Source of the DNA: an uncultured Methylomirabilota bacterium
GTDB lineage: Bacteria > Methylomirabilota > Methylomirabilia > Methylomirabilales > 2-02-FULL-66-22
Direction: 5' to 3'
Assembly: GCA_963845565.1 (NCBI GenBank)
Contig: CAWJSJ010000001.1
Span: 352,001 to 416,000, forward strand
Length of the DNA: 64,000 nt
Part shown: positions 1-64,000 of the stretch, piece by piece
Layout of the letters: the number at the start of each line of letters is the position of its first letter
Position numbering within the stretch: position 1 is the first letter of the stretch
Notes under the pieces: generated by a model
Database searches by the model: none
What the model was told of the DNA's origin: nothing
What the model saw: the letters and a program-made list of their open reading frames with translations, nothing else
Made by a program: the position numbers and the translations under genes

Positions 1-2
1 CC

Positions 3-914
3 GAAGGCATCGCCTGGCGGCTGGAGCCGTTCCCGGGGGAATGCACCGAGGCCGCGGTCGAGGCGCTGGTCGCCGCCACCCGGGCTTGGGCCCCGGAGAT
101 GGTGGTCGCGGCGGGCGGCGGCAAGGCGCTCGACACGGGAAAGTTGCTCGCCGAGGCGCTTGGAGTCCCGTCGGTGATGGTGCCGACCATCGTGGCCACC
201 GACGCCCCCACCAGCCGCGTGGCGGTCCTGTACACCGAGGAGCACGCGCAACTCCGCGTGGTACGGCTGCGGGCCAGTCCGGCTTTGGTCGTGGTGGACA
301 CGGTCATCATCGTGCGTGCGCCGGTGCGCTTCCTGGTGGCGGGCATGGGGGATGCCATCGCGACCTGGCCCGAGGCGCGGACCTGTGGCGCCAAGCCGGG
401 GCGCACGCCGGCCGGCGGCCGCCCGTCGCGCGCGGCGCTGGCGCTGGCGGAATTGTGCTACCAGACGGTCCTGACGCACGGTCGGCAGGCGCGCGCGGAC
501 GCCGCCGCAGGCCGCGTGACCGAGGCTGTGGAAGCGGTGGTGGAGGCGAACACACTCTTGAGCGGTCTCGGGTTCGAGAGCGGTGGGTTGGCGGCGGCAC
601 ACAGCCTGTACGCGGGCTTGAGCCTCCTGCCGGCGGGTGCCGGCTTCCTCCACGGGGAGAAGGTGGCGTTCGGCGTGATCGTGCAGACGGTTCTCGAAGC
701 GTGGCCCGCCGACGAGCGGAAGACGCTGCTGGACTTCTACCGGGATGTCGGGCTCCCCGCGACGCTCCGTGAGATCGGCCTCGGCGAGGCGACGGCCGGC
801 GACCTGCGGCGCGCCGCGGAGGTGGCGTGTCGGCCCGGATCCCACATGCACAACCTGGGACGCCCGATCGCTGTCGAGGAGTTGATCGGCGTACTGGAGA
901 GCCTGCGCGGGTGA
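3..914 (+). CDS. gldA: Glycerol dehydrogenase (iron-containing ADH family), 5'-truncated by window edge
   Basis: Open frame from base 3 (EGIAWRLEPFPGECTE...). Motifs GGGKALDTGK, VPTIVATDAPTS, AGMGDA, SGLGFESGGLAAAH, LHGEKVAFG. Confidence 0.85.
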   Translation, partial: EGIAWRLEPFPGECTEAAVEALVAATRAWAPEMVVAAGGGKALDTGKLLAEALGVPSVMVPTIVATDAPTSRVAVLYTEEHAQLRVVRLRASPALVVVDTVIIVRAPVRFLVAGMGDAIATWPEARTCGAKPGRTPAGGRPSRAALALAELCYQTVLTHGRQARADAAAGRVTEAVEAVVEANTLLSGLGFESGGLAAAHSLYAGLSLLPAGAGFLHGEKVAFGVIVQTVLEAWPADERKTLLDFYRDVGLPATLREIGLGEATAGDLRRAAEVACRPGSHMHNLGRPIAVEELIGVLESLRG

Positions 915-989
915 TTCCGGCCGAAGACCGCGGGTGATGGCGACGAACGCCGGGCCACGGCGACCCGGTCGTTGCCCGGCAGATCAGGA

Positions 990-1493
990 TCAGTCGCCGT
1001 CGGCAACCAAGACCGGGGCGAACTGGTCGCCGGTCCGACAGAGCGCGTATCGCTCGTCCCGGCCCGGGTCGCTGATCAGGACCTGGCCGCCCTCAGGCCA
1101 GATGAGGAGCATTTGCCGGCCGTTCCGCACCTCGCCCGCAGCCAGGACGGTGACGCTCTTCTCGGGTGTCACGGCTACCCCTTCGGGGAACGCGCTGGCC
1201 GCGGCGAGGAGCACCAGGGCCCGGTCGTCATTCCCTTCATTCGTCGCCGGCTCCACGCCAAGGACGATCCGGCCGCTCTTGGGATCCCGATACGCATTTG
1301 CTCGGCCGATCAGGGACGTTTCGGGAGGGCACGACGCCGTTAAGCGGGCCGTGAGCGGGATCTCGACGCCCTGACCTGCCGCGGCGTCCCCGACGGACAC
1401 GTGCGGCTGCGGGCCGGACACGGCCCGGATGCCGTCCGCGATCTGAAGCGGCGGACGCTGGGCCGGGGTGAATCTGACCTCGTACGCTTGCAT
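990..1493 (-). CDS. Hypothetical protein (~167 aa, MQAYEVRF...)
   Basis: C-terminal part of ORF 990..2051. ATG at 1493 is preceded by GGAG. Globular composition, no family recognised. Confidence 0.6.
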   Translation of the reverse strand: MQAYEVRFTPAQRPPLQIADGIRAVSGPQPHVSVGDAAAGQGVEIPLTARLTASCPPETSLIGRANAYRDPKSGRIVLGVEPATNEGNDDRALVLLAAASAFPEGVAVTPEKSVTVLAAGEVRNGRQMLLIWPEGGQVLISDPGRDERYALCRTGDQFAPVLVADGD

Positions 1494-1881
1494 GGAGAGT
1501 CTCCGTTTCTCGCAGCCTTCCGGGTCTCGGCGCGACCTCGGGGAGAATCGGCGGCGTGTTGGCGTCGCGATGGCGGCCGCGCCGTTGGCGGGCGTTTTCG
1601 GGGGACGCGGGTGCGCAGCACAGTCCGCGGAATCCGAGGTGGTCCCGAGAGGATGGCGCGGAACGACGGGCCGCAGTCTGACGGATATCATAGGATTTGG
1701 CAACATCCAAAAATGCAGCGCATGTAGGACGGCGCAGCGTCGGACGGCCCCCCGATCCCGTTCCGGAGGGAAAACCGGCTCAAGTCGTTCGGCGATCATG
1801 CCGATACACGACACGAAGGGTATCGGAGCGGGGTGTTCCAGGGCGGGAGACCCGAAAAGTTCAGTCCGACACGGAGGCCTT

Positions 1882-2538
1882 ATGCCGATCTTGGTGGTTG
1901 ACGACGATCCGATCTTCCTCGAGTTGCTCGCAGGGATGCTTCGTTCCGCCGGGCACGAGGTGTTGGTTGCCGCGGATGGGGTCGGGGCGCTGGCGGTCTG
2001 CCGGCGGGTTCGGGTGGATCTCATCGTTGCCGACTGGATCATGCCCGGCATGGACGGCGTGGAGTTGTGCCAATCCCTGAAAGGGGATCCTCTTCTTCGA
2101 CAAATCTACGTCATCCTGCTGACTGCGCGGGAGCGGGTGCCCGACAAAGTGGCGGCCCTCGATGCCGGTGCAGACGAGTATGTCGTCAAGCCGTGCGCCG
2201 AGATCGAGATCTTGGCGCGGGTGCGTGCCGGACTGCGGATCCGTCGGCTGCAGGAGGAGTTGTCGGACATGGAGTGGCGGCTGGCCAGCCGGGAGCTGGC
2301 CGCCGCGCTGGGACACACGATCAACAACCCCCTGACGGCGATCGCCAACTACCTGGAGATCCTTGAGCGATCCTCTACGGCGGGGACCGACGCCTTGCCG
2401 CTGGACATGCTGACCAGTGCGCGGGGAGAAGTCGGGCGAATCGCCGAGATCGTCCGTCGGCTGGTGAACCTGCGCGACCCGAAGCGGATCGCGACGGCGC
2501 TGGGGGCCAACATGACCGATCTGGGCGGTAACGCGTGA
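1882..2538 (+). CDS. Response regulator: REC domain + HisKA/DHp-like helix, no HATPase domain
   Basis: GGAGG RBS then MPILVVDDD...DWIMPGMDG...ILLTAR...GADEYVVKP. H-box-like LGHTINNPL; protein ends soon after. Confidence 0.85.
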   Translation: MPILVVDDDPIFLELLAGMLRSAGHEVLVAADGVGALAVCRRVRVDLIVADWIMPGMDGVELCQSLKGDPLLRQIYVILLTARERVPDKVAALDAGADEYVVKPCAEIEILARVRAGLRIRRLQEELSDMEWRLASRELAAALGHTINNPLTAIANYLEILERSSTAGTDALPLDMLTSARGEVGRIAEIVRRLVNLRDPKRIATALGANMTDLGGNA

Positions 2539-2574
2539 CCTATTCCGTAGGTGGGACGGTCTCGGCGGAAGAGG

Positions 2575-3225
2575 CTACCGGTTGGCCCGGCAGTGGACGA
2601 CGACGTTGCACACCAGACGCTCGATCCGGCGGATCGTCAGTACCCGGGCGAGACGTCCGACATACACCTCGCTTCGTCTGTCCTTGAAGAAATTGACGGC
2701 GATCTCTCCGGTGGGTCCGGCGAGCGTCTTGAGCTGCCGGAGGAACGGCCGGGCCAAAGCGCCCCGCTGAAAAACGCGGCCGCGGAAAAGGTCCACCGCC
2801 ACGTAATCGAACTGGGCGCGGCACCCGGCCGCGTACGCGAAGGCGTCGCCGATGACGATCTCGAGGTTGGGCAAGGCGAGATCGAAGTGGCGACGAGCGA
2901 ATTCGATCAGGCCGGCGTCGTTGTCCACGCCCACGATCCGCACGGCGGGAAATCGTCGGGTGAGCAGATGGGCGAGCGTGCCGGCCCCCACCCCCAGCAG
3001 CAGGGCGGTGCGCGGCACGCCGTCGGGCAGCATGGCCGCCCAGTAGCCGAACGGCGGATCCCGGTCCGTCACCGCAACCGAGAGGATCACGCCGCCCACC
3101 GCGAGCACGCGGTGGCCTTCGTATTCTTCGATCCGCAGCGGCGCCTCGCTTCCGATCACCGCGGACGTTGCCGCATTTCCCGCGGCGCTGTGTAGATCAC
3201 CCAGGTGTTGTGTGGGCTCAGGCAC
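2575..3225 (-). CDS. Class I SAM-dependent methyltransferase, spermidine-synthase-like
   Basis: LLLGVGAGTLA, VGVDND, GDAFAY, FDYVAVDLF motifs. Confidence 0.75.
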   Translation of the reverse strand: MPEPTQHLGDLHSAAGNAATSAVIGSEAPLRIEEYEGHRVLAVGGVILSVAVTDRDPPFGYWAAMLPDGVPRTALLLGVGAGTLAHLLTRRFPAVRIVGVDNDAGLIEFARRHFDLALPNLEIVIGDAFAYAAGCRAQFDYVAVDLFRGRVFQRGALARPFLRQLKTLAGPTGEIAVNFFKDRRSEVYVGRLARVLTIRRIERLVCNVVVHCRANR

Positions 3226-3331
3226 GGCCTCGTCCCTCCGGGTTCGCGGGCGCTACCCCCATCGGGTGGACATTCTACCAAATTTCTCGCCGCATGTGTC
3301 GGCGTTCGGCGCAACGCCCGGGCAGTGGCGT

Positions 3332-3361
3332 TTGACATTGAAGGCGGCCTACTCCTAGAAT
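3332..3361 (+). promoter_or_regulatory. Putative sigma-70 promoter
   Basis: TTGACA-N18-TAGAAT upstream of the CDS at 3473. Confidence 0.5.
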
Positions 3362-3472
3362 GTACCCGTGCCCCGAACGGTAGCCCTGGCGGCCTTTCCC
3401 GGGTGTGAAGGGAAGGCGGCGGAGCCGCCGATGCCTTGCGGGGGATGCGGGCAATCTGGAAGGAGGAGCATC

Positions 3473-4294
3473 ATGGCACACGGCTTCCTGACGTCACCGC
3501 CGGTCCGGGGACGACAGCGACGCGAGATCTTCATCTCCGCCGTCCAGTATGACGATCAACTCAGGTCGGGCGGGATGAGCGCACTGGACCTCGCGCCACG
3601 GGCCGCCGCGTTCGGGGTGCAGGGGATAGAGTACCGGGATGTGTACTGGCGGGATAGGCGTGTCGAGTTGCCTGAGGCGAAGCGGCAACTCGCCCAACTC
3701 AAGCTGCGGGCGGCGTACACCACCATGGCGCCGCTCTACCACCCCGACCCGGCCGTGCAGCAGCGGTTGCTCCGCGATATCGAAGACGCCCGCGACCTGG
3801 GTGCCACGCTGCTCCGGGTCAATCTGGGGCAGCGGCCCGGCACCGGTCCGGCGGACGCCGCGATCCACTACGCCGGCCGCATGGCGGTCGAGCGGGCGGC
3901 CGCGCTCCGGGTGCGGCTGACTCTGGAGAACAACTCCAAGGCGCCGGATCATCTTCTCTCGGACGTGCGGCAGACGCTCGTCACGTTCAGTTGTCGCTTT
4001 TTCGGTACCAACCTCGATTTCGCCAACTACGTGACGACCGGCCAGGATCCGATCGCGGCCATCCGAGCGCTGACGCGCTGGATAAACTACACCCACGCCA
4101 AGGATGTGCAAACGACTGCGGATGGGTGGCGGTCCACGTATCTCGGGAACGGCACCTTGCCCCTGAAGGAGATCATCGGCGCCCTGGATGCAACCGGCAA
4201 GCGGTTTCCCTTCTGTTTCGAGTTCCCGGGCGAGGGCGATCCGGAGCGCGGGATCCGCCAGAGCCTGGAGTTCCTGGCGACGCTGGAGGGGTAG
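3473..4294 (+). CDS. Sugar phosphate isomerase/epimerase (xylose-isomerase-like TIM barrel)
   Basis: AGGAGG RBS. GIEY, LTLEN, NLDFAN, HAKD, LGNGTLP, FEF metal-binding pattern. Confidence 0.8.
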   Translation: MAHGFLTSPPVRGRQRREIFISAVQYDDQLRSGGMSALDLAPRAAAFGVQGIEYRDVYWRDRRVELPEAKRQLAQLKLRAAYTTMAPLYHPDPAVQQRLLRDIEDARDLGATLLRVNLGQRPGTGPADAAIHYAGRMAVERAAALRVRLTLENNSKAPDHLLSDVRQTLVTFSCRFFGTNLDFANYVTTGQDPIAAIRALTRWINYTHAKDVQTTADGWRSTYLGNGTLPLKEIIGALDATGKRFPFCFEFPGEGDPERGIRQSLEFLATLEG

Positions 4295-4317
4295 CGGGCA
4301 CGGATGGTCGCGTCGGC

Positions 4318-4539
4318 CTAAAGCGGGTGAAGGCCGGCGATCTCGACGCGGGCCTCGGCGAGCAGGGTGCGCACCTGCTCGGCCCGACCCCACTCGAAGC
4401 GCAATGCCATTCCGCAATCGCTGGAGAACTCTCGGGGGGTGGGGACCAGCTTGGTGGGCACGGCGTGCTTGAGGAGCGTCTTTTCAGCGCGTAGGGCCGC
4501 GGAGGTTGTGTGAAACAGGGCCACCCCGAGGCCGCTCAT
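4318..4539 (-). CDS. DUF3343-family small protein (selenium/sulfur carrier cluster)
   Basis: FHTTSAALRAEK...LVPTPREFSSDCGMALRF. ATGA overlap with the upstream desulfurase stop. Confidence 0.8.
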   Translation of the reverse strand: MSGLGVALFHTTSAALRAEKTLLKHAVPTKLVPTPREFSSDCGMALRFEWGRAEQVRTLLAEARVEIAGLHPL

Positions 4540-5684
4540 CCCTTGACGAGCCTTTCGATCGCGCACAACGTCGCATCCATGTCCTCTCGGCTGGTGAGGG
4601 CCCCGGGCGCGAGGCGTACCGTGCCCTCCGGAAACGTCCCCAGGGTCCGATGCGCTGCGGGCGCGCAGTGCAGCCCGACCCGGGTGAGAATCCCGTACTC
4701 CTCGTCAAGCCGAAGGCCGATCTCGGAAACGCGACGGTTCCGGATGGTGAATGACACAACCGCCGTGCGCTGTGTGGCATCGGCGGGTCCATATATCGTT
4801 ACATCAGGGATAGCGAGCAGTCCCTCGACCAATTGCCGCGTCAGCGCCACTTCGTGAGCGCGAATCGCCTCCACACCCCTGGATCTGACCCAGCGAATCC
4901 CAGCGCCCAGACCGGCAATGCCCGCGCCATTCGGGGTTCCACACTCGAACTTGTCCGGCAGATCCTCAGGCTGCTCCTCGGACTCGGACCGGCTGCCGGT
5001 GCCCCCGCGCATGATTGGGTGAAGCAGCGCCGCGTCCACCCGATCACCGAGCACCAGCCCGCCCGTTCCCGGCGGACCCAACAGTCCCTTGTGCCCGGTG
5101 AACGCCAAGAAATCAATTCCGAGGGCGGACATGTCGATCGGGATGACGCCCGCAGTCTGGGCCGCATCCACCAGGAGGAGGGTTCCCTGCCGTCGGGCGA
5201 TCTCTGCAATCTCGGTCAGGGGAGACAGCGTGCCCGTCACGTTGCTGGCGTGGTTCACGACCGCCAGGCGTGCACCGGATGAGAGCGCCTGCCGCATTGC
5301 CGCCGGTACCAGCGCCCCGTCGGAACTACATGCGGCGACACTGAGCCGCACCCCGGCCTTTTCAAGGGCGCGAAGCGGACGCATGACCGCGTTGTGCTCC
5401 ATCCCGGTGGTAACGACGTGATCGCCCGGATGGAGCAGGCCCTGCAGGACGAGGTTGATGGCGTGGGTCGCATTCTGGGTGAAGATGACTCTCAGCGGGT
5501 CGGGACTATGGAACAGTTCCGCTACCGCTTCCCGGGCGTCATAGACGGTCCGGCCGGCGGCAATGGAAAGGCGGTGGCCGGAGCGCCCCGGGTTGCCCCC
5601 GGCGTGCTCCAGGAATTCCGCCACGGCCCGCAGGACCTCCGGCGGCTTAGGCCACGAGGTGGCGGCGTTGTCGAGGTAGATCAT
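4536..5684 (-). CDS. PLP-dependent class V aminotransferase; cysteine desulfurase/selenocysteine lyase-like
   Basis: MIYLDNAATS, GNPGRSGH, EHNAV, DAAQTAG, FTGHKGLLGP, RVGLHCAP. Confidence 0.9.
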   Translation of the reverse strand: MIYLDNAATSWPKPPEVLRAVAEFLEHAGGNPGRSGHRLSIAAGRTVYDAREAVAELFHSPDPLRVIFTQNATHAINLVLQGLLHPGDHVVTTGMEHNAVMRPLRALEKAGVRLSVAACSSDGALVPAAMRQALSSGARLAVVNHASNVTGTLSPLTEIAEIARRQGTLLLVDAAQTAGVIPIDMSALGIDFLAFTGHKGLLGPPGTGGLVLGDRVDAALLHPIMRGGTGSRSESEEQPEDLPDKFECGTPNGAGIAGLGAGIRWVRSRGVEAIRAHEVALTRQLVEGLLAIPDVTIYGPADATQRTAVVSFTIRNRRVSEIGLRLDEEYGILTRVGLHCAPAAHRTLGTFPEGTVRLAPGALTSREDMDATLCAIERLVKG

Positions 5685-5902
5685 TTTCGCAGGATCAGCC
5701 TCAGGCTGCCGTCACTCTGCTCCTCCTCGGTGACGCGCCAACCGGCTCGCTCCGCGATGCGCGTGACGTTGTCGCGGGCGGTGCCGGGATCCACGAACAC
5801 CTCTACGGTTCCTCCCGCCAGTGGGCGCAGTGCGTGCGTGGCCTGGAGCGCAGGCTGGGGACAGGAAAGGCCGCGGGTGTCGAGCGTGACTGTGTTTGCC
5901 AT
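5681..5902 (-). CDS. TusA/SirA-family sulfur (selenium) carrier, YedF-like
   Basis: MANTVTLDTRGLSCPQP (CPxP motif), 73 aa, translationally coupled to the desulfurase. Confidence 0.85.
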   Translation of the reverse strand: MANTVTLDTRGLSCPQPALQATHALRPLAGGTVEVFVDPGTARDNVTRIAERAGWRVTEEEQSDGSLRLILRK

Positions 5903-5912
5903 GACGCGCCCC

Positions 5913-7019
5913 CTATGTACTCTGCGGTTCGCGCATCGTGAGACCGAGCACGATGCAGAGGGAGAGGCCAACGATGACCATGGACGGACCGAATGCCGCC
6001 GGGCCGTTCGGGGAGCTGGCAGCGTTGAACGTATGAGAAATCCCCGCACCCACGATTGCCCCCAGGGCGAAGATTGCAGCGTCTCCGTCACCCTCTCCGG
6101 CGAGGAAAAGCTGCCGCCCGGGGCAGCCACCTGCCAGCGTGAAGGCGAGCCCAGACAATACCATCCCGCCGAAGTTCCACAGGGCGTTGGTGTGCGCGAT
6201 GGGCTGCCCCTGGAATCCGGGTTTGAATAGGCCAAGGGCAAGATTCGTGAAGAAGGCCGCGACGAGAAGCGCGAGTACGCCGTTGAACAGGTGCGAATCT
6301 TTCAGAAGGATCAGGTCCCGGATGGCCCCCACGGTGCAGAAGCGGCTGCGCTGGGCCAGAAAACCCACGAAAAGTCCGATGCCGAGCGAGATGAGGATCG
6401 GAGCGTGTTGGCTTCCGGGCCCCTGGGCGGAGAAGAAGATGGGGCCGGTCGCCGTCCCGTCCGGATTTCGGCCGAACTGCGGCGCGAACAGGAGCAGGAG
6501 CAGGAGGGCAATCATCACTCCCGGCATGACCCAACCCAGTGCGCGCGGCGCGGGTCGGTTGCGTCCGAGGCCGAAGCCCATGCGGAGAAACACAATACCC
6601 AACCCAATTCCGGCGGCCAATCCCAGGATGCCTAGGATAGCGTTGCCGTCGCCCGCGCTCAGGCGGAGATAGGCGCGCCAGGGGCAGCCGAGAAACACCA
6701 GGGCGCCGATCATCGAGAGCATCCCAAGCAGGAAACGTACCACGGGGGCTGATCCGGTGCGCGGCTTGAACTCGCGAAACATGAGCGCCGCGGCCAGCGA
6801 GCCGAGGACGAAGCCGACGATCTCGGGACGGATGTATTGGACGGCAGCGGCGCGGTGGAGCCCCAGCGCGCCGGCAATGTCCCGGCTGAAGCAGGCCACG
6901 CAGACTCCCATGTTACCGGGATTTCCGAGCGCGACGAGCACGGGCGCCAGCACGCCGACCGCGATGCCGGTGAGGATCGGGCCCCAGCGGGAGGTTAACA
7001 GGTTGTGTCGTGTCGGCAT
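5913..7019 (-). CDS. yedE: YedE/YeeE-family membrane protein, putative selenium transporter type
   Basis: GNPGNMGVCVACFSRDIAGALG, QYIRPEI, FLGCPWR, QRSRFCTVG, GGCPGRQL; many TM helices; GGAGG RBS. Confidence 0.85.
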   Translation of the reverse strand: MPTRHNLLTSRWGPILTGIAVGVLAPVLVALGNPGNMGVCVACFSRDIAGALGLHRAAAVQYIRPEIVGFVLGSLAAALMFREFKPRTGSAPVVRFLLGMLSMIGALVFLGCPWRAYLRLSAGDGNAILGILGLAAGIGLGIVFLRMGFGLGRNRPAPRALGWVMPGVMIALLLLLLFAPQFGRNPDGTATGPIFFSAQGPGSQHAPILISLGIGLFVGFLAQRSRFCTVGAIRDLILLKDSHLFNGVLALLVAAFFTNLALGLFKPGFQGQPIAHTNALWNFGGMVLSGLAFTLAGGCPGRQLFLAGEGDGDAAIFALGAIVGAGISHTFNAASSPNGPAAFGPSMVIVGLSLCIVLGLTMREPQST

Positions 7020-7109
7020 GGGCGTCCCTCCGTTGTTGTCGTGCGGGATGCGACGGTGGAAACGCGTCTCTGTTCCCGTCGCGACGTCGCGACAAGCCCG
7101 ATAGCGCAC

Positions 7110-7149
7110 ATTGAAAAAACCTATATCACAATTCTTTGGTTAATGGCAA
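7110..7149 (-). promoter_or_regulatory. AT-rich promoter region of the yedE operon with a LysR-like T-N11-A box
   Basis: Minus strand reads TTGCCA...TGATATAGGTTTTTTCAAT; ATA-N9-AAT at 7110-7124. Confidence 0.35.
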
Positions 7150-7206
7150 GTGCGGGTACCCGGATCGCGATGCGTGGCTCGTTCGGCGAGACGGAGACCA
7201 CAGGCG

Positions 7207-10200
7207 TCAGTTGAAGTAGGCCGGATACCGCCGCGGGTGCGGCTTGACACGCTGGTAGGAACGGGCCAACTCGAGGAAGATCTCCAACTCGGACGTGAGA
7301 TCGCGATCCGTCCCATCGACATACACGTTCTTGATGGGAAGTCCGGCGTGCTCGGCGCGCTGGCGAGGGTAGAGCGACTCCGAGACGATGCCGTTCATGC
7401 AGGTGAACGGGCTCACGTCGATGATTCCGTCCACCCCTTTCCGGAAGAAGCAGTCCACCTTGCCGGCGGACAGAACCATCTCGCCGCCGGCACCCCGCTG
7501 GGGAAGATACGGCGCCCCGGCCCGGAGGACGTGGCGCACATCCTCCGACTCCTCGTAGCCGGCGAAGTCCTCCGCGAAGGGAGCGCGGAGGGCGATCTCG
7601 TCGGCGCGCTGGACCCAGTCCCGGACCTTGGCGCCCAACATGGCGCAGGAGAAGCGACCCCCGGCATGGCGTAGCGCCAGTTCCTGGTCCACATTGCAGT
7701 ACCACACCCATTCCGACACGTCCGACTGCCATGCCTCCGCCCCGTATGACTCCAGCCGTCGGATGAGATGGTTGTTGCTGAACTCCTCCAGTCGGCAGAA
7801 GATCTCTCCTTGGATCCCGATGAGGAGCCGTCCTCGCTGGTAGCGCGCCGCGAGGGCGCGGAAGCGATCGCGGATACGGACGAGCGTGGCGACCAGGAGC
7901 GTCAGATGGACCCTTGAGGAGAGGCCGCCCGTTTCCAGCGCCGCGCACAGTTCGTGGAGCGAGACTTGGTAGGCACGATCGGCGTCGCCCAGCGTCCACT
8001 CGTAGGGTCGGGTCTTCAGCAGGAGCTTTCTCAGGAGGTCCGAGGAGACGAGAGCGCGCCAGGCGACTCGCCGGAGGGCGGAGCCGGAGATTCCCCGGGT
8101 GTCATATCCGTCGCCCGTCGTGGGTGAGACGAGCAGCGCGTCGGGAAACCCGGCATCCCGGAGCGCGTTCCGGATGGACGGACCGTACTGGCCGAAGCGG
8201 CAAGGCCCTTCGGTGGCCGGCATGAAAAAGGCGACGTGCGCGGGGTCGAAGTCCGGCGCCTCGGTCACCTTCATGAAATCTCCGAGGGTCACCTTCGCCG
8301 GAAGGCATTCGTCGCCGGTCAGATGACGGCTTCCGAGTTCGAGCGTGCGGCGATCGGGCGGCGGCAAGGCTGTCGCCGCGATGCCGACCGATCGAAATGC
8401 GGCCGCCACGGCCTCGCTGCCGCAGTCGGTCATGCGCGAGAAGTATAGGTGCCGGCTGGGCAGGTCTGTGGACCTCTGTCGCCACCATCGCAGCATTCCC
8501 TTGCTGTCCAGGTACGCCTCGCACCGGGTGAGAAAGCCGGCGTCGTTGCTGTGCCCGTCGAACTGAAGGCTCAAGAACGGTTTGCCGCACGCGGAGCCGA
8601 GAAAATGTTTGATGTAGGAGTCGGGACCGCATTTGAAGTTTGTGATGTGCACGAGGTGCAGGGTGGGAGTGCGGCCCGCGACCTTCGCCGCGGCCAGGAT
8701 GCGCCGCCCCGAGTGCCAGTACATATTGTCGTTCACGTCGCGGATATCCACGTCACCGAGGGGCAGGCAGTCGAGCGGTATGACGTTGATCCCGTAATAG
8801 TCCCGAAGTTTCCCCGGCACGTCCAGGTTGATGGCCCGGTCATGGATGTTGTACGGACGGCCGACGAGGACGATCCCCGGCTGACCGCTAGCCGCCAGCG
8901 CCGCCAACGCCTCACGGCCGAGGTGCTCCAGCGCGGCCTGAAACCGCCGCTGGGCGGCAAACGCAGCCGCCACCGCCCGGACCGTGTGGGCTTTGCGCGC
9001 GCCCAGCATCCGTCCGAATGACACCAGATCGTGAGTGACGTGTTCCTCCCCCAGCCGGAAATGGACGGTCGGGGCCAAGATCCGCTCACGAATCGCCGCC
9101 AGGCGCGGGACGCTCTTCACGACGTAGGGAAGCGTCTGGGCCCACGGGCACATCTGCGACTCGGTCGTGTCCGGCGTCGGCTCGGCATTCAGGACATTCG
9201 GGAGGAGGATCCAGTCCACCCCCTTGTCCAGCAGGTCCTTCACGTGACCGTGCGCCACGCGGATGGGGTAGCACGGCTCCGCCACGGTCAGGTCAATGCC
9301 GTCTTGCGCAATCTTCCGGTTGGTCTCGTCCGACAGGACCACGGCGCATCCCAAGGCCTCCAGGAGCGCGCGCCAGAAGGGGAACCGGTCGTAGAAGAAC
9401 ATGGCCCGGGGAATCCCGACGCGCGGACCGGCTCCGATGGGGCCGTCGTATCCGTCCAGCAGTCGCTCTCGTCGTCGTGCCATCAGGTCGGGGATCACCG
9501 GCACGCGCTCGGTTCGGGCGCGCTTTCGGAACTTGTCGCTGCACTTGTCTCCCCAATACGTCTTGACCCCCTCGACGGTGAATTCCTGCATGTCGCAGAG
9601 GTTGGAGCACGCGCGGCACACGAACTCCCGCAGGGAGTAGCGGACTGCCTCCAGGTCGAAGCCGCGGAACGTGGACGGCCGTCCCGTCCCGCGCACCTTC
9701 TCCTGGGCCAGGAGCGCCATGCCGATGGCGCCGATCACGCCGTTGTGGGGCGGCACGATGATGCGCTGTTCCCAGGATGCCGGCGAAGGCCGCCGCGACG
9801 GCGTCGTTGTACGCCGTGCCGCCCTGGAAATAGATCGCCTGACCGATCCGGCGCCCGCGCACCACGCGGTGGAGGTAGTTGAGGGCGACGGAATAGGCCA
9901 GGCCCGCCACCAGGTCCTCGCGGGCGGCCCCGCGTTGTTGCCAGGCGTTCACGTCCTGCTCCATGAACACCGTGCAGCGCTCCCCCAAGCGGACCGGCGC
10001 GCGGGATTGAAGACGCCAGGCGCGAGAACTCCTCCTTGATGGACACCCCCAGCCGCTCGGCCTGCTCCTCGAGAAACGAGCCGGTCCCCGCGGCGCAGGC
10101 TTCGTTCATGGCGAAGTCCACCACCACGCCGTCCTCGATGGCGATGAACTTGGCGTCCTGTCCGCCGATCTCGAAGATCGTATCCACCGTCTCGCCGAGG

Positions 10201-11522
10201 AGTGTTCGGGCGACATGCGCGGCGCCGGTGGTGTGGGCGGTGATCTCGTCGGTGATGGTGTCAGCGCCCACCAGCTCTCCAATCAGCTCCCGGCCCGAGC
10301 CGGTGGTGCCGACTCCGCAGATGCGAATGCGGTCCCCCAGGGTCTGGGCGATTGTCCGCAGGCCTTCCCGCACCACCTCGATGGGGCGGCCATCGGTCCG
10401 GACATAGATCTCGTGCAGGACGTCTCCCTCCGCGTCGAGCACGACCAGGTTGGTGCTAACCGACCCGATGTCGATGCCAAGGTACGCCTCCACCTGCGCG
10501 CCGGGCGCGGGGAGGCGCGGCGGGCGGACTCGATCGCGCAGGAGCAACACGTTCTCCAGGCTCAGGGGCCGGGCCGTCGTGCCGTCGCTCCCGTTGCCGT
10601 TCGGACGCGAAGGGACGGGGTGGCCGAGTGCGAGGGGCGCGTGGATCGCTGTTCCCGGCGCGGTGCGCCGGCACAGAAGGGCGGCGCCGATGGCCCCGTA
10701 CCAGGGGGCGGCGTCGGGGACGAGGAACTGGCATTCGTCGAGCGCGTACAGTTCGCGCAGGGACTGCGCGATGCCGGCATTTCGCGCCAGCCCGCCCACG
10801 AACGCCACGGGAGGCACGACGGCCTTGCCTTTGCTGATGCTGCCTTTGAAATTGCGAGCTACCGCATCGCACAGTCCGCGGAGAACCTGGGGTGGGGTGG
10901 CCCCCTTTTGCTGGGCATGGATCATGTCGGACTTGGCGAAGACCGAACAGCGGCCGGCGATGCGGGCCGCCGAGGGGGCCGTCACGGCGATGCGGCCGAC
11001 GTCTTCCACGCGATAACGGAGCCGATGTGCCTGTTGGTCCATGAAGGCACCGGTGCCCGCCGCGCAGTCGCCGTTGGTTTCATAGTCCAGGATGGCAGGC
11101 TGCCCGGTGACGGGATCGACGGCGAGACGCAGGAAGCGGGAGGATTCACCCCCCATCTCGAAGACGGTCGAGACCTCCGGATGCAGGAATGCTACCGCGG
11201 ATGCGATGGCCGTGAAGTCGTTGACGCGCTCGATCGCTTCGTGGGCCTGGAAGAGCCGAGCGCCCGCCCCGGTCACGCGAATGCGCTGGACGGGAAGGTC
11301 GGGGATGGCATCCCGGACGGCGCCAAGGATCGTCTGCGCGACGCCTACGGGATTGCCGAGGGTCCGGCGATAGGGAGAAAGGAGGAGGGGCTGGCCGGTC
11401 GACTGGAAGACGAACCCCCCGGCCTGCACCAACCGCTGGAGGAGCGGACGATCCTCGGGGTCCCCAACGACCGCGCCTTTGACGCTGACGGTCCCGATGT
11501 CGATACCGACGCAGATGCTCAT
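7207..11522 (-). pseudogene. Multidomain 2-hydroxyacyl-CoA dehydratase activase/dehydratase fusion (2x BadF/BadG/BcrA/BcrD ATPase + DUF2229-like + dehydratase-like), with two +1 frameshifts (real or assembly error)
   Basis: GIDIGTVSVK, EMGGE, CAAGTGAF, GIDIGSVST, EIGGQDAK, CAAGTGSF. Removing one base near 10013 restores LALQSRAPVRLGERCTVF; removing one near 9769 restores ILGQRIIVPPHNG. Repaired length ~1437 aa. Confidence 0.75.
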
Positions 11523-11752
11523 GAGGGTCTCCCCTCAGGGCGACGCAATCGGCGGAGCCGACGGCACCCTGAAATAGTACCCCGAACCGTGCGGCATTTC
11601 AAGGCGACGACCATCATGCCAGCGGTTACCAAGCCACACTAGCGGTTCCACGAAGCGTCTTCCAGGCAGGAGGTGCAGGTGGACCACGTCTCTCCTGTAT
11701 GAGGAACGACACGGTGTTCTGTAGGTAGCGGACTCGATCCGCTCCCGCCTGC

Positions 11753-11956
11753 TCACTCGGGCGACCCCTGCACCGTAATCCACCTTGGCGGTGTGGCGCG
11801 CCTCCACTCGGCCGCCAGCAAGTCGGCGGCGAGAAACGCGTAATCGCCACGACCCTGAAGCGCTTCGCGCACGGCAGCCACGATCTGCTCCCAGGTCCAG
11901 CGGGGGTGATCCAACGCGATGGAGCGGCGGAGGATGATTTCGATTGTCGGCAACAT
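11753..11956 (-). CDS. Small hypothetical protein (67 aa, MLPTIEIILRRS...)
   Basis: ATG with GAGG upstream; helical composition; no family recognised. Confidence 0.4.
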   Translation of the reverse strand: MLPTIEIILRRSIALDHPRWTWEQIVAAVREALQGRGDYAFLAADLLAAEWRRATPPRWITVQGSPE

Positions 11957-12288
11957 GGCTCGCCTCGTTCCGTTAGGCTCTTCGTCGAAGCACGCTATCC
12001 GGTAACGCAACTTGAGTGCCAGATGCCTGGTGTCGCGAACCTCGCCGCCGCGCTTCACTATGTACGCGTATTCATGCTCTCGAGAGCCAAGGAAACGCAG
12101 AACGGCCGTGGTGCGGCACGAGGGGTATGGCTAGCACGTTAGACTAGACCGTTCGCGCGCCGCCTGGAATGCTTTGCACCGTGTCGAATCGACCTTGGAG
12201 GAACCATTGCTGGGAAGGCGTTACCTCTTGAAGGGGGCGACGGGAGTTCGGACTGGCTAGAACCCGGCGGCCTGCGTGGCAGACAGGC

Positions 12289-12316
12289 GCGGCCCCCGAG
12301 AAGGGCCGGGGGCCGC
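12289..12316. terminator. GC-rich hairpin downstream of 12332..13273 (no U-tract)
   Basis: GCGGCCCCCG-N8-CGGGGGCCGC. Confidence 0.3.
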
Positions 12317-12331
12317 CGGATGGCGCCGACT

Positions 12332-13273
12332 TCAGTATCGAACCCCGTGGGTGTGCAGCGCGTGATCCACCGCGTGAATCGTCGCGTGGATCTCTTGGGC
12401 GTAGTCAGGCTCACAGAGCCACAGGGCAGCGCCGAGGAGTTGTTTCGCCAGTTCAACGACCTGTGATGGCTCTAGCGGGAGCGTGACTCCGAATGAGCCG
12501 AGGTAGGTCGTGGCCTGATCGGCGAGTTGCTCTGCGACCAGTTGCATCGCGGTCTCGTCGTCTTGCATCAAGACTTGGCCGTACTGGATCATCGTTCGTC
12601 GGAACTTCATTTCCTCGCCGACAATGGTCGCGACCGCCTCCGCACGGGTCAGTCCGAACTGACCCGAAAAGTCACGAGCGTACGCTTCCGCGAGAATCAA
12701 CGGGAACTCCGGGCTGCGAAGCAGGGCCCCCGCCGTGATCTTCTGCCCCACGTGGGGGTCCTGGCGCCTGATCAGGAGGTCCACGGCGCTCTCCACGACG
12801 TTGTGGTGGACCTCAAGGGCCACCGCGTCAGGGATTCCGAGGCCGGAAAGCGGTGCGAGGCTCACCATCTCCTGGGCCTTTGCAATGACGTATCCGTACG
12901 GCGCGTTGCACCGGGCGCACTGATGATGCGCGGTGGAGTCCGCGCCCCACACGTCATTGTGGCTCACAAAGCCAAAGGCGACCGACCTTCCCAACGGACG
13001 ATGAGCGACGTCCCACAACCTCAGGAAGTTGTTATGTGTTTGCGCATAGAGGAACTGCAGCCGATCCGGGTGGTCAAACATGTAGTTGAAAACGTCCGGA
13101 GCCATGCCACCGTATATTTCGTTTGCATTCCGCACGGGTCGGTTGGCGCCCAGATGGTCGTCGATGTACGCGTGGACTGCCGATCCCCAGGGGGATGCCT
13201 CTGGCGCGATGAGAAGTGAGGTGAGGAGAAGGATCCCGAGAAGGACGAGTGGTTTTCTTCCATGTTGTGCCAT
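12332..13273 (-). CDS. Secreted protein, zinc-dependent phospholipase C / S1-P1 nuclease-like fold
   Basis: Signal peptide followed by mature N-terminus WGSAVHAY (W-x4-H). GGMAPD, GFVSH..D..AH, H..VE..VD metal-ligand pattern. Confidence 0.55.
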   Translation of the reverse strand: MAQHGRKPLVLLGILLLTSLLIAPEASPWGSAVHAYIDDHLGANRPVRNANEIYGGMAPDVFNYMFDHPDRLQFLYAQTHNNFLRLWDVAHRPLGRSVAFGFVSHNDVWGADSTAHHQCARCNAPYGYVIAKAQEMVSLAPLSGLGIPDAVALEVHHNVVESAVDLLIRRQDPHVGQKITAGALLRSPEFPLILAEAYARDFSGQFGLTRAEAVATIVGEEMKFRRTMIQYGQVLMQDDETAMQLVAEQLADQATTYLGSFGVTLPLEPSQVVELAKQLLGAALWLCEPDYAQEIHATIHAVDHALHTHGVRY

Positions 13274-13471
13274 GATCTTTCCCTCCCAAAGAGTGGTCAT
13301 GCTGGTGAGGGGCATTTGGGCTTCGCGGCACTTGTCGGTCTATAGACATCACCTGGCCGGGAGAGGCGGGCCCCTGGAATCACCTATGACGTCTGTCGAA
13401 AGTGGATGTCTTACGAGGGTCTGACGCATAGGAGGGATCTCCGCACGTTGCCGGTGTGGTTGCATACGCCA

Positions 13472-14827
13472 TCACACTGACGATGCGAGCGAGAGGGATG
13501 GGGCGAGGCCCGTCTCCCTTGCGAGTGCCGACACACCCGGTTGCTTGCGAAACGTCGGAGGGTAAACACGCGCGTGAGGTTTGTTGGCCTGATAGGTCCG
13601 GGCCAGCTCCAGGAATATCTCCAACTCGGGCGTCAGGTCCCTTCCGGTGCCGTCAACGTACACGCTCTTTACCGGCAACCCGGCGTGGTCCTGGCTCAGT
13701 CGCGGGTACAGCGCCTCGGAGACGATGCCATTCATGCAAGAGAAGGGGCTCACATCAATGATGCCGTCCACCCCGTGCCGAAAGAAGTGATCGACCTTTC
13801 CCGCCGAGAGAACCATCTCACCCTCCGTGCACGTGAAAGGAAGATACCCAAGGCCGGCTTGGAGGATGACCTCCGTGTTCTCAGGCTCCTCGTATCCCCG
13901 AAGGTCTTCGGCAAACGGCGCGTGGAGGGCGCACTGATCCGACCGCTGAACATGATCCCGTAGCGTGGCCTGCATCATGGAGACCGACCAACGTCGCCCA
14001 TGGTGGCGCAGCCGCTGCCCCTCCGCGCTGTTGGAGTACCAGATCCACTCGGAGATGTCCGACAGCCAGGCCTCCGCGCCGCAGGCCTCCACGTGCCGAA
14101 TCAGATCCCCGTTGCTGAAGTCCTCCATCCGACAGAAGAGTTCGCCCTGGATGCCGATCAAGGGGCGCCCGCGCTCACAGCGGGTCGGAACGGCGCGAAA
14201 ACGGTCGCGGATAGCGGTCAGGGTGTCGAGAAGGCGCCGGAGTTGCGCGCGCGGCGATGGCTCGGCGGTCTCCAGGGCGTCGCAGAGCGTTCGGAGGGCT
14301 GCCGCATAGGCGTGGTCAGCATCGCCCGCCACACATTCATACGGTCTGGTCTTCAAGAGAAGCTTTCGCACGAGATCCGAGCTCACCACGCCACGCCACG
14401 CCGTTCGCATCAGATGGGGTGCGAACGCTCCTACCTGTCGGTAGCCATCGCCGTCGGTCGGGGACATGAGGAGGACGTCCGGGTAGCCGAGACGATGAAG
14501 GACGCTCCGGATCTGGGGACCGTACTGGCCGAAACGGCACGGGCCTTCCGAGCCGGGCATGAAGAGTGCCGCCTTCTCGGGCCGAAAGCCGGGGGCTTCG
14601 ACCGCCTTGAGGAAATCTCCCAGCGTGACCTTTGCCGGCAGACACTCGTCTCCGGTCAGGTGGCGCGCGCCCAGTTCCAGTGTGCGAGCATCCGGAGCCG
14701 GGAGGACGGTCGCGTCCAGTCCGGCCGAGCGAAAGGCGGCGGCGAGGACCTCCGCCCCGCAGTCGCTCATGCGGGGCAGATACAATTGTCGACCCGTCAG
14801 GCTTGGCGTGGACGTGGCGTGAGACAT
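13472..14827 (-). CDS. Stand-alone CoA-activase-associated dehydratase-like subunit; paralog of the C-terminal third of 7207..11522
   Basis: HLTGDECLPAKVTLGDF, EGPCRFGQY, GIQGELFCR and DVSPFSCMNGIVSE are all shared with the upstream fusion; GGAG RBS. Confidence 0.8.
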   Translation of the reverse strand: MSHATSTPSLTGRQLYLPRMSDCGAEVLAAAFRSAGLDATVLPAPDARTLELGARHLTGDECLPAKVTLGDFLKAVEAPGFRPEKAALFMPGSEGPCRFGQYGPQIRSVLHRLGYPDVLLMSPTDGDGYRQVGAFAPHLMRTAWRGVVSSDLVRKLLLKTRPYECVAGDADHAYAAALRTLCDALETAEPSPRAQLRRLLDTLTAIRDRFRAVPTRCERGRPLIGIQGELFCRMEDFSNGDLIRHVEACGAEAWLSDISEWIWYSNSAEGQRLRHHGRRWSVSMMQATLRDHVQRSDQCALHAPFAEDLRGYEEPENTEVILQAGLGYLPFTCTEGEMVLSAGKVDHFFRHGVDGIIDVSPFSCMNGIVSEALYPRLSQDHAGLPVKSVYVDGTGRDLTPELEIFLELARTYQANKPHARVYPPTFRKQPGVSALARETGLAPSLSLASSV

Positions 14828-14892
14828 TGGCGCGGCTCCTCGGAGGGGAGGCGGGACTACCGATCTGTCTTGTCGGCCCACATGTCGGAGGG

Positions 14893-14907
14893 GCAAGTAC
14901 AGTGCCA
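14893..14907 (-). promoter_or_regulatory. Sigma-54 (-24/-12) promoter
   Basis: Minus strand TGGCAC-TGTAC-TTGC matches the TGGCAC-N5-TTGC consensus, ~65 nt upstream of ATG 14827 and next to a sigma-54 activator gene. Confidence 0.8.
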
Positions 14908-15112
14908 AACCGCGGCGAACCGTGGTGCGTGAGGCTCTGTCGCCCCAATCTGTTGGGCGCATAGAAGGTTGGCGTTTTTCGGGGAGATCCGGGGCGGGCG
15001 CCGAGACGGGGAGAGGTGCCTGCCGAGCCGTGCAGCTGAAAGCGGCCACCGCCTACTAGGGGAGGCACCTGGTGTGGGCGCGCGCGGGGTGTGTCAGTTC
15101 GAGCGTGACGGC

Positions 15113-17194
15113 TTACGCGTTTTCCGGTTTGCGCAGCCCGTACGCTTTCATCTTGTTCTGGAGGGTGGCGCGGCTAACGCCGAGGGCCTTGGCCGCATGG
15201 GTCACGTTTCCGCCTGTCTTGGCCAGGGCGTCGAGAATGGTTTGCTTCTCGACCAGTTCGGTGGAGACTCGGGCCAGCCCCCGGAGGTCCTTCGGCCTCC
15301 TGGACGGAGCGTCCGCCTCGCCGCGGAGCTCGCGAGGCACGTCGTCGAGTCCCACGATGTCGCCCTTGGCCACGACCATCGTGCGCTGGACGACGTTCTC
15401 CAGTTCCCGCACGTTGCCGGGCCATTGATGGGCGATGAGGACGGACATGGCGTCCGGACTCGCACCCCGGATGGTTCTCCGCAGCTTCGGGTTGGCGGTC
15501 TCGATGAAGTGATTCACCAGCAACGGGATATCCTCGGCCCGTTCGCGCAAGGGCGGGACGCGGATCGGAAAGACGTTCACACGATAGAACAGGTCCTGCC
15601 TGAACCGGCCGGTCTTTACCAACTCCTCCACGTTCTGGTTCGTGGCCGAGAGGATACGGACGTTGACGCGAATCGTGTCGGTGCCCCCCACCCGCTGGAA
15701 CTCCCCATCCTGGAGCACGCGCAGGAGCTTGACCTGCGTGCTCGGCGAGATCTCGCCGATTTCGTCAAGGAACAGGGTCCCTCCGTCCGCCGTCTCGAAG
15801 ATACCTTTTCGCCTGGTATCCGCGCCGGTGAAGGCCCCTTTCTCGTGTCCGAACAGCTCGCTTTGCAGCAACGTCTCGGCCAGGGCCCCGCAGTTGACCG
15901 CCAGAAAGCGGCGGGATCGGCGCGGACTATTATAGTGGATGGCCCGCGCGATCAATTCCTTCCCCGTCCCGGTCTCGCCGTGGATCAGCACCGTCACATC
16001 CGTCTCGGCCAGGGAGCGGATCAGCGCGAAGAGTTCCTGCATGGGCTTGCTTTGGCCGACGATTCCCGAGAAGCTGAACTTGCGTTCGATCTCGCGCCGC
16101 AGGTCGATATTCTCCTGGACCAGCCGGCTGCGCTCGAGGTTGAACTCCACCAAACGAGTCTGGATGCGACGCGCCTGTCTGAGATGCTCGAACAGCAGCT
16201 CCGAGAACTGCCGCCGCAACTGCTCGGTCGACAGGGCGGCCTCGGGATGCGGCGTCTCGGTCCAGACGAACCGGAAGCGGGAGTAGGAGGCATCGTAAAT
16301 CTGATTCTCCTCGAAGGCGACGCTCTGCCCGCCGCGGCCGATGGTCCCGGGTCGGACGATACGATATGCGAGGGGGGCATGGGTCCGCTCCCCGGGATCC
16401 GCCGCGTCTCGATTCGTGAGCACGCGAATGGTGCCGCTCCGCGTCGCCTTCACCACGACGTCGGGGGTGTCCATGAGAATATCAGGCGGAAGGGGCACGG
16501 TCTCGGACGCCAGCGCAACATGGCGCGCCTCGACGACTGGCTGCCCTGTGCCCGCGGGATGGATCGCCAGGTGGTCGCCGCGGACGGTCACTCGGTACTC
16601 CGGGAACTCGCGGACGATATCCTCGATGCGGAGCTGCGAGACCTCCTCGATGCAGCGCAGGTCCTCGATGAAGGAATAGAGGCGCGGGAAACCCTCCGCC
16701 AGTCCGCGCACCAGGTGGATGGATCCCACGGCGGGCCGGACGTTTCCCGTGAACTGAGCCAGCATGTGCAGCGCCGATCTGGGGGCCGGCGTCTCGAACG
16801 ACTGGAGCCGAAGGTAGTTTGTGTGCACGGTGGCCCACAGGTGGGAAAACAATACGACCGATCGGACGTCGTTCAGGACGCGAAAGATGATCTCGTAGAC
16901 CGTCAGCAGTTCGTGTCGGCCGTGTTCGAAGTAGGCGCGGGCTGCCAGGTAGGGAACATCCTTGCGCCCGGTGATGTGCTCGCATTGGACGATCAATTCG
17001 CGGAGCACGGTCAGCGGAACCCAGTTGTTGCCATACCGCAGAAAGGTCTGGGGATCGGGGGGTGCGACGAAACCGTCGGTGCTACGAAACAAGGCGGCGT
17101 AGTCGATGGCTGCCTTGGCGGGATACTGTTCCTCGAGGTAGGTGAGAAGGAGGTCCGTCAGGAAACAGGTTACCCACGGCTGAGAGGTTTCCAC
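15113..17194 (-). CDS. Sigma-54-dependent enhancer-binding protein (Fis HTH) with ~330-aa unrecognised N-terminal sensor domain
   Basis: GETGTGKE, GAFTGA, LFLDEIG, WPGNVREL, NVTHAAKALGVSRATL. Confidence 0.92.
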   Translation of the reverse strand: METSQPWVTCFLTDLLLTYLEEQYPAKAAIDYAALFRSTDGFVAPPDPQTFLRYGNNWVPLTVLRELIVQCEHITGRKDVPYLAARAYFEHGRHELLTVYEIIFRVLNDVRSVVLFSHLWATVHTNYLRLQSFETPAPRSALHMLAQFTGNVRPAVGSIHLVRGLAEGFPRLYSFIEDLRCIEEVSQLRIEDIVREFPEYRVTVRGDHLAIHPAGTGQPVVEARHVALASETVPLPPDILMDTPDVVVKATRSGTIRVLTNRDAADPGERTHAPLAYRIVRPGTIGRGGQSVAFEENQIYDASYSRFRFVWTETPHPEAALSTEQLRRQFSELLFEHLRQARRIQTRLVEFNLERSRLVQENIDLRREIERKFSFSGIVGQSKPMQELFALIRSLAETDVTVLIHGETGTGKELIARAIHYNSPRRSRRFLAVNCGALAETLLQSELFGHEKGAFTGADTRRKGIFETADGGTLFLDEIGEISPSTQVKLLRVLQDGEFQRVGGTDTIRVNVRILSATNQNVEELVKTGRFRQDLFYRVNVFPIRVPPLRERAEDIPLLVNHFIETANPKLRRTIRGASPDAMSVLIAHQWPGNVRELENVVQRTMVVAKGDIVGLDDVPRELRGEADAPSRRPKDLRGLARVSTELVEKQTILDALAKTGGNVTHAAKALGVSRATLQNKMKAYGLRKPENA

Positions 17195-17373
17195 GAGGCA
17201 GCGCTCCTTCTCTGCGAGGAGGGCCTACGGGCCGCACGCTAGCGCGGTTCATAGGCCGGTGTCAAGGCCCGAACGGGACCCTCGGTGGTGGTGCGCGATT
17301 GACCGGGAACCTTTGACCGGTTAAGGTACGTGAATCGTTCCGGGTCGTGGGATCGATGGGCGTGGAGGGAGCT

Positions 17374-17859
17374 ATGCGAAGAGGCGGGCGAGGTGTTCGA
17401 GAGGTCGATCCACGGCGGCGGCTCTGGATTCAGAGCGTCATCGGTTTGGCCCTCGTGGCCGGGGTGGCGGCCATCTGGGCGGCGGTCCCGAGGGATGGTG
17501 CGGCCGGTGAGCCGGCGACGCATCGCGGCGGGCCGCGATTGGCTATAGATCAGGAGTTGATCGACTTCGGCGCCGTGCGCTACAACCAGTTCGTCGAGGC
17601 GCGCTTCCGTTTGAAGAACGTGGGGGATCAACCGCTCCGGTTGCCCGCGTCGCCGCCCATCGAGGTCGTTGAGGGCTGTTGACCGCCCAAGTCGGTCGTC
17701 GGTTCGACGACCCTGATGCCCGGCCAGGAAACCGAACTGTCGGCTCGTTTCACCATGCCGCCTGGGATGGGCGGGCCCCATCTTTTCGTGATCCGATTGC
17801 AAACCAACGACATCGTCCAGCCGGAACGAACGCTCCGAATCCGTTCCCTGTGGCAGTAG
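17374..17859 (+). CDS. Probable selenoprotein: TM-anchored DUF1573-like Ig-fold protein, Cys-Sec motif (EGC-U-PP), TGA at 17680-17682
   Basis: The frame continues 58 codons past TGA (PPKSVVGSTTLMPGQETELSARFTMPPGMGGPHLFVIRLQTND...) to TAG 17857-17859, completing the IDFG...FRLKNVGDQPL...L.PG....L...TND pattern. SECIS-like hairpin follows. Confidence 0.8.
17694..17712 (+). promoter_or_regulatory. Bacterial SECIS-like stem-loop
   Basis: GGTCGTCG-GTT-CGACGACC (8-bp stem) starts 11 nt after the UGA. Loop GU sits at positions 23-24 counting the U of UGA as 1, as in the E. coli fdhF SECIS. Confidence 0.75.
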
Positions 17860-17879
17860 GGCGCGTGCGGGGGAAGCCT

Positions 17880-18557
17880 GTGAGGTCATTTTCCTGGTGG
17901 GGTGCGGGATTGGTGACGTTCTGCGTCGGCGTGCTCGCCATTGGGGTGGCGGGCGCCTGGGCAGGGGAACGGAAGGAGGAGTGGACGCGAGACGATATTA
18001 TTGCCGCGCTCGAGCGCGGGCCCGGGCCCAGCATGGGGCCGGCGACGGCCCCGGTCGCGATGGTGTACTTCACGGATTTCCAATGCGGGTACTGCCGGAA
18101 GTTCGTGAAGGAGACGCTTCCCAAGCTCGAAGAGCAGTACATTCGGCCGGGAAAAGTCCGCCTCGCATACCGCCATCTCGCGATCCTTGGGGAGGCCTCC
18201 GTGCAAGCAGCGCGGGCCTCCTCCTGCGCGTTTGATCAGGGGAAGTTTTGGGAATACCACGATATCCTCTTTGCGAACCTGTCACCGCTTGCCTTCACCG
18301 CGGCCCGACTCAAGCGGTACGCTGCCGACCTCCGGTTGGACGAGAAGACGTTTGCTGCGTGTCTCGACAACCCGGCGTACGGCAAGCGGGTGGAAGCCGA
18401 AACGATGATCGGTCGGGCGCTAGGGGCGACGGGGACCCCGGCGTTTCTGCTCAACGGACAGCTCCTGCTCGGCGCGTATCCCTTTGAGGTCTTCCGGCAA
18501 GCCCTCGACAGCATGCTCGCCTCTCCGCCCCGCAAGACGCCCGGTCAGCCTCGCTAA
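17880..18557 (+). CDS. DsbA/DsbG-family thiol-disulfide oxidoreductase, exported
   Basis: Signal/TM segment; FTDFQCGYC; GTPAFLLNG. The real start is likely GTG 17880, not 17679. Confidence 0.85.
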   Translation: MRSFSWWGAGLVTFCVGVLAIGVAGAWAGERKEEWTRDDIIAALERGPGPSMGPATAPVAMVYFTDFQCGYCRKFVKETLPKLEEQYIRPGKVRLAYRHLAILGEASVQAARASSCAFDQGKFWEYHDILFANLSPLAFTAARLKRYAADLRLDEKTFAACLDNPAYGKRVEAETMIGRALGATGTPAFLLNGQLLLGAYPFEVFRQALDSMLASPPRKTPGQPR

Positions 18558-18715
18558 CAGAGCGCCGGTCGCCGGCGCGCAGGTTCGAGATCCCGGTCCA
18601 CCGCGCGCTTGCCCTTGTACCGCGCGGCAATCAGCGCTATAAGAATGGCACAGAGGTGTCTTGGCGGCTGCGTGTGGTCAGGTCCAGGCGGAATCGAGAG
18701 GGGCGGTAGAGCGCA

Positions 18716-19222
18716 ATGCACAATCCCCATCCAGAATCGGAACACCTGCGACGCATCTTCGAGGATACCCAGGTGCTGCGAAAACCGGTCACGGGCATCG
18801 TGACCGGATATCATGTCCTGCCATACGTCCTGGTGGCGCCGGATGAGGAGCAGGGCCAGCGGTCGGTGGAGATCCGGGGAAAGATTCGGGTCTCACCCCG
18901 TATGATCTTGACGCCGCGGCATCTGGGCCAGACGTACGAGCAACTCTTCGACGATCCGCAGCTCATGGATCGAACCCTCTTCGGGCGAGTCTTCAGCTTC
19001 CTGTACGCCGGTCGGCAAAACGTGCAGTTGGAGAGCGAAGAACTCCGGATCACGCGGGTCGACCGCGACCCGCGAGCGCAGATCGAACGAGCGCTGGATG
19101 AACTCATGCGGGGGGAGATCCTGGATACGGGCGTGATCCTGGGGCCGAACGTCAAGTTCTACCCCGTATCGATCGAGCGGTTCATCTCCGAGATCCTCGA
19201 TCGCGAGTTTCCACACGCCTGA
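18716..19222 (+). CDS. Conserved-looking hypothetical protein (168 aa)
   Basis: Clean ORF with typical codon usage; no family recognised. Confidence 0.7.
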   Translation: MHNPHPESEHLRRIFEDTQVLRKPVTGIVTGYHVLPYVLVAPDEEQGQRSVEIRGKIRVSPRMILTPRHLGQTYEQLFDDPQLMDRTLFGRVFSFLYAGRQNVQLESEELRITRVDRDPRAQIERALDELMRGEILDTGVILGPNVKFYPVSIERFISEILDREFPHA

Positions 19223-19606
19223 CGCCGACCTCGCCCGTGCGCTGGCTCGAGACGCGCAAGCTCCCGAAGGGGCGGCGGCGAAACCGGCGCCTGGATCGAG
19301 AGTTGCCAGGGAGGTCTTCGCGGAGCTGGGGCAGGAGGTGGCCGAAGCGGGGCCGGAAACAGAACTGCCGCAGGCGATCAGATTCGAGCCATGCAGCGTC
19401 TCCCCTTTGGTCGCCGACGCCGGTCCTCGCGACCCCACCTTCGGAGCCGGTTCCCACGTCTGAGTCTTGAATCCTCTGGGCGACCCGCCGGGAAGCCTCG
19501 CACTTCGTGGCGAGAGAGCTGCTCTGCTCTGATCCCTGCGGCTACTCATAAGGTAGGACGCGCCCGCCATTCCGTCAAGGGGTCGGCGAAAGAAAAGTCG
19601 TTTTCC

Positions 19607-20644
19607 ATGAGTGATAAATGGGTAGACCGCAAAGCGGCCGCCTGGCACGCCCTATGGGATCGATGCCCCGGTTTGGGGTGGCTCCGCACCTGGGGGGTGT
19701 CCGGTATCTCCATCTGCTCGGGGCTGGTCACCCTTCTCATTTTTCGCCGCGGAATAGAGTATTTTCCGTTGGTTATCGGCTATCTCCTCTTACTGTGGCT
19801 GGCGGGCGTGCTGTTGGCGGAGCACCGCCAGCGCCTGTCCGAACGGGCGCCGCGGGCGGTAACGACGGCCATCGACTATACGGTCCAGACCCTGCTGCAT
19901 GGCCTGCTGCTCTTTCTGTTGCCCATTTACTACGCCAGCACGACACTGACTTCCGGGAACGTCTGGTTTTTGCTCGTCCTGGTCGGTTCCAGCATCCTGA
20001 CAACCATCGACCCGTGGTATCGGACTGTGACCGAACAGGCTCGGTGGGTCGAGTCCGCGCTCTTTGGGCTCGGGTTGTTTTCCGCGCTGAATGTGGCTTT
20101 TCCTCTCGTCGGGGTGGCGAGCGGCACGGCGCTCCTCCTGAGCGGCTCCGCGAGCGTGCTGGCTCTCAGCCCCATCTTCCGCCGGGGCCTGGGTGCGGGG
20201 TGGGCGGCGGCGGCGCTGCGGGCCGGGTGCGGGGCGGTGGCCATCGCCATCGGTCTGTGGCTGGTGCGCGAGTGGATGCCGCCGGTTCCACTGCACCTGA
20301 CCCACTACACTTTTGCCAGGGCCGTGGACCAATTGGAGCCAGTGGAGCCCGCCGTCCGGATCGCTCGGGAGACACTGCAGGCCTGGGGGAAATTGTTCGC
20401 CTATACCGCGGTCGCGGCTCCTGCCGGACTTCGTGAGCCGGTGCACCACGCCTGGCAGAAGAACGGGCGGACCGTGGCGGTCATGCCTTCCACCACGGTG
20501 CAGGGTGGGCGACGGGGCGGGTTTCGGGTCTATTCCTGGAAGGCTGACCTCGGGGCCGACCCGGCGGGCGTGTGGCAGGTCGAGGTGCGCACGGCAGGTG
20601 GCCAACTCATCGGCCGGGCTCAGTTGCTGGTCACCGATCCATAG
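19607..20644 (+). CDS. Membrane protein with C-terminal DUF2914-like domain
   Basis: Multiple TM helices; C-terminal GGRRGGFRVYSWK...GVWQVEVRTAGGQLIGR. Confidence 0.65.
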   Translation: MSDKWVDRKAAAWHALWDRCPGLGWLRTWGVSGISICSGLVTLLIFRRGIEYFPLVIGYLLLLWLAGVLLAEHRQRLSERAPRAVTTAIDYTVQTLLHGLLLFLLPIYYASTTLTSGNVWFLLVLVGSSILTTIDPWYRTVTEQARWVESALFGLGLFSALNVAFPLVGVASGTALLLSGSASVLALSPIFRRGLGAGWAAAALRAGCGAVAIAIGLWLVREWMPPVPLHLTHYTFARAVDQLEPVEPAVRIARETLQAWGKLFAYTAVAAPAGLREPVHHAWQKNGRTVAVMPSTTVQGGRRGGFRVYSWKADLGADPAGVWQVEVRTAGGQLIGRAQLLVTDP

Positions 20645-22029
20645 TCGCCACCGGCGAAAGCGGACGGCGGGGGCGGGGCGGATCTGGTCTGCCTACGCGC
20701 CGCTCGGATCCACAGCGCGACCTGCGACGCGCTGGGGGGTCGCTCGGCGACGGCTGCCCGCCAGCGTGGAAGTAACAGCGGAGGGACGCACTGCGCCAGC
20801 TCTTCCACGGTGGCGATGTCCAGACGCCTGAGCGCATTGTAGTTCACGGCGCCGAGTCCCTGGAGATCCACCAGCGCGGCCGCGGCGCGCAGCGTCTGTA
20901 GCTCGCCCTCCGGGACCTGACTTTGGCGGGAGAGCCGCGTGATGCGCTCCGCCGTGTCGGTATGCCGGAGCAGCGCCGGCGGCGTCTTCACGCCGGATTG
21001 CCCCAGTCGCTCCACGACATCCCCGGGCACCCCCTCCATCGCCGCCAGCGTCGGCGCGACGCTCTTGACCGTCCATCGGTCGATGCCCGCATAGGTGAAG
21101 CCGTTGAACGCCAGCGCCAGCGCGATGGCGGGGACGGCGATGCCGAGCGGTGTGCCGCGACCGGCCGAGTCCGAGGTTTCCCAGTTTCGTCCCCGGCGGA
21201 TGACGTTCAGTAGATTGACGAGCACATAGGACGTGACCGCAAACGCCGGGAAACCGAGAAACCCGAGCGGGGGCATCTCGAACCACTTCAGGTCTTCGAG
21301 GTGGGGGACAGTGTAGAGCCACTTCGTGTAGGCCCAGAAGTTCCAGAACTCCCACAGTCCTCCGCAGACAAAACCCGCCAGCAACAACCGCAGCAAGGGC
21401 CGAGGGTCTCCACGCTCAAGCTGCCGGGCGAGCGAGACGGTCCGGGGGCTCGCCCAGTAACACAGCGGCTCCCCCAGGAAGATCGCGAAACCCCAAATCA
21501 GCGGGAAGGCGACCCTGGGCCAGACGAGTGGAGCGATGAGCATCCCGAGGCCGAGTATTACCGATCCGGCCAGGCCGACAGAGGCGATCCGCCGGGGGCG
21601 CATCTTGATCCCGTTGGCGACTCCGTACGCGTCCAGAAGTAGATAGGTTTCGAAAAGCGCCGGAAGGACGGTTGCGTATGAGATAAAGTTAAATAACAAG
21701 GCGAGGGGCTGGTCGGCAGGTGTATTGACGTAGAACCAGTTCTGGAGTCGAAAGTTCAGCAACTCGAACAGGTTCCATAGGGGGACGGACCAGAAGGCCA
21801 GAAACCAGAACTCCCACGGGCGGCTCCGCAAGAGCGATGCCCCGCACCGTCTCCACGCGCAGGCGTCGATGAGGAGGATGTACGACCACCAAGCGATGCC
21901 GTAAAAGAACATCGGGATCGGGGCGACGTCGAGGAAAAGGCCCGCCTTCCCGGCGAGGAGACTCGCCATCCCGACCCACCCATACCATGGGAGAGTGCGC
22001 TCGTCCGATCCGCGGGAACCGCCCGGCAC
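20620..22029 (-). CDS. Polytopic membrane protein with C-terminal DUF4332-like helix-hairpin-helix domain
   Basis: AAGGAGG RBS before GTG 22029. WNLFELLN..NWFY, GLWEFWNFWAYTKWLY, FEMPPLGFLGF; C-terminal EGV..G...L...GV and QGLG..L..L HhH-like repeats. Confidence 0.7.
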   Translation of the reverse strand: MPGGSRGSDERTLPWYGWVGMASLLAGKAGLFLDVAPIPMFFYGIAWWSYILLIDACAWRRCGASLLRSRPWEFWFLAFWSVPLWNLFELLNFRLQNWFYVNTPADQPLALLFNFISYATVLPALFETYLLLDAYGVANGIKMRPRRIASVGLAGSVILGLGMLIAPLVWPRVAFPLIWGFAIFLGEPLCYWASPRTVSLARQLERGDPRPLLRLLLAGFVCGGLWEFWNFWAYTKWLYTVPHLEDLKWFEMPPLGFLGFPAFAVTSYVLVNLLNVIRRGRNWETSDSAGRGTPLGIAVPAIALALAFNGFTYAGIDRWTVKSVAPTLAAMEGVPGDVVERLGQSGVKTPPALLRHTDTAERITRLSRQSQVPEGELQTLRAAAALVDLQGLGAVNYNALRRLDIATVEELAQCVPPLLLPRWRAAVAERPPSASQVALWIRAARRQTRSAPPPPSAFAGGDYGSVTSN

Positions 22030-22207
22030 GTTTTCCGCCCTCCTTTCGTGCCATTCTACCTCCGGTGCACGCGATGGCAAGTCTTTCCCCGTTGTGCCGC
22101 CGCTTGCCTTTACCGGATAGCTCGGGTATTCTTTGGCGGTCATGCATCCAAACGCCCGACCGACCGATCAAGCCTCTTGCGGCGTCTCCTCGACAACGAG
22201 ACGTGCC

Positions 22208-23830
22208 GTGCGGCGCATTCTTCTTGGCGGCCTCCTCGCCATTCTGTGGTCTGGTGTGGCTTGTGCCGGCGAGGACACGCAGCTCGAGGCGAGTATCCTC
22301 CGGGTCAAGCCGGCGGTGGTGCTGATCAGCAGCGAGGTGGGGGCCGAGGTGGCGATCAGTTGCGGGATTGGCCCCATTCACCAGGTGCGGCCCGACCCCC
22401 TCTACGAGACAGGGAGCGGCTTCATCCTGCATCCGGATGGTTTCATCGCGACCAACGGCCACGTCGTCGAGCGCTTTTATGAGATGAACGAGCAGCGACT
22501 CGCCAAGGAGTTCCTCGAAAAAGCCGCGGTGGACGCGTGCGGGCCGGCGCTGGCCATGGTGCCCGAGGGGGCGCGAAAGGAGCGGCTCCGCGCGATCGTG
22601 GACGACCCGGCGAACCGGGGCAAGGTCCGTTTGGTGAAGAAGCTCCACGTGCATCTGTCCACCGGAAAGATCTACGGCGCCGAGGTCAAGGCGTACAGTC
22701 CGGCCATCAAGCCGGAGGGGATCACGGCGGGCAAGAGCGCCTCGGAGGGCGGGAAGCCGGAGGCGGAGCGATCCGGAAAGGACATCGCCATCCTGAAGAT
22801 CGCCGAACGCGATCTGCCGACGCTGCGGCTCGCCCCGAGCAGCGGCATGCTGAAACTGGGCGAGCAGATCTTCGTGATCGGTTATCCGGGCGTGGTCTTG
22901 AATCACGATTTCCTCAGCCGGAAGTCGCAACTCGAGGCATCGGTGACGGTGGGGCGGGTGTCGGGTTTCAAGATCGACGTCAACGATCGCAAGGTGATCC
23001 AGACCGATGCCGCCATCACCTGGGGTAACAGCGGCGGGCCGGCCTTCAATTTCCAGGGGGACGTCATCGGCGTGGCCACGTTCATCTCCACCACCCTGGA
23101 GGGCGATCAGGCCGTGCAGGGGTTCAATTTCCTCGTTCCGGGGGACGCGGTGCGCGACTTCTGCGGCATGATCGGCCTGACGCCGACCTCGGATACCCGG
23201 TTTATGAAGGAATGGGAACAGGGGGTCGCCGCCTATTTCCGCGGCGAGTACCAGCGGAGCCTCGGACATCTGAATACCGCCGAGAAGATCATGCCTGGTT
23301 TTCCGGATATTCAACGGCTGCGCGCCTATGTGCAGATGCGCGTGGACAAGCGCCCCCGCTTCATGCAGCGCGGGAAGACCGTCGGCCTGGGGGTCGGCGC
23401 CGTCCTGGTGGGCGTCCTGGTGATCGTGGGCGTGCGACGATATGCCACCGCACGGGCGAACGGCGGTCCCGCGGTCGTTCAACGCATCGGCGCGGACGAG
23501 ATTCGCCGGCGTCTGGAGACGGGAACGGGCGTCGCCCTGGTGGATGCCCGGCACGGGGCGGCGTTCGACATGTCGCCGGTCCAGGCGGCAGGCGCGGTGC
23601 ACTTTGACATCGATCACCCAGACGTTGAGGCGCTCCGGGTGCACGTGAAACCCGACGGCGAGGTCGTCGCCTATTGCACCTGACCCGACGAGGCCACCAG
23701 CGCCCGTGTGGCGCTGCAGTTGATGCGGGCGGGTTTCCATCGGGTCTCGGTGGTGCGCGGTGGGCTCCCGGCGCTGATGGAAGAAGGGGTGACCGTGGCG
23801 CCAAAGGACACCCCGACGGCCGCCGTGTGA
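22208..23830 (+). CDS. Probable selenoprotein: signal peptide - trypsin-like serine protease - helical/TPR-like region - TM - rhodanese domain with C-T-U loop (TGA 23681-23683)
   Basis: Triad ATNGHVV / KDIAILK / GNSGGP. After YCT-TGA the frame continues PDEATSARVALQLMRAGFHRVSVVRGGLPAL..., completing the rhodanese fold, to TGA 23828-23830. Start uncertain (22142 or 22208). Confidence 0.85.
23698..23716 (+). promoter_or_regulatory. Bacterial SECIS-like stem-loop
   Basis: CAGCGCC-CGTGT-GGCGCTG: 7-bp stem 14 nt after the UGA, with G at loop position 2. Confidence 0.65.
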
Positions 23831-23861
23831 CTGCCGGCTGCCTGGAGGAATCTGACCAGAC

Positions 23862-25037
23862 ATGAGCGACAACGGTACCCTCGCGCGTCGACAAGCGGGA
23901 TCTCGGGCCGGGAAGGGCCGGTGGTGCGGTTCGCCGTGGGCCCGGTGGGTGTGCGCGGCCTGGCTGGCGAGCGCCGCTGTCGGTCTCATGGCCTGGGCAG
24001 CACCCGCGGCCGAGGGGCCGGCGCGGGGTGGAAGCGGCCTCACCCAGGAGGAAGAGACGGTCATCGGGATCTACCGGGCGGCGGGGCCGGGCGTCGTCCA
24101 CATCTCCAGCACGGTGCTGAACCAGGACTTCTTCTTCCGGATCGTACCGGAGCGGGGCACCGGTTCCGGGTTTGTGGTGGATGACACGGGGCTGATCTTG
24201 ACCAATAACCACGTGGTGGAGAACGCGGAGAGTGTGGAGGTCACGTTGGCCGACAAGAGCAAGGTTCCCGCCAAGCTCGTGGGCCGCGACCCGCACAACG
24301 ACGTGGCCGTCATCCGGATCAGCGCTCCGCGGGAGAAGCTGACCCCCCTGCGGCTTGGCGACTCCACGCAATTGCTCGTCGGGCAGATGGCCGTTGCCAT
24401 CGGGAATCCGTTCGGTCTGGATCGTACCCTCACGCGGGGCGTGGTGAGCGCCGTAGGGCGCAGCCTGAAGTCGGAGACCGGCCGGCAGATCCGGAACATG
24501 ATCCAGACCGACGCCGCCATCAATCAAGGGAACTCCGGGGGTCCCCTGCTGAATTCGCGTGGCGAGGTGATCGGCATCAACACCGCCATCTTCACGCCGA
24601 GCGGCGGCTCGGTCGGGATCGGGTTTGCCGTGCCCGTCAACACGGTGAAGAAGATTCTGCCCCAGCTCATCGCCCGCGGCCGGGCGAGTCATCCGTGGCT
24701 GGGGATCAGTGGGAATGACATCACCCCGACCATGGTCAAGGCGCTCTCGCTTCCCGTCAAGGAGGGCGTGATCATCGGCCAGGTCGCGCCCAACGGGCCG
24801 GCGGCGCGTGCGGGCTTGCGGGGATCGCAGCGGCGGGTCCGCGTGGGCAATTACATGGTCAACGTCGGGGGCGACATCATCCAGGCGTTGGACGGTGAGA
24901 AGATCACCACGATGGACGATGCCACCGCGTTTCTCGACGACCGGAAGCGGGTGGGGGATGACGTGACGGTCGAGGGGCTTCGCGACGGGAAGCCGTTTGC
25001 GGTCACCGTGCGACTGGGCGAACTGCCGGAGAACTGA
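23862..25037 (+). CDS. HtrA/DegS-like trypsin serine protease with PDZ domain
   Basis: GTGSGF, LTNNHVV, DVAVIR, QTDAAINQGNSGGPL, PWLGI, GPAARAGL, GDII. Confidence 0.92.
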   Translation: MSDNGTLARRQAGSRAGKGRWCGSPWARWVCAAWLASAAVGLMAWAAPAAEGPARGGSGLTQEEETVIGIYRAAGPGVVHISSTVLNQDFFFRIVPERGTGSGFVVDDTGLILTNNHVVENAESVEVTLADKSKVPAKLVGRDPHNDVAVIRISAPREKLTPLRLGDSTQLLVGQMAVAIGNPFGLDRTLTRGVVSAVGRSLKSETGRQIRNMIQTDAAINQGNSGGPLLNSRGEVIGINTAIFTPSGGSVGIGFAVPVNTVKKILPQLIARGRASHPWLGISGNDITPTMVKALSLPVKEGVIIGQVAPNGPAARAGLRGSQRRVRVGNYMVNVGGDIIQALDGEKITTMDDATAFLDDRKRVGDDVTVEGLRDGKPFAVTVRLGELPEN

Positions 25038-25507
25038 TGGCGACGCTGCGGCGGACACGCATGGTATTCGTCTGGACGGTGGCGCTCTGGTGCTTCCTGC
25101 TCGCGCCGGCCGTCGCGGTGGACGTGAATCCGCCGCTTCCCACCGGAACGATCGTGATCGGCGACCGCGTGACGGTGACCGTGGAGCTGGCTCGATCCGG
25201 CGACGAGAAGGTCCGGGGGTTGAGCGGACGGCCTGGCCTCAAACGCGGCACCGGGATGCTCTTCGTGTACGACCGGCCGCAGCCCATCGGCATCTGGATG
25301 AAGGACATGCGCTTCTCGCTGGACATCCTCTGGATCCGCGAGGGGTCGGTCGTTCACATCGAGCGGAACGCGCCGCCCCTGACCGCGGTCGGGCCGGAGC
25401 GTGTCTACACGGCGACGGGAGACATGGTGCTGGAGGTGCCCGCCGGTTTCACCGCAGACCGGAAGATCAAGGTAGGGGATTCCGTGAAGGCGGACATCCC
25501 GAAATGA
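25037..25507 (+). CDS. DUF192-family exported protein
   Basis: VELAR, RGLSGR, GMLFVY, WMKDMRFSLDILWI, VLEVPAG. Confidence 0.85.
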   Translation: MATLRRTRMVFVWTVALWCFLLAPAVAVDVNPPLPTGTIVIGDRVTVTVELARSGDEKVRGLSGRPGLKRGTGMLFVYDRPQPIGIWMKDMRFSLDILWIREGSVVHIERNAPPLTAVGPERVYTATGDMVLEVPAGFTADRKIKVGDSVKADIPK

Positions 25508-26151
25508 GAGCCGAGAGCCGAGAGCCGAGAGCCGAGAGCGGAGCGGGAACGGCCGCGAGCCGCGAGCCGCGAGCCGCGAGGGTGGGGACCGCGCGGGATC
25601 GGAATGGCCTGGCGGCGGGCGCTGTACTCGTGTTCCTATCGCTTGTCCTCTCCTGCCTTCCGGCCGCCGCTGCCAAGGCCGGCAGCGATCCGCTGCAGGC
25701 GCTTGGTCTTCAAGCGCCCAAGGAGGCGGTGGACGCGCCCGATTTTTCGCTGCCCGATCTATCCGGGAAGCAGATCCCACTGAAGCAGCTCAGGGGAAAG
25801 TTGGTGTTCCTGAATTTCTTCGCGACCTGGTGCGGGCCCTGCCGTGAAGAGATGCCCGGCATGGAGCGGCTTCACCGGGCTCACCAGGGCAACGGCCTGG
25901 TGGTGCTGTCCGTGAACGTCCAGGAAAGCGCAAAAACGATTCGTCCGTTCTTGCAGGCCCTCAAGCTGTCGTTCCCGACGGTCATGGATGCCGAGGGGGC
26001 GGTCAGCCGGGAGTATGGTGTCCGGGCGCTTCCGGTGAGTTTTCTCATCGGGCGCGACGGCAAGATCGTCTGGCGCGCGATCGGGGGGCGGGACTGGGAG
26101 AGCCCTCAGGCGCGACAATACTTCACGCAACTGGTGGCGGAGAAGCGATGA
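25504..26151 (+). CDS. TlpA/ResA-family periplasmic thioredoxin
   Basis: APDFSLPDL, LNFFATWCGPCREEMP, YGVRALPVSFLI. Start is ATG 25504 (ATGA overlap) or GTG 25582. Confidence 0.9.
   Translation: MRAESREPRAESGAGTAASREPRAARVGTARDRNGLAAGAVLVFLSLVLSCLPAAAAKAGSDPLQALGLQAPKEAVDAPDFSLPDLSGKQIPLKQLRGKLVFLNFFATWCGPCREEMPGMERLHRAHQGNGLVVLSVNVQESAKTIRPFLQALKLSFPTVMDAEGAVSREYGVRALPVSFLIGRDGKIVWRAIGGRDWESPQARQYFTQLVAEKR
25506..25580 (+). repeat. Two heptamer tandem repeats: (GAGAGCC)x~5 and (GCCGCGA)x4
   Basis: Directly visible at 25506-25539 and 25552-25579. Confidence 0.9.
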
Positions 26152-26208
26152 TCCCCCCTCCGCCGGGTCGGAATTCCGCCTGCCCGGTTCGGCAACGAAA
26201 GGACAGGG

Positions 26209-26967
26209 ATGCCTGGCGCTGAACTCAACGTCCTGCTGGCGATGGCGGCCGGACTGCTCTCCTTTCTCTCGCCCTGCGTGCTGCCGCTCTTGCCGTCATA
26301 CCTCTCCTTCATCGCGGGGCTCTCTTTCGAGGAGCTCCAGGGAACGGTGGCCAATCCGCGGACGCGCCGGGCGATTCTGGTCAACTCGCTCCTCTTCGTC
26401 CTGGGGTTCTCGATCGTCTTCATCGCCCTGGGTGCGGGCGCGACGCTGGTGGGGCAGGCCCTGTTCCAGTATCAAGTCCTGATCCGGCGGATCGGCGGCG
26501 GCTTCGTGGTCCTCATGGGGCTGTACGTGGCCGGGTGGCTTCGCATTCCATTCCTGATGCGGGAGTGGCGGGCGGAGCTGTCCAGTCGGCCGGCGGGTCG
26601 CCTCGGCGCGGTCGTGACCGGCATCACCTTCGCGGCCGGCTGGACCCCCTGCATCGGGCCGATCTTGGGATCGATTCTGACGCTGGCATCGGTGACCCAG
26701 ACCGCCTGGACGGGGATTCTGATGCTGGCGGCGTATTCGCTTGGGCTGGCGATCCCCTTCCTGCTCAGCTCGCTCATGATCGACCGCTTCCTGGTGTTCT
26801 TCGATCGCTTCAAGCGGTTCTTTCCGGTGGTGACCCGGGTGAGCGGAATCATCCTGATTGCGGTGGGGCTGCTCCTGCTGACGGACTACTTTGCGGTGTT
26901 GAGCCGGCTGGCGTTCTCCCTCACGCCAGACTGGCTGTTTGCCATCGAGCGGAGTCTGCTGCGGTAA
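26209..26967 (+). CDS. ccdA: CcdA-type membrane disulfide reductase
   Basis: AGLLSFLSPCVLPL and GWTPCIGPILG. Confidence 0.9.
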   Translation: MPGAELNVLLAMAAGLLSFLSPCVLPLLPSYLSFIAGLSFEELQGTVANPRTRRAILVNSLLFVLGFSIVFIALGAGATLVGQALFQYQVLIRRIGGGFVVLMGLYVAGWLRIPFLMREWRAELSSRPAGRLGAVVTGITFAAGWTPCIGPILGSILTLASVTQTAWTGILMLAAYSLGLAIPFLLSSLMIDRFLVFFDRFKRFFPVVTRVSGIILIAVGLLLLTDYFAVLSRLAFSLTPDWLFAIERSLLR

Positions 26968-27079
26968 GAACCGGTCTCCGTGTTTCGCGGGGGTGAGCCC
27001 GTCCGGCCTGCGCCTGGGTTGAGACGCCGCCGTGGGGTTGGCCGGTCCTGTCGGAGGTCGAGGTCGGGAGGTGTGACGG

Positions 27080-27742
27080 GTGGCCAAGAAGAAGCCCCAG
27101 CGGAGGGACGATCCGCCGGAACCGGCAGCCGAACGCCCGCGGGTTTCCGGCATCCTGGCGGGCCGGCCGACGACGGCGGGGGTGATCTGGCTGGTAGTGA
27201 TTCTCTTGGTCATCGGTATCTCCGCCGGCTACCTGGTGTCGCGGTTTGCGGGATCGAGCGGCCCGACCGCCGGCACGGCGACACCAGACCCGACGTTTCC
27301 CTGGCGGGCGCGTCTGCTGCAGGATCCCAAGGACGTGGAGGCGCTGCTGGCTCTGGCCCACGTCGAGCTCGACCGCCAACAGGTGGACGAGGCGGAAACA
27401 CTCTATCGGCAGGTGCTGTCGCTCCAGCCGAAGAACGTGGAGGCGATCACGCACCTCGGGACGGTGATGCTGGTGCGCGGCCAGACGGGCGCGGCGCTCC
27501 GGCAGTACAACCAGGCGCTGGCGATTCAACCCGACTACCTCCACGCCCTCTGGGACAAAGGCAGCCTGCAGCAACAGGTGCTGCAAGACTACCCGGCAGC
27601 GATCAAAACCTGGGAAGTCTTCCTGCGGACGGCGGGCCCGGAGAGTCCGGACGGCAAGACGGCGCAGCAATTCATCGCCGAGGCCCGGGAGGCGATGAAG
27701 AAGGCGTCCCCGGTGGATAAGGCGTTCGGCGGGACATCCTAG
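27080..27742 (+). CDS. Membrane-anchored TPR protein
   Basis: N-terminal TM helix followed by TPR-like repeats (DPKDVEAL, QPKNVEAI, QPDYLHAL). Confidence 0.8.
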   Translation: MAKKKPQRRDDPPEPAAERPRVSGILAGRPTTAGVIWLVVILLVIGISAGYLVSRFAGSSGPTAGTATPDPTFPWRARLLQDPKDVEALLALAHVELDRQQVDEAETLYRQVLSLQPKNVEAITHLGTVMLVRGQTGAALRQYNQALAIQPDYLHALWDKGSLQQQVLQDYPAAIKTWEVFLRTAGPESPDGKTAQQFIAEAREAMKKASPVDKAFGGTS

Positions 27743-27888
27743 CGCCAACGCGGAACGACACCTGTGGTATAGTACCAGGCCGCGCTTCGAGCACGCGAGG
27801 CGCGGCCTTGGTGTGTCTGGCAGCCACTGACGATGGGCCGTCGCCGGGGGCCGCTCGTCCACGGTCTATTCACTTGTCTCGTACGCTC

Positions 27889-29253
27889 ATGACGCTGCGC
27901 CAACGCATGAAGTCCGTCATCAATGGGACAGGCGATCAGCGGGCGATCCGCGGCGCCGTCCTGACCCTCGCACTCCCCATCGTCGGAAGCGACCTGCTGC
28001 AGCGCGGCGTCAACGTGGTGGATGCGCTCCTGGTGGGTCGGCTTGGCGCTGCGGAACTGGCGGCGGTGGGCCTCTCCCAACTGCTCCTGATGTTCGTGAT
28101 GGCGCTGGTGTACGGGCTGGGCGTCGGGGCAACGGTCATGGTCGCGTTCCACACCGGCGCGACGGACGAGCGGCGACGGGCGTGGGCGGCACGCACAGTG
28201 TTGGTGGTCGGTGGGGCGGCGACTCTCATCCTGGGGAGCGGCGGGATCGTATGGTCGCGAGCGGCAGTGGCCTTCATGGGTGCGGATGGACGGCTGCTCG
28301 ATTTGACACTGACGTACCTGCACGTCACCTGGTATCTCTTTGGTGCCTATGTCTTCCTGCACCTCATGTCCGCCATCTTTCAGGGTGTGGGTGACACGCG
28401 GACGCCGCTCAAGGCCATGGTGTGGGTGAATGTCCTGCACGTCGTGGTGGCGATTCCACTCATCTACGGCTTGGTCGGATGTCCGCGTTTGGGCGTGGCG
28501 GGGGCCGCTCTGGCATCCGGGCTCTCGGAAGCGGCCGGTGCCGGGTGGCTGCTCTGGGTGGCAGCGCGGCGCGGGATCTTCGGGGCCCGCCGGCTCGGCT
28601 GGAGTCAGCGTGAGCTCTGGCGGATTTTGCGGGTGGGACTTCCGGCGGCGGGGGAGCGGCTCATCACGCACGGGATGCAGCTCGTGTTCGCCCGGATCGT
28701 GATTCACTTCGGGGTCGCCGCCTACGCGGCGCACCAGGTGGGGCTGAATATCGAGTCGCTTTCGTTCTTGCCCGGGATGGGGTTTGCCAAGGCCGCCACT
28801 GCCCTGGTGGGGCAACGGCTGGGGGCCCAAGATGCCGAGGGCGCGCGGCGCGCGGCGCGCGAGGCGAACCGGCTCGCACTGACCATCATGAGCATTTGGG
28901 GCGTGGCCTTTATTCTGTTCCCCCACACCTGGGTGGCTTTCTTCACCGCAGACCCGGAGGTGCTCGGCTACAGTGTGCCCCTCATGACGGTGATGGGCCT
29001 TCTGCAGCCGCCCCTGGCCGTGTCGATGGTGATCGCCGGAGCGCTCCGCGGGGCCGGCGAAACCCATGTGGTCCTGGCGGCGGCGATCGTCGGCGGGTGG
29101 TGCGTCCGGCTGCCGCTGGCCTATTTCGGCGGCGTCGTAGGGAACCTGGGCATGACCGTGGTGTGGACCACGATGATCCTGGACTGGCTGGTTCGAGGAG
29201 CGATTCTGTCGTGGCGGTTCCGGCGGGTGCGGCTCAAGGAGGTCCGGCTGTAA
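27889..29253 (+). CDS. MATE-family efflux transporter
   Basis: LALPI, VGRLGAAELAAVG, GDTRTPL, LGVAGAALA, LVGQRLGA, LRGAGET. Confidence 0.9.
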   Translation: MTLRQRMKSVINGTGDQRAIRGAVLTLALPIVGSDLLQRGVNVVDALLVGRLGAAELAAVGLSQLLLMFVMALVYGLGVGATVMVAFHTGATDERRRAWAARTVLVVGGAATLILGSGGIVWSRAAVAFMGADGRLLDLTLTYLHVTWYLFGAYVFLHLMSAIFQGVGDTRTPLKAMVWVNVLHVVVAIPLIYGLVGCPRLGVAGAALASGLSEAAGAGWLLWVAARRGIFGARRLGWSQRELWRILRVGLPAAGERLITHGMQLVFARIVIHFGVAAYAAHQVGLNIESLSFLPGMGFAKAATALVGQRLGAQDAEGARRAAREANRLALTIMSIWGVAFILFPHTWVAFFTADPEVLGYSVPLMTVMGLLQPPLAVSMVIAGALRGAGETHVVLAAAIVGGWCVRLPLAYFGGVVGNLGMTVVWTTMILDWLVRGAILSWRFRRVRLKEVRL

Positions 29254-29338
29254 TCACACAGGGAGTGCTCACGGCGACAGTGAAGCGGCCGGTGTTCCCA
29301 ACTGTCCCCTCCCTGTCCCTGTCCCTGTCGGATCTCAG

Positions 29339-30025
29339 TTATTTCCCCAGCATGCGCTGTCGCAACGCGTCCAGCGTGAAATCCCTGGCCGTGGCGAAGT
29401 CCCGCAGGCCGGCCTCTCGTTCCCGGACCTTCAGGCACTCGGCGTATACCTTGTCCGCAATCTCCAGCGGGACGGTGGTGACGCCGCTGGCGTCGCCGTG
29501 GATCAGGTCGCCGGGTCGTACGGTGGTCCCGCTGATCTCCACGGGGATCCCGACCTCTTCGATGTTGAAGGTCCCGTGGGCCACGACGAAACCGGCGGCG
29601 AAGACGTGGTAGCCGAGCGGCGTGACTCCGGCGAGGTCCCGCACCCCGCCATCCGTGACGATGCCGATCGCCCCCAGTCGCTTGGTGATGGTGGCGATGA
29701 CGTCTCCCAGGAAGCAGGCGTGCGTCCGCCTTGGCCCCACGTCCTTGATGACCAGGACGGACGGCTTGGGCGCCGCGGCGACGGCTTCAAAGAGACGGAA
29801 GTGACCCTTTCGATCGCGGGCGCGCGCGGGTGCCATGCTGTTGGCGGTGGCGGTGACGGCGTAGCCCAGCATCACCCCAAACTCCGGGGTGTGGCAGGGG
29901 ACGTCCATTCCCAGGAACCCCTGCGTGTCGTCCCGCACCTTGAACGCCTCGATGGCGTTGGCCACCGTGGGGGAGTCCATCGCGCGCAGTTCGGCGAGCT
30001 GTTCCGGTGTCAGCGTGGTCGGCAT
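29339..30025 (-). CDS. RraA/HMG-aldolase family protein
   Basis: SPTVANAIE, GYAVTA, GIVTDGGVRD, VRPGDLIHGDASGV. Confidence 0.85.
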   Translation of the reverse strand: MPTTLTPEQLAELRAMDSPTVANAIEAFKVRDDTQGFLGMDVPCHTPEFGVMLGYAVTATANSMAPARARDRKGHFRLFEAVAAAPKPSVLVIKDVGPRRTHACFLGDVIATITKRLGAIGIVTDGGVRDLAGVTPLGYHVFAAGFVVAHGTFNIEEVGIPVEISGTTVRPGDLIHGDASGVTTVPLEIADKVYAECLKVREREAGLRDFATARDFTLDALRQRMLGK

Positions 30026-30317
30026 TCCGCGTCTCCTTTCCTGGGTCCTCGCGATACCAACGGGGAGTCGTAACGGTGCACAGGCTAACGCCTCGAACGA
30101 CCGGTGTCAATCGGATGGGTCGCGGAAGGGCGATGTCCCTCGTCCGACGTTCGAGCCCGGGTGTCAGACCTTCGTCGGGTTATGCGCACCTGCTTGACAT
30201 CGGACGGAAGTCGGTGCCATAACAGGCCGGTTCACACTGACTCGCTCGCCATCCGACGCCGACTGCGCCGGGATGGCGGGCCGACACGCAGCCTCCCCCA
30301 TGTCTGGAGATCATGCC

Positions 30318-31256
30318 ATGATCACGCTCGACGATGTGCAACAGGCTGATGAGCGGATAGCGCCGTACGTTCGCAGGACACCGCTTGTCGCCGCGCGGTG
30401 CCTCAAGGACGACCCGTGCAAGGATGGGGAGCTGCTCTTGAAGCTGGAGTGTCTCCAGGCGACCGGGTCGTTTAAGGCGCGCGGTGCGGCGAATAAACTG
30501 CTCTCGCTGACCTCTGAGGAGGTCCGGCGGGGGATCATCACCGCGTCCGGTGGGAACCACGGGCTCGCCACGGCGTACGCGGGGTGGCTCGGAAAGACCC
30601 GGACGACGGTGTACCTGCCGGAGAGCGCGTCGCGGGAAAAGGCCGCCAAGATCGCCACCTGGGGGGCAACGGTCGTGGTCAAGGGGCGGCATTGGGATGA
30701 CGCCAACCGGGAAGCCCTGGCCGTGGCCGATCGGGAGGGGCTGACCTACTTTCACCCGTTTGCGGATCCCGTCGTGATCGCCGGACAGGGCACAACCGCC
30801 CTGGAGATGCTGACGCAAGTCCCCGACGTGGACGACGTCCTAGTCGCCATCGGTGGGGGTGGGTTGATCAGCGGGGTTGCGCTGACCGTCAAGGCACTCC
30901 GTCCCGCCGCGCGCATCATCGGCATCGAGCCGACCGGTGCCCCGACCCTGTACGAAAGCGTGAAGGCCGGCCGGGTGGTGGAGTTGTCGGGCATCACGAC
31001 GAGCGTCCCCACTCTGGCGGCGCGGAAGACGGAACAGATCAATTTCGAGATCGTCCGGCAGTGCGTGGAGGAGATCGTTCTGGTGACCGACGACGCCATG
31101 CGGGAGGCGGCCCGCTGGCTCTGGTTCGAGATGGGGCTGGCCACCGATCTGAGCGGGGCCGCGTCTCTGGCGGCCGTCCGAAGCGGCAAAGTCCCGCTCG
31201 CTGCGGGGCGAAAAGTCTGCGCCCTGGTCTGTGGGGCGGGATCTGACGGCTTGTGA
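30318..31256 (+). CDS. PLP-dependent threonine/serine dehydratase
   Basis: LKLECLQATGSFKARGA, ASGGNHG, AIGGGGLISG. Confidence 0.88.
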   Translation: MITLDDVQQADERIAPYVRRTPLVAARCLKDDPCKDGELLLKLECLQATGSFKARGAANKLLSLTSEEVRRGIITASGGNHGLATAYAGWLGKTRTTVYLPESASREKAAKIATWGATVVVKGRHWDDANREALAVADREGLTYFHPFADPVVIAGQGTTALEMLTQVPDVDDVLVAIGGGGLISGVALTVKALRPAARIIGIEPTGAPTLYESVKAGRVVELSGITTSVPTLAARKTEQINFEIVRQCVEEIVLVTDDAMREAARWLWFEMGLATDLSGAASLAAVRSGKVPLAAGRKVCALVCGAGSDGL

Positions 31257-31439
31257 GATGGGTGCGTGCCCGTCCCGCGCCGGTTCCGGGACCGCGGTCT
31301 CCGCTTGTCGCGGGGGAGATGCGTTCGTATAATCGTCACCGTGCGGGGAGGGGCGGCGCCGCGGGGTGGGCGAGGGATGTGATGTCCGGCATGCGCGGCC
31401 TCGCGAGACGATGATGAGCATTCACGGGACCAGGGTGCG

Positions 31440-32375
31440 ATGCGCCAGCCGGTTCTGAACAAGTCGTTCGCAATCTCTTTGCTGCTCCACGCAGGACTCG
31501 TGGGTCTGCTGCTGTTGCTGGCGAGACCGTCGCTCTCCCCGGACCGGCCTATCCGCGTGCGGATCCTGGAGCCGCCGCCGGTCGCTGTGGCGCCGGCCGG
31601 CCAGGGTATGGCTCCGCAGCCCGTCCCGCGTCCCGCCCCCAAGGCACCGCCGGCCCCCCCGCCCCGGAGCATGTCGAGCGAGCGGAACAGCCGCGACGAT
31701 CGTCTCGCACGGCCCGAGCCGCCGGCCGTCGCCCCGCCGCCGCGTCCGGCTCCCACTCCCACGTCCGAGCCACCCCCGGCGCCAAGCGCGCCGCCCCAGG
31801 TCGCGTCACGACCCGCGCCGGAGGCGGCGCCTCCGCCCGTCGAGACTCGACGCGAAACGCTGCCGGAGCGGGTCCAGCCGGACCGAAGCGGTCTCAGCTT
31901 GGGTGGGCCGCTTCCGGAAGCGGCCGGCTCGGGGACTGCCTCGGGTTCACCGCGGGCGAGTAGCGCTCGCCCATCGCTCCGGGATCAGATCGCCGGACTC
32001 GGTTCGGGCCTCACGGCCGATCTCGGCGGGCTCGCCCGAGAAACGGTTCCTCTGGACAGCAGCGAGCCGCGCTTCTCAGACTACCTCGCGCGGCTCAAGC
32101 GGCGCATTGAGCGCGAGTGGACCTACCCCGAAGAGGCACGGCGCGTCGGCATGGCCGGGGAGTTGGTCCTGGTGTTCACGCTGAACCGGGCCGGGTCCCT
32201 CACCCACATCCAGCTCGTCCGGAGCTCCGGTTTTCCGGCCTTGGACAGCGAGGCCCTGCGCGCGGTGAAGACCGCGGCCCCCTACGACCCCTTCCCAACC
32301 CAGATGGGCGACGAGCCCAAGAACATCTCCGCCATCTTCCGCTACCAATCCCTGGCCTACTACCGGAGGAATTAA
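31440..32375 (+). CDS. TonB-family energy transducer
   Basis: SLLLH TM anchor, Pro-rich linker, YPEEAR..G..G.V, SSGFPALDSEAL. Confidence 0.85.
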   Translation: MRQPVLNKSFAISLLLHAGLVGLLLLLARPSLSPDRPIRVRILEPPPVAVAPAGQGMAPQPVPRPAPKAPPAPPPRSMSSERNSRDDRLARPEPPAVAPPPRPAPTPTSEPPPAPSAPPQVASRPAPEAAPPPVETRRETLPERVQPDRSGLSLGGPLPEAAGSGTASGSPRASSARPSLRDQIAGLGSGLTADLGGLARETVPLDSSEPRFSDYLARLKRRIEREWTYPEEARRVGMAGELVLVFTLNRAGSLTHIQLVRSSGFPALDSEALRAVKTAAPYDPFPTQMGDEPKNISAIFRYQSLAYYRRN

Positions 32376-32382
32376 CCGAGCC

Positions 32383-34815
32383 ATGCGTCGGCATGTGCTG
32401 CCCTGCGCACGCCTGTTCCTGTCCGCCTTCTGGCGGCGGGTGGTCGGTCCCGCCTGGGCCGCCCGCCCGCCCGCCGGCGAGCGCCGACTGCGAGGCCTCT
32501 TCCAGGAAGTGCGGATCCGGCGCGACGAGGCCGGCATCGCGCACATCTTCGCCGAGAACCTCCCGGACCTGGGATTCGGGGCGGGCGCGGCGATGGCGCA
32601 GGACCGACTCTGGCAAATGGACGCGATGCGGCGACTGGCGTGCGGACGCATGGCCGAACTGGCGGGCGACCGCCGGCTCGAAGGGGGCAGCCTCCACCTC
32701 GCGGGCCCGTCGCTGCTCGCCGTAGACCAACACTATCGCAGCCTTCGCTTTCGCGAAATTGCCGAAGAGGAGCTGTCGCAGGTCAGCGACGAGGGGCGCG
32801 GTCTCCTCGAAGGGTTCGCGCGCGGGGTGAACGCCTGGGTGGGGCAGTGCCGTCCGGGTGACCTGTCGCCGGAGTTCCTGTTGGCCGGCATCGATCCGGA
32901 GCCCTGGCGACCCGAGGATTCCCTGGTCATCGGCAAGCTGATCGGGTGGCTCCTGAGTCTGGCCTTTGTGGCCAAGCCGATCCTGGCGGCACTCGCCGCC
33001 GACCCGGTCCTCCAACGGCTGCGCCCCCCACACTTGGCGGATGGTCCCTGTATCGTCGGGCGGGGGCCAGCGGCCGAACCGGCGGAACTGGACCTGCTGG
33101 CGCGGCGCGCCCTGGGGCTCCTGGGACCGGGTACGGGGAGCAACAGCTGGGTGGTGGGGGGTGGCCGGACGGCGTCGGGGAAACCGATTCTCTGTAACGA
33201 CCCTCACCTCGTCTTTGGGTTGCCCGCCTTGTGGTATCCGGTGGCCCTCTCCGTTCCGACGCACCGGGTGATCGGCGCCACCATGGCGGGCATTCCGGGG
33301 GTCCTGATCGGGCGGAACGATCGGGTGGCGTGGGGGATCACCGCCGTGATGGCGGACGACGGCGATTACTACCGCGAAACCCTCGACGCAGCCGGGACGC
33401 GATATCTCCGCGACGGGGCATGGCGGCCCGTGGAAACCGTCGAGGCGACGTTCCGGGTGCGCGGACACCCCGCGCCGGTGCGCGGCACGCTCCGTTACGT
33501 CCGGCACGAGGGTGTGCTCTGCCCGCTGCTCCCGACCGTCGCGGGCGAGGCAACGGGCTCCTACCGTTGGGTGGGTTTCGAGGCCTGGCGCGGGCTGGAC
33601 GGCCTGCTGGCGATGAACCGGGCGGGAAACCTTCGGGAGTTCGCGTCGGCCCTGGAAGCGTTCGCGGTGCCGGCGCAGAACCTGGTGGCGGCCGACACGA
33701 CGGGTGCTTTCGGCTACTACTGCACCGGGAAGTTCCCGCGACGCGAGCGGGTGCGGGAGGCGACACCCGTCCTCGATGGTAGCGACCCGGATCACGCCTG
33801 GGGCGGGTACCTCTCGTGGGCGGAGCAGCCAAAGGCTCTGAACCCCGAAGACGGCATGATCGTGACGGCGAACAACCGGGTCGCGCGGGATCTGCCCCAC
33901 GCCTTGACCGGCGGGTTCTGGGAGCCCCCGTACCGGGCGACCCGTATCGCTTCACTGCTCGCCGACTACCCGAAGGCGCGCATCCAGGACATGGCGTGCG
34001 TTCAGGCTGATGTGGTCTCGTTGCAGTCGGCGGGGGTCGTGGCGAGCCTGATTCGGCCGGCTCGGCCGCGGTTGACGGAGCCGCGGGCGCGGCGAGCCGC
34101 GGACCTCCTGATGGCCTGGGACCATCGGATGGATGTCGACAGCGCCGCTGCGGCGCTGTACCATCTCTTCTATCACGAACTCCTCCAGCGGCGCGTGCGG
34201 CCGCTCCTGGACACGCGCGTGCCGGGTCTCTTCCAGCGGTATCTATCGACCCTACACCTGGCGGTCCCGGCGGTGGATACCGCCTTGCTGACGGGCGATC
34301 CGGTATGTTTTCCTGCCGGAGTCATGGGCATGGCCGAGGAGTGCCTGACGGCCGCGTGGGAGGCGGCTGTCCTACGCCTGGGGTCCGATCCTGCGACGTG
34401 GAGATGGGGAGACCTGCATCGGCTCACGCTTCACCACATGCTCGGGCGAGGTGGCGGTGCGGCGATGCGACTCTTGACCTGGCTCTTCCGGCTGAACCGT
34501 GGGCCGTTTCCGCAGGCCGGTGATGGGATGACGATCAACCTAGGGGCGTTTCTCCTCACGACGCCGTTCGCGACGGCGGTCGGGCCGAGCTACCGGCAGA
34601 TCATCGACCTGGGGGCACCCGAGGAGTCGCAGTGGATCATCGCCGGAGGCGCGTCCGGCGATCCTCGGTCGCGACATTACGCGGATCAGCTCTCGCTCTG
34701 GCGTACTGGGGAGACCCGGCCGATGCGATTCCTCGACACGGGGGCACCGGATCGCAACGTCTTGCGGCTCACGCCCGCGGCCGCCGATTGCGCCTCCACC
34801 TCCTGCATGCTATAA
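32383..34815 (+). CDS. Penicillin acylase / AHL-acylase family Ntn-hydrolase
   Basis: AQDRLWQMD, GSNSWVV (catalytic Ser), NDPHL, TANN, GPSYRQI, HYADQ. Confidence 0.88.
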   Translation: MRRHVLPCARLFLSAFWRRVVGPAWAARPPAGERRLRGLFQEVRIRRDEAGIAHIFAENLPDLGFGAGAAMAQDRLWQMDAMRRLACGRMAELAGDRRLEGGSLHLAGPSLLAVDQHYRSLRFREIAEEELSQVSDEGRGLLEGFARGVNAWVGQCRPGDLSPEFLLAGIDPEPWRPEDSLVIGKLIGWLLSLAFVAKPILAALAADPVLQRLRPPHLADGPCIVGRGPAAEPAELDLLARRALGLLGPGTGSNSWVVGGGRTASGKPILCNDPHLVFGLPALWYPVALSVPTHRVIGATMAGIPGVLIGRNDRVAWGITAVMADDGDYYRETLDAAGTRYLRDGAWRPVETVEATFRVRGHPAPVRGTLRYVRHEGVLCPLLPTVAGEATGSYRWVGFEAWRGLDGLLAMNRAGNLREFASALEAFAVPAQNLVAADTTGAFGYYCTGKFPRRERVREATPVLDGSDPDHAWGGYLSWAEQPKALNPEDGMIVTANNRVARDLPHALTGGFWEPPYRATRIASLLADYPKARIQDMACVQADVVSLQSAGVVASLIRPARPRLTEPRARRAADLLMAWDHRMDVDSAAAALYHLFYHELLQRRVRPLLDTRVPGLFQRYLSTLHLAVPAVDTALLTGDPVCFPAGVMGMAEECLTAAWEAAVLRLGSDPATWRWGDLHRLTLHHMLGRGGGAAMRLLTWLFRLNRGPFPQAGDGMTINLGAFLLTTPFATAVGPSYRQIIDLGAPEESQWIIAGGASGDPRSRHYADQLSLWRTGETRPMRFLDTGAPDRNVLRLTPAAADCASTSCML

Positions 34816-34881
34816 GAAGTCGATGCCCTGGCGGCGCGTCCTTGGCCGGTCGCGGTGCCCGCCACAGGGCCGAGGAATACC

Positions 34882-35979
34882 GTGATGCGTGGCGTAGGAT
34901 TCACGATCGAACCGTGGGCCTTCACCCTGGCACGGGAACTGGCGGGTGTGTTCGTCGTGGAGGACTGGCAGGTCCTGGACGGCATGGTCCGATTCCGGGG
35001 GACCCTGTTGACCGACCCCGAATCGGCCATGACGGTGCTCACGCCGCGAATCGAACCCTTCGGCTTCGTTCCGATGATTCACAGCCCACGCGAGATCGCC
35101 ATGATCCGGCTTCCGGCGGCGTCCCGGCGCGCGCCGGAAGGTTGGAGGGGCTGGCCGTTGAATCTGGCTCTTTTTCTGGCCACGCTCGGCACGACCCTGT
35201 TCGTGGGCGCGATCATGGAGGGGGCGAACCCGCTCCAGCAGCCGCTGTCGTTGGTGCAGGGCGTTCCCTTTTCGGCCAGCTTGCTCCTGATCCTGGGCTG
35301 TCACGAATTGGGCCACTACCTGACGGCCCGGGCCTACGGGGTGCACGTCAGCCTGCCGTATTTCGTCCCCCTTCCGCTTCCGCCGATGGGGACCATGGGG
35401 GCGATCATCCGGATGCGGTCCCCCATTCCCAGCCGGAAGGTGCTGTTCGACATCGGGATCGCCGGACCCTTGTTGGGTCTCGTGGTGGCGGTGCCGGTGC
35501 TGGTCCTAGGCCTCATCCTGTCTCCCGTGAAACCGGTGTCCGGCGTGATCTTCCAGGAGGGGAACTCGCTCGTCTATCTGCTGCTGAAATGGATCATCAA
35601 GGGGCCGATCCCCGACGGATCGGACGTGATGCTGCATCCGATGGCCCTGGCGGGATGGCTGGGCCTGTTCGTCACGGCGCTGAACCTGATGCCGCTCTCG
35701 CAGTTGGATGGCGGCCACATCGTCTACGCGGTCCTGGGCCCGCGCTTCCGCAAGGCGGTATGGGTCTTTCTGGCTGTCCTGGTCGGGCTGTTTCTCGTCT
35801 CGCATTGGGAAGGCTGGCTGGTGTGGGTCGGGCTGGCGGTGGCGCTGGGACTGCGGCACCCGCCGCCTCTCGACGATGTGACCCCACTGGATCGGACCCG
35901 ACGCTGGCTGGCGGTCGTGGCGCTGGGCCTGTTGATCGCGCTGGTGACGCCGCTGCCGTTCGCGATTTACGAACTGTGA
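34882..35979 (+). CDS. Site-2 protease (M50) membrane metalloprotease
   Basis: HELGH, IGIAGP, NLMPLSQLDGGH. Confidence 0.9.
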   Translation: MMRGVGFTIEPWAFTLARELAGVFVVEDWQVLDGMVRFRGTLLTDPESAMTVLTPRIEPFGFVPMIHSPREIAMIRLPAASRRAPEGWRGWPLNLALFLATLGTTLFVGAIMEGANPLQQPLSLVQGVPFSASLLLILGCHELGHYLTARAYGVHVSLPYFVPLPLPPMGTMGAIIRMRSPIPSRKVLFDIGIAGPLLGLVVAVPVLVLGLILSPVKPVSGVIFQEGNSLVYLLLKWIIKGPIPDGSDVMLHPMALAGWLGLFVTALNLMPLSQLDGGHIVYAVLGPRFRKAVWVFLAVLVGLFLVSHWEGWLVWVGLAVALGLRHPPPLDDVTPLDRTRRWLAVVALGLLIALVTPLPFAIYEL

Positions 35980-36083
35980 GCGCTGACCGTGGCCGATCGA
36001 CGACGGATCACGGGTGGAGATGACGCCTGGCACCATGATCCCCGATCGATCGTCGATGGCCGACGCTTCAAGGGGTATCCGTC

Positions 36084-37145
36084 ATGAACCTGGCCCCTCG
36101 TGGTGCAAGTCCGCGGCTGGCGTTGGGGAAACCCCCCTGGGAGGTCCTTGACCGACTGTTCGCGCAGTATGCCATCCGCGACCCGCGGGTGATCATGGGG
36201 CCACGGGTGGGAGAAGATGCCGCCGTGCTGGACATCGGGGACCGGTATCTCGTCGCCAAGGTGGATCCCATCACCTTTGTGGCGGAAGAGATCGGGTGGT
36301 ACGCCGTCCACATCAACGCCAACGACCTGGCGGTGCGGGGAGCCCGGCCGGCGTGGTTCCTGATGACGCTCCTGCTGCCGGAGGGGCAAGCCGACGAGGC
36401 GCAGTTGGCCGCCATCTTTGGGCAAGTGCAGGACGCCTGCCGTGCCGTCGGGGCCAGTCTGGTCGGCGGCCACACCGAGGTCACGCAGGGGCTGGATCGT
36501 CCGATCCTGGCGGGCGCCATGCTGGGCGAGGTGGAGAAGGATCGCCTGGTGACGACGGGGGGCGCCCGCGTCGGCGACGCGGTGCTGCTGAGTAAAGGGA
36601 TCGCCATCGAGGGGGCGTCGATTCTGGCGCGAGAATTTGACCGGGTGCTGGGGGAGCGCGGGGTCGAGCCCGAGGTCCGCGCCCGCGCCCGCGCTTTGGT
36701 GCACCGGCCGGGGATCTCGGTCCTTCCGGACGCCCGGACCGCCGTCGCCGCGGCAGCCATTCATGCCATGCACGATCCGACCGAGGGCGGGCTGGCCACC
36801 GGCCTCCAGGAGGTTGCCCTGGCGGCCGGGATCGGTCTCCGCATCGACCGGGAGGCGATTCCGGTCTTGCCCGAGTGTGCCGCGATGTGCCACGCCTTGG
36901 GACTCGACCCGCTCGGCCTGATCGCCTCCGGGGCGCTCCTGCTTACCTGTGCGCCCGAGGCGGCCGACCACGTCCTGGCCGCGTGGACGGCGGCGGGCAT
37001 CGACGGGAACCTGATCGGGCACGCGACCCCGCCGGAAGACGGCTGTCGGCTGATCAGTCGTGCAGGCGAGATCCCGCTGCCGCGGTTTCCCCGGGACGAG
37101 GTGGCCCGGTTCCTGGACGCGGAACGGCCGGCAGCCACCCTCTGA
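36084..37145 (+). CDS. AIR synthase-related protein (PurM/HypE/ThiL superfamily)
   Basis: GEDAAV, DPITF, NANDL, VGGHTE, MHDPTEGG, DPLGLIASG. Confidence 0.8.
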   Translation: MNLAPRGASPRLALGKPPWEVLDRLFAQYAIRDPRVIMGPRVGEDAAVLDIGDRYLVAKVDPITFVAEEIGWYAVHINANDLAVRGARPAWFLMTLLLPEGQADEAQLAAIFGQVQDACRAVGASLVGGHTEVTQGLDRPILAGAMLGEVEKDRLVTTGGARVGDAVLLSKGIAIEGASILAREFDRVLGERGVEPEVRARARALVHRPGISVLPDARTAVAAAAIHAMHDPTEGGLATGLQEVALAAGIGLRIDREAIPVLPECAAMCHALGLDPLGLIASGALLLTCAPEAADHVLAAWTAAGIDGNLIGHATPPEDGCRLISRAGEIPLPRFPRDEVARFLDAERPAATL

Positions 37146-37240
37146 CCGTTTGGGGGGCTCAGGGGCGTGTGTGATATGATGCGTGCGCCGGGTCGCCAGG
37201 GGCGACCCGGCGATCCCGTTCCGTCATGAGGGAGGCCGCT

Positions 37241-38005
37241 ATGGCGCAGACCGTTGGTCCTCTTGCGTCTCGTATTCTGGTATCGGAGGACGACCCGATT
37301 CAGGCGGCGGTCATTTGCGACCTGCTGGAGAAGGAAGGCTACGAAGTCGAGTGGCGCGCGACCCTGGCCGAAACGCGCGAAGTCATGCGGGCCGGAATCC
37401 CGGATCTCCTCCTGCTCGACCGCATGTTTCCGGACGGGGACGGCTGTCTCCTCTGCCAGGAGTTGAAAGCCAACCCAGCGACCCTGGGTCTGCCGATCAT
37501 CCTGCTCACGGCGCGGGACCGGGTGGAGGATCGGGTCGAGGGGTTGCTTCGCGGCGCCGACGACTACATCCCCAAACCGTTTCATCCCAGGGAATTCTTG
37601 GCGCGGGTCCACAGCTGTCTTCGGACGCTGGCTCTGCAGCGGGAGTTGCGGCTCAAGGCGGAGGAGTTGGCGCGAAAACACCAGGCGCTGGTGGAGACGC
37701 AAGAGCGCCTGATCCGCAGCGAGCGGCTGGCGGCGATCGGCGAGATCGGCGTGGGCATCCGGCACGAAATCAACAATCCCCTGGGGACGATCCTGGGATT
37801 CGTGGATCTGCTTCTCACGCAGGCGGATGCGTTTCCCGAGGCCGCGCGGCGGAAACTCGAGGCGATCCGGCGGGCGACGATCCGGATCCGCGACGTGGTG
37901 CGGCGCCTAGAGGATATCGAGGACCGGACCGTGGAATACGTCCCGGGAATGCAGATGACGGACCTGAGCGGAGACGAGCCTCCGGGGGCGGAAAGAGCCC
38001 TCTGA
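37241..38005 (+). CDS. Response regulator: REC + HisKA/DHp, no HATPase domain
   Basis: ILVSEDD, DRMFPDGDG, LLTAR, GADDYIPKPF, SERLAAIG....IRHEINNPL. Confidence 0.85.
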   Translation: MAQTVGPLASRILVSEDDPIQAAVICDLLEKEGYEVEWRATLAETREVMRAGIPDLLLLDRMFPDGDGCLLCQELKANPATLGLPIILLTARDRVEDRVEGLLRGADDYIPKPFHPREFLARVHSCLRTLALQRELRLKAEELARKHQALVETQERLIRSERLAAIGEIGVGIRHEINNPLGTILGFVDLLLTQADAFPEAARRKLEAIRRATIRIRDVVRRLEDIEDRTVEYVPGMQMTDLSGDEPPGAERAL

Positions 38006-38031
38006 CAGCGCGGAGGGGAGGGGGGCGCGGG

Positions 38032-38934
38032 CTACCGCCCGGTCAGGCGGTGGCGTGCCCAGCAGCCGGCCGCCAGCGCAAGGCGGTGTGCGTCCGACAG
38101 CCGAATGGGTTGCGAGTAGACGTCATACCCGCGTGCCTCGATCTTGTCGAGGAGGCGGCTGTAGATGGCCCGCATGATCTCGGCGCACAGCATGGTGCCG
38201 CGGTCTGCGCTCGGCAGCGCGGCCTGCGCAGCCCGGTAGAACTCGCGGGCTCGGCCGACCTCGAACTGCATCAGGGCGCGAAAGGCGGGGGTCAAACGTC
38301 GCGCCAGGATGTCGGCGTCAGAACACCCGAACCGTGCCAAGTCCTCGCGCGGCAGATAGATCCGCCCCGCCGCCCCGTCCCGGCCCACGTCGCGCAGGAT
38401 GTTGGTGAGCTGAAAGGCGGTGCCGAGGTGTTCGGCGTACCGCCGGGTTTCCGGACGGGTGTAGCCGAAGACCTCGATGCACATGAGTCCCACCACACCC
38501 GCGACGCGATAGCAATACTGCTGAAGCTCGGCGAAGGTGTCGTAGCGGCTCTGCCTCAGATCCATCTCGACCCCGTTCAGCAGCTCGTCGAAATAACCTT
38601 TCGAAATGGGGAAAGCGCCCAGGACTTCCCCCAGGCGCCGGGTGACGGGGTGGCGCGCCTCGCCTCGGAAACAGGCGTCCAGTTCGGCACGCCACGCCGT
38701 CAGGCGGTCGGCGGGCGTCGTCCGTTCATCGGTGCCCGGGGACGCCGCGGCGGCCGTCAGCCCTTCGTCCACCACGTCGTCGCTGATCCGACAAAAGGCG
38801 TAGATGGCGTAGAGGGCCTCGCGTTTGGGCTTGGGGAGGACCAGGAACGCGTAGGTGAAATTGGAGCGGCTGGCCTTGGTGACGGCCCGGGAGACGTTCG
38901 AGGGTGCCGCGGTCGTCCCGCCGATTGGGTTCAT
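38032..38934 (-). CDS. hpnD: Squalene/phytoene synthase family, presqualene diphosphate synthase-like
   Basis: SNFTYAF, YAFCRISDDVVD, YCYRVAGVVG, QLTNILRDV..D...GRIYLP. Confidence 0.75.
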   Translation of the reverse strand: MNPIGGTTAAPSNVSRAVTKASRSNFTYAFLVLPKPKREALYAIYAFCRISDDVVDEGLTAAAASPGTDERTTPADRLTAWRAELDACFRGEARHPVTRRLGEVLGAFPISKGYFDELLNGVEMDLRQSRYDTFAELQQYCYRVAGVVGLMCIEVFGYTRPETRRYAEHLGTAFQLTNILRDVGRDGAAGRIYLPREDLARFGCSDADILARRLTPAFRALMQFEVGRAREFYRAAQAALPSADRGTMLCAEIMRAIYSRLLDKIEARGYDVYSQPIRLSDAHRLALAAGCWARHRLTGR

Positions 38935-39010
38935 GGCATGGCGCTCGGGGTGCCGGGTCTCCGGGTTGATCTGCGCCGGCTGCCCGCTGCCGGGGCGGGG
39001 TGGGCGGTCG

Positions 39011-39964
39011 TCAGACACGACGCGCATCACGGTCCCGCACGAGCTCCGGCGGGAGGGCGAAGCTCACCTCTTCCGTTACCGCCTCGATCTCTTCGATGTC
39101 GGTGACGCCCTGCGCCCGGAAGAACTGGACCACTTCATCCACCAGGTACTCCGGGGCCGACGCCCCCGCGGTGATCCCCAGGCTCTCGACACCGTCAAGC
39201 CAGGTCGGATCGATCTGCGAGATGTCGTCAATCAGGTACGCCCGCGCCCCGGCCGCCTGGGCGACCTCCGCGAGGCGGTTGCTGTTCGAGCTGTTCTTGG
39301 AGCCGATCACCAGGATGGCCGGGGCCCGGCGCGCCATGGCCTTCACGGCCAACTGGCGATTCTGGGTGGCGTAGCAGATGTCGTCCCGGGTGGGCGCCTC
39401 GATGTCGGGGAAGCGGCGGCGCAGGACATCCACCACGGTCGAGGTGTCGTCCAGGCTGAGCGTGGTCTGGGTGATCACGGCGACTCGGTTCGGGTCGGAC
39501 ACCTCGAGCGTCTCGGCCTCTTCGGCGGAGCCGATGAGGTGGATATGCTCGGGGGCGTGACCCATCGTCCCGACGACCTCGTCGTGCCCCTCGTGCCCCA
39601 CCAAGACGATGGGGCGCCCTTCGCGGGCGAAGCGGATCGCCTCATGGTGAACCTTGGTCACCAGCGGGCAGGTGGCGTCGATCACCTTGAGACCGCGGGC
39701 CGTGGCCCCGGCCCGCACCTCCGGCGAGACGCCGTGGGCGCTGAAGATCACCGTGGCGCCGTCGGGGACCTCGTCCAGTTCATCCACGAAGACCGCCCCC
39801 TTGGCCCGGAGATCGTTGACCACATGGACATTGTGGACGATTTCCTTGCGCACGTAGACGGGGCCGGGGTACAACTCCAACGCCAGATTCACGACGTCAA
39901 TGGCGCGATCCACTCCGGCGCAAAAGCCGCGTGGTTTCGCCAACAGGAGCTTCCTGACGGGCAT
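39011..39964 (-). CDS. ispH: 4-hydroxy-3-methylbut-2-enyl diphosphate reductase
   Basis: PRGFCAGVDRAI, EIVHN, DATCPLVTKVH, TQTTLS, DICYATQNRQ, SSNSNRL, TAGASAP. Confidence 0.96.
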   Translation of the reverse strand: MPVRKLLLAKPRGFCAGVDRAIDVVNLALELYPGPVYVRKEIVHNVHVVNDLRAKGAVFVDELDEVPDGATVIFSAHGVSPEVRAGATARGLKVIDATCPLVTKVHHEAIRFAREGRPIVLVGHEGHDEVVGTMGHAPEHIHLIGSAEEAETLEVSDPNRVAVITQTTLSLDDTSTVVDVLRRRFPDIEAPTRDDICYATQNRQLAVKAMARRAPAILVIGSKNSSNSNRLAEVAQAAGARAYLIDDISQIDPTWLDGVESLGITAGASAPEYLVDEVVQFFRAQGVTDIEEIEAVTEEVSFALPPELVRDRDARRV

Positions 39965-40179
39965 AGCGTTCCCTTCGTTTTTCTGCGGGCCGCGCATTCG
40001 ATGCGAAAGGCAGGCTATCCAGTTTGCCGGCCCTTGTCAATCGGTTTCGGGGCTGCCGGCGGGCGTGCAGGGCGGCGGTCCGGGGCGAAAAGGACGGTTG
40101 ACACGCGTCCCGAGCGTCCAGTATAAGTGGCCGTCGTACCAACGTGTCGAGTGTATGTCGACGGGAGCGCAAGGCTCGT

Positions 40180-41121
40180 ATGCCCCTCGCGATCGAGACG
40201 ACCAACCTCACCAGACGCTTCGGGGCCGCGACCGCGGTCCGCGCCCTGAATCTCCGCGTCCGGTCCGGGGAGATCTTCGGATTTCTGGGGCCAAACGGCG
40301 CCGGGAAGACCACCACGATCCGGATGCTGTGCGGCTTGTTGCTTCCGAGTGAGGGGACGGCGTGCGTGGCGGGGATGGATGTGACCCGCGATGCTGAGGC
40401 GATCAAGCTCCAGGTGGGTTACATGCCGCAGCGGTTCAGCCTGTACGGGGACTTGACCGTGGAGGAAAACCTGGACTTCTTTGCCGGTGTGTACCGCATC
40501 CCGGGACGGGAACGGAGACGGCGGGTGGCGAACACGTTGGAGCGCGTCGGCTTACTGGAGCGGCGTGCGGACCTCACGGAGCACCTGTCCGGAGGGCTCA
40601 AGCAGCGCTTGGCCCTGGGCTGTGCCCTGGTTCACGCGCCCGCCATCCTGTTCCTGGACGAGCCCACGGCCGGGGCGGACCCGTCGTCACGGCAGCAGAT
40701 GTGGGACCTGCTGTACCAGGCGGCCGGCGAGGGGCGAACGATCTTGGTTACCACCCACTATGTGGAAGAGGCGGAGCGATGTCAGACGATCGCCTTCATG
40801 CACGGCGGGCGGCTGATCGGTTCCGGCTCACCGGAACAATGCCGAGCCGAGATCGGCGAGGCCATCCTGGAGGTCGACGCCGTTCCCGTGATGCAGGCCG
40901 CCGAGGCGGTGCGGGGCATCGCCGGGGTGACGGGTGTCAGCATCTACGGGCACACGCTCCGAGTCTTCAGTCGGATGACCGAGGGGCTGGAAGGGGAGTT
41001 GGACGCGGCGCTGCGCGGGCGAGAGGTGGTGGTTCGCGGGATCCGCTCGGTGCCGCCCACGCTGGAGGACGTCTTCATGTCGCTCACCCGGACGGCGCCG
41101 GCTGACGTGCAGGACGCCTGA
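40180..41121 (+). CDS. ABC-2 type transporter ATP-binding protein
   Basis: GPNGAGKTT, LSGG, LFLDEPT. TTGACA-N18-TATAAG promoter at 40098-40127. Confidence 0.92.
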   Translation: MPLAIETTNLTRRFGAATAVRALNLRVRSGEIFGFLGPNGAGKTTTIRMLCGLLLPSEGTACVAGMDVTRDAEAIKLQVGYMPQRFSLYGDLTVEENLDFFAGVYRIPGRERRRRVANTLERVGLLERRADLTEHLSGGLKQRLALGCALVHAPAILFLDEPTAGADPSSRQQMWDLLYQAAGEGRTILVTTHYVEEAERCQTIAFMHGGRLIGSGSPEQCRAEIGEAILEVDAVPVMQAAEAVRGIAGVTGVSIYGHTLRVFSRMTEGLEGELDAALRGREVVVRGIRSVPPTLEDVFMSLTRTAPADVQDA

Positions 41122-41122
41122 C

Positions 41123-42268
41123 GTGCTGGCGGTGGTCGGCCACGTGGCACGGAAGGAGCTCCGCCAGATCCTGCGGGACCGCCGCAGTCTCGTGCTCATC
41201 CTGGTGATGCCCATCATCCTCACCTTTCTGTTCGGCAAAGCGCTGGAGACCGGCGAACTCGGTCACATCCCGTCGGTCATCCTGAACCTGGACGGATCCT
41301 CCGAGTCGAACCGGATCGCGTCGGCCTTCCGCACCTACGACGAGGTCCTGATCGAGCGGGAGGTGTCGACGCTGACGGAGGCCCAGGACCTCCTGGCGCG
41401 CGGCCAGATCAAGGCTGCGATCGTCATTCCCAAGGGCTTCCTGCAGCAGATTGAGGCGGGCGACGAGGCCCAGCTCCTGGTTCTCCTGGACGGGACGGAC
41501 AATACGTCGGCGCCGATCGTGGAAGGCGTGGCACAGCGGGTCATCCAGCGCTACAACACCGAGCGCGCGATCAGGGGCTTGTGGGAGCGCGGTGTGCGAC
41601 CGGACCGCGGGCGCCGGCTGATCCGGCCGGTTTTCGTGCAATCCGAGATCCGGTACAACCCGGGGCGCCAGTATCTGGGGTACGTGATGCCGGGCGTCAT
41701 CGGGCTCACGCTGCAGCTGCTGACCGTCATGCTGATGGCCATCACCATCCCCCGGGAGCGAGAACGGGGCACGCTCGACCAGCTCATGGCGTCGCCCATC
41801 ACGCGCCTCGAGCTGATCCTGGGGAAGCTCCTGCCGTTTTTCGGCATCTCGCTGCTCAACGTGGCGACCATCCTGTTCGTGACGGACCGCTGGTTCGGCA
41901 TCCCGGTGGCCGACAGGTTACCCCTGCTCGTGCTGCTGTGCGCGCTCTTCGTGCTCACCTCGTTGGCCACGGGCCTGCTCATCTCGGCGGTGTCCCGGTC
42001 CCAGTTCCAAGCGGTGCAGATCGCCGTCTTTTACGTTTTGCCGGTCTTCATGCTCTCGGGGGCGTACGCCCCCATCGAGGCGATCCCCGACTACATCCGC
42101 CCCATCTCCTTCCTGTTTCCGCTGATGTACTTCTCGCGAACGGTCCGGGCCGTGACGCTGCGCGGGGCCGACCTGGCCCAGATCTGGCCGGATGTGGCCA
42201 TTCTGGGCGGGTTCGTGGTGGTGTTCCTTTACTGGGCCATCCTGAGCTTCCACAAGCGGGTCAACTGA
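41123..42268 (+). CDS. ABC-2 type transporter permease
   Basis: KELRQILRD, YNP, RERERGTLDQL..SP. Confidence 0.9.
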   Translation: MLAVVGHVARKELRQILRDRRSLVLILVMPIILTFLFGKALETGELGHIPSVILNLDGSSESNRIASAFRTYDEVLIEREVSTLTEAQDLLARGQIKAAIVIPKGFLQQIEAGDEAQLLVLLDGTDNTSAPIVEGVAQRVIQRYNTERAIRGLWERGVRPDRGRRLIRPVFVQSEIRYNPGRQYLGYVMPGVIGLTLQLLTVMLMAITIPRERERGTLDQLMASPITRLELILGKLLPFFGISLLNVATILFVTDRWFGIPVADRLPLLVLLCALFVLTSLATGLLISAVSRSQFQAVQIAVFYVLPVFMLSGAYAPIEAIPDYIRPISFLFPLMYFSRTVRAVTLRGADLAQIWPDVAILGGFVVVFLYWAILSFHKRVN

Positions 42269-43403
42269 TCGGCTTGTCCCGCCTCTGGCCGAGCACCTCT
42301 CGGTAGTACGCCTCGTAGCGGGGCACGATCAGCGTTGTGTCGAACTGCTCCACGGCGCGCCGGCGGGCGGCCGCGCGGAACTCGGCGTGGCGCGACGCGT
42401 CGGTGAGGAGCGCAAGCGCCGCCGCGGCCATGCCGTCCACATCGCCCACGGGGAGAAGAAAACCGCTCTTGCCGTCCTCGACGACTTCCGGCACGCCACC
42501 CACGGCGGTCGCGATCACGGGGGTGCCGCAGCTCAAGCCCTCCAGCGCCGCCAGGCCGAATGCCTCGTCGGCGCTCGGGAGCAGGGTGAGGTCCGCTACG
42601 GCGAGGAGCGTTTCCACGTCGTCCTGTTTTCCCAGGAAGATGACGTCCGGCTTGACGCCCAAGGTCTCGGCCAGATGCAGGGCCTCCGGGCGATCCTGGC
42701 CGTCCCCGACGAGGAGGAGCCGCGCGGGCAGGGCGCCGCGGACCTTGGCGAACACTCGCACGGCATCGGGCGCGCGTTTCACGGCGCGGAAATTGGAGAG
42801 GTGGATCAGGATCCGCTCGCCGCGAGGCGCCAGGTGCTCCCGCAGGGTCGAATGCGGCGTGGGCCGGAAGCGCTGGGTGTCCACGAAGTTCGGGATCACG
42901 CGCATGGGGCGATCCAGATCGAACACCGCTCGAGTCTTGTCCAGCAGGTACTGAGAGACGCAGGTGACACCGTCGGATTGCTCCAGCGCAAAACGGGTCA
43001 TCGGGTAGAGGGAGCGGTCGTTGCCGACCAGGGTGATGTCGGTACCGTGTAGGGTGGTGACGATGCGCGGGGCATGGGCGCCCAGGATCGAGCGGGCCAG
43101 GAAGGCGGAGACGGCGTGGGGGATGGCGTAGTGCACGTGGAACAGATCCAGGCCCACCTGAGTCCCGACCTCGGACATCTTGGCCGCCAGCGCGATGGCG
43201 TAGGTGGAATGTTCCAGGAGGGGATAGCTCACCATCTCCACTTCGTGAAAGAAGATGCGGGCGTCGTAGTGCTGGAGGCGGAACGGCAACGAATAGCTGA
43301 TGAAGTGGATCTGGTGCCCGCGTTGAGCCATGGCCTTGCCCAGTTCGGTGGCCACGACGCCGCTCCCGCCATAGGTGGGATAGCAGGTGACGCCGATGTT
43401 CAT
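42261..43403 (-). CDS. bshA: N-acetyl-alpha-D-glucosaminyl L-malate synthase
   Basis: MNIGVTCYPTYGGSGVVATELG, HVHYAIPHA, TTLHGTDITLVG, SNFRAVKR. Confidence 0.93.
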   Translation of the reverse strand: MNIGVTCYPTYGGSGVVATELGKAMAQRGHQIHFISYSLPFRLQHYDARIFFHEVEMVSYPLLEHSTYAIALAAKMSEVGTQVGLDLFHVHYAIPHAVSAFLARSILGAHAPRIVTTLHGTDITLVGNDRSLYPMTRFALEQSDGVTCVSQYLLDKTRAVFDLDRPMRVIPNFVDTQRFRPTPHSTLREHLAPRGERILIHLSNFRAVKRAPDAVRVFAKVRGALPARLLLVGDGQDRPEALHLAETLGVKPDVIFLGKQDDVETLLAVADLTLLPSADEAFGLAALEGLSCGTPVIATAVGGVPEVVEDGKSGFLLPVGDVDGMAAAALALLTDASRHAEFRAAARRRAVEQFDTTLIVPRYEAYYREVLGQRRDKPIS

Positions 43404-43417
43404 CGGAGGGCCTCCCA

Positions 43418-45088
43418 TCAGGGGGTTTCCGCCGGCGCATCCGGACGACCCAGGGTGCCGCCCGGGATGGTCACCAGCCGGTGGTCCCAGCCTGGGGAAT
43501 CGATGGACGCGCGCAGCGACGTCAGCAGGGTCGGTCCGTACTTCGCGAGAAACGGGAGGACGGGATAGACGCGTTCCTGGAGCTTTCCACCCGGCATGAG
43601 CGCGTCCCGGAGGCGGTGGAGCTGTTGCCGGGTATCCGCTTCCCGTCGCTTGAGCGCCTGGACGGCCTTTTTTTCGAGCTGGTCCAGGTGGCCCTTGACG
43701 TGCCCGCCGGTTTGCCCCGCCGTGGCCCGTAGCGTCGGGTCCACCCCGGCGACCGCCTCGCCCAGGCGCCGAAAGATCTCGTCCACTCCCTGCCGGGCTG
43801 CGGCCAGCGTCGCCCCCAGGTCGGGTGGCAGCTGCGCCCGCAGGAGGCGGCTGGCGAGCTGCTCCGGCTCTGCGGCGAGGTCCTGGAGGGATACCTGAAA
43901 GCGATCCAGGAGTTGGACGACCCGCGGGTCCAGCAGGCTCAGGCTGGCCCGGGGCACGATGGCAGGCATGGGGACGCCGAAGGCGGCATACACCGGTCGG
44001 AGCTGGGCGAAGTAGGTCAGCTCGCCCGGGCCGGCGACGTAGGCCAGCGTGGGGAACAGTGTATCCTGCACCACGGGGCGAAGCGCCACGTTGGGGCTGA
44101 ACTGTTCGGGGGCCTCCTGGACCATCCGGAGGAGAGCCGCCGGGGCGATCACCGCGCCGGTGTCTCGCAGCCGGAACCCCGCCGGATCTCGGACCAGCGG
44201 GCGGCGACCCTCGGCAAGAAGGAAGCAATTCACCCCGTCGGGCCGCGCCTCGATCTGCGTCGGGTATCCCTGGGCGCGCAGGGCGCGGCTCACCTCCAGG
44301 ATGGCTGCGGAGGTCCCCGGGGCCTCCTCCACCTCGCGCCGGAAGATTCCGGCGGCCAGTCGTTTCAGGCCGTGGTCGGCCGCGTCCACCAGGACCAGGC
44401 CGGTCTCTCCGAGGAGGGAGGTCATCCAGCACGCGAATGCCTCGGCGAGGGTTCGCTCGGGGGCATAGGCCTGCGCGAGGGCGTCACGCAACGGGCCGCT
44501 GAATTCGGTGGCGGGCAGCGACTCCCACAGGCGCGCCAGCGTGTCTTGGATGGCGGGTCCAAGGCGGAGGTTCGCGGGCATGAATCCACCCGGCGGCTCC
44601 CCCCAGGCGGTGTGCCGAATCTGGACCAGGTTGCCGCTCCGGTCCAGCACCTGCACGTGGTCCGCCTCGGCCACGTCGTGGTCCTCGGATGCCATCCAGA
44701 AGAGCGGAACGACGGGGCGGTGCAGCGCACGCTCCAGGTCCGCCGCAAGCGCGACGGCGGTGAGCGCCTTGTACAGGGTGAAGAGCGGACCGCCGAAGAG
44801 CCCCGTTTGTTGCCCTGTGAGCACCGCCAACCCCTGAGGTGCACACAGTTCGTCGATCCGCCGCCGTGCGATGGGCGGCGCACCCCAGGCTGCCTGTTGC
44901 GCCAACAGGACGTCGCGCAGCTCGGTGCGGCGATACTCCCGCTCGCTGCAGACCTTTGCCAGCGCGGCATAGGTTCCGTTGGCGTGGGGATTCTGGGCAA
45001 AAAAAGAGGATACGCGGTCGAAATGGTGGACATAATCTCGGACCAGCGGGGAACATCCCGGCATATCCTTGATGTTTAGTCGGGTCAT
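43418..45088 (-). CDS. bshC: Bacillithiol cysteine-adding enzyme
   Basis: TGQQTGLFGGPLFTLYKA, FWMASEDHD, FSPNVALRPV, YVAGPGE..YFAQ, LQER. Confidence 0.92.
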   Translation of the reverse strand: MTRLNIKDMPGCSPLVRDYVHHFDRVSSFFAQNPHANGTYAALAKVCSEREYRRTELRDVLLAQQAAWGAPPIARRRIDELCAPQGLAVLTGQQTGLFGGPLFTLYKALTAVALAADLERALHRPVVPLFWMASEDHDVAEADHVQVLDRSGNLVQIRHTAWGEPPGGFMPANLRLGPAIQDTLARLWESLPATEFSGPLRDALAQAYAPERTLAEAFACWMTSLLGETGLVLVDAADHGLKRLAAGIFRREVEEAPGTSAAILEVSRALRAQGYPTQIEARPDGVNCFLLAEGRRPLVRDPAGFRLRDTGAVIAPAALLRMVQEAPEQFSPNVALRPVVQDTLFPTLAYVAGPGELTYFAQLRPVYAAFGVPMPAIVPRASLSLLDPRVVQLLDRFQVSLQDLAAEPEQLASRLLRAQLPPDLGATLAAARQGVDEIFRRLGEAVAGVDPTLRATAGQTGGHVKGHLDQLEKKAVQALKRREADTRQQLHRLRDALMPGGKLQERVYPVLPFLAKYGPTLLTSLRASIDSPGWDHRLVTIPGGTLGRPDAPAETP

Positions 45089-45364
45089 GAGCCGTCCTTC
45101 GCTTTAGCCGATCGGGACGCGACGTCCCTCGAGTTGTCCTCGCCCGTGCGGATGGAGGAACTATTTTCCGCCGGCCAGGTCTTATCAGGATATGATGCTT
45201 GGCATGCCGTGGTCAAGTCGGCAAACATCGTCACCGGGCGACGTGCTGGACAGGCGGTTGGGGGGGCCAATGGCGGCAGGACCCGGCAACCATGAGACCT
45301 GGCGAGGGTTTTGCTTGACGGTGGTTTCCTACATTTGCTATAAAAACCCGATGGGTCTACACCG

Positions 45365-46081
45365 ATGAACGCATTGAGTCTCATTCTGCAAGCCGGCATC
45401 GTCGCCAAGGGTGTCCTGGGCGTCCTGTTGGTATTTTCCCTGGCCTCCTGGACTATCATCTTCCTCAAGATCAGAGCGCTCGGGCGCGTCGATCGGCAGG
45501 ATGAGCGCCTCTGGAAGCTGTTTCGCGAGGGGAAACAGCTTGCCACGGTGTACGAGGATTCGCGCCGATTTTCGCACAGCCCACTGGCGTCTCTCTTCCG
45601 GGAAGGTTACCGCGAGCTCAGCTTGGCCTTGAAAGGCAATCCCGGTTCGGGTGGACAACCCGGCGGCGAAGCGGCGGTGAAGCCGCTGGATATGTCCCCA
45701 GACAACCTCCTGGCGAGGCTGGGGCGGACGCTGCGGCACGCCAGTCTGCGCGAGATTGCGGGGCTGGAGCGGTCTCTGATTTTCCTGGCGACGACGGGAA
45801 ACATCACCCCCTTCATCGGGCTGTTCGGGACGGTCTGGGGGATCATGGATGCCTTCCACGGCATCGCGATGACGGGGTCCGCCAATCTCGGGGCGGTGGC
45901 ACCGGGCATCGCCGAAGCGCTCATCACCACGGCGGCCGGCCTGGCCGTGGCCATCCCCGGCGTGATCGCGTACAACTACTTCCTCAACCGGATCAAGGGC
46001 GCCGCGACACGGATGGACCTGTTCGGGCTGGAGTTTCTCGGGACGGCGGAACGGATCATCCACCGAGCCGGTCGAACCTAG
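45365..46081 (+). CDS. tolQ: MotA/TolQ/ExbB proton channel
   Basis: PFIGLFGTVWGIM..F, VAPGIAEALITTAAGL. Confidence 0.9.
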   Translation: MNALSLILQAGIVAKGVLGVLLVFSLASWTIIFLKIRALGRVDRQDERLWKLFREGKQLATVYEDSRRFSHSPLASLFREGYRELSLALKGNPGSGGQPGGEAAVKPLDMSPDNLLARLGRTLRHASLREIAGLERSLIFLATTGNITPFIGLFGTVWGIMDAFHGIAMTGSANLGAVAPGIAEALITTAAGLAVAIPGVIAYNYFLNRIKGAATRMDLFGLEFLGTAERIIHRAGRT

Positions 46082-46118
46082 TTTGGCGCCGCGCCTCCTG
46101 GCGCGGTCCGAGGCCGAA

Positions 46119-46553
46119 ATGGCAGCGAAACCCATGGACATCGGGGGCGAGACCCGGCTGGGTCCGGCCCTGGCGGAGATCAACATCACGCCGTTCGTGG
46201 ACGTGGTGTTGGTGCTCCTGGTGATCTTTCTGATCACGGCCCCCATGATGTTGGGCGGGATCGACGTCCGGGTTCCGAAGACGGAGACGCGCACCTCGCA
46301 GCCTGAGGAGCGGCTCGTTCTCACGGTGACCAGAGATCGCGGCGTCTACCTGGAGAACCAAGCCATCAGCCTGGATCGGCTGTCCAAAGTCCTGAACGGC
46401 ATGGTTCAGCGAAACCCCAAGGCGTCGGTCTTCCTCAAGGCAGATGAGGCGGTGGCCTACGGGGCGGTCATGAAGGTCATGGATGTGATCAAGAAGGCCG
46501 GGATCGATCGGGTCGGCATGGTGACAGAACCGGTCGGCCCGGGCGGGAGATGA
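46119..46553 (+). CDS. tolR: TolR/ExbD
   Basis: EINITPFVDVVLVLLVIF, KADEAVAYG.VM. Confidence 0.9.
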   Translation: MAAKPMDIGGETRLGPALAEINITPFVDVVLVLLVIFLITAPMMLGGIDVRVPKTETRTSQPEERLVLTVTRDRGVYLENQAISLDRLSKVLNGMVQRNPKASVFLKADEAVAYGAVMKVMDVIKKAGIDRVGMVTEPVGPGGR

Positions 46554-46560
46554 TGCGGCC

Positions 46561-47427
46561 ATGACGGCGTCGGCCGACCGGCTGGTGACGTCCGGTCCGC
46601 GCCCAACCGAACTGTGGCTGACCCTCGGCCTATCGATTCTGCTCCACGGGTTACTCACGGTGGCGGTCGTGTTCGTGCCGCGGTTCCACGGCGGCACCTA
46701 CTTGACCGTGCCGGTGAGTTATGAGGTCAATCTGGTTTCGACGGCGCCGGGCGGCCGCGCCGGAGGATCCGCCCCGGCTGCCAGACCAGCGACGCCCCCT
46801 CTGGCCCCCCAAGCGCCGCCGGTCTCAGCGCCACGAGCGATTCCAGCGCCACCGCCGGCTGCCCGGCCGAGCGAGGAACTGACGCTTCCCGGGAAACGGC
46901 CGCTGAAGCAGACCCCGACGGAGGTCGAGCCCTCCTTGCGCCCCCCGCCCGCGACCGGAAGAGACGTCCGTCGGCCCGCGCCCGTGGAAGCGAGGCCGCA
47001 GGGACCGACCGGGCCGACACCGAGTCCCGTGGTCGCCTCGGCGGGACCCGCGACGGCTCCGGCCGCGACGACGGCCACCGGTTCCGGGAAGGGGAGCGGC
47101 GTAGAATTGGCCGGTGGGGAAAAGGGCGACGGCTCCGGGGGGTCGGCGCTCGGCTACTACCTCGGCTTGGTGGACTACAAGATCAGTGGAAACTGGGTCC
47201 CGGTCGGGACCGGAGCGGCGCGCGACATGGTCGTCGTGATCCGGTTCCGGGTCCTGCGTTCGGGTGTTGTCCGGGATGTGGAACTGGAGACCACCTCCGG
47301 GGACGCGGGCATGGACAACGCTGCGCTGCGTGCGGTCCGGCAGAGTGTGCCGTTGCCGCCGTTTCCGAATCTGCTCACTGAACCCTCTCTGAACTTGCGG
47401 TACCGTTTTGTGATGGAGCGTGGATAA
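46561..47427 (+). CDS. tolA: TolA/TonB C-terminal domain protein
   Basis: SILLH TM anchor, Pro-rich linker, SGD..MD.AALRAV; lies between tolR and tolB. Confidence 0.75.
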   Translation: MTASADRLVTSGPRPTELWLTLGLSILLHGLLTVAVVFVPRFHGGTYLTVPVSYEVNLVSTAPGGRAGGSAPAARPATPPLAPQAPPVSAPRAIPAPPPAARPSEELTLPGKRPLKQTPTEVEPSLRPPPATGRDVRRPAPVEARPQGPTGPTPSPVVASAGPATAPAATTATGSGKGSGVELAGGEKGDGSGGSALGYYLGLVDYKISGNWVPVGTGAARDMVVVIRFRVLRSGVVRDVELETTSGDAGMDNAALRAVRQSVPLPPFPNLLTEPSLNLRYRFVMERG

Positions 47428-48722
47428 TGTGGAGACTTCACTGGATCGCCCTGGCGGCGATCGGTTGTGCGATTCTGGCGTCTGGCGCTCAAGCTCAGGT
47501 GATTGATCGAGAACTGCGGGAGCGGGTCGCCCCCAAGTTCACGATCGCCCTCGGGGGTTTCGCGTCCTTCACCTTGAACGGGGAGGAACTGGGGAAGGTC
47601 GGGGCGTCGGTTCTGGCGAGTGACCTCAAGTTCTCGACGATCTTCGACGTCATGGAGGGGTCCATCCTTCCGTTCGATCCCGCCACCATCCAGCCGGACC
47701 AGGAGCGGGTGGCGCTGCCGGGTTTGGCGGCGCTGAAGGTGCAGCATCTGGCGGTCGGGTATCTGTCCAGCCGGGGTCGCGAGGCCGTGCTGGAGGGGCG
47801 CCTGTTCGACGTATCGTCCGGGAACATGGTGTTCGGGAAGCGGTATATCGGCGACGCCAAGTTCTTCCGGCTGATCGTGCACCGGTTTGCCGACGATATC
47901 ATGTTCAATCTCACCGGGGAAAAGGGGGTGGCCCAGACCCGGATCGCCTTCGTCTCGGGGACGAGCCGGACCGCCAAGGAACTGTACGTCATCGACTACG
48001 ACGGGGCGAGCCCGTCGCCGATCACCGGGAACCAGTCCATCAACCTCTCGCCGCGCTGGTCTCCGGACGGGCGGCTCATCGCGTACACGTCGTACCGGAA
48101 CGGCAATCCCGATCTGTACCTGCTGAATTTCGACAGCGGGCGACGGGATGTCCTGTCCCAACAGCGGGGGCTGAACGCCACACCCGGCTGGTCGCCGGAT
48201 GGTCAATGGCTCGCGGTCGCGATGAGTGCGGGTGGGGGGACCAATCTGTTCCTCATGTCGAAAAACGGGGGGACGCCGAAGCCGTTAACAACCGGACCCG
48301 CCATCTCAGTATCCCCGTCTTTTTCGCCCAACGGGCGACAGATCGTCTTCAACTCGGATCGGGGGGGGACGCCGCAGGTCTACGTCATGGACGTGGACGG
48401 TTCCAACCTGCGCCGGGTGACCTTCCAGGGATCCTACAACGCCTCCCCGCGCTGGTCGCCGCGCGGCGAGAAGATCGCGTTCATGTGCCGGGCCGGCGGA
48501 AATCAGATTTGCCTGGCCAACCCCGACGGCTCCGGCATTCAGCAGTTGACCTCGGCCGGGAACAATGAGGAGCCGACTTGGTCCCCCAACGGGCGGCACA
48601 TCGTATTCACCTCGACCCGCGCGGGTCAGCGGGACCTCTTCGTGATGCACGCGGATGGCTCAGAGCAGCGCCGGCTGACGAACAACGGACGGGAGAATTA
48701 CCTGGCGGATTGGGGGCCGTAG
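47427..48722 (+). CDS. tolB: TolB beta-propeller protein
   Basis: HRFADDI, TRIAFV, repeated P.WSPDG units. Confidence 0.92.
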   Translation: MWRLHWIALAAIGCAILASGAQAQVIDRELRERVAPKFTIALGGFASFTLNGEELGKVGASVLASDLKFSTIFDVMEGSILPFDPATIQPDQERVALPGLAALKVQHLAVGYLSSRGREAVLEGRLFDVSSGNMVFGKRYIGDAKFFRLIVHRFADDIMFNLTGEKGVAQTRIAFVSGTSRTAKELYVIDYDGASPSPITGNQSINLSPRWSPDGRLIAYTSYRNGNPDLYLLNFDSGRRDVLSQQRGLNATPGWSPDGQWLAVAMSAGGGTNLFLMSKNGGTPKPLTTGPAISVSPSFSPNGRQIVFNSDRGGTPQVYVMDVDGSNLRRVTFQGSYNASPRWSPRGEKIAFMCRAGGNQICLANPDGSGIQQLTSAGNNEEPTWSPNGRHIVFTSTRAGQRDLFVMHADGSEQRRLTNNGRENYLADWGP

Positions 48723-48840
48723 GGACCGCCGTGCTCCACGAAAGAACGATCGGGACGGCGGCGCCCGGCGACAGTATTCGGAAAGGCGCTCCGAGATCTC
48801 GCATCCCGCGAGAGGTCGAGAGGGCCGCTCAGGAGGCAAC

Positions 48841-49944
48841 GTGGTGCTGGAGATGACGAGAATGGCCTGGGAACAGCGGCGCGGGACCTGGGTGCTTCTG
48901 GGCGCCCTGACGTTTCTGGCGGGCTGCGCGACCAATGAGGACATCCTGGCGATCCGGCGCGACATGCTGGCGCTCCGGACTGAGGTCGCGTCGCTCAGCA
49001 GAGCCAATCAGAGCTCGCGGGACTTCACCGAGGAACGGCTCCGGAAAGTGGAAGCGGACGTGCGGGGCCGCGTCGAGTCGTCGGCCAAGGAGAGCGAGGG
49101 GTCGCGGGTCGCCCTGAACCAGCGGCTGGAGGAACTGACCACAGAGACGCGGTTTGCGCAAGGGAAGATGGAGGAGAGCGCCTCGGTCTTGCGGGACCTC
49201 CAAACCCGGATCGACGAGGTGGATCAGCGGGGTCGCCAAACCAATCAACGGATCGAGGCGATGGACCAGCAGGTGAAGCTCCAAGCGGCGCGGTTGCAGG
49301 CGGTGGAGCAACCAAGACCGCCGACGCCGCCACCAGCAGTCGCCCAGCCCGGACCAGCAGTTCCACCGGGAACAACGGCACCGGCCCCCGGCCAGCCCCC
49401 CGTGGCGGCAGCCCCGGCGGTACCGACAGCGCCGGCCGCACCGACAGCACCGGTTGCACCACCCGCGCCACCCGCGCCCCAACCCCCGGCGGCTCCCGCC
49501 CCGCCCCCGCCGCCCGCCGCCCCGGCGGCTCCTGTGCCGGCCCCACCGGCGGCTCGGCCGCAGCCGACGCTCCCGCCCGAGGATCTCTATAAGGCGGCCC
49601 TGAGCGACTACACGAAGGGCGATTACGACCTGGCCATCACCGGGTTCCGGACCTATGTCAAGGCGTATCCGCGGACCAGCCTGACCCCCAACGCCCAGTA
49701 TTGGCTTGGAGAGTGCTTTTTCAGCCAAAAGAACTATGCGCAGGCGGTCGAGGAATTCGACGTGGTGGTCCGTGAGTATCCGGACAACCCGAAGGTGCCG
49801 AGCGCCCTCTTCAAGCAAGGGGAGGCCTACTTGCAGATGGGGGACACCAAGCAGGCGACCACCGCCCTGTGCGAGTTGATCGCGAAACACGGCAAGACCC
49901 GCGAGGCGCGACTGGCGCGCGACAAGAACGTGCGCTGTCGCTGA
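48841..49944 (+). CDS. cpoB: Cell-division coordinator CpoB/YbgF, lipoprotein with Pro/Ala linker
   Basis: Lipobox LAGC, coiled coil, TPR end (YP.....NAQYWLGE, YPDNPKVPSALFK). Confidence 0.85.
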   Translation: MVLEMTRMAWEQRRGTWVLLGALTFLAGCATNEDILAIRRDMLALRTEVASLSRANQSSRDFTEERLRKVEADVRGRVESSAKESEGSRVALNQRLEELTTETRFAQGKMEESASVLRDLQTRIDEVDQRGRQTNQRIEAMDQQVKLQAARLQAVEQPRPPTPPPAVAQPGPAVPPGTTAPAPGQPPVAAAPAVPTAPAAPTAPVAPPAPPAPQPPAAPAPPPPPAAPAAPVPAPPAARPQPTLPPEDLYKAALSDYTKGDYDLAITGFRTYVKAYPRTSLTPNAQYWLGECFFSQKNYAQAVEEFDVVVREYPDNPKVPSALFKQGEAYLQMGDTKQATTALCELIAKHGKTREARLARDKNVRCR

Positions 49945-49969
49945 GCGGGGCGGCCCGGGGAACGAAGAG

Positions 49970-50016
49970 AAAACCAACGGCGGCTCACTCGGTAGAGTGA
50001 GCCGCCGTTGGTTTTT
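49970..50016. terminator. Bidirectional intrinsic terminator between convergent cpoB and dnaA
   Basis: AAAACCAACGGCGGCTCACTC-GGTA-GAGTGAGCCGCCGTTGGTTTT. Confidence 0.85.
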
Positions 50017-50053
50017 GCGGCTGGGCGCGGCCCGCCGACCTTGCTATGGTCGC

Positions 50054-50137
50054 TACGCCGGTGTCACAGAATGACTTGGCCGGAGAAATCCCGGAAACGG
50101 CATGAGGAGCCGTACCGAAATTCCAGAAAATGGAGAA
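50054..50137. repeat. Interspersed palindromic repeat, copy 1 (partial)
   Basis: ~68 bp aligns with 63691-63757 (about 10 differences by manual alignment). Confidence 0.75.
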
Positions 50138-50155
50138 GGCACTTGGTAAGGGCGC

Positions 50156-51511
50156 CTACGGCGACAGACGTACAAACAGGTCGTCCACTTGTTTCCGGAA
50201 CACTTCCTCGCCGGCGATTTTTCGTCTGACCTTCTCGCAGGCGTGAATCACGGTGGAGTGGTCCTTTCCGCCGAACCCGTCCCCGATATCGGGAAGCGAC
50301 GCCTTCACGATCTCCCGGCACAGGTACATGGCCACCTGGCGCGGGAGCACGATAGACTTGTTCCGGCCCCGCGACCGGAGGTCGTCCACACGCACGCCAA
50401 AGAACTCCGCGACCGCCCGCTGGATGGATGGGATCGTCGGCAGGCGCTGTTGCTCGGCGCTGAGCTCTTTCAGAACATCCTGGGCCAATTCCAGGCTGAT
50501 CTCCCGATGGGTGAACGAGGCTTGAGCGGCCAGGCGGACCAGCGACCCTTCCAGTTCCCGGATACTGGACTTCACGTGTTTGGCGATGAACAGTGAGACC
50601 TCGTCGGGGAGACGCACCCCCTGGGCCTGCGCCTTCTTCCGGAGGATGGCCGCCTTGGTCTCCAGGTCGGGCGCCTGGATGTCGGCGATCAGACCCCATT
50701 CGAACCGCGACCGGAGGCGTTCCTCCAGGGTCGGGATTTCGCGGGGCACCCGGTCGGAACTGATCACGATCTGCTTCGAGGAATCGTACAGGTCGTTGAA
50801 GGTATGGAAGAACTCCTCCTGGGTGCGCTCCTTTCCAGCGATGAACTGGATATCGTCGATCAAGAGCAGATCCAGGCTTCGGTACCGATTGCGGAACTCC
50901 ACGGTTGAATCGAATCGGATCGAATTGATGAGATCGTTGGTGAACTTCTCGGAGGAAACATACGAAACCCGGATCCGCGGATCCCGTTGCCGGGCATGAT
51001 GCCCGATGGCGTGAAGCAAGTGCGTCTTCCCGAGGCCCACACCCCCGTAAATGAAGAGCGGGTTGTACGTCTTGGCGAGCTGCTCGCCGACCGCCATACA
51101 CGCGGCGTGGGCGAACTGGTTGCTCGTGCCGACCACGAAGGAGTCGAAGGTGTATTTGGGATTCAACTGTGCCCCGGCATCTCGAGGACGGCGGGGCGCC
51201 CGTCGCTCGCTCGGCTCCTCTTGGCCCGCGGGGGTCGCTGCCGCGTCCTTTTCCGACAAGACCAGCCGGATCTCGACCTTGTTGAAAAGCAAGTCCTCGA
51301 GTGCCGATCGCAGGAGCCCCAGGTAGTGCTCCTCGAACCACTCCTTGAAGAACCGGTTCGGGAGGAGAATCTGGACGCGGTTTTCCTCGACCGTTCCCAG
51401 CGTCAGGGGGCGGAACCAGGCCTCGAAGCTCTGCCGGCTGATCCGGCCGCGAATGACTGCCAACGCCTCTTCCCAGACTTCCTGGACGTTCGCTGCTGCC
51501 GTGGCTTTCAT
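50156..51511 (-). CDS. dnaA: Chromosomal replication initiator DnaA
   Basis: YTFDSFVVG, YNPLFIYGGVGLGKTHL, DDIQF, QEEFFHTFN, RELEG, FGGKDHSTV. Confidence 0.98.
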   Translation of the reverse strand: MKATAAANVQEVWEEALAVIRGRISRQSFEAWFRPLTLGTVEENRVQILLPNRFFKEWFEEHYLGLLRSALEDLLFNKVEIRLVLSEKDAAATPAGQEEPSERRAPRRPRDAGAQLNPKYTFDSFVVGTSNQFAHAACMAVGEQLAKTYNPLFIYGGVGLGKTHLLHAIGHHARQRDPRIRVSYVSSEKFTNDLINSIRFDSTVEFRNRYRSLDLLLIDDIQFIAGKERTQEEFFHTFNDLYDSSKQIVISSDRVPREIPTLEERLRSRFEWGLIADIQAPDLETKAAILRKKAQAQGVRLPDEVSLFIAKHVKSSIRELEGSLVRLAAQASFTHREISLELAQDVLKELSAEQQRLPTIPSIQRAVAEFFGVRVDDLRSRGRNKSIVLPRQVAMYLCREIVKASLPDIGDGFGGKDHSTVIHACEKVRRKIAGEEVFRKQVDDLFVRLSP

Positions 51512-51529
51512 ACGGTGCGCCCTCCGAGC

Positions 51530-51865
51530 AACTTATCCACAGGCCATCCCACCGGGTAACTCTTTGGAATTCAAAGGCCGGTTTTTTGCGTGAGACCAGA
51601 AACCCGCTTCTGGGGCCATCAGGAAGTTATCCACATGTTTCTCCACAGGTGTGGATAACCGGAAATTCCGCTATTCCTTGGGTCTCCGGGGATTTCCCCA
51701 GTTTCGACAATCCTTGGATGATCACGAAATACTTGGAACATATTGAAAATAAAAGGTTTCCTGTAACGAATCTGCATGGGGACATCCTTTTAGCGCAGGC
51801 CTGTGCCAGTGTCAAGAACCATTTTTGAGATAATTTTTCCTCGTCGGTTCCCCTGTGGAAAAACG
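51530..51865. promoter_or_regulatory. DnaA-box cluster / probable oriC and dnaA autoregulatory region
   Basis: TTATCCACA at 51533 and 51627, TTCTCCACA at 51639, TGTGGATAA at 51650, TGTGGAAAA at 51854. AT-rich tract ~51720-51770. Confidence 0.75.
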
Positions 51866-52044
51866 GCATTTCGGGCCGCGTGAGAGGGCATTTTCCTTGA
51901 CCATTTGTCCCCCCTGCCGTATGAAAAGGAGTCCCTCCCAGGTCGGTGCCTGCCCCACGCCCGCGCCTCGGTAGCCGGTGTTGCGGGGGTGAGGTGCCCG
52001 ATAGCGGCCGGGAGAACCCGGATGACCGGAAAGGTGGAAGGCTT

Positions 52045-53253
52045 ATGCGCGCCCTACTCCTCTTGATGCTGGGCCTAGCGTCCGTGTGGGGTCCCCGCGC
52101 TGCGGACGCGCAGGGGCCGATCCGGATCGGAGAGATCAACTCCTACAGCGGCATCGCGGCCGGTTTCACCCAGCCGTATCGCCAGGCGGTCGAGATGGCC
52201 GTGGACGAGGTCAACGCCGCGGGTGGTCTGCTGGGACGAAAGGTCGAGGTGCTCTTCCGCGATGATAAGGGAAATCCGGCGGAGGCCATCAAGCACGCGC
52301 AAGAGTTGGTGGCGGGGGAGAGGGTCCATCTCCTCGCGGGGACGTACCTCAGCAACGTGGGCCTGGCTGTCTCGGATTTCGCCAAGATGCACAAGACCCT
52401 CTTCCTGGCCGCCGAGCCGCTTTCGGAGGCGATCACCTGGTCCCACGGCCATCGGTACACCTTTCGCGTTCGGCCCAACACCTATTCTCAGGGGCGCATG
52501 CTGGCAGAGCGGGCCGCCAAGCTTCCGTACCGGAAATGGGCCGTCATCGGACCGAATTACGAATACGGACGGCGCGCGTGGGAGACGTTCTGGGCGCGAC
52601 TCAAAGAGCTCAAGCCGGACGTCCAGGTGGTCGGAGAACACTGGCCGACGCTGGCCAAACTCGAGCCGGGGGGATACGTCACCGCGCTTCTGAATCAGCA
52701 ACCCGAGGCACTCTACGTGTCCCTCTTCGGGAGTGACTGGCTGGCCTTCGCGCGGGAAGCCGGGAAGCGCGGTCTCTTCGAGAAGGCGTATGCCGTGGGG
52801 ATTCTCCTCGGGGAGCCCGAGTACCTGGATCCCCTGAAGCTGGATGCCCCCGAGGGGATGCTGGTCACGGGATACCCGTGGTACGACATCCGGATTCCGG
52901 CGCATGTGGCCTTCGTCGACAAGTTCACGAAGCGGACGGGCCGGCATCCGGTCGCCGGTGCGCTGGTCGGTTACATCACCTTTCTGTCCGCCTTCGAGAC
53001 CATCCGGAAGGCGCAGGGCACGGACACGGAAGCGATGGTCTCGGCCCTGGAATCGCTGAAGGTCGAGACCCCGATCGGCCCCATCACCTTTCGCCCCTTC
53101 GACCACCAGTCCACCATGGGCGCCTGGGTGGGCGTCACGAAACTGGATGCTACCCGCGGGACCGGGATCATGGACCGATGGGAGTACGTGCCTGGGGACA
53201 AGGCGTTGCCGTCGGAAGCCGAGGTGCGCCGGATGCGCGAGGCGGCCAAGTGA
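52045..53253 (+). CDS. Branched-chain amino acid (Liv-type) ABC substrate-binding protein
   Basis: Signal peptide, IRIGEINSYS, NAAGGLLGRK...RDD, YTFRVRP. Confidence 0.9.
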   Translation: MRALLLLMLGLASVWGPRAADAQGPIRIGEINSYSGIAAGFTQPYRQAVEMAVDEVNAAGGLLGRKVEVLFRDDKGNPAEAIKHAQELVAGERVHLLAGTYLSNVGLAVSDFAKMHKTLFLAAEPLSEAITWSHGHRYTFRVRPNTYSQGRMLAERAAKLPYRKWAVIGPNYEYGRRAWETFWARLKELKPDVQVVGEHWPTLAKLEPGGYVTALLNQQPEALYVSLFGSDWLAFAREAGKRGLFEKAYAVGILLGEPEYLDPLKLDAPEGMLVTGYPWYDIRIPAHVAFVDKFTKRTGRHPVAGALVGYITFLSAFETIRKAQGTDTEAMVSALESLKVETPIGPITFRPFDHQSTMGAWVGVTKLDATRGTGIMDRWEYVPGDKALPSEAEVRRMREAAK

Positions 53254-53339
53254 TCACGTGCCGACGGTCAGGTCCCACGAGGCGCCGGCTCCGGGTGGCG
53301 GCGTGATTCCGACCCAGCACCCGCGACCATGACACGTCC

Positions 53340-55190
53340 ATGAACGCGCTCTTCCTCCAGTTCCTGGCAGGCCTGACGCACGCGATGATCCTCTTCCTCA
53401 TCGCGTCCGGACTGTCGCTGATCTTCGGCGTGACGCGAACGATCAACTTTGCCCACGGCTCCTTTTACATGCTGGCAGCCTACCTGACCGTCACCCTGGG
53501 CACCGTGCTTCCCTTTGGGGCGCTGAGCCCCTACGCAGGCATGCTGCTTGCGCCGCTCGCCGTGGCGCTCCTCGGCGGGATCGTGGAGATCGGACTCGTG
53601 CGCCGGGTGTATCGAGCGCCGGAGCTGTACCAGTTGCTCCTCACCTTCGCGCTGGTACTGATCCTCGGCGACGTGGTGCGGTTCTTCTGGGGGCCGGAGC
53701 ATCGGGTGGGCCTCAAGCCGCCCGGACTGGACGGGACGGTTCTCGTGCTGGGCCAGCTCGTTCCCACCTACGATTTTGCCGTCCTGGCGCTCGGGCCGGC
53801 GGTGGCCCTGGGCTTGTGGGGAGCACTGCATCACACCCGGTGGGGGGTCCTCGTCCGCGCGGCGGCCTCGGATCGCGAGATGGCGGGCGCCCTGGGCGTC
53901 AACCAGGCCTGGCTCTTCACCGGAGTGTTCGTCGTCGGTTCGTGGTTGGCCGGCGCAGCGGGAGCGCTCCAGGTCGCGCGCCAGCCGCTCACCACGGTGA
54001 TGGATGCCGCCATCATCGTCGAGGCATTCGTGGTGGTGGTGATCGGCGGGATGGGCAACGTCTTCGGCGCGCTGGTGGGGGCGATCCTCCTCGGCGTCCT
54101 CCAGTCGCTGGGGATCGTGTGGCTCCCCCGGGAGTTCCAGCTCGTCCTGGTCTTTCTTTTGATGGCCGCGGTCCTCACCCTGCGGCCGTGGGGGCTGCTG
54201 GGTCGGCCCCCGGCCGCCCCCGCCTCGGAGGGGGCGCCGCAGGACTCTTTCGACGGCCACCCGACTGTGCCGCGCGTCACCATGGTGGCCGGGGGCGTCC
54301 TGCTCCTGATTGCACCCCTGGTGGCGCCGACATTCGTCGTCTGGCTGCTGGTGGAAATACTGGCCTTCGCCCTCGTGGCCGGGAGCCTCCAACTCCTCGT
54401 TGGGACTGGGGGCATGATCTCGTTTGGCCATGCGGCGTACTTCGGTCTGGGGGCGTACGGGGCGGCGCTGCTCCTGGATCCGGGCGGCTTGGCGATGCCC
54501 TTGGCATTCCTGCTCGGTCCCGCGCTGGCCGGCGGCGCGGCCCTGATCTTCGGATACTTCTGTGTGCGGCTCAGCGGAATCCCGTTTGCCATGATGACGC
54601 TGGCGTGCGCGCAGATCGTCTATGCCGTCGCGCATCAATGGTACGATGTCACCGGGGGAGATAACGGTCTCCTCGGGATCTGGCCGGCGTCCTATCTGGC
54701 GACGCCGGTCCGCTACTACTACCTGGCACTCGGGGTCGGGATTGGAGGGTTGGTGCTCCTCCGGCGCGTGACCGGGTCCCCGTTCGGCCTGACGCTCCGG
54801 GCGGCGCGCGATCATACCGTGCGGTGCGCGACGATCGGCGTGAACGTCCCCGCCCATCAGTTGCTGGCGTTCATGGTGGCGGGGCTATTGGCCGGGTTCG
54901 GGGGCAGTCTGTTTGCCTTCCTGAAGGGGAGCGTCTTTCCCGACTACCTGTCAGTGGCCGTGTCGGTCGAGTCCCTGGTCATGGTCCTGCTGGGAGGAAT
55001 CCACCGGCCGGCGGGTGCGCCACTCGGGGCGGCGGCGTTCAAGGGGCTCGACACGGTGATGACGCTGTACACCGACTACTGGCAGGCGTGCCTCGGGGTC
55101 GTATTGATGGCGGTCGTCCTGGCGTTCCCCGGCGGCCTGCTGGGGATCGGGCGGGCGCGCCGGGCGTCGTCGGAGGTTCGCCGTGGCTGA
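53340..55190 (+). CDS. Fused LivH-LivM ABC permease
   Basis: GLSLIFGV...INFAHG, VVVIGGMG, G.ISFGHAAYFGLGAY, TGGDNG, SPFG..LRA. Confidence 0.9.
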   Translation: MNALFLQFLAGLTHAMILFLIASGLSLIFGVTRTINFAHGSFYMLAAYLTVTLGTVLPFGALSPYAGMLLAPLAVALLGGIVEIGLVRRVYRAPELYQLLLTFALVLILGDVVRFFWGPEHRVGLKPPGLDGTVLVLGQLVPTYDFAVLALGPAVALGLWGALHHTRWGVLVRAAASDREMAGALGVNQAWLFTGVFVVGSWLAGAAGALQVARQPLTTVMDAAIIVEAFVVVVIGGMGNVFGALVGAILLGVLQSLGIVWLPREFQLVLVFLLMAAVLTLRPWGLLGRPPAAPASEGAPQDSFDGHPTVPRVTMVAGGVLLLIAPLVAPTFVVWLLVEILAFALVAGSLQLLVGTGGMISFGHAAYFGLGAYGAALLLDPGGLAMPLAFLLGPALAGGAALIFGYFCVRLSGIPFAMMTLACAQIVYAVAHQWYDVTGGDNGLLGIWPASYLATPVRYYYLALGVGIGGLVLLRRVTGSPFGLTLRAARDHTVRCATIGVNVPAHQLLAFMVAGLLAGFGGSLFAFLKGSVFPDYLSVAVSVESLVMVLLGGIHRPAGAPLGAAAFKGLDTVMTLYTDYWQACLGVVLMAVVLAFPGGLLGIGRARRASSEVRRG

Positions 55191-55935
55191 GGCGCCGCTA
55201 CTCGACGTCCGGGACGCCTGGAAGGCCTTCGGGGGCGTCCAGGCGGTGGCCGGAGTGAGTTTCTCGCTGGGCGTCGGAGACGTCTGCGCAGTGATCGGGC
55301 CGAACGGGGCGGGCAAGACCACGCTCTTCAACCTGTTGACCGGGCAGTTGGCGTACGATCGCGGACGGATTCTCTTTCGGGGCGAGGGGATCGGGGGTGT
55401 CGCTCCGCACCGGATCTGGCGGCGGGGTATCAGCCGTACGTTTCAGGTGCCTGCCATCTTCCATAGCTTGACGGTCCGCGAGAACGTTCAGACGGCGCTT
55501 CTGTCGAGCGCTGGGCGGAGCAGACAGATGCTGACCGAGGCGGCGCGCCTGGTCCGCGGGTCGGTCGACGCCCTGTTGGAGCAGGTGGGGCTCCTCCGGT
55601 ATGCGGACGATCGCTGCGGAACGCTCTCGCTGGGTGACCTGAAGCGAGCGGAGCTGGCGCTGGCGCTGGCGGGGGAGCCGTCGCTGTTGCTGCTGGATGA
55701 GCCGACGGCGGGCATGGCCGTGGCGGAACGGGCGGAGCTCATGCGTCTGGTGACAGCGATCGTGCGCGCGCGCAGGCTGACCGTGCTCTTCACGGAACAT
55801 GACATGGATGTGGTCTTCGGGTCGGCGAGCCGAATTCTGGTGATGCACCATGGCCGCGTGCTGGCCGACGGGAGCCCGGCGGAGGTCCGGGCGAATCCCG
55901 AGGTTCAGCGCGTGTATCTGGGAGGTGTCCGGTGA
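55183..55935 (+). CDS. LivG-like ABC ATPase
   Basis: GPNGAGKTT, RTFQ, LLDEPTAG, EHDM. Confidence 0.9.
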   Translation: MAEAPLLDVRDAWKAFGGVQAVAGVSFSLGVGDVCAVIGPNGAGKTTLFNLLTGQLAYDRGRILFRGEGIGGVAPHRIWRRGISRTFQVPAIFHSLTVRENVQTALLSSAGRSRQMLTEAARLVRGSVDALLEQVGLLRYADDRCGTLSLGDLKRAELALALAGEPSLLLLDEPTAGMAVAERAELMRLVTAIVRARRLTVLFTEHDMDVVFGSASRILVMHHGRVLADGSPAEVRANPEVQRVYLGGVR

Positions 55936-56663
55936 TTCCGGGCAGAGCGACACCCCGGGTGATGCTCGAGCTGTCGAACCTGCACGCCGGGTACGGGGTG
56001 AGCCGGATCCTCTTCGGCGTGAGCCTGCGTGCCGACCGGGGCGAGATCGTGGCACTCCTCGGTCGGAACGGCGCCGGGAAGTCGACCGCGCTGAAGGCGA
56101 TCATGGGGATCGCACCCCCGAGCGCCGGGCAGGTGGTCCTCGACGGCGCGGATCTTGTGGGACTTGCGCCGTACCTGATCGCGCGAGCCGGCATCGGATA
56201 CGTGCCGCAGGACCGGCGCATCTTCCCGGACCTCACGGTGCGGGAGAACCTCGAGGTCGGGCGGCGTCCGGGACGATCCGGGGACTCGCCGTGGACCCTG
56301 GAGCGCGTGGAGGCGCTGTTTCCGATGCTTGGGACGCTGGCGGGCCGCCGGGGGGGAAGCCTCAGTGGAGGAGAGCAGCAGATGCTGACGCTGGCCAGGA
56401 CCCTCATGGGGAATCCGCGGGTGCTCCTCCTGGACGAACCGTCTGAAGGCCTGGCACCAGTGGTGGTCCGGACGATGATCGAGCAACTGCTTCAACTGAA
56501 GGCGGGAGGGATGACCATCCTCCTCTCCGAGCAGAATGTTCACTTCACGAGAGAGGTGAGTGATCGAGCGTACATCTTGGAGAAGGGTAGTATTCAACGT
56601 GAGGGGAGTATTCGCGAGATCCTTGAGAATCGATCCATTTTCGAAAGGTATCTGGCTATCTGA
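55932..56663 (+). CDS. LivF-like ABC ATPase
   Basis: GRNGAGKST, LSGGEQQM, LDEPSEGLAP, EQN. Confidence 0.9.
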   Translation: MIPGRATPRVMLELSNLHAGYGVSRILFGVSLRADRGEIVALLGRNGAGKSTALKAIMGIAPPSAGQVVLDGADLVGLAPYLIARAGIGYVPQDRRIFPDLTVRENLEVGRRPGRSGDSPWTLERVEALFPMLGTLAGRRGGSLSGGEQQMLTLARTLMGNPRVLLLDEPSEGLAPVVVRTMIEQLLQLKAGGMTILLSEQNVHFTREVSDRAYILEKGSIQREGSIREILENRSIFERYLAI

Positions 56664-56806
56664 GGTTCAAGCTTTTTTGTGTGCCATCTGCCAGATATGA
56701 AGTCTTCTACCGATCAGACTACCGACTACGAGTCTTCCGCATATACTTCTGTCGGCCAATTATTCAATGGGTTCCATCAAAATATCGAGGTGAAATGTTG
56801 TTCTAT

Positions 56807-56836
56807 ATTGACATGTATAGACTCAAGTTTTATATT
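56807..56836 (+). promoter_or_regulatory. clpB sigma-70 promoter overlapped by a HAIR-like (HspR) operator
   Basis: TTGACA(56808)-N17-TATATT(56831). ATTGACA-N7-ACTCAAG compares with HAIR consensus CTTGAGT-N7-ACTCAAG. Confidence 0.65.
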
Positions 56837-56893
56837 GAATACGTTGTAAGGAAATGAGAAAGTTCGAAAGAAAAGAAGGAAAAGGAGGAAGCC

Positions 56894-59485
56894 GTGCGGT
56901 TTGAGCAATTCACGTTCAAGGCTCAGGAAGCCATCCAGGCTGCGCAGAAGATCGCCGAGGAGATGCAGCACCAGGCCGTGGACGCGGAACACCTCCTGGT
57001 GGGTCTCGTCGAGCAGACCGACGGAGTCCTCATCCCGGTTCTCCAGAAGGTCGGCGCGAGCCCGAAGCAGTTGGCGGCCGCGCTGCGCCAGGAACTCGGG
57101 AAGCTCCCAAGGGTCTATGGCCCGACACAGATTTACCTGACACCTCGCCTCAACGAGGTCTTCAAGCGGGCTCAGGAAGAGGCCGGGCGGCTCAAAGACG
57201 AGTACATCGGCTCGGAACATCTCCTGTTGGCGCTTCTGGACGAGCCCACGGGTCCGGCCGCTCAGACATTGCGTGCCGCGGGTGTCGGCAAGGACGGCAT
57301 CTACGCGGCCCTCCAGACGGTGCGGGGTGGGCAACGCATCACCGACCCCAATCCGGAGGAAAAGTACCAGGCTCTGCAGCGGTACAGCCGGGATCTCACC
57401 GACCTGGCGCAGAAGGGAAAGCTCGACCCGGTGATCGGGCGGGACGAGGAGATCCGGCGGGTGATCCAGGTCCTGTCGCGTCGGACCAAGAACAATCCCG
57501 TCCTGATCGGGGAGCCCGGCGTCGGGAAGACGGCGATCGTGGAAGGATTGGCGGAGCGAATCGTGCGCGGGGACGTGCCCGAGTCCTTGAAAGAGAAGCA
57601 GGTCGTGGCGCTGGATTTGGGCGCACTCCTCGCCGGCACGAAATACCGCGGCGAATTCGAAGATCGGCTCAAGGCCCTGCTGAAAGAAGTGACCGAGGCC
57701 GCCGGGCGGATCATCCTGTTCATCGACGAACTGCACACGCTGGTGGGCGCCGGCGCCGCCGAGGGGGCGATGGACGCCAGCAACATGCTGAAACCGGCGC
57801 TGGCCCGAGGGGAACTCCGCTGCGTGGGCGCGACCACGCTCGATGAATACCGGAAGCGCATCGAGAAGGATGCCGCGCTGGAGCGGCGCTTCCAGCCGAT
57901 CGTCGTGCGGCAGCCCAGCGTCGAGGACACCATCTCGATTCTGCGGGGGCTCCGGGAGCGGTACGAGGTGCACCACGGCGTCCGGATCCGGGATGCCGCC
58001 TTGGTGGCCGCGGCGACCCTCTCGAACCGCTATATCACCGATCGGTTCCTCCCCGACAAGGCGATCGACCTGGTGGACGAGGCGGCCAGCATGCTGCGGA
58101 TGGAGATCGATAGCCTCCCCGTCGCACTGGACGAGGTCGAGCGGAAAGTCCGGCAGTTCGGCATCGAGCGCGAAGCCATGAAGCGCGAAACCGATCCCGA
58201 CACCGTGGAGCGTCTCGAGCGCCTGGATGCCGAGGTGGCCGATCTGGACACGCGCCGGGGCGAACTCCGGGGCCGCTGGGAGCGGGAGAAGGCCAGCATT
58301 CAGCGGATCCGTGCCCTGAAGGAACAGATCGAATCCGCGCGACTCCAGGCCGAGAAGGCGGAGCGTGAGGGAGAACTGGGGAAGGTTGCCGAGATCCGGT
58401 ACGGCGCCCTGGTCGGGCTGGAGAAGGCGCTTCACGGCGAGCAGGCCGCCCTGGGGGCCCTGGCGGGACCGGACCGGATGCTGAAGGAAGAGGTCGACGA
58501 AGAGGATATCGCCAAGGTGGTCTCCCGCTGGACCGGCATCCCGGTCGCGAAGATGTTGCAGGCCGAAACACAGAAGCTGCTCGCCATGGAGGAACGGCTG
58601 CGCGAGCGCGTGGTGGGCCAGGCGGAGGCCATCATGGCGGTCGCCAACGCCATTCGGCGGGCGCGGGCGGGCCTCCAGGACGAGAATCGCCCACTCGGCT
58701 CGTTCCTGTTCCTGGGTCCGACCGGCGTGGGCAAGACGGAGCTGGCGCGCGCGTTGGCGGAATTCCTCTTCGACGACGAGCGAGCCCTGGTCCGCCTCGA
58801 CATGTCCGAGTTCATGGAGAAGCACTCCGTGGCGCGGCTCATCGGTGCACCGCCGGGCTACGTGGGTTACGAGGAGGGCGGGTACCTGACCGAGGCCGTG
58901 CGGCGGCGGCCCTATACCGTGATCCTCTTCGATGAGATCGAGAAGGCCCATGTGGATGTCTTCAATATCCTGTTGCAGGTGCTGGACGATGGCCGGCTTA
59001 CCGATGGACAGGGGAGGACCGTGGATTTCAAGAACGCCCTGGTGATCATGACCTCCAACCTGGGGAGTCAGTTCATCCAGCAGGACGAGGACGAGGCGGT
59101 CACACGGGAGAAGGTGACCGAGCTCCTCAAGACGGCGTTCCGGCCGGAATTCCTCAACCGGGTCGACGAGACGGTGATCTTCCACCGACTGTCGCTGCGG
59201 GAGATCACGCAGATCGTGGACATTCAACTGCGGGTGCTCCAGCGCCGAATGACGGGGCGAAAACTGGAACTCGAGGTCGCCGATCGGGCCAAGGAGTTTT
59301 TGGCGCGACAGGGCTTCGACCCGGTGTACGGCGCCCGACCGCTCAAGCGAGCCATCCAGCGCTTGGTGCAGGACCCGCTGGCGCGGCGGATGCTGGAGGG
59401 GGAGTTCGGCGACGGCGACCGGGTCCGCGTTGATGTGGCCGGCGGCGAGATCGTGCTCGAGCGCATGGCCGCGGGTACGCCCTAG
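56894..59485 (+). CDS. clpB: Chaperone ClpB
   Basis: [25 protein letters not shown], long middle domain, [23 protein letters not shown]. Confidence 0.97.
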
Positions 59486-59524
59486 CCCGGATTATTCACG
59501 AAGGGTTCGTGAATAATCCGGGCT
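59484..59524. repeat. Perfect 19-bp inverted repeat after the clpB stop (terminator or REP/MITE-like)
   Basis: AGCCCGGATTATTCACGAA-GGG-TTCGTGAATAATCCGGGCT. Confidence 0.8.
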
Positions 59525-59691
59525 TACCTGACCAGCAGCCATTCTGGCTGCGGTGGCCGTCACGCCCTCCGGGAACGCCACACCCGGAGGGCGTTCGTGT
59601 CTGCCCGCGCCCCGGCTTTGCTGTTGACGAGGGTCGGCGCCTTCAGTAAGCTGCCGCCGACACGCCGCCCTGGGCGGGGGGGGGGAACGGA

Positions 59692-61143
59692 TTGCCGAAA
59701 GCGCTGGTCAATTCGGTGGTCGACGCACTCCGCGCCGCGGGGGTGCAACCGGGGGCCCGGGTGGTGGTGGCGGTCTCGGGCGGAGTGGATTCCATGGTCC
59801 TGCTCCACGCGCTCGCTCGGTCGCCGCTCCGGCTGGCGCTTCGCGTTGCACACATCCATCACGGGTTGCGGGGGCGTTCGGCAGACCGGGACGCGGCGCT
59901 GGTGGCCGCGGCGGCGGAACGCGGTGGCCTGCCGGTGTCGGTGGTGCGGCTGACCGCCGCGACCCGGCCGCGAGCCGCCTCGGTCCAGGTGTGGGCGCGG
60001 GACGCGCGCTATGCCGCGCTGGAGGCGATCCGGAAGCGGGTGCGGGCCTCCTGGGTGCTGACCGCACACACAGAGAACGATCAAGCGGAGACGGTGCTCC
60101 TGAACGTGCTGCGCGGGACCGGGGTCCGCGGCCTGGCGGGGATTCCCAAGGTGCGCGATCGCATCCTGCGCCCGCTGTTGGATGTCTCGCGGGCGAGGAT
60201 CGTCGCCTACGCGGAGCGGCACCGGGTCGCCTTCCGCGACGACCCGTCGAATCGGTCGGTCGCGTACCGGCGCAATCGGATCCGGCACCGGCTCCTCCCG
60301 CTGCTCGCGCAGGAGTACAACCCGCGGATTGTGGAGGCGCTGGCCGGCCTGGCGACGCACGCGCGGGAGGACGACGACGCGCTGACGTCGGACGCGTTGG
60401 TTCGCGCCCAGGAAGCGATCTGCGTCCGTGGAGGGACAGTCGGCGTGCGCCGGGCCGTCCTACGGGTGGTGCCCAGGGGGGTGGCACGCCGCCTGCTCCT
60501 GCTGGCGTTCGGACGGGTCGCCGTCCCGGCAGGCGGCCTCACCCGCCGGCACCTCGGGGCGCTCCTGTTTGCCGCGGAGCACGGCGGAAACGTCTCGCTC
60601 CCGGGCGACGTGCGGGCCTGGGTATCGGCGACGTATCTCTGGTTCGGGCCGGCGACGCTTCCGGAACGGATTACTGGGATCGACCGACGGGCCGCACCCC
60701 CCAGGATCGTGCCTACGGTGTCGCTGCGGCTGGGGCAGTGGACCGACTGGGATCGCAAGAGGTGCAGCGTCCGCGTGCGGCGCGTGTCGGGAGCGGAGGC
60801 CCGGATGGACCGCGGGGACCCGTCCAGGGAGATCATGAGCGCCGCGCTCTTGACGGAGTCCCTGACGTTACGGTCGTGGCGTCCGGGGGATCGGTTCCGA
60901 CCGCTGGGCCTCCCCGGGGCGAAGAAGCTCCAGGACTTCTTCGTGGATGCCAAAGTTCCTCGCGACGAGCGGCGTCGGATCCCGTTGCTGATGGCCGGGG
61001 AGCGGATCGCCTGGGTGGTAGGCCACCGCATTGCGGACGAGTTCCGCTGGCGCGGAGAACCTGTCGCGTGTCTGGCCGAGGTGAAATTCCCGGAGGGAGC
61101 GCATGGAATACCGGTTAGGTCCCACCCTGTTGTCGGCCGCTGA
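59692..61143 (+). CDS. tilS: tRNA(Ile)-lysidine synthetase
   Basis: AVSGGVDS, HHGLRG, TAH..DQAETVL, RPLL, DPSN, RNRIR, KKLQDFF. Confidence 0.93.
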   Translation: MPKALVNSVVDALRAAGVQPGARVVVAVSGGVDSMVLLHALARSPLRLALRVAHIHHGLRGRSADRDAALVAAAAERGGLPVSVVRLTAATRPRAASVQVWARDARYAALEAIRKRVRASWVLTAHTENDQAETVLLNVLRGTGVRGLAGIPKVRDRILRPLLDVSRARIVAYAERHRVAFRDDPSNRSVAYRRNRIRHRLLPLLAQEYNPRIVEALAGLATHAREDDDALTSDALVRAQEAICVRGGTVGVRRAVLRVVPRGVARRLLLLAFGRVAVPAGGLTRRHLGALLFAAEHGGNVSLPGDVRAWVSATYLWFGPATLPERITGIDRRAAPPRIVPTVSLRLGQWTDWDRKRCSVRVRRVSGAEARMDRGDPSREIMSAALLTESLTLRSWRPGDRFRPLGLPGAKKLQDFFVDAKVPRDERRRIPLLMAGERIAWVVGHRIADEFRWRGEPVACLAEVKFPEGAHGIPVRSHPVVGR

Positions 61144-61639
61144 GATCCGAGCCCGCGTGCGTGAACTGGCGCAGGCGATCTCCCGGGATTACGCCGGCCG
61201 GGATCTCTTGCTGATTTGCGTGCTGAAGGGGGCAGCCATCTTTTGGGCGGACCTGTGCAGGGCCCTCCAGGTTCCCTGCCAGAGCGACTTCGTGGCCATG
61301 GAAAGTTACAGCGACGCCACCGCGCCGCTGGGGAAGCCTCGCTTCACCAAGGCCGCCGGGGTGTCCCTCGAGGATCGGGATGTCCTGATCGTGGAGGACA
61401 TCATCGACACCGGACACACCATCGTCCACCTGCGGAATCTCCTTCAGGCGCAATCCCCCCGGACCGTCGCACTCTGCGCACTCTTGGACAAGGCCGAGCG
61501 ACGGGAGATCCAGACCCCGATCGAGTACTGCGGGTTCGTCATCCCGAACGCCTTCGTGGTGGGGTACGGTCTGGACCACGCCCAGCGCTTCCGACACCTG
61601 CCTCACATCGCGACACTGGAGCCCGTTCCCGTCACGTAA
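61103..61639 (+). CDS. hpt: Hypoxanthine phosphoribosyltransferase
   Basis: [24 protein letters not shown]. Confidence 0.93.
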
Positions 61640-61872
61640 CCGCCCCCTCTCGCGCCGGCGCGGGACCGGTGTGGGCTGCCGACCTGGCGCGAGAGATCGG
61701 CCGAGGCAGCGCCGGGCGGGCGCCGGGGAGGCTCACCTGGCTCGGACGGCCGTTCGGCGGCGGCCCGCCGGGGTCCGGAACGCCATGTTTCCTGTTGTCT
61801 TTCGGGTGGTGTCATGGTAGAAACGGCCATCATTGTTGGGTTCCGCGGCTGGGACGATTGAGGAGAGTACGG

Positions 61873-63693
61873 GTGAATCCCTTTTTCAAGAATCTCGCCC
61901 TGTGGCTGGTGATCGGCCTCATCATGGTGCTGGTGTTTAACATTTTCAACCAGACTCAGCCCATGCAGAAGGAGCTGATTTTCAGCGATTTCATGGCCAA
62001 GGTGGAGCGAGGCGAAGTCGGCGAGGTGACGCTGCGCGGCAGCGACATTACCGGCCGCCTCAGCGACAACTCGGTGTTTCGAAGCTACGCCCCGGAGGAT
62101 AGGGACATGTTGCCCCTGCTGCGCAAGCAGGGGGTGAAGATCACGGCCAAGCCCTCGGAGGGCCAGCCGTGGTACATGACCTTCCTGCTGTCGTGGTTGC
62201 CCATGTTGCTCTTCCTGGGGATCTGGATCTTTTTCATGCGGCAGATGCAAGGCGGCGGCGCCAAGGCACTCTCCTTCGGCAAGAGCCGCGCGCGGCTCCT
62301 GTCCGATAAGCAGAACAAGGTGACCTTCGCGGACGTCGCCGGCGTGGACGAGGCCAAGGAGGAGCTGCAGGAGATCATCGAGTTCCTGAAGGACCCGCAG
62401 AAGTTCCAGAAGCTGGGCGGGCGCATCCCCAAGGGCGTGCTCCTGATGGGACCGCCGGGCACGGGGAAGACGCTCCTGGCTCGGGCCATCGCGGGCGAAG
62501 CCAACGTGCCCTTCTTTTCCATCTCCGGGTCGGATTTCGTGGAGATGTTCGTGGGTGTGGGCGCGTCCCGGGTCCGGGACCTCTTCGAGCAGGGCAAGAA
62601 GAACGCCCCCTGTATTATCTTCATGGACGAGATCGACGCCGTCGGCCGCCACCGTGGGGCCGGCCTCGGCGGGGGCCACGACGAGCGGGAGCAGACACTG
62701 AATCAACTGCTCGTCGAGATGGACGGGTTCGAGTCCAACGACGGGGTGATCCTGATCGCGGCCACCAATCGCCCGGACGTCTTGGACCCGGCGCTGTTGC
62801 GCCCGGGCCGGTTCGATCGGCAGGTGGTGGTGGCGCGTCCGGACGTGAAGGGGCGCGAGGGGATCCTGAAGGTCCACACGCGAAAGATCCCGCTTGGCCC
62901 CGACGTGGATCTGCAGGTGCTGGCCCGTGGGACGCCGGGCTTCTCGGGCGCGGACCTCGCCAATCTGGTGAACGAGGGGGCGCTCTTGGCGGCGCGGGCC
63001 AACAAGAAGCTCGTGGAGATGCCGGATTTTGAAAACGCCAAGGACAAGGTCCTGATGGGTGTGGAGCGCAAGAGCCTGGTGGTCAGTGCCAAGGAGCGGC
63101 GGATCACCGCGTACCACGAGGCCGGGCACGCCTTGGTGGCGAAGCTTCTGCCGGGCACGGACCCGATTCACAAGGTGACCATCATCCCGCGCGGCCGGGC
63201 GCTGGGCGTGACGCAGCAGCTGCCCACGGAGGACAAGCACAACTACTCCAAGGAGTTCTTGCTGAACGACATTGCCATCCTCTACGGAGGGCGGATCGCC
63301 GAAGAGATCGTGTTCGGCGAGCCGGAGGTGACGACGGGGGCCATGAACGACATCGAGCGGGCCACCGAAATGGCCCGCAAGATGGTGTGCGAGTGGGGTA
63401 TGAGCGAGAAGATGGGTCCCCTCCAGTTCGGCAAGCGGGAGGAGATGGTGTTCCTCGGTCGCGAGATCGCCCAGCATCAGGACTACAGCGAGCACACCGC
63501 GATGGAGATCGACCGCGAGGTGCGTCGCATCGTGATGGAGAACTACGAGCGCGCCAAGGGACTGGTGCAGCGCCGACTGGACTCCTTGCATCACCTGGCC
63601 GAAGCCCTCTTGGAGCGCGAGGTGCTGGACGGCCTCGAGGTTGACACGATCGTGAAGGGTGCGGGGTCTCCTGCGCCCGCCGCCGCGGCGTAA
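61873..63693 (+). CDS. ftsH: ATP-dependent zinc metalloprotease FtsH
   Basis: GTG after [40 protein letters not shown]. Confidence 0.97.
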
Positions 63694-63794
63694 GCCGTTG
63701 TCAAAAATAACTTGACCGGAGAAATTTCGGAAACGGCATAAGGAGCCGTAACGAAATGGAGAACCTGGACAAGTTATTTCGTAACGGCTCCTAA
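63691..63794. repeat. Interspersed palindromic repeat, copy 2 (two nested inverted-repeat units)
   Basis: GGAGCCGTAACGAAAT(63742)/ATTTCGTAACGGCTCC(63776); AAATAACTTG(63705)/CAAGTTATTT(63770). Confidence 0.8.
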
Positions 63795-63868
63795 ACGCCG
63801 GGGGGCCACCCGCGGCGCGACGGGCCTCTCCGGGGGCGAACTTCGCGTGCCGGTTTCGCGGAAGACCC

Positions 63869-64000
63869 ATGAGTCAGCGGGTCGTGTCAATCTGGGGAGG
63901 ACGGACGCTCGGATGTCTCCTGCCTCCCGGGGCGCGCGCGGCGGCTGAGCCGCCGGTCGTCGCCCTGGTCTCCCAGCCCGTGAGCGCCCGGGAATTGATC
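63869..64000 (+). CDS. Possible start of the next gene, truncated by window end
   Basis: ATG 63869 is open to the window edge; no diagnostic motif. Confidence 0.25.
   Translation, partial: MSQRVVSIWGGRTLGCLLPPGARAAAEPPVVALVSQPVSARELI

Follow-up and report, generated by a model that had tools for sequence, protein, structure and literature searches.

The closest described relative of the gene studied here is OS_HP2, a DUF1573 selenoprotein family with the motif UxC that is already in print (Zhang & Gladyshev 2007, 2008; NCBIfam NF041425). Judged by sequence, the product of our gene is a distant relative of the OS_HP2/DUF1573 selenoproteins and not a member. Both belong to one superfamily (Pfam PF07610) and carry the motif in the same loop, behind the same strand; OS_HP2, however, has Sec as the first residue of U-x-C, whereas the family under study has Cys102 there and Sec next to it (C-U-P-P). 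Moreover, the studied family has an M..GMGGPH loop that the OS_HP2-like relatives are without. NF041425 is matched at E<=0.01 by 36 of 38 family members, with a best E of 9.6e-11, and the studied protein scores 18 bits against a membership cut-off of 100. An OS_HP2-like UGC member occurs within the same phylum (L144), and its U column aligns with Cys102. The portion of Table 1 available from a 2026 catalogue of 119 selenoprotein families includes DsbA-like, DsbG-like, thiol:disulfide interchange and TonB-receptor selenoproteins, and within that portion the CU-type subfamily is not listed (PMC13188914). Likewise, NCBIfam release 20.0 does not capture this subfamily. The DsbA-like, DsbG-like, thiol:disulfide interchange and TonB-receptor proteins of the review are presumably extracytoplasmic. 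The original prediction had placed Sec in a vicinal Cys-Sec pair of an extracytoplasmic protein and called this an unusual location; with these proteins listed and OS_HP2 in print, the location is less unusual than stated.

Haft and Gwadz in 2023, and Haft and Tolstoy in 2025, reportedly described bacterial Cys-Sec (CU) selenoproteins in metal and organometal biochemistry. The accessible parts of two sources name the MerB-like SaoL, HgcA, SaoC and MbdU as CU-dipeptide selenoproteins of this kind and state that database entries of CU selenoproteins are cut at the CU (PMC13188914; 10.1101/2022.07.06.499078). As far as these parts go, our protein shares with the four the adjacent Cys-Sec pair, the truncation at CU in databases and the soft-metal theme, whereas folds and families are unrelated, none of the four being an Ig-like DUF1573 protein. 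PCuAC, Sco and TlpA form a periplasmic copper-delivery set for CuA sites. The likeness of our protein to this set would lie in a small extracytoplasmic Met/His beta-sandwich with a membrane-anchored thioredoxin-fold partner, near CuA-type cupredoxins; it is functional and contextual, with no Pfam or NCBIfam match to PCuAC or Sco at E<=1, and the putative ligand set differs from theirs in including Cys and Sec. Animal thioredoxin reductase ends in GCUG, a Gly-Cys-Sec centre able to form a selenenylsulfide: its selenol/thiol state closes reversibly into an eight-membered ring. Our protein has the same Gly-Cys-Sec motif; there, however, it sits in the flexible C-terminal tail of a cytosolic flavoenzyme, whereas here it lies in an internal loop of an Ig-like domain that is predicted to be exported.

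The in-frame TGA and the residues beyond it

We find that the databases cut this gene short at a TGA and that its full-length product is almost certainly an exported selenoprotein in which Cys and Sec are adjacent. The gene lies in a window of 64,000 nucleotides (the whole stretch of DNA analysed) from an uncultured Methylomirabilota bacterium, and its features are collected in Table 1. The explanation taken as a whole, that 17374-17859 is one 161-residue gene in which a hairpin directs Sec into an exported Ig-like Cys-Sec protein, is in our judgment very probable.

Table 1. Features of the selenoprotein gene and its neighbours, in window coordinates
Feature	Position	Strand	Description
Sigma-54-dependent activator	15113-17194	-	AAA+ and Fis HTH, divergent; domain matches; no assignment for the N-terminal 350 residues
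Shine-Dalgarno-like GGAGG	17364-17368	+	5 nt 5' of ATG; read from sequence
CDS of read-through selenoprotein gene	17374-17859	+	ATG 17374, TGA 17680-17682, TAG 17857-17859; 161 residues
CDS first part, residues 1-102	17374-17679	+	N-terminal helix and first Ig-like half; last residue Cys102; elsewhere annotated as the entire gene
Hydrophobic helix, residues 13-37	17410-17484	+	Follows Arg-rich N-terminus; AlphaFold model; putative signal anchor or export signal, predicted topology
Ig-like beta-sandwich, residues 56-160	17539-17853	+	ASH/PapD/DUF1573 type; AlphaFold, Foldseek, Pfam PF22544 and PF07610
In-frame TGA, predicted Sec residue 103	17680-17682	+	TGA in 30/30 genome and 80/80 metagenome loci; TGC/TGT (Cys) in 8/8 Chloroflexota loci
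CDS second part, residues 104-161 and TAG	17683-17859	+	Second half of Ig-like sandwich; protein conservation up to last residues in all homologues
SECIS hairpin, 7-bp stem and loop GGUUC	17694-17712	+	Stem 17694-17700 with 17706-17712; loop 17701-17705
Loop M128-PPG-M132-GGP-H136	17755-17781	+	Candidate soft-metal ligands; M128, M132, G134, H136 invariant 38/38
DsbA/Thioredoxin_4 protein, CGYC	17880-18557	+	Own N-terminal hydrophobic segment; Pfam 90.4 bits; candidate redox partner

The frame runs on past the TGA exactly as had been predicted: 102 sense codons are followed by the TGA, 58 further sense codons and the TAG, which leaves 20 nt before GTG 17880, the start of the DsbA-like gene. 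Around the site the residues read ...EVVEGC-U-PPKSVVGSTT..., and the choice of ATG 17374 as the start matches the 102-aa database homologues with the ...EGC end. A scan for sigma-70 promoters and terminators gave no signal above shuffles, and a sigma-54 promoter pattern was found upstream of the gene in 3 of 102 loci, each time at a distant offset, and the offsets are unreliable for short loci.

Comparison of homologues separates a Sec form from a Cys form. TGA, frame and spacing are kept in 110/110 Sec-form loci, 30 from genomes and 80 from metagenomes, the latter collected with a Sec-only alignment as query. Within the phylum, 36 of 251 genomes carry 37 site-spanning matches, each with exactly one in-frame TGA; they continue to residue 157-161, with the single exception of one that ends at 145 at a contig edge. 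The site reads GCU[PS][PS] in all 30 genome loci. Among 86 database homologues, 61 terminate in ...GC at the site, 24 have GCC and one has GCW, and among the best 150 representatives at 50% identity 59 end at GC and 49 have GCC. Homologues from Chloroflexota have Cys-Cys in place of Cys-Sec, with Cys codons in every one of the loci, and full-length Cys homologues are uninterrupted across the site. Beyond the TGA the residues are conserved as protein with synonymous variation, and this half holds invariant F, M, M, G, H, N, D, S and W. A hidden selenoprotein with an adjacent Cys-Sec pair had been proposed, together with an alignment of homologues for C-C versus C-U at EGC*PP and a check of the segment after the TGA for conservation; on both counts the proposal is borne out.

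That the TGA is an ordinary stop, so that a 102-residue product is made and what follows is either another small gene or does not code for protein, is extremely unlikely. Gene callers do terminate there, as the 61 of 86 entries attest, ATG 17716 begins a 47-codon ORF in the same frame, and selB appears broken in this assembly. This explanation must nevertheless contend with the frame and spacing kept in all Sec-form loci, with Cys homologues that are continuous across the site, and with a stretch from the TGA to ATG 17716 that is conserved both as protein and as RNA. In the AlphaFold model, furthermore, residues 1-102 alone make up half a beta-sandwich, and the fold requires the strands encoded after the TGA. 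The public annotations that we encountered shorten the gene to about two thirds in those 61 entries. The family affected occurs in roughly one of every seven species genomes of its selenoprotein-rich phylum, and many metagenomes from wetlands and sediments contain it as well.

A hairpin after the UGA and the selenocysteine machinery

We infer that the UGA at 17680-17682 is decoded as Sec by SelB and tRNA-Sec, guided by a 7-bp hairpin with a GGU loop. The letters of the hairpin are GGUCGUC-GGUUC-GACGACC, after an 11-nt spacer that follows the UGA. When the U of UGA is numbered 1, UCGGU falls at 13-17 and GGU at 22-24, and in E. coli K-12 fdhF UGACACGGCCCAUCGGUUGCAGGUCUGCACC, taken from its record, UCGGU and GGU occupy the same positions, so that the positional match, claimed from the start, is exact. 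The two elements share the 11-nt spacer, UCGGU and the GGU that opens the apical loop. The helix of the gene under study differs in being a perfect 7-bp helix with the loop GGUUC, in which U17 pairs with A31, whereas U17 of the E. coli fdhF SECIS is, we assume, bulged. The predicted fdhF geometry therefore holds for spacing and loop letters and fails for the bulged U. Spacing and loop letters are also close to those of the hairpin of selD in the same genome.

Conservation of the hairpin exceeds what the protein would ask for. The stem is paired in 189/189 cells across 27 distinct sequences, with one compensatory change, a G-C to A-U double change, and two wobble changes; covariation is thin because the stem hardly varies, four of its seven pairs being invariable in these 27 sequences. 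Codons +4 to +10 are near-fixed synonymously (GCG 20/20, GTC 28/28, GTC 27/27, GGT 24/28, CAG 16/16, ACG 27/27, ACC 26/27), while conserved Gly, Leu and Thr codons elsewhere do vary, for example GGC 12/28. The divergent member L134 has an alternative stem, AACCGUC/GACGGUU, at the same place, and in the Cys forms both hairpin arms are kept in 0/8. The covariation check called for by the original prediction thus finds that the hairpin has resisted synonymous drift; it turned up a single compensatory pair, and an alternative stem in one member. Folded as one sequence, the region does no better than shuffles (z -0.5), and this fold therefore has no weight alone; it is the comparison of homologues, and only this, that shows the hairpin to be non-random. 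Rfam, searched at E<=10 across 17300-18000, gave no match to a SECIS family. One metagenome contig (L131) retains the TGA and has lost the 10 hairpin-forming codons.

As for the machinery, tRNA-Sec, on whose presence the prediction depended, is found in the genome, together with selA (578 bits) and with selD, itself a Sec-type gene in which a comparable hairpin comes after the Sec codon. selB is also present (C4:5502-7391), and three 1-base insertions in the assembly split it over three frames. Contigs from three other studies, possibly of related strains, do not have the extra bases, and 17 of the 21 genomes of the genus carry an intact selB; the insertions, if real, would leave the strain unable to insert Sec. 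An FdhA-like match with one TGA was considered as a further selenoprotein and rejected, its TGA lying at the edge of the match in a context unlike a Sec site.

Read-through might also be achieved by other means, with a near-cognate tRNA inserting Trp, Cys or Arg, or with TGA reassigned throughout the lineage. Two database entries (P0004, P0124) print W at the site, presumably through another code table. We consider this very unlikely, given that TGA is the commonest stop in the genome (1093 of 1864 long frames) and terminates the same selenoprotein gene in 33 of 110 loci, that Cys, and not Trp or Gly, aligns at the site in 24 full-length homologues, that a conserved SelB-type hairpin follows at fdhF spacing, and that tRNA-Sec, selA and selD are present.

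Fold, invariant residues and gene neighbourhood

The basic and hydrophobic N-terminus would anchor or export the product, and full-length Cys homologues likewise start basic, then hydrophobic. A twin-arginine reading of RRRLWI was dropped because the RR pair is absent from many homologues. Outside the cytoplasm, the remainder would form an Ig-like sandwich of the DUF1573/ASH type with Cys102-Sec103 at one end. The AlphaFold model is confident (pLDDT 90.2, with block means of 96-98 from residue 51 onward), in accordance with the structure that had been anticipated, and Foldseek matches it to HYDIN, OCRL ASH and CEP192 PapD-like domains and to 2qsv. In Pfam, DUF1573 (PF07610) reaches 27.7 bits against a gathering threshold of 26.1 and HYDIN/VesB Ig-like 29 bits; DUF1573 is matched at E<=0.01 by 38/38 aligned members. 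Among solved structures, the profile search recovered HYDIN repeats and 2qsv (E 0.03) and nothing closely related, and a search of the protein atlas with P0088, a natural Cys homologue, yielded DUF1573/HYDIN-like clusters alone. The DUF1573-type domain of the original prediction is hence recovered, and its Cys motif in part: Cys102 aligns with the first Cys of CGC-type relatives, the only column in common, and the C-G-C that follows the third strand in DUF1573 relatives is absent, with C-U-P-P or C-C-P-P instead.

Across 38 aligned homologues the invariant residues are C102, U/C103 (W is printed in this column in one database homologue), P104, M128, M132, G134 and H136. Generic Ig repeats within the superfamily do not have the M128-H136 loop motif, whose common form is MH.GM; in the protein under study His129 is replaced by Pro. 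Judging from strand order, Met128, Met132 and His136 probably lie next to Cys102-Sec103 at one end of the sandwich. For chemistry, the protein provides a compact model of about 110 residues, predicted to be confidently folded, of Sec beside Cys in a putative exported metal or redox site, and natural Cys-Cys counterparts exist for comparison with Cys-Sec.

Genes for PCYCGC proteins, COX2/NosZ-CuA-like cupredoxins, a Fer4_5 polyferredoxin and a cupredoxin-cytochrome c adjoin both Cys and Sec forms, and HMA/YHS P-type ATPases, of the copper type, adjoin the loci L017, a natural Cys form, and L118. Queries for copper ATPase, DUF305 and ArsR found no match within the 64-kb window, and the PCYCGC/cupredoxin/polyferredoxin cluster, sought in the source genome, gave only weak and probably unrelated matches. 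A homologue of the DsbA-like gene begins 189-309 nt past the TGA in 36 of 80 metagenome loci and is present in 5 of 30 genome loci. The NCBIfam family nearest to the DsbA-like protein is Rcas_1661, thioredoxin-like (seleno)lipoprotein (147 bits against a cut-off of 190). Taken together, these neighbours suggest extracytoplasmic handling of a soft metal (copper) or of redox equivalents. Three unexplained families (DUF1573-like, PCYCGC and NapH-like polyferredoxin) are in this way linked to CuA cupredoxins and copper pumps.

What then would the protein do? We tentatively favour, at slightly less than even odds, a protein that binds a soft metal and passes it on, Cu(I) being the likeliest metal. 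In the source lineage the task of holding Cys-Sec in its proper redox state would fall to the membrane-anchored DsbA-like CGYC protein, and in other lineages PCYCGC proteins, CuA-type cupredoxins and the polyferredoxin would serve as partners. Metal binding or partnership with the CGYC oxidoreductase had been suggested at the outset, and the suggestion now draws on the invariant Met/Met/His and on gene neighbourhoods. The distinct CU-type subfamily forms a new branch within a superfamily of selenoproteins that is already known, and it probably acts on copper or another soft metal. A bolder proposal, which we hold to be rather unlikely, is that this is the first Sec-bearing extracytoplasmic copper carrier, binding Cu(I) through Cys-Sec and Met/Met/His and loading or guarding CuA-type cupredoxins, with Sec fixed across the phylum because a selenolate would win Cu(I) from thiolates or withstand oxidation in the periplasm.

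Alternatively, the same selenoprotein gene may encode a metal-free redox centre, in which Cys-Sec closes into an eight-membered selenenylsulfide ring, reopens to selenol/thiol and exchanges electrons with the CGYC DsbA-like protein on behalf of an extracytoplasmic substrate. The G-C-U motif resembles GCUG, a gene for a thioredoxin-fold CGYC protein lies 20 nt downstream and has its homologue beside the gene in the 36 metagenome loci, and the nearest NCBIfam family of this neighbour is itself a (seleno)protein family. Most bacterial selenoproteins, according to the 2026 review, are redox proteins (PMC13188914). A pure thiol relay, however, leaves the invariant Met128, Met132 and His136 unexplained, and deeper branches and Cys forms are without the DsbA-like neighbour and lie beside cupredoxins, PCYCGC proteins and Cu-type ATPases; a redox centre of this kind is, to our mind, doubtful. 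Metal binding and redox cycling are compatible and do not exclude each other. On the other side of the gene, the sigma-54-dependent activator adjoins 22 of 80 metagenome and 8 of 30 genome loci, five of the latter eight on the opposite strand relative to the window.

Sec and Cys at one site

The gene at 17374-17859 very probably encodes a selenoprotein in which UGA is read as Sec, giving an adjacent Cys102-Sec103 pair (CU). The original prediction of a hidden selenoprotein is supported by Sec/Cys pairing among homologues, by constraint on the RNA, and by the presence of tRNA-Sec, selA and selD; our confidence is held short of certainty partly by an oddity in selB. The predicted ORF and hairpin positions proved exact to the base when the sequence was read and compared with the E. 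coli K-12 fdhF record: counting the U of UGA as 1, both have UCGGU at 13-17 and GGU at 22-24. The read-through product reads ...IEVVEGC-U-PPKSVVGSTTLMPGQ...FTMPPGMGGPH...

Features of the gene, of recurrent neighbours and of the Sec machinery (window positions, unless contig C2 or C4 of the same assembly is named)
Feature	Position	Strand	Detail
CDS start, ATG	17374	+	GGAGG 5' of ATG; 102 sense codons, then TGA
In-frame TGA	17680-17682	+	then 58 more sense codons
Terminal stop, TAG	17857-17859	+	read-through product of 161 residues
Hairpin GGUCGUC-GGUUC-GACGACC	17694-17712		11-nt spacer from UGA
Thioredoxin_4/DsbA gene, CGYC	17880 (GTG) to 18557		20 nt past TAG
ORF, 168 residues	18716-19222		without Pfam or NCBIfam match
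PCYCGC protein			PF13798; 65 bits to OS_HP4 CYCXC (seleno)protein model
COX2/NosZ-CuA-like cupredoxins			one or two; C...C...H..M pattern
Fer4_5 NapH-like membrane polyferredoxin			460 residues; begins 2-4 nt past gene in 4 of 8 Cys loci
Cupredoxin-cytochrome c fusion			neighbour in deeper Sec branches/Chloroflexota Cys forms
tRNA-Sec	C4:9777-9871		single copy (ARAGORN)
selD	C2:254715-255656		343 bits; one in-frame TGA, ...ACAG-U-ASKLG
selB	C4:5502-7391 (locus L003, 1063-2952)		outside window; GTPase domain over three frames

Among 86 homologues from a word-indexed database search, 61 stop exactly at ...GC, 24 carry G-C-C at the site (22 of 156-182 residues and two shorter pieces) and one carries G-C-W. 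An exhaustive search of 50%-identity representatives returned 1238 matches, and the best 150 of these comprise 59 truncated at GC, 49 with GCC, one with GCW, 30 long multi-domain proteins and 11 other forms, mostly CC followed by a different residue. The sources name a truncated form 'hypothetical protein' and a Cys form 'DUF1573 domain-containing protein'; CU-type genes are systematically mis-annotated, as a hypothetical protein of 102-107 residues. Two database proteins, P0004 and P0124, are printed with Trp in place of Sec (GCWPP) and keep the VVGSTT peptide; this Trp is probably the source's translation of TGA under a different code table. Five lipoprotein-like proteins of 200-258 residues (P0146, P0150, P0160, P0175 and P0188) have two tandem domains. 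The first lacks Sec and has one Cys (GCD); the second ends ...EGC, presumably because the database entry cuts a Sec form short.

At the nucleotide level, a search of the 251 species genomes of the phylum to which the window belongs gave 37 site-spanning matches from 36 genomes, each with exactly one in-frame TGA and extending to residue 157-161, save one that ends at 145 at a contig edge. The comparison of C-C with C-U at EGC*PP, proposed with the original prediction, bears it out: G-C-U-[PS]-[PS] is found in all 30 genome loci examined and TGA in all 80 metagenome loci (the best 80 of 226 confirmed relatives), and the codon is TGC or TGT in eight genome loci from Chloroflexota. TGA is not reassigned in the genome that holds the window, since it ends 1093 of its 1864 long open frames and is also the final stop of the gene itself in 33 of 110 loci, about 58 codons beyond the internal TGA.

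The hairpin and the Sec machinery

Folded as a single sequence, the hairpin is no better than shuffles (z -0.5), and it is hit by none of the SECIS models in Rfam; its weight rests on the comparison of homologues. In 28 Sec-form genes of about 40-90% protein identity, codons +4 to +10 after TGA are almost invariant at synonymous positions (GCG 20/20, GTC 28/28, GTC 27/27, GGT 24/28, CAG 16/16, ACG 27/27, ACC 26/27), while codons for Gly, Leu and Thr residues just as well conserved outside the hairpin vary (Gly-2 GGC 12/28, Thr+17 ACC 14/28). Across 27 distinct sequences, every one of the 189 cells of the 7-bp stem is paired. Covariation, named in advance as a check, is sparse: a double substitution in locus L044 that turns G-C into A-U, two wobbles and an alternative stem, with four of the seven pairs invariable. 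The alternative stem belongs to L134, a metagenome locus 53% identical that encodes other residues here; its AACCGUC-AGUUC-GACGGUU, shifted by 3 nt, differs yet occupies the same place. Among Cys forms the peptide VVG.TT is unconserved and none keeps both arms.

Two Chloroflexota Cys forms (L017:4304-4348 and L020:4157-4201) retain the 5' arm (GCGGTCGTC) and lack the 3' arm; L017, whose genome has selB above cut-off, additionally keeps the loop letters GGTTCG. These remnants may be a SECIS decaying after a Sec-to-Cys change. One metagenome contig (L131, from 2668 onward) keeps the TGA and lacks the ten hairpin codons (VVGSTTL.PG); misassembly, decay of a dead copy or decoding independent of the hairpin may each account for it.

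A genome without tRNA-Sec had been named as one of the findings that would refute Sec, and tRNA-Sec is present, along with selA (578 bits). The selD gene is itself a selenoprotein gene, and its 7-bp hairpin, which sets in about 10 nt past the UGA and has its loop at positions 21-23, is close in geometry to that of the CU gene. The reading frame of selB is broken by three single-base insertions, one inside a run of six G. Public contigs from runs of three studies have one base fewer at or beside each insertion site (runs X7 and X8 for the first site and the third; X1, X7 and X8 for the G run), and because they lack the extra bases we take the insertions to be consensus errors of the six-contig assembly. 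The contigs compared are only at least 90% alike over the region, which leaves room for the other explanation, that the defect is real and strain-specific. Within the genus, 17 of 21 genomes have a selB that scores above the family threshold, among them 10 of the 11 other genomes that carry the CU gene. If the selB insertions are assembly errors, further genes of the assembly may be affected.

Fold and relation to OS_HP2

The DUF1573-like Ig fold that had been claimed is borne out by Pfam (DUF1573 27.7 bits, PF22544 29 bits) and by an AlphaFold2 model built on a 38-sequence alignment (mean pLDDT 90.2; block means 96-98 from residue 51 onward), which has a helix at 13-37 and eight strands within residues 56-160. 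Foldseek places it among ASH/PapD-like Ig domains, including HYDIN, OCRL ASH, CEP192 and the uncharacterised 2qsv. According to the model, the truncated 102-residue product would be half a sandwich, ending past the third main strand. The Arg-rich and then hydrophobic N-terminus suggests an extracytoplasmic protein, anchored or cleaved after IWA.

Residues invariant across 38 Sec and Cys forms include G101, C102, P104, M128, M132, G134, H136, D146, S158 and W160; at position 103 every form has Sec or Cys, apart from the printed W of P0004. Given that generic Ig repeats of the same superfamily have neither the CC pair nor the M..GM.GPH loop, these form a family-specific site. In the model, Cys-Sec follows strand 96-100, and the Met/His loop lies between strands 119-126 and 134-143. 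Two such loops of an Ig-like sandwich share one end, their strands being adjacent. We infer that Cys102, Sec103, Met128, Met132 and His136 would cluster in space.

A 2026 review (PMC13188914) tabulates 119 prokaryotic selenoprotein families. One entry, with motif UGC and Pfam family PF07610, is a 'DUF1573 domain-containing protein' credited to the study of the Olavius symbiont; the table of the GOS paper names that family OS_HP2 (pfam07610, UxC), introduced by a 2007 paper. The OS_HP2 model, NF041425, scores 18 bits on the CU protein (cut-off 100) and is matched at E<=0.01 by 36 of 38 family members (best E 9.6e-11). The first Cys/Sec of the OS_HP2-like C/U-G-C aligns with Cys102, whereas the Sec of the CU family lies one column later. 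By score and alignment, the CU family is related to OS_HP2 yet distinct. The review treats proteins that share a domain but differ in where Sec sits as separate subfamilies, and by that rule the CU family is a subfamily of its own: within the DUF1573 selenoprotein superfamily, a CU-type branch decorated with Met/His. The CU entries in the available part of the review table are SaoL, HgcA, SaoC, MbdU, a 2Fe-2S protein and KCU-star, with no CU-type Ig-like family; nor did papers on DUF1573, Methylomirabilota selenoproteins and vicinal Cys-Sec, judged by title and the start of the abstract, describe a CU-type DUF1573 family. DUF1573 and Ig-like terms are absent from deep-Sep (PMC12013277).

The same phylum holds CGC-type relatives of 64-76 bits to NF041425. 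One of these, L144 (G047:C69:6489-6776; 64 bits), reads ...ITTS-U-GC-TATVV and gives the phylum a second DUF1573-type selenoprotein, one that belongs to the known OS_HP2 kind; five genomes from another genus have Cys (CGC) relatives scoring 70-76 bits.

Neighbouring genes and possible function

With a start 189-309 nt past the TGA, a homologue of the DsbA-like gene is found in 5 of 30 genome loci and in 36 of the 80 metagenome loci; of those 80, 57 have at least 900 nt of downstream sequence. A pure selenenylsulfide relay with this CGYC protein may be the whole function, but we rate it less likely than not. Among NCBIfam models the DsbA-like protein is nearest to the thioredoxin-like (seleno)lipoprotein Rcas_1661, at 147 bits for a cut-off of 190, which the review table gives as the DsbG-like UxxC selenoprotein family (PMC13188914); the window carries an all-Cys version, CGYC. 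The 168-residue ORF recurs in 25 of 80 metagenome loci, 70-99% identical and always directly after the DsbA-like gene, and a sigma-54 activator is matched in 22 of these metagenome loci and in 8 of the 30 genome loci.

Deeper Sec branches and Chloroflexota Cys forms have a different neighbour set from the window-like lineage, made up of the PCYCGC protein, the cupredoxins, the polyferredoxin and the cupredoxin-cytochrome c fusion. Among genome loci, cupredoxins adjoin 6 Cys and 6 Sec forms, the polyferredoxin 5 and 3, and PCYCGC 7 and 1; among metagenome Sec loci the numbers are 4, 4 and 5. In L017, a Cys form, and in the near-identical Sec-form pair L118/L119, the cluster has copper-type HMA/YHS P-type ATPases at its flanks. 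One locus each has DUF305 or an ArsR regulator nearby. The window has no copper genes, and the PCYCGC/cupredoxin/polyferredoxin cluster is absent from its genome. From the Cys/Sec/Met/Met/His set together with these neighbours, we tentatively favour a soft-metal site, most likely for Cu(I), at somewhat short of even chances. The metal site and the relay can both hold, and the remaining share goes to functions that are neither.

A recurrent cluster of PCYCGC, CuA-like cupredoxin, DUF1573-like CC/CU protein, Fer4_5 polyferredoxin and cupredoxin-cytochrome c, apparently undescribed before, is seen at L017:2972-6893, L021, L118 and L132. It adjoins a copper-type P-ATPase in two lineages, and three Chloroflexota cluster loci adjoin a HisKA_3 kinase or a LuxR-type two-component response regulator.

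Follow-up and report, generated by a model that had tools for sequence, protein, structure and literature searches.

A tlpA-ccdA and htrA envelope cluster beside two likely selenoprotein genes in a Methylomirabilota genome: probably a mosaic

Do two likely selenoprotein genes, a DsbA-like gene, an HtrA-type protease gene and a tlpA-ccdA pair that lie within about 10 kb of one another form one dedicated selenocysteine (Sec)-based redox and quality-control system outside the cytoplasm, as an earlier note proposed, or is their linkage coincidental, as the same note allowed? Within the window, which is the whole stretch of 64,000 nucleotides analysed, all genes named in that note were found at the positions it gave. 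Profile scans for Pfam and NCBIfam families covered 18 proteins, none of which matched a cytochrome c or heme lyase family, in agreement with the note. The region contains the following features:

17374..17859, + strand: likely selenoprotein 1, a DUF1573/ASH (HYDIN) Ig protein of 161 aa with a helix at 13-37 and C102-U103, M128, M132 and H136; predicted copper-binding
17680..17682, + strand: in-frame TGA of the Ig gene, read as Sec103 in the context G-C-U-P-P
17695..17711, + strand: SECIS hairpin of the Ig gene, GTCGTC-GGTTC-GACGAC
17880..18557, + strand: DsbA/DsbG-like thioredoxin-fold protein with CGYC (Thioredoxin_4; NF041057 147 bits, cut-off 190)
18716..19222, + strand: conserved protein of 168 aa, matched by no Pfam or NCBIfam profile
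19610..20644, + strand: DUF5924/DUF2914 membrane protein, start inferred
20620..22143, - strand: DUF4332 membrane protein, which divides the region
22208..23830, + strand: likely selenoprotein 2, 540 aa, with signal peptide, HtrA-like protease (H85/D192/S275), helical domain, one membrane helix and rhodanese (C490-x-U492)
23378..23434, + strand: membrane helix at the protease-rhodanese boundary, residues 391-409 by hydropathy (model helix 384-418, pLDDT partly low)
23681..23683, + strand: in-frame TGA of the protease-rhodanese gene, read as Sec492 in the context Y-C-T-U-P
23698..23716, + strand: SECIS-like hairpin 3' of Sec492; weaker evidence, as codons partly dictate the pairing
23862..25037, + strand: HtrA/DegS-type protease with one PDZ domain (profile match)
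25037..25507, + strand: DUF192 protein (profile match)
25507..26151, + strand: membrane-anchored TlpA/ResA-type thioredoxin with WCGPC, Cys in every orthologue examined
26209..26967, + strand: CcdA (DsbD_TM), the sole PF02683 match of the genome
27080..27742, + strand: single-pass TPR membrane protein with no Cys (weak TPR_CcmH_CycH match below cut-off)

The genes from 22208 to 26151 are as tightly spaced or overlapping as had been described, with intergenic gaps of 31, -1 and -1 nt. The 10-kb region is not one transcription unit, being interrupted by the minus-strand DUF4332 gene and by gaps of 158 and 387 nt.

Each of the two in-frame TGAs very likely encodes Sec, which upholds the earlier description of two probable selenoproteins. 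The TGA of the Ig gene is kept in 13 of 13 orthologues from relatives, and among 80 loci the codon at this site is TGA in 58 and TGC or TGT in 15, with seven unparsed. Of 50 distinct TGA genes, 49 preserve the 6-bp stem of its SECIS, against 4 of 15 Cys genes, and two-sided changes at four of the six pairs indicate covariation. For the protease-rhodanese gene, 11 of 120 database homologues read Y-C-x-C, and the Sec492 position is TGT or TGC at two loci (L038 and L043); its hairpin is conserved, yet the Cys form L038 has the hairpin too and the pairing is tied to the codons. Across phyla, the Sec-site TGA is exchanged only with Cys, Ser or, in one row, Trp readings, and the tree forces at least four Sec/Cys changes. 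That the TGAs are instead true stops or damage, leaving both genes truncated or dead in this genome, is scarcely credible. Such a reading could invoke a selB gene broken by three frameshifts in this assembly, a window with no Rfam match and modest single-sequence hairpin z-scores, but it is at odds with the conservation and the restricted exchanges across phyla, with a covarying SECIS that the Cys genes have lost, and with a genome that encodes tRNA-Sec, SelA, a SelD that itself contains Sec, and some 20 further Sec genes. Against it also stands the whole selB of the nearest relative; the gene is whole in G009, G003 and G011. The two Sec genes deserve attention because gene prediction truncates both at the UGA: 86 of 120 database homologues of the protease stop there, at Y-C-x, as do 61 of 86 of the Ig protein. 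The miscalled UGA conceals the rhodanese domain of a widespread protease family and half of the Ig domain in a copper-operon protein.

The scattered distribution of the genes largely refutes the proposal that CcdA-TlpA, DsbA, HtrA and both selenoproteins constitute one Sec-based system, which now appears very improbable. Apart from the tight spacing and the exported Cys-Sec pair of the Ig protein, this proposal draws on synteny at genus level: 22208-27742 is conserved in the genus, the Sec protease stands directly before htrA in 10 relatives and the Ig gene before dsbA in five, and the full arrangement is present on one contig in G009 and probably also, on split contigs, in G001, G003 and G011. 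Consistent linkage of tlpA-ccdA to ccm or ccs genes, named in the earlier note as evidence against its own proposal, was not seen (0 of 40 loci). However, three near-complete, SelA-positive genomes, G014 (one contig, 98% complete), G020 (98%) and G012 (95%), hold the HtrA-DUF192-TlpA-CcdA-TPR cluster intact with no match to either Sec gene. Of 16 informative relatives, 10 have the Sec protease in the slot 5' of htrA and six lack it there, and co-occurrence of the two Sec genes was not detected among 21 genomes of the genus (both in eight, one only in five and four, neither in four; Fisher p=0.67). Outside the genus, each Sec gene has its own neighbourhood. In the sister family, tlpA adjoins ccdA in 19 of 20 loci, and HtrA, the Sec gene and ccm/ccs were all without a match at these 20; the 20 protease loci of this family gave no match to TlpA, CcdA, DsbA, DUF192, TPR or Ig genes; 13 of them contain an M16 pair and 10 a rhomboid gene. 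Also against a single system, the Sec of the protease is predicted to be cytoplasmic, TlpA and DsbA are Cys forms, and those TlpA-like genes of the genome that do carry Sec are found at other loci (C2:113446 and C4:236797). Two Sec genes within 6 kb do not exceed what chance could give (0.43 such pairs expected, P about 0.35, on the basis of at least 22 Sec genes in the genome). The proteostasis half of the proposal holds partly: the protease character of the cluster is real, and in relatives a second DegP and a pair of M16 peptidases are inserted.

We therefore regard the region as a likely mosaic, in which an envelope cluster (HtrA, DUF192, TlpA, CcdA and TPR) is accompanied by two optional, unrelated likely selenoproteins, one a predicted extracytoplasmic copper binder and the other a protease with a predicted cytoplasmic Sec tail. 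As a system, the neighbourhood is ordinary, and a tempting false lead is removed.

The Ig protein matches PF07610 (DUF1573) at 27.7 bits against a cut-off of 26.1. A fold search returned only ASH/PapD-like domains (2qsv, Z 12.9, rmsd 2.7, 105 aligned), with no copper chaperone among the matches. Five ligand-type residues (Cys-Sec/Met/Met/His) are invariant in 29 sequences of the family, and 52 of 80 Ig loci have a cupredoxin/CoxII-cytochrome c, a P1B ATPase or a multicopper oxidase within about 6 kb, compared with 2.9% of random windows of the present genome; the HMMs behind these counts were themselves derived from those loci, the kin among the loci are not independent, and the control comes from a genome of another phylum. 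A CuA motif is found at 41 of the 80 loci and a PCYCGC gene at 53. In five relatives of the genus, the Ig gene stands at other loci, with DUF302, SHOCT, DUF2933, PCYCGC, cupredoxin, CopA or RND pump genes nearby. It is because 52 of 80 homologous loci adjoin copper proteins that the Ig protein appears likely to be a copper chaperone. PCYCGC, Fer4_5 and multicopper oxidase have no match in the present genome, and its copper role in this organism is therefore extrapolated from homologues. Structure modelling lends weak support to a complex of the Ig protein with PCYCGC in a Chloroflexota Cys-form pair: the score was 0.34 versus 0.13 for the best control, at least 91% of contacts agreed between runs, and the partner pLDDT was at least 90; of 157 solved pairs, 116 reach this mark, as do 2 of 215 mismatched ones, but at scores up to 0.60 just 18 of the 157 do so, along with both mismatches.

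On the basis of its ligands and neighbourhood, the Ig protein rather likely binds Cu(I) and delivers it. It would hold Cu(I) via Cys102, Sec103, Met128, Met132 and His136 and deliver the metal to exported copper proteins, for example CuA domains; the gene's home, as its neighbourhoods show, is a copper operon, and here it has been relocated beside the DsbA-like gene. If so, it would be a selenium-ligated copper chaperone, testable with the soluble domain.

By established chemistry, CcdA takes electrons from thioredoxin in the cytoplasm and hands them to the neighbouring TlpA; the clients named below are putative. The genome contains 51 CxxCH ORFs and a ccm operon (ccmA-B-C-E-F-G-H, C2:2661040-2667318) with no ccdA or dsbD within it, and a genome-wide search for DsbD-type carriers gave one CcdA (PF02683) and no PF13386 match. 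As the only such carrier, CcdA probably also feeds CcmG of the distant ccm operon, acting as a general periplasmic reductant. The suggestion of the earlier note that TlpA may reduce the exported Cys-Sec protein is plausible. Sec492 of the protease lies C-terminal to the membrane helix and is therefore predicted to be cytoplasmic, beyond the reach of TlpA. Compatible with a mosaic, CcdA-TlpA or the adjacent DsbA-like protein might keep the Ig protein's Cys-Sec pair in the reduced state so that copper can be loaded, a reading that we hold only tentatively. It has a precedent in Bradyrhizobium, where TlpA reduces ScoI and CoxB ahead of metalation (PMC6669012, PMC9145763). Moreover, dsbA starts 20 nt 3' of the Ig gene here and is also downstream of it in five relatives, G005 and G006 have a TlpA-like gene at a distance of 1-2 kb from the Ig gene, and ccdA and tlpA are present at 7 and 9 of the 80 Ig loci, respectively. 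Six of these loci, however, form one near-identical clade, so that those with ccdA represent about two independent events; 71 of the 80 have no tlpA nearby, and tlpA in the present region is 7.6 kb from the Ig gene with a minus-strand gene between. The DsbA-like protein is a Cys form in all 12 genus-level rows, and its one Sec homologue belongs to a Chloroflexi locus that unites the Ig gene with Sec DsbA and VKOR; together with the loci that carry ccdA or tlpA, this locus indicates that thiol-redox partners recur.

In the second selenoprotein, the catalytic triad H85, D192 and S275 and the exported C52/C111 are invariant in 25 rows, and the best folds in a structural search were HtrA1/DegP. 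No PDZ match was obtained in this protein, in which a helical domain, a membrane helix and a rhodanese stand in its place. Its protease family has matches in 119 of 126 genomes of the sister family. The positive-inside count around the helix of this protein is six before and three after, and the rhodanese topology consequently rests on the signal peptide and on a paralogue with PilZ, a cytoplasmic domain. The protease would cut periplasmic substrates, and the cytoplasmic C-x-U rhodanese could be an input domain that, when persulfidated or oxidised, tunes the protease across the membrane. Given the observed architecture, such regulation is conceivable but stays on the doubtful side; it would make the protein a Sec-gated envelope protease, testable with soluble domains. 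Slightly less probable still, the tail could be a mere membrane-tethered sulfur/selenium transferase that does not regulate the fused protease. Y-C-x-U-P also occurs on DedA/VTT membrane proteins and on free rhodanese (L046, L050 and C4:52437), which shows the domain to be mobile; by contrast, the fusion is retained across two orders, and paralogues with Ser in place of Sec or with rhodanese plus PilZ keep the domain, as a regulatory module would, while others have no tail. A still bolder combination appears unlikely: that 22208 is a transmembrane signalling protease, common to most Rokubacteria-like genomes, whose Cys-x-Sec rhodanese senses sulfane sulfur or oxidants in the cytoplasm and switches the periplasmic protease, and that 17374 is at the same time a copper chaperone for CuA assembly with Sec as a direct Cu(I) ligand, kept reduced by CcdA-TlpA.

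Neither Sec form, the C-U Ig protein or the protease with a CxU rhodanese, appears in the selenoprotein catalogue of PMC13188914 (Table 1). The TlpA-ScoI-PcuC-CoxB pathway for CuA assembly in Bradyrhizobium (PMC6669012) and the CcdA-ResA/StoA pathway in Bacillus (PMC9145763) resemble the present locus in that CcdA feeds a membrane-anchored thioredoxin and, as proposed for the Ig protein, Cys/Met/His copper chaperones serve CuA domains; here, however, no ccm, ccs or cox gene is linked to tlpA-ccdA. In the Ig protein there is no Pfam match to the Sco CX3C thioredoxin fold and no PCuAC H(M)X10MX21HXM motif, and it may work like Sco or PCuAC without being either; the genome has two Sco profile matches and no PCuAC. 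A System II ccdA-resA-resBC locus was rejected, ccs/res genes being linked in 0 of 40 loci and the genome having a separate ccm (System I) operon. The catalogued TsoB rhodanese/DsbD fusion selenoprotein (NF045694; PMC13188914) offers a precedent in which rhodanese, Sec and a DsbD-type domain are combined, but only the CcdA domain matches NF045694 (48 bits, cut-off 805), and the genes here are unfused, have another Sec motif and lack conserved linkage.

The DUF1573 selenoprotein OS_HP2 (PF07610, NCBIfam NF041425, U-G-C motif; PMC13188914 Table 1, PMC12013277 supplement) shares with the Ig protein the Pfam domain, export and a Sec in the same loop region before a P-G motif. Membership was rejected, as U-G-C is missing and the match to NF041425 reaches 18-38 bits, where the cut-off is 100. 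The Ig protein has C-U instead, is a single domain on a membrane anchor rather than one of the longer OS_HP2 proteins, and adds the invariant M-x3-M-x-G-x-H and a copper-operon context. For the 22208 tail, the best rhodanese match (61 bits, E 8e-17) is rhodanese-like selenoprotein form 3 (CxU; NCBIfam NF041203 rhodanese_LYCAU, PMC13188914 Table 1), with which it shares C-x-U in the active-site loop; with 61-69 bits, below the curated cut-off of 115, it was not accepted as a full member. Unlike that form, it follows an exported HtrA-like protease and a membrane helix within one fusion protein, and the same table lists no such architecture. Finally, the 'trypsin-like serine protease' selenoprotein (PMC12013277 supplement file 3) is, like 22208, a trypsin-fold protease with Sec, but carries it within the protease domain (G-Y-G-U-A), whereas 22208 has its Sec in a domain of its own on the other side of the membrane.

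The genes that an earlier note had listed for this region were all confirmed at their positions in the window:

17374..17859, forward strand: gene of a DUF1573/ASH Ig protein (Ig gene), with an in-frame TGA at 17680 (Sec103)
17880..18557: dsbA, a DsbA/DsbG-like gene with a CGYC motif
22208..23830, forward strand: gene of an HtrA-like protease with a membrane helix and a rhodanese (Sec protease), carrying C490-x-U492 with the TGA at 23681
23862..27742, forward strand: cluster of htrA, DUF192, tlpA, ccdA and a TPR gene, directly after the Sec protease gene

These 10 kb are not a single unit: gaps of 158 and 387 nt, together with a DUF4332 gene on the minus strand, lie between the Ig-dsbA pair and the 22208-27742 run. 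An Rfam scan of the window gave no matches, and a promoter and terminator scan of it returned one promoter-like site against 1.3 expected by chance. Contigs from RNA runs are scattered pieces, one of them over 23634-23799, and contigs alone say nothing on transcription or co-transcription. A divergent sigma-54 activator gene with a long unannotated N-terminal region (15113-17194) adjoins the Ig and dsbA genes in G004, G005, and G009. The 168-aa protein encoded at 18716-19222, which shows 74-96% identity across the genus and is found mostly downstream of the DsbA-like gene, has no match in Pfam or NCBIfam.

Both in-frame TGA codons very likely specify selenocysteine (Sec). All 13 orthologues of the Ig gene in relatives have TGA at this position, and in the best 80 of 259 GTDB stretches the codon is TGA in 58, TGC or TGT in 15, and unparsed in 7, with at least four Sec/Cys switches forced on a 73-row tree. 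Of its 86 database homologues, 61 stop after G-C at this point, whereas 24 continue with C-C and 1 with C-W. Of 50 distinct TGA genes, 49 preserve the full 6-bp SECIS stem, compared to 4 of 15 Cys genes, and four of the six stem pairs show two-sided changes, exceeding all slid controls; the shuffle test is inflated by relatedness. The protease codon is TGA at the genus loci, apart from TGT or TGC in two, and Ser in paralogues; among the best 120 of 539 homologues, 86 stop after Y-C-x, 11 continue as Y-C-x-C, and 23 have another tail or none. Sec was also looked for in the TlpA of the cluster and in DsbA, and none was found.

The genome (5.36 Mb, 98.7% complete) probably belongs to the Methylomirabilales, since close homologues carry the labels Candidatus Methylomirabilis, Methylomirabilales, or NC10, and it encodes tRNA-Sec, SelA, and a Sec-bearing SelD. 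Its selB (C4:5490-7400, L221) is broken by three frameshifts despite about 22 Sec genes in the genome, and is whole in the relatives G009, G003, and G011. Since other genes are also split, such as an M16 peptidase gene at C2:1694538, indel errors in the assembly are suggested, and the selB frameshifts are probably of this kind. A coding-model scan of the genome yielded 293 read-through candidates, in addition to a motif list; 45 chosen candidates were checked against Pfam, and a redox domain spans or starts at the TGA in 17 of them. Three more presumably fit known Sec motifs (SelD, GrdB-like, and methyltransferase). The count thus stands at 22 Sec genes at least, including the two in the window and leaving out three further TGA-spanning matches (HhH, AbgT, and prismane). 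By chance, 20 independent Sec loci would yield 0.43 pairs no more than 6 kb apart (P about 0.35). Elsewhere in the genome, a peroxiredoxin-like Sec gene adjoins a Sec TlpA gene with W-U-P-V-C (C2:112892 and C2:113446), and two adjacent Sulf_transp (YeeE/YedE-type) genes have Sec in each (C2:2494387 and C2:2494809); both pairs are covered by L058 and L068.

The earlier note had proposed that CcdA-TlpA may reduce the exported Cys-Sec protein or protease clients rather than apocytochromes, forming one Sec-based extracytoplasmic redox and quality-control system. Such a restriction is unlikely, because CcdA is the sole PF02683 match in this 98.7% complete genome, no second DsbD-type carrier (PF13386) was found in it, its ccm operon (C2:2661040-2667318) has its own CcmG and holds neither ccdA nor dsbD, and 51 ORFs contain CxxCH in a coding-like context. 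According to parts of PMC9145763 and PMC6669012, outer thioredoxins receive electrons that CcdA takes from thioredoxin, and the cysteines of Sco and CuA are reduced by TlpA. CcdA is probably a general reductant here. The CcmG-like thioredoxin of the ccm operon (C2:2665854-2666360) has W-C-Y-P-A-C (C-x3-C), not C-x2-C.

Of 15 ccdA loci in the genus, 12 have tlpA adjacent, 13 the TPR gene adjacent, and 12 htrA-DUF192 upstream; many have insertions of a second DegP gene and of a pair of M16 peptidase genes, and G039, from a different family, shows the order htrA-DUF192-M16-M16-ccdA. Of 16 informative relatives, 10 have the Sec protease gene in the slot before htrA and 6 lack it there. The Ig gene lies directly ahead of dsbA in five relatives and elsewhere in five others, among DUF302, SHOCT, DUF2933, PCYCGC, cupredoxin, CopA, or RND genes. 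SelA and the cluster occur without either Sec gene in G014 (one contig, 98%), G020 (98%), and G012 (95%). Across 21 genomes, the two Sec genes show no correlation in their occurrence (p = 0.67), a test limited by incomplete genomes and kinship.

Outside the genus, matches to the protease profile, tail-less paralogues included, occur in 130 of 201 genomes in the phylum and in 119 of 126 in the sister family f9, probably Rokubacteriales. Twenty f9 protease loci were picked by hand, 17 flagged with a TGA and three without; at the C-x-U position, 14 of them have TGA and 2 a Ser codon, and 4 are unparsed. Within about 5 kb, none of the 20 has tlpA, ccdA, dsbA, DUF192, TPR, or Ig genes; an M16 pair is present in 13 and a rhomboid gene in 10. 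Of 20 f9 ccdA loci, 19 have tlpA next to ccdA, and no match to HtrA, the Sec genes, or ccm/ccs was found in any. Thus tlpA-ccdA stands as a pair of its own across the class, unlinked to cytochrome maturation genes or selenoproteins. A linkage of tlpA and ccdA to ccs/ccm genes, which if consistent would have counted against the earlier note's proposal, was seen at none of 40 loci. In most of L199-L217 (f9), homoserine kinase and Pup genes come next after tlpA-ccdA. The proposed proteostasis character is upheld in part, whereas a single system is not, since its parts are scattered in f9 and the cluster stands without Sec genes in three relatives. The Ig and protease genes are two uncatalogued predicted selenoprotein variants with separate functions.

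The protease comprises a signal peptide, an HtrA-like domain, a helical domain, a membrane helix, and the rhodanese; H85/D192/S275 and C52/C111 are invariant, and a fold search gave HtrA-like matches only. The rhodanese is likely cytoplasmic, because the N-terminus is exported and one membrane helix lies between, and one paralogue has PilZ downstream of the rhodanese, although a charge count around the helix, made for one protein only, points against this. The interchangeable tails suggest a putative input domain, which may regulate the protease. The family has five members with differing tails in the genome, including a protease-TM-rhodanese(Ser)-PilZ paralogue (C2:139642-141700, L053). C-x-U rhodaneses are also fused to DedA/VTT membrane proteins (L046:2238-3212 and L050:5341-6291), the L046 copy directly 3' of a Sec protease gene.

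The Ig protein has a membrane helix (13-37) followed by a beta sandwich (model pLDDT 87.5) of ASH/PapD type (2qsv, Z 12.9, rmsd 2.7, 105 aligned). Fold searches listed ASH/PapD-like matches only and no copper-chaperone fold, an absence that excludes nothing; the ESM Atlas gave DUF1573 clusters, none with an assigned function, and long Ig-repeat proteins dominate a profile search of representatives. C102, U103, M128, M132, and H136 show no variation across 29 sequences, and strand order would gather C102/U103 and M128/M132/H136 at one pole of the sandwich. Such Cys/Sec/Met/His soft-ligand sets are typical of Cu(I) sites. Among the best 80 of 259 Ig loci, a PCYCGC gene occurs in 53, a gene for a cupredoxin/CoxII-cytochrome c, a P1B ATPase, or a multicopper oxidase in 52, and a CuA motif in 41, while random windows of this genome give 2.9%; the HMMs for these counts were made from the counted loci themselves, and the out-of-frame reference L152 was left out. 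The remainder of the copper operon is not present in this genome. Some copper operons hold two selenoproteins, because in 8 of the 49 loci that could be parsed (e.g., L120:5013-5465) the PCYCGC partner also contains Sec, as G-U-x-x-C. A complex model of a Cys-form Ig-PCYCGC pair lends their association weak support, with a score of 0.34 against 0.13 for the control, and passes this low are more often wrong than right. Since 7 of the best 80 Ig loci include ccdA and 9 include tlpA, the ccdA cases representing about two independent events, reduction of the Ig protein by TlpA stays conceivable. A Chloroflexi locus (L106:822-5956) has Sec-DsbA, VKOR, a PCYCGC-like gene, a Sec Ig protein, and a P1B ATPase in a single run.

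Neither gene reaches the cut-off of any NCBIfam model (June 2026). Our literature search found neither form described, and Haft and Tolstoy 2025, Deng et al. 2026, or their supplements may include either family; the accessible parts of PMC13326102 and PMC1976440 hold nothing on them. Deng et al. 2026, as cited in the accessible part of PMC13188914, predict 63 selenoproteins for one Methylomirabilota MAG. In that same part, the 2026 catalogue of PMC13188914 includes a CxU rhodanese and a U-G-C DUF1573 selenoprotein, and the C-U DUF1573 form and the protease-rhodanese fusion are absent from it. A trypsin selenoprotein in PMC12013277, as far as its accessible part goes, has Sec inside the protease domain, whereas the protease described here carries it in the rhodanese tail.

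Follow-up and report, generated by a model that had tools for sequence, protein, structure and literature searches.

We studied a 64,000-nucleotide stretch of a contig from an uncultured Methylomirabilota bacterium (the window), whose forward strand carries a gene for a membrane-bound serine protease that appears to be closed too early in the annotation. The annotated ORF (22133..23683, +) closes at ...VVAYCT-TGA, with the TGA at 23681-23683. As the original prediction had stated, this end lies in the middle of a rhodanese domain: the Pfam Rhodanese match (PF00581; 30.5 bits against a cut-off of 22.2) runs across the TGA. Past it the frame continues without a stop for exactly 48 codons (PDEATSARVALQLMRAGFHRVSVVRGGLPALMEEGVTVAPKDTPTAAV), up to a TGA at 23828-23830, and this stretch, also noticed before, completes the domain. 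The start had been placed at 22208; the likely start is instead the ATG at 22142, whose Met column is conserved in the ortholog alignment. Residues are numbered throughout on the 562-residue protein that begins at this ATG, in which the presumed selenocysteine (Sec) is residue 514. The terminator of the gene itself and others nearby are also TGA. The features of the locus are listed in Table 1.

Table 1. Features of the predicted selenoprotein gene and its downstream neighbour, in window coordinates
Feature	Position	Strand	Support or remark
Whole predicted selenoprotein gene, 562 codons and terminal TGA	22142..23830	+	in-frame Sec-UGA is codon 514
N-terminal signal peptide or membrane anchor, residues ~18-42 (...RRAVRRILLGGLLAILWSGVACA/GE)	22193..22267	+	hydropathy, AlphaFold
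HtrA-like trypsin-fold serine protease domain without PDZ	22274..23170	+	Pfam Trypsin_2 1e-24
Protease triad codons	His107 22460-22462, Asp214 22781-22783, Ser297 23030-23032	+	
Periplasmic helical linker, three helices, residues ~344-405 (predicted)	23171..23356	+	AlphaFold
Single transmembrane helix, residues ~411-432 (predicted)	23372..23437	+	hydropathy, AlphaFold
Cytoplasmic single-domain rhodanese fold containing the Sec codon, residues ~445-555 (predicted)	23474..23806	+	Pfam, model, Foldseek
Cys512 codon TGC, canonical rhodanese active-site Cys at the central-strand end	23675..23677	+	invariant in 34 domain sequences
UGA as predicted selenocysteine codon (Sec514)	23681..23683	+	TGA column in 32 distinct Sec-form segments
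bSECIS-type hairpin, stem CAGCGCC/GGCGCUG, loop CGUGU	23698..23716	+	within codons for S-A-R-V-A-L
Example peptides C-terminal of residue 514: GGLPALMEEGVTVAPK, VALQLMR			
Conventional HtrA/DegP-type protease with PDZ (neighbour gene)	23862..25037	+	Pfam Trypsin_2 2e-38 and PDZ_2

The N-terminal segment showed a hydropathy peak at residues 23-44 and an AlphaFold helix at residues 18-36, and the signal cleavage site is predicted from an A-x-A motif. A lipoprotein signal was rejected, as Cys41 is not conserved and the -3 position is unsuitable, and so was a Tat signal, as the RR is not conserved among orthologs. For the protease domain that follows, the best Foldseek match was HtrA1 (3nzi_A, E 7.8e-16, TM 0.75), HtrA2 also matched, and a PDB sequence search matched MucD at 7e-17. 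The domain was modelled as a two-barrel protease (residues 59-333) with low-confidence loops at 189-211 and 253-266. The catalytic triad had been described as intact, and indeed His107, Asp214 and Ser297 are invariant across 25 aligned sequences. Like HtrA, DegP, DegS and MucD, periplasmic serine proteases of MEROPS family S1C, the domain combines a trypsin fold, a His-Asp-Ser triad and a GNSGGP motif. Unlike HtrA/DegP, it carries long insertions and is extended by a helical linker, a membrane anchor at the C-terminus and a cytoplasmic domain, and it has no PDZ: the Pfam search returned no PDZ family at E <= 1 in the protein. The NCBIfam degP_htrA_DO model scored 84.8 bits, far below its 416-bit cut-off.

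Three linker helices (353-366, 370-383 and 388-403; pLDDT 84-93) were modelled behind the protease. They are followed by a second hydrophobic segment (410-437; Kyte-Doolittle maximum 2.56 at window 413), which lies within an AlphaFold helix at 406-440. Since a signal sequence precedes this single membrane helix, we place the protease outside and the rhodanese domain in the cytoplasm. The charges flanking the helix are ambiguous (net +3 before, +2 after), so that the orientation is read from the N-terminal signal sequence and from the paralogs. One paralog in the same genome consists of protease, membrane helix, a rhodanese domain with Ser at the Sec column, and PilZ (2.9e-8); PilZ is a cytoplasmic c-di-GMP receptor domain. 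In another paralog an Arg-rich tail comes after the membrane helix, and the stand-alone rhodaneses with a Cys-x-Sec (CxU) motif described below have no signal peptide. These three observations support a cytoplasmic C-terminus. The order signal peptide, protease, helical region, membrane helix and CxU rhodanese, which had been proposed for this gene, was thus recovered by Pfam, hydropathy and AlphaFold. The full-length model, built from 25 sequences, is of moderate confidence (pLDDT 73.8, pTM 0.58). As shown or modelled here, the 562-residue product is an exported HtrA-like protease joined through one transmembrane helix to a cytoplasmic rhodanese.

A PDB sequence search with the C-terminal domain alone returned only Alr3790 rhodanese-like domains at E 0.05-0.1, and a fold search was therefore needed. 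In the full-length model an alpha/beta domain occupies residues 447-554. The tail modelled on its own from 34 sequences reached a pLDDT of 89.5, and in Foldseek this model matched rhodaneses of the single-domain type, among them GlpE (1gmx; TM 0.74/0.83, rmsd 2.3). In both models a strand (507-511) runs into a loop (512-517, C-T-U-P-D-E) and then into a helix (518-529), with Cys512 opening the loop, so that the active-site loop carries a CxU motif (C512-T-U514). In rhodaneses the catalytic Cys opens the loop that joins the central strand to the next helix. Cys512 holds this textbook position and is invariant in all 34 domain sequences, Ser-form paralogs included. Because of this position, Sec514 is in our reading an additional residue within the loop and not a replacement of the catalytic Cys. 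The original prediction that the UGA falls where Cys is expected holds with one qualification: a minority of homologs do have Cys at this column, but the canonical catalytic Cys is Cys512, and Sec514 comes two residues later.

The column of codon 514 was then followed through the relatives of the gene. A six-frame search covering 40 relatives, among them the unpublished genome G028, recovered full-length orthologs (55-92% identity), each with a single internal TGA, and two without TGA. Among 24 related loci, the column is TGA in 15, within the motif YC[DT]-TGA-PDE[AD][ST]SA, Cys (TGT or TGC) in two (L012 and L030) and Ser in three, all of them paralogs; four loci lack the rhodanese domain. Across the phylum, a relative at E <= 1e-40 was found in 165/251 genomes, a tally that takes in the unpublished genomes G075, G216 and G217; the sequence-level claims rest on none of the unpublished genomes, G028 included. 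In a second family (f9), where 150/159 genomes have a relative at the same threshold, most of the full-length matches listed carry TGA. Twenty f9 loci were fetched, at ~36% identity. TGA stood at the same column in all 15 flagged '1 TGA' (AYCTU[PK][DE]E), and of the five flagged 'none', three had Ser, L058 had Glu through GAA, and L062 lacked Cys altogether.

The database entries gave a matching picture. The best 120 database relatives comprised 86 proteins that terminate exactly at ...YC[D/T/H], i.e. at the TGA, 11 full-length proteins, every one reading YCDCPDE, and 23 copies of the paralog without the rhodanese domain. Furthermore, of the 19 domain columns that are invariant or nearly so, 12 are located after the Sec column. 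As the original prediction required, homologs hold TGA or Cys at this column and keep the downstream frame. Judged from sequence, this pairing of TGA with Cys and the conservation downstream is the standard selenoprotein signature, and on this ground we set aside sequencing error, a pseudogene and a true stop.

A hairpin begins 14 nt past the UGA. As had been noticed, it is a 7-bp stem with a GU-containing loop; the pairing is perfect, with arms at 23698-23704 and 23710-23716, the loop at 23705-23709 and an MFE of -11.8 kcal/mol. The comparison took in 32 distinct Sec-form segments, of which two come from stand-alone rhodaneses. A 5-bp core, GCGCC/GGCGC with a CG[U/G]GU loop, is extended to 7 bp in this gene. 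The hairpin is retained in 32/32 segments, the five core pairs being formed in 32, 32, 31, 32 and 32, and the L027 hairpin carries a double compensatory change from C-G to U-A. Further out the pairing varies: 13 segments have C-G as the outermost (seventh) pair, six have G-C and 13 leave it unpaired, and the pair next inward (positions 19-35) is formed in 16/32. The loops read CGGGU in 16 segments, CGUGU in 10, AGUGU in three, AGGAU in two and CGUGC in one. In the Sec forms the loops are 3-5 nt long with G at the second position, the distance from UGA to loop is 21 nt, and the folding energies range from -7.6 to -12.9 kcal/mol.

The consensus bSECIS model of Zhang and Gladyshev 2005, as relayed in section 5 and the figure 2 legend of PMC13188914, gives a loop of 3-9 nt, a stem of 4-16 bp and a G in the first two loop positions, and further a UGA-to-loop distance of 16-37 nt and an MFE <= -7.5 kcal/mol. 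All 32 Sec-form segments fall within all four published bacterial SECIS constraints, with an upper stem of 5-8 bp and a second loop base G followed by G or U. Compared with the consensus bSECIS model the hairpin is very short and GC-rich. The E. coli fdhF SECIS element has a bulged U, which is absent here. An Rfam scan of 23600-23860 at E <= 10 returned no SECIS family, its sole match being a chance sRNA on the other strand. By its pairing, loop and spacing the hairpin is built like a bacterial SECIS element, and the proposed fit to the published model was confirmed.

When 14 Sec forms were aligned by codon and scanned in 196 six-codon windows, the nine windows lowest in synonymous diversity all lay within codons 511-527, and the stem window had a diversity of 0.14 against a gene mean of 0.40. 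Part of the hairpin's conservation acts at the protein level, since the stem overlaps the conserved S-A-R-V-A peptide. Three Ser paralogs lack the hairpin (-3 kcal/mol). It is not exclusive to Sec forms, because it is intact in one Cys form (L012) and in the Glu form L058. Folded as a single 86-nt sequence, the region did no better than shuffles (z = -1.09; 28/200 shuffles fold equally well), and the case for the hairpin beyond chance therefore rests on the cross-genome comparison and not on thermodynamics.

The genome encodes the machinery that Sec insertion would use. The search for it, suggested with the original prediction, found selA (494 bits), the SelB-specific winged-helix domain of selB (68 bits), a selC gene for tRNA-Sec (anticodon TCA) ~2.4 kb from selB, and selD, itself with an in-frame TGA. 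Taken together, codon 514 (UGA) of the gene at 22142-23830 almost certainly encodes selenocysteine, and we have very high confidence that the hidden selenoprotein is real. The best explanation of the locus as a whole, which we consider highly probable, joins a Sec-decoding UGA, a hairpin of bSECIS form, and a membrane protein of protease, transmembrane helix and rhodanese. The hairpin would recruit SelB with Sec-tRNA(Sec) at codon 514. More tentatively, translation may halt there under selenium shortage and leave a protease with a broken tail domain.

As to what the Sec residue does, Cys512 may carry or attack a sulfane sulfur or a disulfide substrate. Sec514 would then serve as the resolving or attacking selenolate and could form an intraloop selenenylsulfide with Cys512. 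Our favoured but tentative reading is that, with this chemistry, the cytoplasmic domain acts as a redox or sulfur-state module that either tunes the periplasmic protease across the membrane or tethers it to a cytoplasmic partner. Its main rival has similar odds. There the recoding is the same but the two halves are independent, and the Sec-rhodanese would be a membrane-tethered sulfur/selenium transferase or reductase working in a cytoplasmic pathway, with no signal across the membrane. Stand-alone CxU rhodaneses with the same hairpin speak for it: examples occur in L026 and L027, as a second one in this genome beside moaA, and in L022, where one follows directly after the fusion. Moreover, conformational signals pass poorly through a single membrane helix, and the protease module also occurs without the cytoplasmic domain. 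Set against this, the fusion has been maintained in two deep lineages, as the f9 genomes show, and paralogs exchange the tail for a PilZ-bearing one, which looks like a swap of regulatory input modules. We rate independent modules as doubtful, and tentatively favour the redox- or sulfur-switch coupling.

A bolder form of this coupling, which we regard as unlikely, is a selenium-dependent transmembrane signalling protease, in which the redox or persulfide state of the Cys-x-Sec rhodanese would switch the periplasmic HtrA-like protease on and off. The signal would reach the protease along the single membrane helix or by a rearrangement of oligomers. If true, envelope proteolysis would be coupled to the cytoplasmic sulfur, selenium or redox status, and the PilZ or Arg-rich tails of the paralogs would act as parallel inputs to that output module.

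Two further readings do without Sec at codon 514. Were the TGA a true stop, the cell would make a protease of 513 residues that carries only half of the rhodanese domain, and the 48 codons behind it would either form a small gene of their own or stay untranslated. This is how gene callers read the locus and how the 86 truncated database entries end, and the piece after the UGA is sometimes called as a 'hypothetical protein' of 40-60 aa. However, the eight residues from the TGA to the first possible start (GTG 23708) are conserved as protein, the Cys forms are continuous, and a domain severed after its central strand could not fold; a true stop is thus highly improbable. Least probable of all is that the TGA stems from gene decay, from a mistake in sequencing or assembly, or from a different recoding (Trp, Gly or near-cognate read-through). 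The GAA in L058 does show that the codon can mutate, but independent assemblies gave 32 distinct segments with TGA at this column, three separate sources hold database proteins with 94-98% identity to this one that are truncated at the identical residue, the alternative residue in homologs is Cys, a Sec signature, and not Trp or Gly, and TGA terminates this gene and nearby genes in a genome with a tRNA-Sec. Selenocysteine at codon 514 is therefore the reading we retain.

Parts of the protein have known counterparts. A CxU rhodanese-like selenoprotein, 'form 3' (NF041203, rhodanese_LYCAU), stands in the selenoprotein table of PMC13188914. NF041203 was the best rhodanese-type NCBIfam match of the domain (E 8e-17), scoring 61 bits in hmmscan and 57.8 bits in the genome search, below the curated cut-off of 115. 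The domain here is likewise a single-domain rhodanese with the canonical Cys followed by Sec two residues on. In contrast to the small NF041203 protein (126 positions), it forms the cytoplasmic tail of a 562-residue membrane protease, and its CxU loop differs in being acidic (C-T-U-P-D-E). E. coli YgaP (PDB 2mrm; structural match rank 37) similarly has a helix-held rhodanese at the inner membrane, without a protease and without Sec. Serine-protease selenoproteins have been predicted from an ocean metagenome; in the cases described in the available part of that report (PMC2398784), Sec stands either in a CxxU motif or within the trypsin domain in place of a Cys (COG5640). Here, unlike in those proteases, the protease domain has no Sec, which lies instead in the fused rhodanese as CxU.

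Our literature search found no paper describing a protease-CxU rhodanese fusion, though the protein may be listed in bulk selenoprotein predictions. The words 'protease', 'trypsin' and 'peptidase' are absent from the available text of PMC13188914, and these words and 'rhodanese' are all absent from the deep-Sep paper (PMC12013277). A search for short proteins with residues 440-562 gave 28 matches, mostly fragments of the same gene family, and no other architectures. The earlier statement that the fusion was not recognised as characterised thus stands for the fusion, for which no description was found, but not for the CxU rhodanese domain itself, which NF041203 already catalogues. A selenoprotein domain of known type is thus found in a new fusion, and only its joining to a protease appears undescribed.

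The selenoproteome of Methylomirabilota is described as unusually large in the available text of PMC13188914, which cites 63 selenoproteins predicted in one genome of the phylum (Deng et al. 2026, Cell Rep 45:116760). The fusion family adds to this picture. It is a membrane-protease family spread through the Methylomirabilota/Rokubacteria lineage and systematically cut short in public databases; because the Sec codon closes 86 of the best 120 relatives, the tail domain and the selenium dependence are invisible to users of the annotation. It also places a Cys-x-Sec rhodanese on the cytoplasmic end of an exported protease, and the tail-swapping paralogs offer a testable hypothesis on the role of CxU rhodaneses and on the control of HtrA-like proteases from the cytoplasmic side.

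We built a quick maximum-likelihood tree, without a mixture model, of 47 rows chosen partly by their residue at the Sec column. Sec and Cys forms were interleaved in the near clade, and Ser and Glu forms were nested among Sec forms in the distant clade; starred branches force at least four Cys-label changes. Because the rows were feature-selected, the method was quick, a long-branch warning was raised and the tree is unrooted, it speaks only to the interleaving of Sec and Cys and to no ancestral state. As to the neighbourhood, 10/12 full-length same-genus loci (L010-L020, L022) have an HtrA-like match downstream of the fusion, on its strand. Beyond the neighbouring HtrA gene in the window lie a gene for a DUF192 protein and then one for a thioredoxin-fold AhpC/TSA-Redoxin protein.

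The part of the fusion gene that follows the in-frame TGA (window 23708-23830) was found in public collections as separate 'hypothetical proteins' of 40-60 residues (for example, the database proteins P0143, P0147 and P0148), which are a by-product of the Sec codon being missed in annotation. In one distant ortholog, L058 (G171:C84), we identified GAA (Glu) at the Sec column, with the hairpin still intact. Its nearest relative in the tree, L046, carries TGA at this column. The Glu codon in L058 may represent a recent loss, or else an assembly variant.

The genome that holds the window encodes one more CxU rhodanese selenoprotein, which is small and stands alone (L042; ...FYCG-TGA-PNEASAA...). 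A moaA-like radical-SAM gene lies immediately upstream of it, and the stop codon of that gene is itself TGA. The selD gene of the genome (L004) also contains an in-frame TGA, indicating that selenophosphate synthetase is probably itself a selenoprotein. At the L022 locus of one relative, the fusion gene is followed ~0.8 kb downstream by a stand-alone rhodanese gene, which likewise contains an in-frame TGA.

The genome also encodes a paralog, L033, which shares with the fusion gene everything from the protease through the linker to the membrane helix, but continues with a rhodanese domain that has Ser at the Sec column (YCGSPGE) and then a PilZ domain. This tail suggests c-di-GMP as an input to the sister protease. 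Moreover, a module of protease, linker and membrane helix lacking the rhodanese was detected at L085-L093, L106 and L107, matching query residues ~26-445 at about 40% identity. Its hosts were genomes titled Geobacter or Geobacteraceae, plus a few bins labelled otherwise.

Coordinates of the related loci and of the upstream neighbours of the fusion gene
Feature	Location	Strand	Remark
L042, CxU rhodanese	G000:C4:52321-52641	minus	
L004, selD	G000:C2:254715-255656		in-frame TGA
L033, paralog	G000:C2:139633-141246		
Stand-alone rhodanese gene at L022	G008:C170, 2886-3200		
507-residue membrane protein, DUF4332 domain	window 20620-22143	minus	upstream neighbour
DUF5924/DUF2914 membrane protein	window 19391-20644		upstream neighbour
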